Assembly: GCA_017383665.1 (NCBI GenBank)
Contig: JAFNWA010000220.1
Location: 1-24,586, forward strand
Reading direction: 5' to 3'
From: Bacteroidaceae bacterium
Lineage (GTDB): Bacteria; Bacteroidota; Bacteroidia; Bacteroidales; Bacteroidaceae
Length of the DNA: 24,586 nt
In this document: positions 1 to 24,586 of the stretch, in pieces
Numbering within the stretch: the stretch's first letter is position 1
Layout: the number at the start of each line of letters is the position of its first letter
Notes under the pieces: generated by a model
What the model saw: only the letters and a program-made list of their open reading frames with translations
What the model was told of the DNA's origin: nothing
Database searches by the model: none
Position numbers and translations under genes: made by a program

Positions 1-649
1 AATCATTGAAGTTTTTCTGGAGTATAGAATCTGTATATTGCACCTGGAAAAGGTGTGCGGATACATAGAGTACGCGTAGCTCAGGGTGTAGCTCCTTGAT
101 TTTTATACCAATGGCATTCACAAGGTGAGTCTTGCCGACACCTGATGAACCATGTATAAACAATGGATTGAATGCCCTACCCGGTTTATCGGCAACACTG
201 GCAGCTACTGAACGCGACAAACGGTTGCTGATGCCCTCTACATAGTTGTCGAAGGTATAACGGCTTATGAGCATGGAATCAAGCTCCTGTACGGCCTGCT
301 GCATGGCTGCCGGTGCACTGTTGCCACTGTTTGCTGTTCTCTTGCATGGTGAGCCATGGTTCTCTGTGCTGACTTCCATTGTAAGGTTGTTGTCCTTGTC
401 TGTGAGTACGCTGTACATCAATTGTGTACCCTTGCCCATCACCTTGAAGAGAGTAGAGCGCAACAAATCCACGAAATTACCCTCAAGGAACTCATATACA
501 AAATTGCTCTTGACCTGGATGGTAAGAGTGTTCCCCTCATACTTGAGCGGCTTTATATCCGCAAACCAAGTGCTGAAAGTTGTTTCAGAGACATTGTCGC
601 GAATGATCTCCAAACATTTATTCCATTTTGTATCGAGATGAGGTGTCAT
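1..649 (-). CDS. dnaA: Chromosomal replication initiator DnaA, 5' portion only (runs off the left edge; absent from the ORF track)
   Basis: Manual translation from ATG at 649: [29 protein letters not shown] (domain I) ... [14 protein letters not shown] ... [22 protein letters not shown] (Walker A) ... [16 protein letters not shown]. Confidence 0.97.
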
Positions 650-789
650 CAACGGTTTGTGTTTTCTTATATATATTATATTGTTGGGATTAGAAGAGGA
701 GAAGGCAACAAGTGCCGTTTGTTTGGAAATGGTATCTGATACCTGCCCGTGACGGGCCGTCCTGTTTCCTCTTTCTGTCAATTCCTATG

Positions 790-797
790 CAAATATC
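790..797 (-). promoter_or_regulatory. Possible -7 promoter element for dnaA (GATATTTG, one mismatch to TAnnTTTG)
   Basis: Near-consensus Bacteroidota -7 element about 140 nt upstream of the dnaA ATG. Confidence 0.35.
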
Positions 798-1216
798 TGC
801 AAATAAAAATGAAATTGCAAGCAAAGAAAATGAACCAAAAAACTTGCTCTCAATAATAGGTTGTATATCAGAGGGTTAAAAAACATTACAGAACAAAGGT
901 TGTTGTTTTATGTTATTTTTTTTAAACATTGATTTTCAGAGTGTTATATCTTGTTGCACATGATCTCTTTATTGTGAAAGCTAACCCAAAAATGCCTTTC
1001 TTTTGTCTGTGGTGCTGGTTTTGCCTAAATGGTTTGTGAGTGTCATATTTTTCACCTTATTTGGAATGAGTCTATATAGTGTGATAAATTTTTTTATTTG
1101 AAAATAATTTATAGAACCGGTTGCTCGCCCGAAAAATGTGTCAATTAAATTTGTTTTTTATGAATTTATGATTTTAATTATACGGCTTCATTCGTGAAGA
1201 TGTATATATATTCCTT

Positions 1217-1258
1217 ATAACAAGCAATGACGGCAGCGATGCCGTCATTGCTTGTTAT
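1217..1258 (-). terminator. Perfect 19-bp stem with 4-nt loop overlapping the dnaX stop codon; likely terminator
   Basis: ATAACAAGCAATGACGGCA-gcga-TGCCGTCATTGCTTGTTAT. Confidence 0.7.
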
Positions 1259-3105
1259 CTTGCTATTTCAAGGTTCAGTTCTCTATGTAGTTTTTCTATC
1301 AGCGGGTTCTTCTCTACAAGTATTGAGAATTGTTTGCTTTTATCGCTTGTGTTCCGCACTACAACAACCTTGTTGACAACTATTCTCATTTTTATTTTTG
1401 CGCCACCCAGAAACTGGCTCATCCCCTCGCAGATTCTGCTCTCTTCTCGGCTGAAGAGTTCTGCAGCCATCGGGTTATCTACCGAGATTATGAATGTGGT
1501 GTCGTTTTCTTTTTTTGGCGCAATTATCTTCATGCGGTCGGCCAACGCACGCTCGTTCTCAGGAAGCCGCAAAGCGTATGAAGTCCAGGCCTGTACCAGA
1601 GTGGCATCAGTTATAGCGAAATTGTTAGCCTTCTCTACTTCTGCAACAACTGTGTCTTTTGTCTCGGCAATAACAGGTCGCTGAATTTCCTGTTGTGGCT
1701 GGTTCCCGATATTTGTTCTTGACCTTTGGAACATTTTGCCAAGTGATGTTCCGCTCTCGTTCCTTGAACGCAAACCCTCTGGGCGTCCCTGTAGAACTGC
1801 CGGCCCTGCTGGTGGAGTGCTCGGCTTTTGTACAGGTTGCGCAGGAGTCTGTTGTATTGCTGCCGGCTGTGCTGTTGTTGTGTGGGGTGCCGCCGGTGTG
1901 GGCGCTGCTGTGGTGGACACAACGGGCTGCACTCGCTGGGCACTTTGCTCAGCGGTGTTGAAAAGAGGTTTTAATATCTTGGGGCGACGCCCCCGTCCAT
2001 CCTCTCCGTCGCTGTCGCTCATCTGCGACAACTCAATGAGTGTGAGCTCTACATGCAGGCGTTTGTTGCGGCTTGTCCTGTAGTTAAGACTGCAGTTGCT
2101 GCATAATCTTATAGCATTGAACAGCATCTTCGGAGTGCAGCGTTTTGCCTGCTCAATGTATCTGTTGCGCAACTCGGCACTGCCCTCGAAAAGTTCTGCT
2201 GTGGCCTGGTCGCTATTTACCAGCAGATCTCTGAAGTGGGATGCTGCACCTTCTATGAAAATGTTGCCCTCAAAACCTTTGTTCAGAATATCATTGAATA
2301 GCAACAGACATTGTGATGCCTTCTTTTCAATGATGAAATCCGTGAGCCTGAAATAGTACTCATAGTCAAGCACATTGAGACTGTCGATGACCTTGGCGTA
2401 TGTAAGATCTCCTTGTGTAAAGCTTGCCATCTGGTCAAATAACGACAGCGCGTCGCGCATACAACCATCCGATTTCTGAGCGATTATACGCAAAGCCTCA
2501 TACTCGCAATTTATCCCCTCCTTGTTGGCGATGCTCTGTAGGTGTGCGATTATGTCGCCGGCCTCAATGCGGCTGAAGTCATATATCTGGCAACGCGATA
2601 GAATAGTGGGAATAATCTTGTGCTTTTCGGTTGTTGCAAGGATGAATATAGCGTGTGCCGGCGGTTCTTCAAGTGTTTTCAAAAAAGCATTGAAGGCCGC
2701 TTGTGAAAGCATGTGTACCTCGTCGATGATATATACTTTGTATCGCCCCACCTGGGGTGGAATGCGTACCTGTTCATTCAGTGAGCGTATGTCCTCGACC
2801 GAGTTGTTGCTTGCCGCATCGAGTTCATATATTGAATATGAACGCTGTTGGTTGAATGACTGGCACGACTCGCACTGGTTGCATGGCTCGCCGTTTTCAG
2901 TGGGGTTGGTACAGTTGATTGTCTTTGCAAAGATTCGTGCGCAAGTGGTCTTTCCCACACCTCTTGGTCCGCAGAACAGGTAGGCATGTGCCAATTTCCC
3001 ACTATGGATGGCATTCTTCAAGGTCGTCGTGAGCGATTTCTGCGAAACGACGGTCTCGAAAGTGTCAGGGCGGTACTTTCTGGCCGAAACTATGTAGTTT
3101 TCCAT
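1255..3105 (-). CDS. dnaX: DNA polymerase III subunit gamma/tau
   Basis: ARKYRP motif, Walker A GPRGVGKT, CNQCESC zinc module, ELDAAS, DEVHML, KTLEEPP and SRC motifs, then a Pro/Ala/Gln-rich linker and C-terminal domain. Confidence 0.97.
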   Translation of the reverse strand: MENYIVSARKYRPDTFETVVSQKSLTTTLKNAIHSGKLAHAYLFCGPRGVGKTTCARIFAKTINCTNPTENGEPCNQCESCQSFNQQRSYSIYELDAASNNSVEDIRSLNEQVRIPPQVGRYKVYIIDEVHMLSQAAFNAFLKTLEEPPAHAIFILATTEKHKIIPTILSRCQIYDFSRIEAGDIIAHLQSIANKEGINCEYEALRIIAQKSDGCMRDALSLFDQMASFTQGDLTYAKVIDSLNVLDYEYYFRLTDFIIEKKASQCLLLFNDILNKGFEGNIFIEGAASHFRDLLVNSDQATAELFEGSAELRNRYIEQAKRCTPKMLFNAIRLCSNCSLNYRTSRNKRLHVELTLIELSQMSDSDGEDGRGRRPKILKPLFNTAEQSAQRVQPVVSTTAAPTPAAPHTTTAQPAAIQQTPAQPVQKPSTPPAGPAVLQGRPEGLRSRNESGTSLGKMFQRSRTNIGNQPQQEIQRPVIAETKDTVVAEVEKANNFAITDATLVQAWTSYALRLPENERALADRMKIIAPKKENDTTFIISVDNPMAAELFSREESRICEGMSQFLGGAKIKMRIVVNKVVVVRNTSDKSKQFSILVEKNPLIEKLHRELNLEIAR

Positions 3106-3137
3106 TATTCTTTCTTGTATATGATTTTCACTTTACG

Positions 3138-3145
3138 CAAAGATA
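3138..3145 (-). promoter_or_regulatory. -7 promoter element (TATCTTTG) for dnaX
   Basis: Exact TAnnTTTG match 33 nt upstream of the ATG. Confidence 0.65.
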
Positions 3146-3321
3146 ATGCAAACGAGTGAAATAATATCAAGCTTGATTGAATATTTCATAGCGAGTGCGA
3201 CCTATTTTCAATGTCTGCTTCAAAGAATGCGCGGAGAAATGCTTTAACACCCCGATTGAATAACTTTATGTAGGCTCTAAAACTAATTCCATGCACATGA
3301 TGCTATGCATTGTTTTTTCAT

Positions 3322-3329
3322 TATCTTTG
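3322..3329 (+). promoter_or_regulatory. -7 promoter element (TATCTTTG) for the ftsB-like gene
   Basis: Exact TAnnTTTG match 21 nt upstream of the ATG at 3351. Confidence 0.65.
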
Positions 3330-3350
3330 CACTAGAATATTCTATGATTC

Positions 3351-3659
3351 ATGCGTACAAAGTTTTTTGAAAAGATAAAGGTTGTTCTCAAGTGGATAAG
3401 GAATCACAAGTATATGTTTGTGACTGTTGTCTTTTTGGCTATAATACTTGTTATTGATGATAACAACATGATAAGCCACATGAAGAACCGTGCACTTATC
3501 GATGAACTTACGAATGAGATAAAATCAATGGAAATGGATTCTGCCGCCACACAGACCAAGCTAAGGCTGTACACTGAAAATGACAGTGATGTTATCGGGG
3601 ATGAGGCACGCAAGCGAGGGTTGCTGAAAGCTGGCGAAGATGCATTTATAATAAAGTAA
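3351..3659 (+). CDS. FtsB/DivIC-like septum formation initiator family protein
   Basis: Basic N-terminus, single TM (YMFVTVVFLAIILVI), coiled coil, then EARKRGLLKAGEDAFII resembling the FtsB AR..G...GE tail. Confidence 0.8.
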   Translation: MRTKFFEKIKVVLKWIRNHKYMFVTVVFLAIILVIDDNNMISHMKNRALIDELTNEIKSMEMDSAATQTKLRLYTENDSDVIGDEARKRGLLKAGEDAFIIK

Positions 3660-3668
3660 TATACACAG

Positions 3669-4019
3669 GTGAAAAAGTTTCTTGTATTTTTAAATTACAC
3701 CGGCGCTTTAGTGCTGTTGGCCGGATTGCTTTTAAGGCTGATTCTCCCGGAAATATATTCGGTCGTTTATTTGAGCGGTGCTGTGGCCTTTGCCGTGACA
3801 CAGTTCTTTTTGCGTCCTCGTTATGAGGGTTTGGTTATGCGCCGTTTGGTTTCACAACAACAACTTGCCGGGCTTTTTCTTGTGGGCTCTGGAGTTCTAA
3901 TGTTTACTCATCACAATAACGAGTGGATTGTAATTCTGCTCTGCGGTGCATTGATGGAACTATACACAGTGTTCCGCCTGTCAAATGAAATGAAGAAATT
4001 GGAAAAAGGAAATGACTGA
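3669..4019 (+). CDS. Small 4-TM hypothetical membrane protein, probably co-transcribed with the ftsB-like gene
   Basis: GTG start 9 nt after the upstream stop; four hydrophobic segments around a basic RRLVSQQQ loop. Confidence 0.75.
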   Translation: MKKFLVFLNYTGALVLLAGLLLRLILPEIYSVVYLSGAVAFAVTQFFLRPRYEGLVMRRLVSQQQLAGLFLVGSGVLMFTHHNNEWIVILLCGALMELYTVFRLSNEMKKLEKGND

Positions 4020-4038
4020 AAGCGGATGTTTCAGTTAC

Positions 4039-4081
4039 ATAACACAAATCGGGTGAGCGACGCTCACCCGATTTGTGTTAT
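4039..4081. terminator. Perfect 21-bp inverted repeat between convergent genes; likely bidirectional terminator
   Basis: ATAACACAAATCGGGTGAGCG-a-CGCTCACCCGATTTGTGTTAT, overlapping the stop codon of the minus-strand gene. Confidence 0.75.
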
Positions 4082-4980
4082 CTTAACCTTATCACATCTC
4101 CCACCTTCAGTGTTGTATAACTCTCATATTGTGGGTTCAGTTTGTATAACGATTTGACTCTTATGCCGTAAATCTGCGAAATCCTGTAAAGGCTTTCACC
4201 CCTTTTGGTGGTGTGGAAATTGTATCCTTTAGTAGCTTTCTTATTCTTTTTCTGAAGATAGACAATGTCGCCCTCTTTGAATATGTACTCTTTGTGCAGG
4301 TCATTGTACTTGCGTATTTTGCGTTTGGAGATTCCCAACTCCTTCGACAGTGATTTGAATGTATCACCATCACGGGCAATTACATATAGCAAACCGTTTG
4401 CTTTAAGGACCTCCCTTCTTGTATTCTCTGTTAGCTGTTGGTTCCTCTTTTTATCTCTTTTCCCCCCGGTATCATATTTGTAGAGTTCATACCTTTCTAT
4501 TATGCTTATGAGTTTCTTGTCATAATTCCGGTCCTCGGCATAATAGGCTTTCTTCAGTCCTTTTGCCCACCCTTTATAGTCGGTTCGCTTCAAATCAAAA
4601 AGAAAGTCATATCGGCTGTTGTTGCATAAGAACTTTGAATGATCCTCATATGATGTCTTGGCGTTTTTGTATCGACGGAATACGCACCATCGTCCATTGT
4701 CAAACGACAATATAGTATCACCTTCCCATCTGTTGTCAGCCTTTATTCCAAAATGATTGTTGCCCTTTGTGGCAAGAATACTTTTGCCCCTACCACTTTC
4801 AAGCAATCCTTGTGCAAGAGTTATACTGGCCGGGATACCATACTTTTTCATTTGCTCAACAGCTATGGTATGGAACTTTTCCAGATATATCTCGCTTTCA
4901 TTCTTTGTCTGTGCGCAGAGCGGATGACTCCCGGTAAATAACAATATGATGATCAGTATAAGAACCTTTGCCTGTTTCAT
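4078..4980 (-). CDS. Secreted peptidoglycan hydrolase: GH73 glucosaminidase domain plus two LysM domains
   Basis: Signal peptide; IPASITLAQGLLESGRG, NNHFGIK, FRRY, WAKGLKKAYYAED motifs; LysM-like YVIARDGDTFKSLS and HTTKRGESLYRISQIYGI...LKVGDVI. Confidence 0.9.
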   Translation of the reverse strand: MKQAKVLILIIILLFTGSHPLCAQTKNESEIYLEKFHTIAVEQMKKYGIPASITLAQGLLESGRGKSILATKGNNHFGIKADNRWEGDTILSFDNGRWCVFRRYKNAKTSYEDHSKFLCNNSRYDFLFDLKRTDYKGWAKGLKKAYYAEDRNYDKKLISIIERYELYKYDTGGKRDKKRNQQLTENTRREVLKANGLLYVIARDGDTFKSLSKELGISKRKIRKYNDLHKEYIFKEGDIVYLQKKNKKATKGYNFHTTKRGESLYRISQIYGIRVKSLYKLNPQYESYTTLKVGDVIRLR

Positions 4981-5115
4981 ATGTTGTAATAAATGCTAAA
5001 CTTGCTACAAAATAAATGAATAAATTGTTTTTGCGCAAGATTTTCCCTACATTCGCGCAAATAATTATGCGCAGGGTGCTTCTTGTGGCAACTTCGCGGT
5101 AAAATTATAAAGGTT

Positions 5116-5598
5116 ATGAAAGAGATGACAATAAATACAAAGGTGTTGGTTTGTACACTTGATGAACTCTCTCCTGCAGACAGAGAGGTCGTTGATGCTG
5201 CACGCGCGGCAACAGCTAACAGTTATGCGGTCTATTCACACTTCAATGTAGGTGCAGCTGTGCGTCTCGCCGATGGGACTATTGTACGCGGAACAAATCA
5301 GGAGAATGCGGCCTACCCGTCGGGGCTTTGTGCCGAGCGCACCACGCTTTTCTGGGCAAATTCTCAATACCCCACACAGGCTGTTGAAGTGCTTGCCATA
5401 GCTGCGCGTACCGAGCAGGGCGAGCTTCCAACACCAATACCTCCTTGCGGTGCATGTCGTCAGGTAATCCTTGAAACCGAAAAGCGTTTCAACAACGCTA
5501 TCCGCATCATACTCTATGGCGCGAAAGAGTGTTATATAATTGAAGATGGAGTGAAGGCATTGCTGCCACTCTCATTTGATGCCGGTTTCCTTGAATAA
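5116..5598 (+). CDS. cdd: Cytidine deaminase (start revised to ATG 5116)
   Basis: NSYAVYSHFNVGAAV, NQENAAYPSGLCAER and PPCGACRQ zinc-binding motifs. Confidence 0.95.
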   Translation: MKEMTINTKVLVCTLDELSPADREVVDAARAATANSYAVYSHFNVGAAVRLADGTIVRGTNQENAAYPSGLCAERTTLFWANSQYPTQAVEVLAIAARTEQGELPTPIPPCGACRQVILETEKRFNNAIRIILYGAKECYIIEDGVKALLPLSFDAGFLE

Positions 5599-5614
5599 AC
5601 TGTCTATAAAAGAG

Positions 5615-6085
5615 ATGAAGAAAATAATGTTTGTGTGCCATGGGAACATCTGCCGTTCACCGATGGCTGAATATATAATGAAATCGCTGGTGCAAAGGGC
5701 TTGTGCCGGCGAAAACTTCTGTATAGAATCATCGGCAACCAGTCGTGAGGAGATTGGGAACGGGATATATCCACCTGCGGCGCAAATACTGTCGTTACAT
5801 GGAATTGAGAGTTACGGACATCGCGCCCGTCAGTTTACTGTAGCCGATTATAATAACTATGATCTGGTTATAGTAATGGAGGATTACAACAAGCGTAATC
5901 TCATGCGCCTTATCGGGTGTGACTGTGAGAACAAAGTTTGGAAATTGCTCGACTTCGTAGCCGAAGAACCGCAATCTTGCAATGGTGCCGATATTTCAGA
6001 TCCCTGGTATCATGGCAACTTCGACAAGACATACAAGGAGATAGAACAGGGGTGTAAAGGCTTGCTGAAGTATTTGGGGTATTGA
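5615..6085 (+). CDS. Low-molecular-weight protein tyrosine phosphatase (start revised to ATG 5615)
   Basis: P-loop [14 protein letters not shown] (CX5R) and DISDPWY general-acid loop. Confidence 0.92.
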
Positions 6086-6086
6086 T

Positions 6087-6662
6087 ATGAGAACTGTTGC
6101 CGATGACAAGGTGATAATGGGCATTGACCCGGGAACAAACATCATGGGATATGCTTTCATTGGCGTGAACGGAAACCGTGCTCGCCTCATTACCATGGGT
6201 GTGATTGATATGCGTAAATGCAAGGACATGTATATGAAACTTGGCGAGATTTTTGAAAGGGTGCAAGGATTGATAGCATCCTTTCTGCCCGATGAGCTTG
6301 CCATTGAAGCACCTTTCTTTGGGAAGAATGTGCAGAGTATGCTCAAGTTGGGCAGGGCACAGGGGGTGGCCATTGCTGCAGCCATAAGTCGTCAGGTTCC
6401 GATTCATGAATATGCTCCGCTCAAGATAAAGATGGCTATTACCGGCAATGGCTCGGCATCAAAGGAGCAGGTCGCAGACATGCTGCGCCGAATGCTCAAC
6501 ATCTCCGGTGGCGAGATGCCGCAGTTTATGGATGCAACCGATGCACTTGGCGCGGCGTTCTGCCATTATCTGCAAAACGGCAAGCCAGTGAGTGAGAAAA
6601 AGTATTCCTCATGGGCCGATTTCGTAAACAAGAATCCCGGCAAGGTGAAAACTGAAAGCTGA
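6087..6662 (+). CDS. ruvC: Holliday junction resolvase RuvC
   Basis: [34 protein letters not shown] and DATDALGAA motifs. Confidence 0.97.
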
Positions 6663-6682
6663 AAACTGAAATCTGAAAACTG
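6646..6682 (+). repeat. Tandem heptamer array, five units of TGAAA(AC/GC/TC), spanning the ruvC stop
   Basis: tgaaaac tgaaagc tgaaaac tgaaatc tgaaaac tg. Confidence 0.85.
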
Positions 6683-6685
6683 TGG

Positions 6686-6766
6686 AAGAGATTTCTCCGT
6701 CGCTGCGCTCGGTCGAAATGACAGACTTTTGCTCTTAGTCTTTCTGAGCTGAGTGAAGAATCTCTT
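6686..6766. repeat. Inverted pair of REP-like palindromic repeats (CGTC/TGTCA-tagged type)
   Basis: Minus-strand copy TGTCATTTCGACCGAGCGCAGCGACGGAGAAATCTC (6723-6688) faces a degenerate plus-strand copy GTCTTTCTGAGCTGAGTGAAGAATCTC (6738-6764); outer ends AAGAGATT/AATCTCTT are complementary. Confidence 0.65.
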
Positions 6767-6767
6767 T

Positions 6768-6883
6768 ATCGCAACACCGTCTTTTGACTTTAGCCCCTAC
6801 GGGCGTCGACCTTCGGTTCGCAACCCGCGAGGCACCAATTTTATCGGTGCTGCTCGCGACTAATTGCTGCCGGTGTTATCGAT
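6768..6883 (-). other. Multibranch stem-loop element immediately downstream of ribH (structured 3' UTR, repeat or ncRNA candidate)
   Basis: Closing stem 6768-6779 with 6871-6883 encloses three hairpins: 6793-6804, 6807-6820 and 6826-6858. Confidence 0.45.
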
Positions 6884-7364
6884 GTTTGAACTGCGCTATC
6901 ATCTGTAGCGCAGTAACGGCGCATTCATCGCCTTTGTTGCCAAGGCGGCCACCGCTGCGCTCCTGCGCCTGGAGAAGATTATTTGTCGTAATAAGACCAA
7001 AAATAACAGGAGTGTCATACTCTACATTCAGTTTTGAGAGTCCGGCTGTGACGCCCTCACAAATGTAGTCGAAGTGAGGAGTGTCGCCCCTGATAACGCA
7101 ACCAATGGCAATGACAGCATCATATTTGCCACTCTTGACCATTTGTGATGCGCCGAAGATTAGCTCGAAACTGCCCGGCACGCTTGCCAATTCGATGTTG
7201 CTCTCCTCAACGCCATTGTCAATAAGTGTCTTTACTGCGCCGTCACGCAGGGCGTATGTTATCTCATCGTTCCATTCGGCATATACAATGCCTATCTTGC
7301 GCCCCTTGCCGTTTGCCACTTTTGTAGGGTCATATGATGAAAGATTCTTAAGTTCTGTTGCCAT
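6876..7364 (-). CDS. ribH: 6,7-dimethyl-8-ribityllumazine synthase
   Basis: [55 protein letters not shown] and GNKGDECA motifs. Confidence 0.97.
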
Positions 7365-7387
7365 ATACCTTTATTTATTCTGTATTA

Positions 7388-7415
7388 AAAAAGGCTGTCC
7401 TGCGACAGCCTTTTT
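7388..7415. terminator. Intrinsic terminator-like hairpin between the TPR gene and ribH
   Basis: AAAAAGGCTGTC-ctgc-GACAGCCTTTTT with A/T tracts on both sides. Confidence 0.75.
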
Positions 7416-7430
7416 GTCTGTTTTAAACAA

Positions 7431-8081
7431 TTACTTCGCTATATTGAGCTTGATCTTGGCCTCGTTTGCTACTGGTGAATGAGGGTACTCATTCTTTATC
7501 CTATTGTAAAGCTTCGTAGCTTCCTCTTTGTTACCTTGTGATTCGTACATTGCAGCTGCGTCTCTCCAGCAAACAGGAGTGACAGCAATGTTGTTTGCAA
7601 GTTCGGCAGCCTCAAGAATTACGCGTATTGCATTGTCATAATCTCCAATCTGAGAATAACAGTTTCCCAAGGTATGCTTTGCTGTTGGAGCCATGAGATT
7701 GTCACAGCCACTGTACTTGCTCAAGTGGGAAATGGCCTCGTCATAGTTGGATTGCTGTGCATAGATCATGCCGGCATAGTAGTGTGCCTTGTTGGCTGCG
7801 CTACTGCCATCGTATGTATCGATAATCTCAATAAACCCGTCAAGTGCGGTCTGTAAAGGCATACTCTGCCATGTAGCCTCTATGCTTGCAATAGCCAAGT
7901 CTGCTTCATTATTGCTTGGCGCCTCTGTTGTCTTTTTGCTGAAAGCGTTGAAACCGGCGATTGCAATGATTGCTAAAATACCGGCAATGAATGCTACTTT
8001 GTGTTTGAGTACAAATGCCTCAGCTTTTCCAAGTGCCTGATCTGGTGCGATAGGCTCATCTTTTTTTGTCTTTTTGCTCAT
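7431..8081 (-). CDS. Membrane-anchored TPR protein, YfgM-like (start revised to ATG 8081)
   Basis: MSKKTKK basic N-terminus, one TM (VAFIAGILAIIAIAG), TPR-like helices (AHYYAGMIYAQQSNYDEAISHL, LGNCYSQIGDYDNAI). The longer ORF-track extension crosses the promoter region. Confidence 0.85.
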   Translation of the reverse strand: MSKKTKKDEPIAPDQALGKAEAFVLKHKVAFIAGILAIIAIAGFNAFSKKTTEAPSNNEADLAIASIEATWQSMPLQTALDGFIEIIDTYDGSSAANKAHYYAGMIYAQQSNYDEAISHLSKYSGCDNLMAPTAKHTLGNCYSQIGDYDNAIRVILEAAELANNIAVTPVCWRDAAAMYESQGNKEEATKLYNRIKNEYPHSPVANEAKIKLNIAK

Positions 8082-8121
8082 AGTTGTATTGTGTTTTCTA
8101 TTACTTGCTGATTGTGTGTTA

Positions 8122-8129
8122 CAAAAGTA
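8122..8129 (-). promoter_or_regulatory. -7 promoter element (TACTTTTG) for the TPR gene
   Basis: Exact TAnnTTTG match 41 nt upstream of the revised ATG. Confidence 0.6.
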
Positions 8130-8281
8130 ATCAAATTCTTTTTTGATGAAAAAAATATATCGTTTTTTTTGTTGCAAATGAGTTGTCATAATGTTTTGTG
8201 TCTTTGCTTTGCCAATCCGGAATTCCGGCAAGTCGTAATACTCCGAAACAGATGGGGGATAATCTTTGTTATATACAGAAC

Positions 8282-8349
8282 TAAATTTGCGATGTCTCTG
8301 TAAAAAAACGGAGCAAACTTTATATTTCGCTCGTTTGTGTGTATATTTG
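8282..8349 (+). promoter_or_regulatory. Two candidate -7 elements for recF: TAAATTTG (8282-8289) and TATATTTG (8342-8349)
   Basis: Both match TAnnTTTG upstream of ATG 8370. Confidence 0.55.
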
Positions 8350-8369
8350 CAACATATTATGCACTCATA

Positions 8370-9482
8370 ATGATACTAAACGGCGTATCTTTACTCAATT
8401 ATAAGAATCTGCAGGAGGTGAACATCTCGTTCTCCCCCAAGATAAACTGTTTCATTGGCAGCAATGGAATGGGAAAGACCAATCTGCTCGATGCGGTTTA
8501 TTATCTCTCTTTCTGCAAGAGTGCCGTTACGGCTTCCGATTCTTCCAATATTATGCACGACGCTCCTTTCTTTATGTTGCAGGGCTGTTACCAAAGCGAT
8601 AGCGGCATTGCCAGTGAGGTGTCGTGTGGCTTGAAGCGTGGCGAGAAGAAGCAGTTCCGCAGGGACGGCAAGCTGTATGAGCGTCTATCGGATCACATTG
8701 GTTCTGTCCCACTTGTCATGGTGTCGCCTGCGGATAGTGAACTGATTGCCGGTGGCAGCGAGGAGAGACGCCGTTTCATGGATGTGGTAATATCGCAGTA
8801 TGACAAGGAGTACCTTGGTGCGTTGATACGCTACAACCGTGCGTTGCAGCAGCGTAATGCATTGCTGCGTGGTGAGCGTGAGCCCGATAGCGAGATGATG
8901 CAGCTCATTGAGGAGATGATGGTTGACGAGGCAATGGTAATTAACCGGGGACGCAAGGCGTTTATTGATGAACTTGTCCCTGTTTTTGAAAGGTTCCATA
9001 GCACGATTGCGTGTGGTGGCGAAGTGGTTTCATTGAAGTACCGCTCGCACATGAATGACGGCGATTTGCTTGAGCAGTTGCGCTTGTCGCGTGCCGATGA
9101 CTACCGCCTTGGACATACTTCAAAGGGTGTGCATCGCGATGAACTGACAATGCTGTTGGGCGGTTATCCGCTGAGGCGTGAGGGATCGCAGGGGCAGAAC
9201 AAGACATTCCTTGTGTCGTTGAAGTTGGCGCAGTATGACTTCCTGCGTTCAAAGGGTGGTGAAATGCCATTGCTGTTGCTCGATGATATATTTGACAAAC
9301 TCGACAGCCGACGCGTGGAGCAGATCATTGCACTTGTGGCAGGTGAGGGCTTCGGGCAGATATTTATTACCGATGTCAATCGCGAACATATTGACTGCAT
9401 TCTTGAGAGGGTGAGTGGTGACTATCGTCTGTTTGAGGTACAGGGCGGCCATGTGGAGTTGCTTAAATCGCGTGAAGTATGA
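8370..9482 (+). CDS. recF: DNA replication and repair protein RecF (start revised to ATG 8370)
   Basis: LLNYKN, Walker A GSNGMGKTNLLDAVYYLS, ERRRFMD, GVHRDEL, GSQGQNK and LLLLDDIFDKLD motifs. Confidence 0.97.
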   Translation: MILNGVSLLNYKNLQEVNISFSPKINCFIGSNGMGKTNLLDAVYYLSFCKSAVTASDSSNIMHDAPFFMLQGCYQSDSGIASEVSCGLKRGEKKQFRRDGKLYERLSDHIGSVPLVMVSPADSELIAGGSEERRRFMDVVISQYDKEYLGALIRYNRALQQRNALLRGEREPDSEMMQLIEEMMVDEAMVINRGRKAFIDELVPVFERFHSTIACGGEVVSLKYRSHMNDGDLLEQLRLSRADDYRLGHTSKGVHRDELTMLLGGYPLRREGSQGQNKTFLVSLKLAQYDFLRSKGGEMPLLLLDDIFDKLDSRRVEQIIALVAGEGFGQIFITDVNREHIDCILERVSGDYRLFEVQGGHVELLKSREV

Positions 9483-9769
9483 AGAGGGGCTCTACAAAAT
9501 CAATAGCAGAACTTGTGAAGGTGATGTGCCGTGAGGAGGGGCTTGAGACTCCGCTCAACGAGTATCGCCTCATAAATGCGTGGCCAAAGGTGTTGGGTCA
9601 GGCCGTATGCAACTATACCCGTGATTTGAAAATATATAACCAAGTGCTTTTTGTTACCGTTACATCATCTGTATTGCGTCAGGAACTTCTCATGAACAGA
9701 CGATCGTTGGTGGCAAAACTGAACGAATATGTAAAGGCGCAGGTTATAACAGATATTGTATTTAAATGA
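9479..9769 (+). CDS. DUF721/DciA-family protein (putative replicative helicase loader)
   Basis: W..VLG.AV..YT, LFVTVTSSVLRQELLMNR pattern; ATGA overlap with recF. Confidence 0.85.
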   Translation: MKRGSTKSIAELVKVMCREEGLETPLNEYRLINAWPKVLGQAVCNYTRDLKIYNQVLFVTVTSSVLRQELLMNRRSLVAKLNEYVKAQVITDIVFK

Positions 9770-9847
9770 ACATAATGGCCTTTTTGCGGTTTATTAGTTT
9801 GCAGTAAAAAGGTGGATTGAGACAATAATAATTGAAAAATATATTTT

Positions 9848-11110
9848 ATGCAAAATTCAAATGTTAAAACAAAACTCATTGTATTGAGTTTCCTGCAGTT
9901 TGCTGTTTGGGGCGCTTACCTTACTTCAATGGGACGCTACCTTGGCAATGCCGGAATGGGTAGTGATATCGGCTGGTTCTATTCTGTACAGGGTATTGTG
10001 TCAATCTTTATGCCTGCTATAATTGGCATCATTGCAGACCGTTGGGTTCCGGCGCAGCGTATGTTGGCCTTCTGCCATGCTGTAGCAGCTGTATTTATGG
10101 GTATTACCGGTTTTATTGGAATGTCTAAGGGGGCAGCAGTAGGCTTTAATGACCTGTTCTGGACATATACAATCAGCGTCGCCTTCTATATGCCTACATT
10201 GGCGCTTTCAAATTCTGTTTCATATACCGTGTTGACAAAAGCCGGACTTGATACTGTAAAGGCTTTCCCGCCAATACGCGTGTTCGGAACAGTAGGTTTC
10301 ATTGTCTCTATGTGGATTGTTGACCTGACCGGTTTCCAGAATGATTATTCGCAGTTCTTTGCATCGGCTGTTTGGGGGGTACTGCTTGCAGCATATTCGC
10401 TTACATTGCCAAATTGCCCTGTAAACAAGTCGGTAGAGAAAAAGTCGCTTGCATCGGCGTTCGGTCTTGATGCTTTCAAACTGTTCAACCAAAGGAAAAT
10501 GGCAATGTTCTTCATTTTCTCAATGTTGCTTGGTGCGGCATTGCAGGTGTCGAACGGATATGCCAATATGTTCATTAGCGGCTTTGGTGGAATTGAGAAA
10601 TATGCAGGTACTTTTGCCGTGGAGCACACAAACATGCTCATTTCCCTGTCACAGATATCAGAGACTCTTTGCATTCTGCTCATTCCTTTCTTCCTCAGGA
10701 AGTTCGGCATAAAGATTGTGATGCTCATTGCAATGTTGGGATGGGTGTTCCGTTTCGGCTTTTTTGCGATGGGTGACCCTGCAATGCCAGGCGTGCTCCT
10801 GTTCGTGCTTTCAATGATTGTATATGGTGTGGCATTCGATTTCTTCAATGTGTCGGGCTCGCTTTTCGTGGATAAGGAGACTCCCGAAAACATGCGCTCA
10901 AGCGCACAGGGACTGTTCATGCTCATGACAAACGGTCTCGGAGCCTCAATTGGTGTCATTGCTGCACAGGAGGTAGTAAACCACTTTACAGCGAACCAGA
11001 CAAACTTTGCCGGTTGGACCTCGGCGTGGTACATCTTTGCCGGCTATGCTCTTGTTATAGCATTGCTGTTTGTCGTTTTGTTCAAGGATAAGAAGGAGAC
11101 TAAAGCATAA
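9848..11110 (+). CDS. Nucleoside:H+ symporter, NupG/XapB-like MFS
   Basis: About 12 TM; LSFLQFAVWGAY, GIIADRW, FPPIRVFGTVGF, SQISE and RSSAQGL motifs. Confidence 0.92.
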   Translation: MQNSNVKTKLIVLSFLQFAVWGAYLTSMGRYLGNAGMGSDIGWFYSVQGIVSIFMPAIIGIIADRWVPAQRMLAFCHAVAAVFMGITGFIGMSKGAAVGFNDLFWTYTISVAFYMPTLALSNSVSYTVLTKAGLDTVKAFPPIRVFGTVGFIVSMWIVDLTGFQNDYSQFFASAVWGVLLAAYSLTLPNCPVNKSVEKKSLASAFGLDAFKLFNQRKMAMFFIFSMLLGAALQVSNGYANMFISGFGGIEKYAGTFAVEHTNMLISLSQISETLCILLIPFFLRKFGIKIVMLIAMLGWVFRFGFFAMGDPAMPGVLLFVLSMIVYGVAFDFFNVSGSLFVDKETPENMRSSAQGLFMLMTNGLGASIGVIAAQEVVNHFTANQTNFAGWTSAWYIFAGYALVIALLFVVLFKDKKETKA

Positions 11111-11116
11111 TGCAAT

Positions 11117-11704
11117 ATGGTTGAGCTTGTTGTAACTGATATAATGTCGAAGGCTGCCGACCATCGCGCTCATGTGCTTCTGCTGAGCGAGAAGGAGGGA
11201 TTGCGTAAGATAATTGTAGCCCTAGGTTTCCTTGAGGCCCAGGCTATTGCATTTACCTTGCGCGGAATAAAGACCGACCGCCCTTTGACACACGATCTCT
11301 TTGGTGGTGTGTCCGAGGCATTCGGCATTGAGTTACAGCATGTTCTTATAGACCGTATTTGCGACGGCACTTTCTGCTCACGGCTCTGTTACAGGCAAGG
11401 CGATATAGAGCAGAGCATTGATTCGCGCACAAGCGATGCCATTGCCATTGCTTTGCGTGCCGGTGCACCGATATATATTGACGATAGTTTGCTGTCGCAG
11501 ATGTGCATACGCGATGAGCAGAACGGTGCATTTTCAATTCCCATAACTGCGGCCGATGAGGCTACACTGCGTGTCGCAATTGCCAATGCCGTGAAGGTTG
11601 AGAACTATGAACTGGCGCACAAACTGAAAGAGGAGATAGACTCCCGACACGCACAGCGCCACGACAACTTTGATAACACTGATAACGACAAACAACTTCT
11701 ATAG
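11117..11704 (+). CDS. Bifunctional nuclease (DUF151/BFN) with C-terminal UVR-type helix
   Basis: EAQAIA, RPLTHDL, DSRTSDAIAIALR...PIY motifs; ENYELAHKLKEEI UVR-like segment. Confidence 0.88.
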   Translation: MVELVVTDIMSKAADHRAHVLLLSEKEGLRKIIVALGFLEAQAIAFTLRGIKTDRPLTHDLFGGVSEAFGIELQHVLIDRICDGTFCSRLCYRQGDIEQSIDSRTSDAIAIALRAGAPIYIDDSLLSQMCIRDEQNGAFSIPITAADEATLRVAIANAVKVENYELAHKLKEEIDSRHAQRHDNFDNTDNDKQLL

Positions 11705-11772
11705 AAGCTGTTTAAAATTATTATCAGCTTCTACAAGAAAATACTTTTTTAGAAATTTAAAAAGCTTCTAAA

Positions 11773-12474
11773 ATGGCACTTTTTTATGTACCGGATATTG
11801 CAGAGCGTTGGGAACTCTCCGAGGAGGAAGCTGCCCACGCTTTGCGTGTTCTGCGCCTTACGGTAGGTAGCGGACTTGAAATAACAGATGGCAAGGGAAA
11901 TCTGTACAGAACCACAATCGATTCCATAAGTGGCAAGCATTGCTATGTTGTGCCATGTGCACCGTTGGAGAAACCGAAGAATTGGAAGGGTGGGGTGCAC
12001 ATAGCAATTGCTCCTACGAAGAACATGGATCGCATTGAGTGGTTTGCCGAGAAAGCTACCGAAATTGGTCTCGATGCCGTGACATTTCTCAACTGCCGTT
12101 TTTCGGAGCGCAAGGTTATAAAGCCCGAGCGTGTAGAACGCATTGTGGTGTCAGCGATGAAGCAGTCGCTCAAATACTGCAAGCCTGTGGTTAGCGATAT
12201 GGTCGATTTCAAGAAATTCATTTCTCAGGAGCGTTCCGGCGCAAAATTCATAGCGCACTGCTATGATAGCGAAAGGGTCCTCTTCAAGGATGCGCTTGTC
12301 CCTTGTGAGGAGGCTACGGTGCTCATTGGTCCAGAAGGTGATTTCAGCCCCGAGGAGGTGGAACTTGCCGTAGAGGCCGGTTTTCGTCCGATAAGTCTTG
12401 GAAGTTCGCGTCTGCGTACCGAGACAGCTGCGCTTGTGGCGTGTCATACATATATATTGAAGAATGAGATATGA
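11773..12474 (+). CDS. rsmE: 16S rRNA m3U1498 methyltransferase RsmE
   Basis: HALRVLRL, EKATEIG, SAMKQS, LIGPEGDFS and SLGSSRLRTETAA (SPOUT) motifs. Confidence 0.96.
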   Translation: MALFYVPDIAERWELSEEEAAHALRVLRLTVGSGLEITDGKGNLYRTTIDSISGKHCYVVPCAPLEKPKNWKGGVHIAIAPTKNMDRIEWFAEKATEIGLDAVTFLNCRFSERKVIKPERVERIVVSAMKQSLKYCKPVVSDMVDFKKFISQERSGAKFIAHCYDSERVLFKDALVPCEEATVLIGPEGDFSPEEVELAVEAGFRPISLGSSRLRTETAALVACHTYILKNEI

Positions 12475-13223
12475 CACAACGCCATTTCATATTCTTTTCC
12501 TATGATGGTGCAGCCTACCACGGTTGGCAGGTTCAGCCCAATGCTATAACAGTGCAGCAGGTGCTCGAGGAGGCACTGGCGACAATTCTGCGTCTCCCCG
12601 TTCCGCTAATGGGCGCAGGGCGCACTGATACAGGGGTGAATGCCGAGTGTATGGTGGCACATGCTGATTTACCCTGTGGAGTGGATGTGCAGCAACTTAT
12701 ATATAAACTTAACAGGATTTTGCCTCCTGATATTGCAGTCAGTGCCATCAGGCGTGTGCGCGATGATGCCCATGCGCGCTTCGATGCAATATCTCGTCGT
12801 TACCGTTACCGCGTGGTCACGGCAAAGTCTCCTTTTGCGCGTCGTTATGCTTTGCGTGTTATGCCGGAAATTGATTTTGAGGCGATGAACCGCGCAGCTG
12901 AACTGCTGTATGAATATACAGACTTTACCAGCTTCAGCAAACTGCATACCGATGTGAAGACCAACAACTGCAAGGTGACATATGCGGCATGGCACAATGT
13001 GGGCGCTGATGAGTGGGTCTTTGAGATTGAGGCCGACCGTTTCCTTCGCAATATGGTTCGTGCCATAGTGGGGACATTACTGCTTGTGGGGCGCGGTAAG
13101 ATGACAATAGATGGTTTTCGTGATGTCATTGAGAACAAGGCGCGTGGCGAGGCCGGTGATTCGGCAATGGGTGAGGCGCTGTTTCTTGTTGATGTGAAAT
13201 ACCCCAATGATATTTATCTGTGA
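12471..13223 (+). CDS. truA: tRNA pseudouridine(38-40) synthase TruA
   Basis: YDGAAYHGWQVQP, GAGRTDTGVNA, HARFDA, DFTSFSK and FLRNMVRAIVG motifs. Confidence 0.97.
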   Translation: MTQRHFIFFSYDGAAYHGWQVQPNAITVQQVLEEALATILRLPVPLMGAGRTDTGVNAECMVAHADLPCGVDVQQLIYKLNRILPPDIAVSAIRRVRDDAHARFDAISRRYRYRVVTAKSPFARRYALRVMPEIDFEAMNRAAELLYEYTDFTSFSKLHTDVKTNNCKVTYAAWHNVGADEWVFEIEADRFLRNMVRAIVGTLLLVGRGKMTIDGFRDVIENKARGEAGDSAMGEALFLVDVKYPNDIYL

Positions 13224-14119
13224 TGTGGGCGTTGCTTGCTTTTATGTCGGCAGCCTTGCTTGGTTGCTATGACTTCTTCAAGAAGGTTTCGTTGAAGGAG
13301 AACTCTGTCCTTGCGGTACTTTTTTTGAATACTCTTTTCTCTACACTCCTTTTTGCACCTTTCATTTTACTTTCGCATGTGGGTGTAATTGATTCGGGGC
13401 AACTTTATGTTCCTGCAATAGGTGTGGACACACACCTGTTGTTGCTGCTTAAAGCGGTGATTGTGCTCTCGTCATGGCTTTGTGGATACATAGGAATCAA
13501 GCATCTACCCATTACGATAGTATCACCTATACAGTCAACCCGCCCGGTGCTGGTGCTGCTTGGTGCGTTGTTCCTGTTTGGCGAGTCATTGAATGTGTAC
13601 CAATGGGTTGGAGTTCTTATAGCGATTGTTTCGGTGTTTTTGCTGAGTCGTAGCGGCAAGCTTGAGGGCATTGATTTCATGCGTAACAGATGGGTGGCCT
13701 TTATCGCTTTGGCGGCGATTTTTGGTGCAGTAAGTGCTCTCTACGACAAATATCTTATGCGCTCTATTGAGCCAATTGTGGTGCAGTCATGGTTTAATAT
13801 ATATCAATGCGTTCTCATGGGTTTGATAATCCTGGTGATGAATGTTTTGAATCCGGCACAAAGGCAGCGGAAATTTATTTGGAGATGGTCAATACCCTTG
13901 ATTTCGCTTTTTCTTGGTATGGCCGATTTCTGTTACTTTACATCCTTGGCGCAGGAGGGTGCTCTCATTGCGGTTGTCTCCATGATAAGGCGTGGTAGTG
14001 TGGTGGTTTCATTTATCTTTGGAGCAGTGCTGCTAAATGAAAAGAATCTTAAACGCAAGGCTTTTGATGTTTTATTGATACTTGTTGGATTATTTTTTCT
14101 ATATTTGGGGTCGAAATGA
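13220..14119 (+). CDS. EamA/DMT-family transporter (start GTG 13220 or ATG 13223)
   Basis: About 10 TM in two repeats; LPITIVSPI and LLNEK...K motifs. Confidence 0.88.
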   Translation: MMWALLAFMSAALLGCYDFFKKVSLKENSVLAVLFLNTLFSTLLFAPFILLSHVGVIDSGQLYVPAIGVDTHLLLLLKAVIVLSSWLCGYIGIKHLPITIVSPIQSTRPVLVLLGALFLFGESLNVYQWVGVLIAIVSVFLLSRSGKLEGIDFMRNRWVAFIALAAIFGAVSALYDKYLMRSIEPIVVQSWFNIYQCVLMGLIILVMNVLNPAQRQRKFIWRWSIPLISLFLGMADFCYFTSLAQEGALIAVVSMIRRGSVVVSFIFGAVLLNEKNLKRKAFDVLLILVGLFFLYLGSK

Positions 14120-14736
14120 GGAAGTTTCTGTTTGTTATAATATTCTTGTTGGGCAGTGCGGCGTTAAAGCTTTCTGCTCAGGACATGCGTTCAATATTCT
14201 TGAATGCCCCCGATGATATATTCCCTTTGTTGACAAAGAACTGTCGTGCTGATTTGGTGGATTTTATCGATGCAGGAATGAAAGCAAATGTGGTGAATGA
14301 TTTTGATGGAACAAGTGTTCTCGAAAGTATCGATGATGACTATATGCTACTTGCGACTACAGCGTCATCGACAATGCAGCTTAAACTATTGCCCTTCAAA
14401 AATGATACTATCATTTGCATGGTAAAGAGTGTCAAAGCCGAGGCTGTTGACAGTCGTATTTTCTTCTATGATTTGAATTGGACTTTGCTCGACGGCTCCG
14501 GAATGTTCATACAACCTGAGATAGAAGACTTCTTCAAACCGGATGTTGCAACCGAAAAGATTGCTGACATCTGTGACATGTATCTGGTATCGCTAATGCT
14601 TGATAGAGATGACAATTCGCTCGTTGCGGAGTACACCATGCCGGCATATATGAGCGCAGAAGATGCAGAAAAGGTTACTCCTGTGCTGCGTAAATTGGTA
14701 TATAACTGGGACGGAGAGTCTTTTGTTATTGAGTGA
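14116..14736 (+). CDS. Secreted DUF3256-family protein
   Basis: Signal peptide; P...L...R.DLVDF, STMQLKLL and terminal YNWDG..F pattern; truA-EamA-DUF3256 order recalled from Bacteroidales. Confidence 0.75.
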   Translation: MRKFLFVIIFLLGSAALKLSAQDMRSIFLNAPDDIFPLLTKNCRADLVDFIDAGMKANVVNDFDGTSVLESIDDDYMLLATTASSTMQLKLLPFKNDTIICMVKSVKAEAVDSRIFFYDLNWTLLDGSGMFIQPEIEDFFKPDVATEKIADICDMYLVSLMLDRDDNSLVAEYTMPAYMSAEDAEKVTPVLRKLVYNWDGESFVIE

Positions 14737-15853
14737 TTGTCGTTGAGTCTGTAAACATCTCCGATATTTCTCCTTTGTTGTGTTTTTTGAATAGTGAACG
14801 GCTGTCATTGATAAAAAGTTTCCGTTTCTGTTCAGCATGGTTCCAATCCGGAATCTTTGTTGTTGCAGCCGGGTATATTGTGAAATTGCGCTTTCCGCTG
14901 TCGTCTTTCGGTGCTATCCATGTAAGCAGGTATCTGACATCCATTGGGCGTGTATAGTTTAAAATCTTGCGCAGTTTCATAGCAACCATAATACCTCCGT
15001 CTGTTCCGCGTATCGACATGTTTGATACAAGATTGCCGGTAGAATATACTACCAGGTGCCTGTCGGGCGTGGTTGCCGATTCCCGTATTTCGATTGGTTG
15101 GATAACATGTGGGTGATTGCCTATTATGTGGTTCACACCCATCTCAATGAGCCAATTACTCATCTCCTTTACTTTTGCCGGTGGCAAACTTACATATTCA
15201 TCGCCCCAATGCATGCAGGCAATTATTGCATCTGGGCATTTCGCTTTTGCAGCTTGAATATCACGGGCGATTATCTCCTTGTCTATCAAGTTTACCACCA
15301 TTGGTGCAGGAACCTCTCTGCCGTTGGTACCATAAGTGTAATTGAGGATAGCGACACGCACACCTTTCTTTTCTATTAAAAGTGGATATCTCTCTTCTCG
15401 CTCCTTTGCATTGCGATACACGCCACAATGTGCAAACTGCAAGGAGTCTAACATGTCAAGAGTGTGCAGTGCTCCTCGCTTGCCCTTGTCCAAGCAGTGG
15501 TTGTTGGCAAAGAGCAGTACATTGAACCCGGCATTCTTCACGGCATAAAGAAAACTGTCCGGGGCGCAGAATGACGGGTAACCGCTATATCTGCTTTCCC
15601 CTATGGTGGTCTCAAGATTCGCTACAGATATGTCTGCCGCCTTTACGAGTGGTGAAATATGACGGTAACAATATGAGAAACTATATTTGTCATCCTTTCC
15701 TTTGGCCATGTTGAGTTGCGTCTCGTGCTGCATGATGTCACCGGCAAAGAGCAGATCAACCTGTTGTACAGGCGTTGCAAAAATCTGCGCATATGCCAAT
15801 TGTGGCATTGCGCAGAGTATTAAAAGTGTAAGAATGGTTCTGATAGCCCGCAT
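14726..15853 (-). CDS. CapA-family (PGA_cap) secreted metallophosphatase-fold protein
   Basis: Signal peptide; FAGDIMQH, ANLE, ANNHCLD, MHWGDEY, GNHPHV and YSTGN motifs. Confidence 0.9.
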   Translation of the reverse strand: MRAIRTILTLLILCAMPQLAYAQIFATPVQQVDLLFAGDIMQHETQLNMAKGKDDKYSFSYCYRHISPLVKAADISVANLETTIGESRYSGYPSFCAPDSFLYAVKNAGFNVLLFANNHCLDKGKRGALHTLDMLDSLQFAHCGVYRNAKEREERYPLLIEKKGVRVAILNYTYGTNGREVPAPMVVNLIDKEIIARDIQAAKAKCPDAIIACMHWGDEYVSLPPAKVKEMSNWLIEMGVNHIIGNHPHVIQPIEIRESATTPDRHLVVYSTGNLVSNMSIRGTDGGIMVAMKLRKILNYTRPMDVRYLLTWIAPKDDSGKRNFTIYPAATTKIPDWNHAEQKRKLFINDSRSLFKKHNKGEISEMFTDSTTITQ

Positions 15854-16734
15854 TATTTATATATTTCGCGTTTTCCTGCCAGCAGGGTGTTCTTCATGAG
15901 CGAAACAATGGTCATGGGGCCTACACCGCCTGGAACCGGAGTTATGAATGAGCATTTTGGTGCGACATTGTCAAAATCCACATCTCCACATAGACGGAAT
16001 CCGCTTTTGCGTGTGGAATCGGGTACGCGCGTTGTGCCTACATCTATGACCACTGCGCCTTCCTTTACCATTTCGGCCTTGAGGAAGTGGGGCTGCCCTA
16101 ATGCTGCGATGATGATGTCGGCCTGTCGGCACTCATCGGCGATATTCTGTGTGTGGCTGTGGCATACGGTAACAGTGGCATCTCCGGGCAAACTCTTCTG
16201 CATCATAAGATTCGCCATTGGCTTGCCCACAATGTTGCTGCGCCCTAAAACCACGCACTTCTTTCCTTTTGTGTCAATGTTGTATCTACGCAATAGTTCC
16301 ATTATGCCATTGGGTGTCGCAGAAAGGAAACAGGGGAGTCCGATAGAGAGGCGGCCTACATTTACCGGATGGAATCCGTCAACATCCTTGCGGTAGTCTA
16401 TTGCTTCTGTTACTTTTTGTTCATCAATATGCTTTGGCAAAGGTAACTGTACAATAAAACCATCGATGTCAGTATCATTGTTCAGTTCCTCAACCTTTGT
16501 GAGTAGTTCTTCTTCGGTGATGTCTGCCTCATAGCGTATGAGTGTTGACTTGAAACCACACTCCTCGCATGCTTTAACTTTATTGGCAACATAAGTCTCG
16601 CTGCCTCCGTCATGTCCTACGAGAATTGCTGCAAGGTGTGGACGCTTGCCGCCTTTTGCCATGATCTCATTCACCTCGGTTGCTATCTCTCTCTTTATTT
16701 GTGCTGCTACAGCCTTGCCGTCAATCAGTTGCAT
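15853..16734 (-). CDS. folD: Bifunctional methylenetetrahydrofolate dehydrogenase/cyclohydrolase FolD
   Basis: [37 protein letters not shown] and [12 protein letters not shown] motifs. Confidence 0.98.
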
Positions 16735-16789
16735 GGTATTTATGGTGTTTTACAGCATTGCTATGGAACTTTGCTGTCTGTTAAATTTA

Positions 16790-18112
16790 TCAGAACTTGA
16801 ACTTTGACATAAGACCACCCATTTTGCCACCGGCAACTCCCTTCATGGTCTTGCGTATCTGGTCGAACTGCTTCATCAATTTATTTACCTCTTGCATTGT
16901 GTTGCCGCTACCGCGTGCAATGCGCTCCTTGCGTGAGGTGTTGATGATGTCTGGGTTGGCACGCTCTTTGGGTGTCATTGACTGTATAATGGCTTCCACA
17001 TTCTTGAAAGCATTGTCATCTATGTCAAGGTTCTTTATTGCTTTGCCCACACCGGGAATCATTGCCATCAAATCCTTTATGTTGCCCATCTTCTTGATTT
17101 GTTGAATCTGGGCAAGAAAGTCGTTGAAATCAAATTGATTGCGTGCAAGTTTGCGCTGCAGTTTCTTTGCTTCTTCCTCGTCGAACTGCTCCTGTGCGCG
17201 CTCAACAAGTGACACGACATCACCCATGCCCAAGATGCGGTCGGCCATACGGTTGGGGTGGAACTGGTCGATTGCCTCCATCTTTTCACCGGTACCGATG
17301 AACTTGATTGGCTTTGTGACAACAGTGCGGATAGACAAAGCTGCACCGCCGCGTGTGTCACCGTCGAGCTTAGTTAGGATGACACCTGTGAAATCAAGAC
17401 GGTCGTTGAACTCCTTGGCGGTATTAACGGCATCCTGACCGGTCATTGAGTCAACAACGAACAGAGTCTCGTTTGGCTTGACAGCTTCTTTGATGGCTGC
17501 AATTTCGTTCATCATCGCCTCGTCAACAGCCAAGCGACCGGCTGTATCGATGATTACAAGGTTGTAGCTCTTGGCTTTAGCCTCTTTAATCGCATTAAGT
17601 GCAATCTGTACCGGGTCTTTACTTTCAGGCTCGCTATAAACGGGTACACCGATAGCTTCGCCAAGTACCTTCAATTGGTCAATAGCTGCAGGTCTGTAAA
17701 CATCACAGGCAACCAATAATGGACTGCGATTCTTCTTTTTCTTTAAGTAATTTGCCAGTTTTGAAGAGAATGTCGTCTTACCACTACCTTGGAGACCTGA
17801 CATGAGAATCACAGCTGGGTGTCCTTCATAGTTGACTTCGGCAGCTTCTCCTCCCATCAACGCTGTGAGTTCGTCATGAACAATCTTTACCATCAATTGG
17901 CTAGGGTGGAGTGATGTGAGCACATTCTGTCCGATAGCCTTGTTCTTTACTGTATCGGTGAATGTTTTTGCCACTTTGTAGTTGACATCGGCATCAAGCA
18001 GTGCCTTGCGCACATCCTTTAGTGTCTCGGCTACATTGACTTCGGTTATTCGTCCTTCTCCTTTGAGTATTTTCAATGAGCGTTCAAGGCGCTCGCTAAG
18101 GTTTTCAAACAT
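16790..18112 (-). CDS. ffh: Signal recognition particle protein Ffh
   Basis: ALLDADV, GLQGSGKTT, DVYRPAA, DTAGR, TKLDGDTRGGAALS, RILGMGD and Met-rich M domain. Confidence 0.98.
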   Translation of the reverse strand: MFENLSERLERSLKILKGEGRITEVNVAETLKDVRKALLDADVNYKVAKTFTDTVKNKAIGQNVLTSLHPSQLMVKIVHDELTALMGGEAAEVNYEGHPAVILMSGLQGSGKTTFSSKLANYLKKKKNRSPLLVACDVYRPAAIDQLKVLGEAIGVPVYSEPESKDPVQIALNAIKEAKAKSYNLVIIDTAGRLAVDEAMMNEIAAIKEAVKPNETLFVVDSMTGQDAVNTAKEFNDRLDFTGVILTKLDGDTRGGAALSIRTVVTKPIKFIGTGEKMEAIDQFHPNRMADRILGMGDVVSLVERAQEQFDEEEAKKLQRKLARNQFDFNDFLAQIQQIKKMGNIKDLMAMIPGVGKAIKNLDIDDNAFKNVEAIIQSMTPKERANPDIINTSRKERIARGSGNTMQEVNKLMKQFDQIRKTMKGVAGGKMGGLMSKFKF

Positions 18113-18135
18113 CTTTTGTATATTTTGTTTTGTTA

Positions 18136-19203
18136 CTAATTCTTTCTTATGCTTATTACATTGCCGGTAGTTGTGTCAAACAGAACCTTTGTGTTATTGT
18201 TCTTGTTGAACAGAGCCTTGGACAACACCTCGGTCGTTCCAAGTTGTGCAATTGCAATCTCTTTCTTGACAAATGTTTTGGAACGGGTATATATCTCCAT
18301 TCTGGCGCGACCAGGAATGTTATAGCACACTCCTTCTTTTTTGATGCTCTTCTTTTTTGCATCTGCGTCGTCATTTGCTGACGACTGGACTGTTCTTAAA
18401 TTGTCAAGGTCATAATAAACCGGTTCGCCAGCCAGGTTCTCTCTGTCAAGTACTCCAAGTTTGCGTGAGAAGCGGAACAACACAGCCTTGGTCGTATCGC
18501 AATTGCTGCTTGGAGTGAATTCATAGCTGTAACTGAAGTAAAGTGTGTCTGTACGCCCTGTGAACATTTCGGTCAGTGCGCGTTCCTGTTTGTCAAGTTC
18601 CTGCAACATCAAAGATATTGCAACGCCATCGCTCGGCATATTCTCTGATAAACCTCTGGTTATCGCAAGTTTGCTTTCTCGTATCGTGTATATCTCTTTT
18701 GCAGTCAGTTCGGCCATTTTTGCTGTTGATGTGGCAGTGAGCATCTCCTCGGTCATGTATTGCGATGCGTCAACATGACTGTTTGTACTTTGTCTTGCTA
18801 CCTTTTCCCGTATGACAGTCTTTTCGGGTGCAGTCGTGTTGATGGCCTCTATGATACCCTTGTCGTTGAGTCTTATGTTGCTTGCCGTGCTGCCGTTGAG
18901 CTTTACTGTGTAAACCTTTTCCTTACATGGAATACCCTCGCTGCAACTCTCGATTCCGGTAATTTCCCAATGGTTCCCCGATTCGGTTATTACATCCTTG
19001 ATGTGTAGGAATCTTTCGGCATAACTATAGAACTCACCAGGTGTTTGTGTTACACAACTGGCCTCTACAGTTATGTTTATCTTTGTGTCTGGCAGGTAAT
19101 ATGTCACACCTTCGTTTATCCCGGACACGAATGCGTTCACATCTGTTTGCGCAATGCATGGCGTAGCCAATATGAATATGATTGCTTTGATTAACTGTTT
19201 CAT
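18136..19203 (-). CDS. Secreted DUF4831-family protein
   Basis: Signal peptide; YYLP.T, TPGEFY.YAERFL, MTEEML.A.ST.KMAEL.A..IY.IRES and LTEMFTG pattern. Confidence 0.75.
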   Translation of the reverse strand: MKQLIKAIIFILATPCIAQTDVNAFVSGINEGVTYYLPDTKINITVEASCVTQTPGEFYSYAERFLHIKDVITESGNHWEITGIESCSEGIPCKEKVYTVKLNGSTASNIRLNDKGIIEAINTTAPEKTVIREKVARQSTNSHVDASQYMTEEMLTATSTAKMAELTAKEIYTIRESKLAITRGLSENMPSDGVAISLMLQELDKQERALTEMFTGRTDTLYFSYSYEFTPSSNCDTTKAVLFRFSRKLGVLDRENLAGEPVYYDLDNLRTVQSSANDDADAKKKSIKKEGVCYNIPGRARMEIYTRSKTFVKKEIAIAQLGTTEVLSKALFNKNNNTKVLFDTTTGNVISIRKN

Positions 19204-19372
19204 CTTGCTGCGTTTTTTGTTCTGTAAAATCGCAAAAGCACAAAAATGCTAATATGTTGCGAAGATAGTAATTTGTTTTCAATTTATAACGAAAAAATCA
19301 TTTAATAGGTATTTATTATTTATAATATATCAATAATTGGGCTGTTTTTGCGATTTTTTCGGAACTTTGTTC

Positions 19373-19380
19373 TATATTTG
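19373..19380 (+). promoter_or_regulatory. -7 promoter element (TATATTTG) for hpt-adk
   Basis: Exact TAnnTTTG match, with TTTG at 19347-19350 as a possible -33 element. Confidence 0.6.
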
Positions 19381-19407
19381 TAGAAATATAATTATCAGTT
19401 TCAAGAG

Positions 19408-19944
19408 ATGTCAGTAATTAGGATACACGACAAGGAATTTGTGAAGACAATTCCCGCAGAAGAGATTGCTGCTCAAGTAAAGCGCGTTGCAGATAATATA
19501 AACAGAGATTATGCCGGTAAGCGCCCCCTGCTTTTGGGCGTATTGAATGGTTGCTTCATGTTTATGTCGGATTTGATGAAGAACCTAGAACTTGAATGTG
19601 AGGTCTCTTTTGTAAAGCTTTCGTCATATCAGGGCTCCGAGACAACGGGCACTGTGACAGAGGTTATAGGACTCTCCGAATCAATAGAGGGGCGTGATGT
19701 GATAATTGTTGAAGATATTGTGGATACAGGTCTTACAATGCACAAGATGCTTGAGGTGTTGGCTGAGAGCAATCCTGCTTCTCTTGCGATAGCCTCTCTC
19801 TTTTTGAAGCCGGCGCGTTTGCGTGTCTCTGTGGATGTGAAGTATTCGGCTTTTGAAATTCCCGATAGGTTTATTGTTGGCTATGGACTTGACTATGATG
19901 GCCTTGGTCGCAACCTGCCCGATGTGTACGATGTTAAAGAATAA
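19408..19944 (+). CDS. hpt: Hypoxanthine phosphoribosyltransferase
   Basis: VLNGCFMFMSDL, PRPP-binding IIVEDIVDTGLT and FIVGYGLDYDGLGRNLP motifs. Confidence 0.97.
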   Translation: MSVIRIHDKEFVKTIPAEEIAAQVKRVADNINRDYAGKRPLLLGVLNGCFMFMSDLMKNLELECEVSFVKLSSYQGSETTGTVTEVIGLSESIEGRDVIIVEDIVDTGLTMHKMLEVLAESNPASLAIASLFLKPARLRVSVDVKYSAFEIPDRFIVGYGLDYDGLGRNLPDVYDVKE

Positions 19945-19957
19945 AAGTTATTGTAAG

Positions 19958-20536
19958 ATGCTTAATATAGTTATTTTTGGTGCCCCCGGTAGCGGTAAGG
20001 GTACACAGAGCGAAAAAATTGTAGAGAAGTATGGCCTGAACCATATTTCAACCGGTGAGGTTTTGCGTGGTGAGATTGCTGCCGGCACTGAATTGGGCGC
20101 AACAGCGCAGAGATTGATTGATAAGGGGCAACTTATTCCTGATGAGTTGATGATAAGTATTCTTGCTTCAAAACTTGATTCGCTTGCAAGTGGTAACGGA
20201 GTTATCTTTGATGGTTTCCCCAGGACAATAGCGCAGGCCGAGGCCTTGAAGGCGATGCTTAATGAGCGTGGACAGGATGTTGTTGCGATGATTGAGCTTG
20301 ATGTTCCCGAAGATGAGCTGATGTCGCGTCTTTTGCTTCGCGGACAACTTTCGGGTAGAGCCGATGATAATGAGGAGACAATAAAGAAACGCCTTATTGT
20401 CTATAACGAACAGACATCGCCTTTGAAGGAGTGGTACAAAAACGACGGCAAGCACTGTTATATAAACGGTTCCGGCGAACTTGATCGTATTTTTGCAGAT
20501 ATTGTAACTGCGATTGAATTAAAGAAAAATAAATAA
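19958..20536 (+). CDS. adk: Adenylate kinase, short-lid type (start revised to ATG 19958)
   Basis: GAPGSGKGTQS P-loop, HISTGEVLR, DGFPRTIAQA and GRADDNEETI motifs. Confidence 0.97.
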   Translation: MLNIVIFGAPGSGKGTQSEKIVEKYGLNHISTGEVLRGEIAAGTELGATAQRLIDKGQLIPDELMISILASKLDSLASGNGVIFDGFPRTIAQAEALKAMLNERGQDVVAMIELDVPEDELMSRLLLRGQLSGRADDNEETIKKRLIVYNEQTSPLKEWYKNDGKHCYINGSGELDRIFADIVTAIELKKNK

Positions 20537-20570
20537 TAAAGGTCTCAGAGGTGTCTCTCCTATAATAAGC

Positions 20571-20600
20571 AAGTTGCCGCCGAGTGTGGCAACTTTTGCT
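20571..20600 (+). terminator. Intrinsic terminator-like hairpin after adk
   Basis: AAGTTGCCGC-cgagt-GTGGCAACTT (one G-U pair) followed by TTGCT. Confidence 0.6.
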
Positions 20601-20678
20601 GTTGATTTTGAGATATTATAAAACTGATGGATTTTCCCTCTGTTTGGGGTAAAGTCTGTAGTGCAGAGAAATGTTGTT

Positions 20679-21836
20679 ATGGCAGAATCAAATTTTATCG
20701 ATTATGTAAAGATTGTGTGCCGTTCTGGTCGTGGAGGCCGTGGAATGGCTCACTTGCATCGTGCTAAATATATACCCAATGGCGGCCCTGATGGTGGCGA
20801 CGGCGGCAAGGGGGGTGATATTATCCTCCGTGGAAACCGGAACTACTGGACATTGCTTCACTTGAAATATCAGCGCCATATCTTTGCCGGCAATGGTCAG
20901 AATGGCGGTATCAACAAGAGTACAGGCGCTGATGGCGAGAGTAAAATTGTTGATGTGCCTTGTGGAACAGTGGCATACAATGCCGAGACTGGAGAATTTC
21001 TTTGTGATGTGATGGAGGACGGTCAGCTGGTTACCCTGCTCAAGGGTGGTCGCGGTGGTTTGGGTAATGTCCATTTTGCAACCCCGACACGCCAAGCACC
21101 GCGTTTCGCACAGCCGGGTGAACCAATGCAGGAGATGACTGTGACACTTGAGCTCAAGTTGCTTGCCGATGTTGGCCTTGTGGGCTTCCCGAATGCAGGA
21201 AAGTCAACATTGCTCTCTTCTGTTTCAGCGGCAAAGCCCAAGATTGCCAATTATCCTTTTACTACGCTTGAACCGAATTTGGGAATTGTCTCATATCGCG
21301 ACGGCAAGTCGTTCGTGATGGCCGACATCCCGGGTATCATAGAGGGGGCGAGTCAAGGCAGGGGGCTTGGATTGCGATTCTTGCGCCACATTGAGCGCAA
21401 CTCTTTGCTCCTGTTTATGGTGCCGGCTGATGCCGATGATATAAAGAAGGAGTATGAGGTGTTGCTGAATGAACTTGCAACCTTCAATCCGGAGATGCTT
21501 GACAAGCAGCGTGTGCTCGCAATTACAAAATGTGACCTCATTGACGAGGAACTCAAGGAGATGCTTTCGGAGAATCTTCCCGAGGATGTTCCTTGTGTGT
21601 TTATATCTGCGCCTACCGGTGAAGGAATTCAAGAGTTGAAGGATATTCTTTGGGCGGCGCTCAATAGTGAGGAGAATCGTCTCGCGGCTGTAAAGCGTGA
21701 AGAACTTGTGCACCGAAACTACGACAGGAAGATGCTTGCTGCCGATTTTGCAGACTGGGAAGCAGACTTTGAGGATGAAGTTGAGACTGACGATGATGAC
21801 TTTGACTATGAGGAGTTTGATTTCGATGAGGAGTAA
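20679..21836 (+). CDS. obgE: GTPase ObgE/CgtA (start revised to ATG 20679)
   Basis: Gly-rich Obg fold ([12 protein letters not shown]), [21 protein letters not shown] and TKCD motifs; acidic C-terminal tail. Confidence 0.98.
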
Positions 21837-21878
21837 ATTTCTATAATGCATAAACATAAATCTAAAACAAGATAACTT

Positions 21879-24152
21879 ATGGCTACAAAAAAACATTCTT
21901 GGAATTATGGTAATGTCGGTGGCACCACTCGTGTAAGGATCAAGACCGGTGCAGATATTGCTCATCTTGGAGAGTTGGATCTTAAGAAATGGACAGTACT
22001 CTCATGTCCGACAGTAGGTTTGGATATTGATGAGGTTAGCTTGAAGTATATTGATGCCGACTGTGATGGCCGCATCCGCGTTGATGATGTTATTTCAACA
22101 TCGCAATGGTTGACTTCTGTGGTTAATGATGCTGATATGTTGGTCAAAGGTGATGACCACATTGATATTCAGGCTTTCAATCAGGAGACCCCCGATGGTA
22201 AGAAACTTTATAACTCTGCAAGACAGATAATTGTGAATCTCGGTAAGGAGGGAACAATAATATCTCTGGCCGATACAAAGGATATTGCTGCCATCTTTGC
22301 AAAAACCCGTTTCAATGGCGACGGTGTGATTTCCGAGAATACACCTGAAAATGCAGAGGAAAAGGCTGTCGTGTCTGCAATGCTCAACGCTTTGGGTGGT
22401 GTTGCAGATCGTAGCGGTGTGCAGGGTGTGAACGCTGAACTTATAGAGAAGTTCTATCAGCTCTTGGCTGATTATGTTGCATGGCATGAGTCTGCTGTTG
22501 AGGCTCCATATGGCGCTGATACAGACAAAGCTATTGAGATGTACAATGCTCTCGATGCCAAGGTGAAGGATTATTTTGTGCGCGCAAAGCTCGCATCTTT
22601 TTCACCGGAAAGTGCTGTGAAACTTGATGTGCAGGCGGGGCTTATAGAGTCTATCAGTGCAGAAAATTTGATAGACAAGACTGATGCCATTGCGGCATAT
22701 CCTATCGCTCGTATTACCGGTAAAACAGATTTGGATGTGAATGCTGCGATTAACCCGGCATGGGCCGCAAAATTCAAAACCCTTATCTCAATAGTAAAGC
22801 CAAAGGAAAAAATACTTACAGAGGAAACTTGGGCTGCAATCGGTGCTTCTTTTGCCGCATACAATGCATGGAAGGCTGCAAAGAAGGGTTGTGAGGTTGA
22901 GGCGTTGGGGCTTGACGCAATAAAGCAGTTACTGGCGGATGACAAAAAGCAGGCTCTTCTTGATCTTGTTGCGCAGGATGCAGAACTCAAGGAGACCGCA
23001 GATGGTATAGATATGGTGCAGAAATTCATGTATCTGTACCGTGATTTCTACCGTTTGCTATGTAACTATGTCACATTCCAGGATTTTTATACCAAGGATA
23101 AGGGAGTGAAGGCGATTTTCCAGAGTGGACGCCTGATTATCGACCAGCGTGAATGTCGTATGTGTATGAATGTTGCTGACATGGCAAAACATAACACTAT
23201 GGCTCCTGCGAGTGGAATGTATCTTGTGTATTGTGATTGTTCTACCAAGGCCAGTGCGGTAAAAAAGAGTATTGTTGCTGCGGTTACCGTTGGTGATGTG
23301 GGTGATCTTTTCGTGGGTAAAAATGCTATATATTTTGACAATGCCGGTTTGATGTGGGATGCTGTCATCACAAAAATTGTGGACAATCCTATCAGCGTAG
23401 GTCAGGCTTTCTGGTCGCCTTACCGTCGCATGGCGACCACTGTTGAGAATTTGATAAACAAACGCGCTGCAGAAAAAGATGCTGCAGTGATGAATGATGC
23501 CAATGCTAAAATAAATGCTGCACCTGATTCAAAACCTGCAGATAAAGAGGCTAAGCCTCCGTTTGATATCGCGAAATTTGCCGGTATATTTGCTGCCATT
23601 GGTATGGCGGTCGGTATGATTGGTACACTCCTTATGAGTGTGTTCAAGGGACTCTTTGCTCTTGAATGGTGGCAGTTGATTTTGACCTTTATCGGTATAT
23701 TGCTGGTTATATCCGGTCCTGCAATGGTTATGGCCTGGATGAAATTGCGCCGTCGTAACATAGCTCCGCTGCTCAATGCCAATGGATGGGCTATCAATGC
23801 TTCGTCAAAGATTAGTATCCCATTCGGTGAGACATTGACCGATATTGTAAAATTCCCCAAAATGAAGGTTAAGGATCCTTTTGCAAAGAAAGGTCTTTCT
23901 GCATTTCAGAAATGGGTAATCTCGTTGCTGGTTGTTGCAGTTGTGGCAACAGGTTTGTGGCTCGGAAACCTGCTTTCTTGGATGGGTGTCTCGTCTCCGT
24001 TGTCTTGCTTTAAGAAAGATAAGGTGGAGACGGTGGCAGCGCAGTCGGAAACTGAAAAAGCACCTGATGCAGAAGATGCTGCGCCTGTTGCGGAAGGTGC
24101 TCCTGTAGTAGAGGAGCCTAAAGCAGATGCCGAGGCTGATGCTGAGGTGTGA
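21879..24152 (+). CDS. Uncharacterised 757-aa membrane protein with N-terminal EF-hand-like loop and three C-terminal TM helices
   Basis: Long uninterrupted ORF with A-rich initiation region; DADCDGRIRVDD at aa 59-70; hydrophobic segments at about aa 567-589, 597-621 and 679-701. Function not assignable. Confidence 0.9.
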   Translation: MATKKHSWNYGNVGGTTRVRIKTGADIAHLGELDLKKWTVLSCPTVGLDIDEVSLKYIDADCDGRIRVDDVISTSQWLTSVVNDADMLVKGDDHIDIQAFNQETPDGKKLYNSARQIIVNLGKEGTIISLADTKDIAAIFAKTRFNGDGVISENTPENAEEKAVVSAMLNALGGVADRSGVQGVNAELIEKFYQLLADYVAWHESAVEAPYGADTDKAIEMYNALDAKVKDYFVRAKLASFSPESAVKLDVQAGLIESISAENLIDKTDAIAAYPIARITGKTDLDVNAAINPAWAAKFKTLISIVKPKEKILTEETWAAIGASFAAYNAWKAAKKGCEVEALGLDAIKQLLADDKKQALLDLVAQDAELKETADGIDMVQKFMYLYRDFYRLLCNYVTFQDFYTKDKGVKAIFQSGRLIIDQRECRMCMNVADMAKHNTMAPASGMYLVYCDCSTKASAVKKSIVAAVTVGDVGDLFVGKNAIYFDNAGLMWDAVITKIVDNPISVGQAFWSPYRRMATTVENLINKRAAEKDAAVMNDANAKINAAPDSKPADKEAKPPFDIAKFAGIFAAIGMAVGMIGTLLMSVFKGLFALEWWQLILTFIGILLVISGPAMVMAWMKLRRRNIAPLLNANGWAINASSKISIPFGETLTDIVKFPKMKVKDPFAKKGLSAFQKWVISLLVVAVVATGLWLGNLLSWMGVSSPLSCFKKDKVETVAAQSETEKAPDAEDAAPVAEGAPVVEEPKADAEADAEV

Positions 24153-24165
24153 TTACCTTATTATA

Positions 24166-24214
24166 ATATATACATCATGAGCGACGGTTCTGCCGTCGCT
24201 CATGATGTATATAT
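24166..24214 (+). terminator. Perfect 22-bp stem with 5-nt loop after the 757-aa gene; likely terminator or processing stem
   Basis: ATATATACATCATGAGCGACGG-ttctg-CCGTCGCTCATGATGTATATAT. Confidence 0.7.
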
Positions 24215-24420
24215 GAGTGTGCTTGTGAGTTGCGCTTAGGCTTTGTTTTTTTATGTTTATTCTTCTATTTACTCTCCAATTTTAAACTTTAAGTTTTTTT
24301 AACAATAAAAATAGTGGTTTTAGCACTGCTTTTAGGGCGTTTTTTGCGCAAAATGGTCTTTTTGTGTGATGGCTTTTGCTAAAAAGCAGTCAAATGTTTT
24401 TTTATTTGAAATATAATTTT

Positions 24421-24428
24421 TACCTTTG
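24421..24428 (+). promoter_or_regulatory. -7 promoter element (TACCTTTG) for rpsL and the str operon
   Basis: Exact TAnnTTTG match in the typical TACCTTTGCA context, 88 nt upstream of the ATG. Confidence 0.75.
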
Positions 24429-24516
24429 CAGTCCAAAATGGACTATCGTGTTTTGATGTGTCCGCTTGAGCAGAAATATTTAAAAACAATATAATAATAA
24501 TTAAAAATTTAACAAA

Positions 24517-24586
24517 ATGCCTACAATTCAGCAATTAGTAAGAAAAGGCAGAGAGGTTATTGTAGAGAAGAGCAAGTCACCTGCAC
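24517..24586 (+). CDS. rpsL: 30S ribosomal protein S12, first 23 codons (truncated by the window edge)
   Basis: MPTIQQLVRKGREVIVEKSKSPA is the characteristic S12 N-terminus. Confidence 0.96.
   Translation, partial: MPTIQQLVRKGREVIVEKSKSPA

What the first reader, a model, noticed from the sequence alone, without database searches (positions are those of the whole stretch)
21879..24152. 757-aa EF-hand plus 3-TM protein of unknown function: candidate Ca2+-sensing membrane system
Seen: this is the only large gene here that I cannot place in a named family. It has no signal peptide, a canonical EF-hand loop D59-A-D-C-D-G-R-I-R-V-D-D70, a second degenerate loop (N146-G-D-G-V-I), a long helical region, a beta-rich block (about aa 415-505) and a coiled-coil-like segment. 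A TM hairpin follows, whose first helix is small-residue rich (AGIFAAIGMAVGMIG, containing GxxxG), then a basic KLRRRN loop with LNANGWAIN, a third TM and an Ala/Glu/Pro/Asp-rich tail. Established: DxDxDGxIxxx(D/E) is the Ca2+-binding EF loop, GxxxG promotes TM oligomerisation, and the positive-inside rule applies. Inference: the N-terminal about 560 aa is cytoplasmic and couples Ca2+ or another ligand to an oligomeric membrane module (gated channel, stress sensor or abortive-infection-type effector). I recall similar hypothetical proteins from other phyla but cannot verify that here.
Basis: partly seen in the sequence, partly recalled or inferred. Interest (0 to 1): 0.72.

Follow-up and report, generated by a model that had tools for sequence, protein, structure and literature searches.

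The report
Unnamed EF-hand membrane protein family
This gene encodes a real, strongly conserved membrane protein with a textbook calcium-binding loop on its cytoplasmic side; it belongs to a very large family, common in gut bacteria, that has no name or known function.

Summary
The 757-aa ORF at 21879-24152 (+) is real. It is under purifying selection (dN/dS 0.06-0.10) and is covered by RNA-library contigs from two studies.

It belongs to a very large unnamed family: 3065 representatives at 50% identity, and at least 596 confirmed stretches in the one-genome-per-species collection. Members occur in Bacteroidales, including Segatella copri, and in Bilophila and Desulfovibrio. There was no match above threshold in Pfam, NCBIfam, PADLOC or PHROGs, and no significant PDB sequence match.

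The EF loop at aa 59-70 is canonical and conserved at every liganding position in 118-120 of 120 homologues. The second loop (NGDG) is conserved but not canonical. The topology, with the N-terminus inside and a basic cytoplasmic loop, holds in 120 of 120.

The gene stands alone. No neighbour is conserved, it is absent from the phage and viral collections, and its distribution is patchy. A same-genus genome has an empty site at this locus.

The abortive-infection idea gets no support from gene context. NCBI's label "ABC transporter permease" on Desulfovibrio homologues is unsupported.

The scan had flagged this family on at least 8 other genomes, and none of those notes was resolved.

The parts
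21879..24152 (+). Whole ORF, 757 aa plus stop: a member of a large unnamed EF-hand/3-TM family
   Evidence: dN/dS 0.06-0.10; covered by RNA-library contigs
21954..21989 (+). aa 26-37, a possible degenerate first EF loop that pairs with the canonical one (D26, L33, D34 and K36 conserved). This is inference only.
   Evidence: An insignificant HMMER sub-alignment to a CDPK EF pair; conservation
22053..22088 (+). aa 59-70, canonical 12-residue EF-hand loop
   Evidence: Liganding positions conserved in 118-120 of 120. EF-hand Pfam models recur weakly in homologues. 19 of the 28 weak PDB profile hits are EF-hand proteins.
22308..22343 (+). aa 144-155, conserved but non-canonical loop (F-N-G-D-G-V/I-I). 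It is missing from the short forms of the family.
22446..23048 (+). aa 190-390, helix-prone middle region of lower conservation. Together with aa ~140-190 it is deleted in ~565-aa short forms.
23049..23468 (+). aa 391-530, highly conserved beta-prone block (invariant G417, L419, Y451, D487, A510, P514). No relative detected in Pfam or PDB.
23469..23576 (+). aa 531-566, helix-prone, poorly conserved linker that leads into the conserved FD..KF motif before TM1
23577..23642 (+). aa 567-588, TM1 with a conserved face of small residues (Gly/Ala)
23667..23738 (+). aa 597-620, TM2 with the near-invariant S612-G613-P614 motif
23739..23909 (+). aa 621-677, basic cytoplasmic loop and the most conserved stretch of the family (invariant R626, L632, W637, A638, N640)
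   Evidence: net positive in 120 of 120
23910..23978 (+). aa 678-700, TM3, poorly conserved in sequence
23979..24149 (+). aa 701-757, acidic Ala/Glu/Pro-rich tail. It is not conserved and is absent from many homologues. Predicted to lie outside the cytoplasm.
24166..24214 (+). Perfect 23-bp stem with a 3-nt loop, directly after the stop codon; probable terminator of the obg-ORF unit
   Evidence: -43.3 kcal/mol, z -6.78, 0 of 200 shuffles fold as well; sequence
20661..21836 (+). obg (GTPase ObgE), 42 nt upstream on the same strand; probably co-transcribed with the ORF
   Evidence: Three RNA-library contigs bridge the junction. No TAnnTTTG motif lies between 20880 and the ORF start.

Best explanation
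The ORF encodes a bona fide inner-membrane protein of a very large, unnamed and uncharacterised family.

Architecture: the first ~560 residues face the cytoplasm. They hold an N-terminal EF-hand domain with one canonical Ca2+ loop, a dispensable helical spacer, and a highly conserved beta-rich domain. The protein is held in the membrane by a tight TM1-TM2 hairpin (a Gly/Ala face on TM1, an S-G-P kink in TM2). A ~55-residue basic, near-invariant cytoplasmic loop follows, then a third, poorly conserved TM helix.

Most likely mechanism: the protein is a self-contained sensor and effector. A rise in cytoplasmic Ca2+ (for example a leak after envelope damage, in Ca2+-rich gut or rumen fluid) fills the EF loop. 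The resulting change passes through the beta domain and the juxtamembrane loop to an oligomeric hairpin module, which alters membrane permeability or organisation.

Shown: the gene is real, conserved and found in RNA libraries; the EF-loop ligand positions are conserved; the topology signal holds family-wide; the gene stands alone.

Inferred: Ca2+ binding, oligomerisation, and the nature of the output.
For: Gene reality and family size:
- ORF confirmed. dN/dS 0.06-0.10 against five relatives.
- RNA-library contigs of two studies cover most of the ORF.
- 3065 representatives at E<=1e-3, of which 1351 at E<=1e-30. 596 of 600 candidate stretches in species genomes confirmed.

EF hand:
- All liganding positions are conserved in 118-120 of 120 homologues.
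- EF-hand_7, EF-hand_6, EF-hand_5 and EF-hand_1 are the only Pfam families matched by more than two members in either of two member sets: 6, 4, 2 and 1 of 64, and 9, 4, 0 and 3 of 57.
- 19 of the 28 weak PDB profile hits are EF-hand proteins. They align at the two loops.

Topology:
- No N-terminal hydrophobic segment and three TM segments.
- The TM2-TM3 loop is net positive in 120 of 120.

Coupling:
- The conservation peaks lie in the EF region, in the end of the beta block (aa 481-520), and in the juxtamembrane loop (aa 621-640).
- Short forms keep exactly these parts and lose aa ~140-365.

Self-contained:
- No conserved neighbour. The best non-self cluster is in 10 of 80 loci and in 4 of 30.
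- No fused longer forms were found.
Against: - The fold of the beta block and TM module is unknown, and oligomerisation is pure inference from a small-residue helix face.
- P0001 itself scores only 14.8 bits on EF-hand_7, against a cutoff of 30. None of the eleven proteins scanned individually (P0001 and ten homologues) reached a Pfam EF-hand cutoff.
- There is only one canonical loop, and EF hands normally work in pairs.
- Position 9 of the loop is Arg in 110 of 120. By my recollection that is unusual.
- No conserved acidic or polar pore-like residues lie in TM1, TM2 or their loop.
- DxDxDG loops can be purely structural Ca2+ sites.
- The distribution is patchy, so the function is dispensable in most relatives.
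Confidence: 0.38

Rival explanations
1. The Ca2+ site is structural or regulatory only. On this reading the protein is a membrane-anchored scaffold or enzyme of envelope or lipid homeostasis. The near-invariant juxtamembrane loop and beta domain would form a binding or catalytic site at the inner leaflet.
For: - The strongest conservation lies in polar, enzyme-like motifs of the cytoplasmic loop (R626, N627, N635, G636, W637, N640, T654) and of the beta block (D422, R424, D487), not in the TM helices.
- In all 3 Desulfovibrionaceae loci examined (the Bilophila query and two relatives 68-76% identical to it), an AsmA-family (lipid-transfer) gene sits upstream on the same strand.
- The window and most neighbourhoods are housekeeping.
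Against: - The AsmA linkage was not found in the 110 Bacteroidota loci by blastp/tblastn. It may be plain synteny among relatives.
- There is no sequence relation to any enzyme or transporter family.
- The patchy distribution is unusual for a core envelope function.
Confidence: 0.25
2. A single-gene anti-phage or abortive-infection (or other suicide/toxin-like) effector. Ca2+ influx on infection would trigger a membrane-disrupting hairpin.
For: - The distribution is patchy even within the genus: 2 of 9 other species, 22 of 201 in the family, 16 of 201 in the order, 8 of 301 in the phylum.
- It behaves as a single-gene indel. Same-genus genome G671 has an empty obg-rpsL site and keeps its own copy elsewhere.
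- The gene tree does not follow family labels: 'Bacteroidaceae' needs 7 changes.
- There are weak sub-threshold hits of the hairpin to holin superfamily III models in single members.
Against: - No PADLOC match. No conserved partner or defence-island context.
- Absent from phage records and from viral contigs. Only one partial plasmid hit.
- Strong purifying selection and very high sequence conservation across phyla.
- Own-genus copies are monophyletic. That fits vertical descent with loss and relocation.
- The holin hits do not recur: 1 of 64, then 1 and 1 of 57.
Confidence: 0.1
3. An ABC transporter permease, as NCBI names the Desulfovibrio homologues.
For: - The name appears on 6 of the 120 listed rows and.
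- There is a very weak phmmer hit of aa 583-707 to MlaE (E 0.7).
An ABC_tran cluster occurs in 7 of 80 loci.
Against: - No NCBIfam or Pfam permease model matches any of 5 homologues, even at E<=1, nor P0001.
- MlaE is absent from the family-profile PDB search at E<=10.
- There are only three TM helices.
- The ABC ATPase neighbour sits at varying offsets and is not conserved.
Confidence: 0.02

Closest known systems
EF-hand Ca2+-binding proteins (Pfam EF-hand_7 PF13499, EF-hand_6, EF-hand_1; e.g. polcalcins, CDPK regulatory domains, neuronal calcium sensor 1, Entamoeba CaBP1)
   Same: The 12-residue loop at aa 59-70 has the canonical pattern: D at positions 1, 3 and 5, G at 6, a hydrophobic residue at 8, and an acidic residue at 12. 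Helix-prone segments flank it. These proteins are the only recurrent weak hits in Pfam and PDB.
   Different: - Only one canonical loop. Its partner loops are degenerate.
- Scores stay below Pfam cutoffs in all eleven proteins scanned individually, P0001 and ten homologues.
- The EF part is under 15% of a 757-aa membrane protein, and the rest has no known relative.
Ligand-gated membrane effectors built as 'cytoplasmic sensor + few TM helices', such as the CBASS Cap15-type beta-barrel/2-TM effectors (recalled from the literature, not from a call)
   Same: The same logic of a soluble sensor domain (here an EF hand plus a beta-rich domain) joined to a small TM module that would act by oligomerising.
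   Different: - The domain order is reversed.
- There is no signal-producing partner gene and no defence context.
- No PADLOC match.
- The resemblance is architectural only and was not tested structurally.
MlaE-type ABC transporter permeases (the source of NCBI's label on Desulfovibrio homologues)
   Same: An inner-membrane location, and a chance-level local similarity of the TM region (E 0.7).
   Different: - Three TM helices, not the MlaE fold.
- No model match.
- No conserved ATPase partner.
Phage holin superfamily III (Pfam Phage_holin_3_6, Phage_holin_3_3)
   Same: A small-residue-rich TM hairpin. Single members give sub-threshold hits (best E 6.6e-4, 20.2 bits against a cutoff of 28.4).
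   Different: - The hits occur in only 1 of 64 members, and in 1 of 57 for each of the two holin models.
- The family is not in phages.
- The protein is about ten times larger than a holin.

Membership tests
EF-hand (Pfam clan; PF13499/PF13405/PF00036) | A 12-residue loop with liganding residues at positions 1, 3, 5 and 12, Gly at 6 and a hydrophobic residue at 8 | tested here: met
   aa 59-70. The positions are conserved in 108-120 of 120 homologues.
EF-hand (Pfam clan; PF13499/PF13405/PF00036) | A score at or above Pfam's gathering threshold | tested here: not met
   P0001 scores 14.8 bits against 30. Ten diverse homologues all score below cutoff. The best member E-value is 1.1e-5, but the bits for that member were not shown.
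EF-hand (Pfam clan; PF13499/PF13405/PF00036) | A helix-loop-helix pair (two EF hands packed together) | tested here: inconclusive
   The flanks are helix-prone by a crude profile. Candidate partner loops at aa 26-37 and 144-155 are degenerate. No structure was available.
EF-hand (Pfam clan; PF13499/PF13405/PF00036) | Ca2+ binding | not testable with these tools
   Needs ITC, 45Ca overlay or a mobility-shift assay.
ABC transporter permease (NCBI label on homologues) | A match to a permease model or fold, a polytopic TM domain, and a cognate ATPase partner | tested here: not met
   No NCBIfam or Pfam match. Three TM segments. No conserved ATPase neighbour.
Known anti-phage defence proteins (PADLOC-DB v2) | A match to a defence-system model, or a place in a defence island | tested here: not met
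   0 families for P0001. The window is housekeeping. No conserved neighbours.
Phage holins, superfamily III | A model match at threshold, small size, and a phage or lysis-cassette context | tested here: not met
   Only sub-threshold hits that do not recur. Absent from phages and viral contigs. No PHROG match.

The most novel reading that the evidence does not exclude
The family is a previously unrecognised kind of bacterial Ca2+-signalling output module with a new fold. It would be a stand-alone cytoplasmic EF-hand sensor, hard-wired through a novel beta domain and an invariant juxtamembrane loop to an oligomerising Gly-zipper hairpin. Ca2+ entry after envelope damage would switch membrane permeability, or repair or lipid organisation. 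It would be widespread in gut anaerobes (Bacteroidales, Bilophila, Desulfovibrio).
Probability: 0.25. Interest if true: 0.8.

Novelty: new variant of a known kind. Interest (0 to 1): 0.55.

Why it matters
Ca2+ signalling in bacteria is poorly understood. Few cytoplasmic Ca2+ sensors with a defined output are known.

This family is very large: 3065 clusters at 50% identity. It is common in gut organisms of medical and ecological interest, including Segatella copri, Bilophila wadsworthia, and gut Desulfovibrio. The Bilophila copy turns up at 99% identity in many human gut metagenome contigs.

It has no Pfam or NCBIfam model, and part of it carries a wrong name in public databases. It joins a fully conserved canonical EF loop to a membrane module with no known relative, all in one gene. 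That makes it a directly testable candidate for how a Ca2+ signal is turned into a membrane event.

At the least, it deserves a family definition and correction of the 'ABC transporter permease' label.

Tried and rejected
Searches that found nothing or stayed below threshold:
- Pfam, NCBIfam, PADLOC and PHROGs scans of P0001 and diverse homologues gave nothing at threshold.
- PDB sequence searches, by single sequence and by 120-sequence profile, gave only weak EF-hand hits and nothing for the beta block or TM module.
- The ESM Atlas returned only the family's own unnamed clusters for the whole protein. A named-cluster search with the core (aa 385-715) gave no usable hit. The Atlas holds no model, so there was no structure search.
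- A search for fused forms over 1325 aa found none. The tool itself rates that as weak evidence.
- Rfam found only a sub-threshold microRNA-model hit on the terminator palindrome, which I dismiss. No tRNA was found.

Leads considered and rejected:
- Holin lead: rejected because it does not recur.
- Zn or metal site at the four cysteines: rejected, since all four are present in only 51 of 120 and are replaced singly by hydrophobic residues.
- AsmA linkage: seen in 3 of 3 Desulfovibrionaceae loci, but no blastp or tblastn hit in the 110 Bacteroidota loci. That is a weak test with three queries.
- Conserved neighbours: none.
- Mobile-element association: no phage match, one partial plasmid match, no viral contigs.

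Literature: three full-text searches. One search found 252 papers with at least 4 of 5 terms. I saw the titles and abstract openings of the 15 listed, and none was on this family. Searches found 0 papers each. I read no paper. Tn-seq or fitness tables in supplements could bear on function.

RNA runs: the lack of cover at 24058-24456 in all four runs is no evidence of a transcript end, because the runs are kept as contigs.

Secondary structure comes only from a Chou-Fasman-type profile with propensity values recalled from memory. It is crude.

Rows dropped or not used:
- The tree used 104 rows. Target ORFs under 500 aa, and loci whose ORF did not fall in the target cluster (6 of 80), were left out. 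It is a FastTree run without bootstraps, and 15 rows have an odd composition.
- A2 used 120 sequences: 109 of the 150 listed representatives (near full-length ones), 10 locus ORFs, and the query.
- Of the 65 metagenome loci, I listed ORFs in five (L111, L140, L142, L153, L156) and annotated neighbours in four (L111, L140, L142, L153).
Full report
**The observation**

The window holds an ATG-initiated ORF at 21879-24152 on the + strand, encoding 757 aa. Local base composition is unremarkable: GC is 0.44-0.48 here against 0.40-0.50 across the window.

- There is no hydrophobic N-terminus. The highest 19-residue hydropathy mean in aa 1-540 is 1.2.
- The loop at D59-D70 and the NGDG motif at aa 146-149 are both there.
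- Three hydrophobic segments lie at about aa 567-588, 597-620 and 678-700.
- Between TM2 and TM3 is a basic loop. Overlapping windows aa 618-660 and 660-690 each hold 6 K+R, against 2 and 1 D+E.
- The tail is acidic, with 14 D+E.

**Is it a real gene?**

Yes.
- A word-indexed search found 5796 proteins at E<=1e-3 among 8000 scored candidates.
- An exhaustive profile search of 1.84 billion 50%-identity representatives found 3065 at E<=1e-3, 2490 at E<=1e-10 and 1351 at E<=1e-30.
- dN/dS against five relatives is 0.06-0.10, although dS is near saturation (1.3-2.5).
- Contigs from four metatranscriptome libraries of two studies lie on most of the ORF at 95% identity or better. Three of them bridge the 42-nt gap to obg: X1 21567-22185, X2 21767-22197 and X3 21722-21886. 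These are contigs from RNA libraries. They show presence, not a proven transcript, and DNA carry-over cannot be excluded.

**Family assignment**

- P0001 has no match at threshold in Pfam. The best matches are Pilus_CpaD at E 0.013 and EF-hand_7 at E 0.037 (14.8 bits against a cutoff of 30). NCBIfam and PADLOC also give nothing.
- Six diverse members have no PHROG match.
- PDB sequence searches give nothing significant. With the 120-sequence profile, 28 chains appear at E<=10. By their names, 19 of these are EF-hand Ca2+-binding proteins (CDPK, polcalcins, NCS-1, calmodulin-like proteins, Entamoeba CaBPs). They align at profile positions 54-94 or 133-200, which are the two loops. The best E-value is 0.016.
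- Nothing aligns to the beta block or to the TM module.
- All 120 best relatives lack a precomputed Pfam domain. The only names among them are 'hypothetical protein'.

**The EF hand**

I aligned 120 sequences that are 27-77% identical to the query (A2). In this alignment the loop reads as follows:

| Loop position | Residue(s) | Count of 120 |
|---|---|---|
| 1 | D | 118 |
| 3 | D / N | 107 / 11 |
| 5 | D | 118 |
| 6 | G | 108 |
| 8 | I, V or L | 120 |
| 12 | E / D | 100 / 19 |

- The same positions are invariant or nearly so in an independent set biased towards Desulfovibrionaceae (A5).
- EF-hand models are the only Pfam families matched by more than two members in either set. In one set, EF-hand_7, _6, _5 and _1 match 6, 4, 2 and 1 of 64 members (best E 1.1e-5). 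In the other, EF-hand_7, _6 and _1 match 9, 4 and 3 of 57. MFS_1 is the next most frequent, at 1 of 64 and 2 of 57.

Caveats:
- No individually scanned protein reached a Pfam EF-hand cutoff.
- Position 9 is Arg in 110 of 120. By my recollection that is unusual.
- Only one loop is canonical. The NGDG loop is conserved (110-116 of 120), but its position 1 is P, R or A and its position 12 is S, A or T.
- A third, degenerate loop may lie at aa 26-37, about 33 residues before the canonical one. That spacing is, by my recollection, roughly that of an EF pair. This idea rests only on an insignificant HMMER sub-alignment and on the conservation of D26, L33, D34 and K36.

**Architecture and topology**

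- Conservation averaged over 20-residue windows peaks at aa 621-640 (0.78), 481-520 (0.66-0.71), 601-620 (0.62), and at 21-80, 381-400 and 461-480 (0.59-0.60). It is lowest in the linker at aa 541-560 (0.25) and in the tail (0.13).
- The TM2-TM3 loop is net positive in 120 of 120 sequences (median +7). The segment before TM1 and the TM1-TM2 loop are neutral.
- With no signal peptide and 560 residues before TM1, this supports the following path: N-terminus in the cytoplasm, TM1 outward, TM2 inward, the basic loop in the cytoplasm, TM3 outward, and the variable tail outside.
- TM1 carries a conserved small-residue face (G569, A572, A573, G575, A577, G579, G582). TM2 carries S612-G613-P614.
- No acidic residue is conserved in TM1, TM2 or their short connecting loop.
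- The four cysteines (426, 429, 452, 454) are all present in only 51 of 120 sequences. They are replaced one at a time by L, V, I or F, so they are buried residues rather than an obligate metal site.
- Short forms of about 545-570 aa lack aa ~140-365. They keep the EF domain, the beta block and the TM module. Earlier notes describe the same.
It is helix-prone at aa 56-135 (72% H), 190-390 (82% H) and 513-560 (85% H), and beta-prone at aa 413-512 (43% E against 26% H).

**Context in the window**

Upstream on the same strand lie hpt, adk and obg. Further upstream are ffh and a DUF4831 gene. The rest of the window holds dnaX, a glucosaminidase-LysM gene, recF, a nucleoside symporter, rsmE, truA, an EamA gene, a PGA_cap gene and folD.

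- A terminator-like hairpin follows adk at 20571-20595.
- Only 42 nt separate obg from the ORF. No TAnnTTTG motif lies between 20880 and the start codon. The motif itself is recalled, not taken from a call.
- After the stop codon comes a perfect 23-bp stem at 24166-24214. It folds at -43.3 kcal/mol with z -6.78, and 0 of 200 shuffles fold as well.
- A TAnnTTTG motif follows at 24421. At 24518 an ORF begins whose first residues I recognise, by eye and not by a call, as ribosomal protein S12 (rpsL). RNA-contig depth there jumps to 37-95 in three of the four runs, and is 5 in X3.
- The simplest reading is an obg-ORF transcription unit that ends at the hairpin.

**Distribution**

| Group sampled | Genomes with a match |
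|---|---|
| Phylum | 8 of 301 |
| Order | 16 of 201 |
| Family | 22 of 201 |
| Own genus (other species) | 2 of 9 |

The first three counts include G000, the window's own genome.

- G000 has one copy. It is a 1.5-Mb assembly in 336 contigs and is 68% complete.
- In the one-genome-per-species collection, 596 of 600 pattern-matched stretches encode a relative.
- The best 80 are almost all gut or rumen Bacteroidales MAGs. They include a Segatella copri record at 50% identity.
- A few carry other labels (Oscillospiraceae, Treponemataceae, Proteobacteria, Candidatus Egerieisoma). They sit inside Bacteroidales clades on short MAG contigs. Binning error is as likely an explanation as gene transfer.
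- Outside Bacteroidota, the family is in Desulfovibrio spp. and in Bilophila wadsworthia. The Bilophila protein (WP_302456612.1, 'hypothetical protein') belongs to a 90% cluster of 1668 member sequences. It occurs at 99% identity on many human gut metagenome contigs.
- The Atlas lists look-alike clusters whose commonest phyla are Bacteroidota, Thermodesulfobacteriota and Pseudomonadota.

**Stand-alone, relocating gene**

- Clustering all ORFs of 80 loci (920 ORFs, 621 clusters) gives no conserved neighbour. The largest non-self cluster, ribosomal protein S15, is in 10 of 80 loci and sits at varying offsets.
- Other recurrent neighbours are a GT1 glycosyltransferase (at +1 in 6 loci), RNase R, a pseudouridine synthase, an amidohydrolase and an ABC ATPase (7 of 80).
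- Same-genus genome G671 has an obg 97% identical to the window's. There, hpt-adk-obg is followed after about 230 bp by the rpsL leader, with its own different terminator hairpin. The 2.45-kb stretch that holds the ORF is missing.
- G671's own copy (77% aa identity) lies on another contig. The same is true for G687.
- Two other MAGs (L031 and L032) are collinear with the window over the full 5.2 kb.
- In the FastTree of 104 rows, the window's copy sits in an own-genus clade of 7 rows (support 99) inside an own-family clade of 13 rows (support 100). This is compatible with vertical descent, loss and relocation.
- The label 'Bacteroidaceae' needs 7 changes on the tree. The copies of another Bacteroidota class (f21) group with the Desulfovibrionaceae and high-GC sequences (support 100).
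- The family is absent from 50,697 phage records and from the IMG/VR viral contigs. It gives one partial hit (17% of the query) on an Aeromonas plasmid.

**What it most likely does**

The evidence supports a self-contained membrane protein whose cytoplasmic part begins with a Ca2+-binding EF domain.

The three conservation peaks are the EF region, the end of the beta domain and the juxtamembrane loop. All three are retained in the short forms. This suggests that the three parts work together next to the inner leaflet. The small-residue face of TM1 and the S-G-P kink of TM2 suggest tight helix packing, possibly in an oligomer.

My best reading (confidence about 0.38) is as follows:
- At resting sub-micromolar Ca2+ the site is empty.
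- Ca2+ entry from Ca2+-rich gut or rumen fluid, for instance after membrane damage, fills it.
- This switches the membrane module, changing permeability or membrane organisation.
- A lone canonical EF hand could also act by Ca2+-dependent pairing between subunits.

All of this beyond the conserved motifs and the topology is inference.

Rivals:
- (a) A structural Ca2+ site in a scaffold or enzyme of envelope or lipid homeostasis (0.25). The enzyme-like polar conservation of the loop supports it. So does an AsmA - X - SbcCD arrangement in 3 of 3 Desulfovibrionaceae loci, although that arrangement was not found in Bacteroidota.
- (b) A single-gene defence or suicide effector (0.10). Patchiness and the indel behaviour favour it. 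The housekeeping context, the lack of any PADLOC, phage or viral link, and the strong conservation count against it.
- (c) An ABC permease (0.02). This is NCBI's label on 6 of the 120 listed rows. No model supports it, and neither does the profile PDB search.
- A holin-like reading rests on sub-threshold hits that do not recur.

**Comparison with what is known, and novelty**

The N-terminal loop works like, and by motif is, an EF hand. It does not reach Pfam's threshold, and the pairing could not be checked.

The remaining ~85% of the protein has no detectable relative by sequence. The Atlas named-cluster search with the core gave no usable hit. Three literature searches found nothing on such a family. 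I saw only titles and abstract openings, and supplements were closed.

I rate it a new variant of a known kind, namely EF-hand-regulated membrane proteins. Without a fold comparison I cannot claim a categorically new module, and I give that reading about 0.25.

The scan has flagged the same family on at least eight other genomes. All are first-reader notes without follow-up, and none is resolved.

**Verdict**

The EF hand, the cytoplasmic N-terminal domain and the homologues in other phyla hold up. The channel or effector output is untested, and the defence option is disfavoured by context.
- Interest is 0.55. This is a very large, gut-prevalent, unnamed family with a clean, testable Ca2+-sensor hypothesis, but no mechanistic evidence could be obtained here.

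Noticed in passing
window 24421-24586: A Bacteroides-type TAnnTTTG promoter motif lies at 24421. An ORF starts at 24518 and runs off the contig; its first residues look like ribosomal protein S12 (rpsL). RNA-contig depth jumps to 37-95 there in three of the four runs (5 in X3).
   Followed up: partly
window 24166-24214: A perfect 23-bp palindrome with a 3-nt loop sits right after the stop codon (-43.3 kcal/mol, z -6.78). It lacks an adjacent T-run; the nearest run of T starts about 30 nt downstream. Rfam gives only a spurious sub-threshold microRNA hit on it.
   Followed up: yes
window 19853-20536 versus 19408-19944: The mechanical adk ORF (TTG start at 19853) overlaps hpt by 92 nt. The adenylate kinase models match only from residue ~37, so the true adk start is probably near 19960.
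   Followed up: no
L111 4329-15216, L142 2660-14495, L140 3907-10199 (Bilophila/Desulfovibrionaceae metagenome contigs): In Desulfovibrionaceae the family member lies between an AsmA-family gene (1060-1194 aa, same strand, upstream) and sbcD/sbcC. AsmA is seen in 3 of 3 loci examined; sbcC follows in L111, sbcD in L142 (its next ORF was not scanned), and nothing downstream was scanned in L140. It may be plain synteny.
   Followed up: partly
L007 1441-3144 (-), L008 838-2523 (+), and earlier notes e1-4051150, e1-4056635, e1-4096091: Short forms of the family (~545-570 aa) lack aa ~140-365. They end in a Cys-rich C-terminal tail after TM3, where this window's protein has an acidic tail. The role of that Cys tail is unknown.
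   Followed up: no
window 20661-24586, neighbour clusters in L031-L110, and earlier notes: Neighbours are often translation-related. Here they are obg and rpsL. Elsewhere they are rpsO (10 of 80 loci), RNase R and a pseudouridine synthase. Earlier notes mention rpsA and rlmH. I made no statistical test, and the pattern may reflect related MAGs or chance.
   Followed up: no
L176 2657-2887 (G671, same genus): The 'empty' obg-rpsL spacer of G671 carries its own, unrelated terminator hairpin. So the two species differ by replacement of a ~230-bp spacer with a 2.45-kb gene-plus-hairpin unit. I saw no flanking repeats.
   Followed up: partly
H1, NZ_CP060033.1 61430-61819 (Aeromonas salmonicida conjugative plasmid): An unannotated 130-residue stretch is 36% identical to aa 323-454 of the protein. 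It may be a gene fragment of a gammaproteobacterial family member.
   Followed up: no
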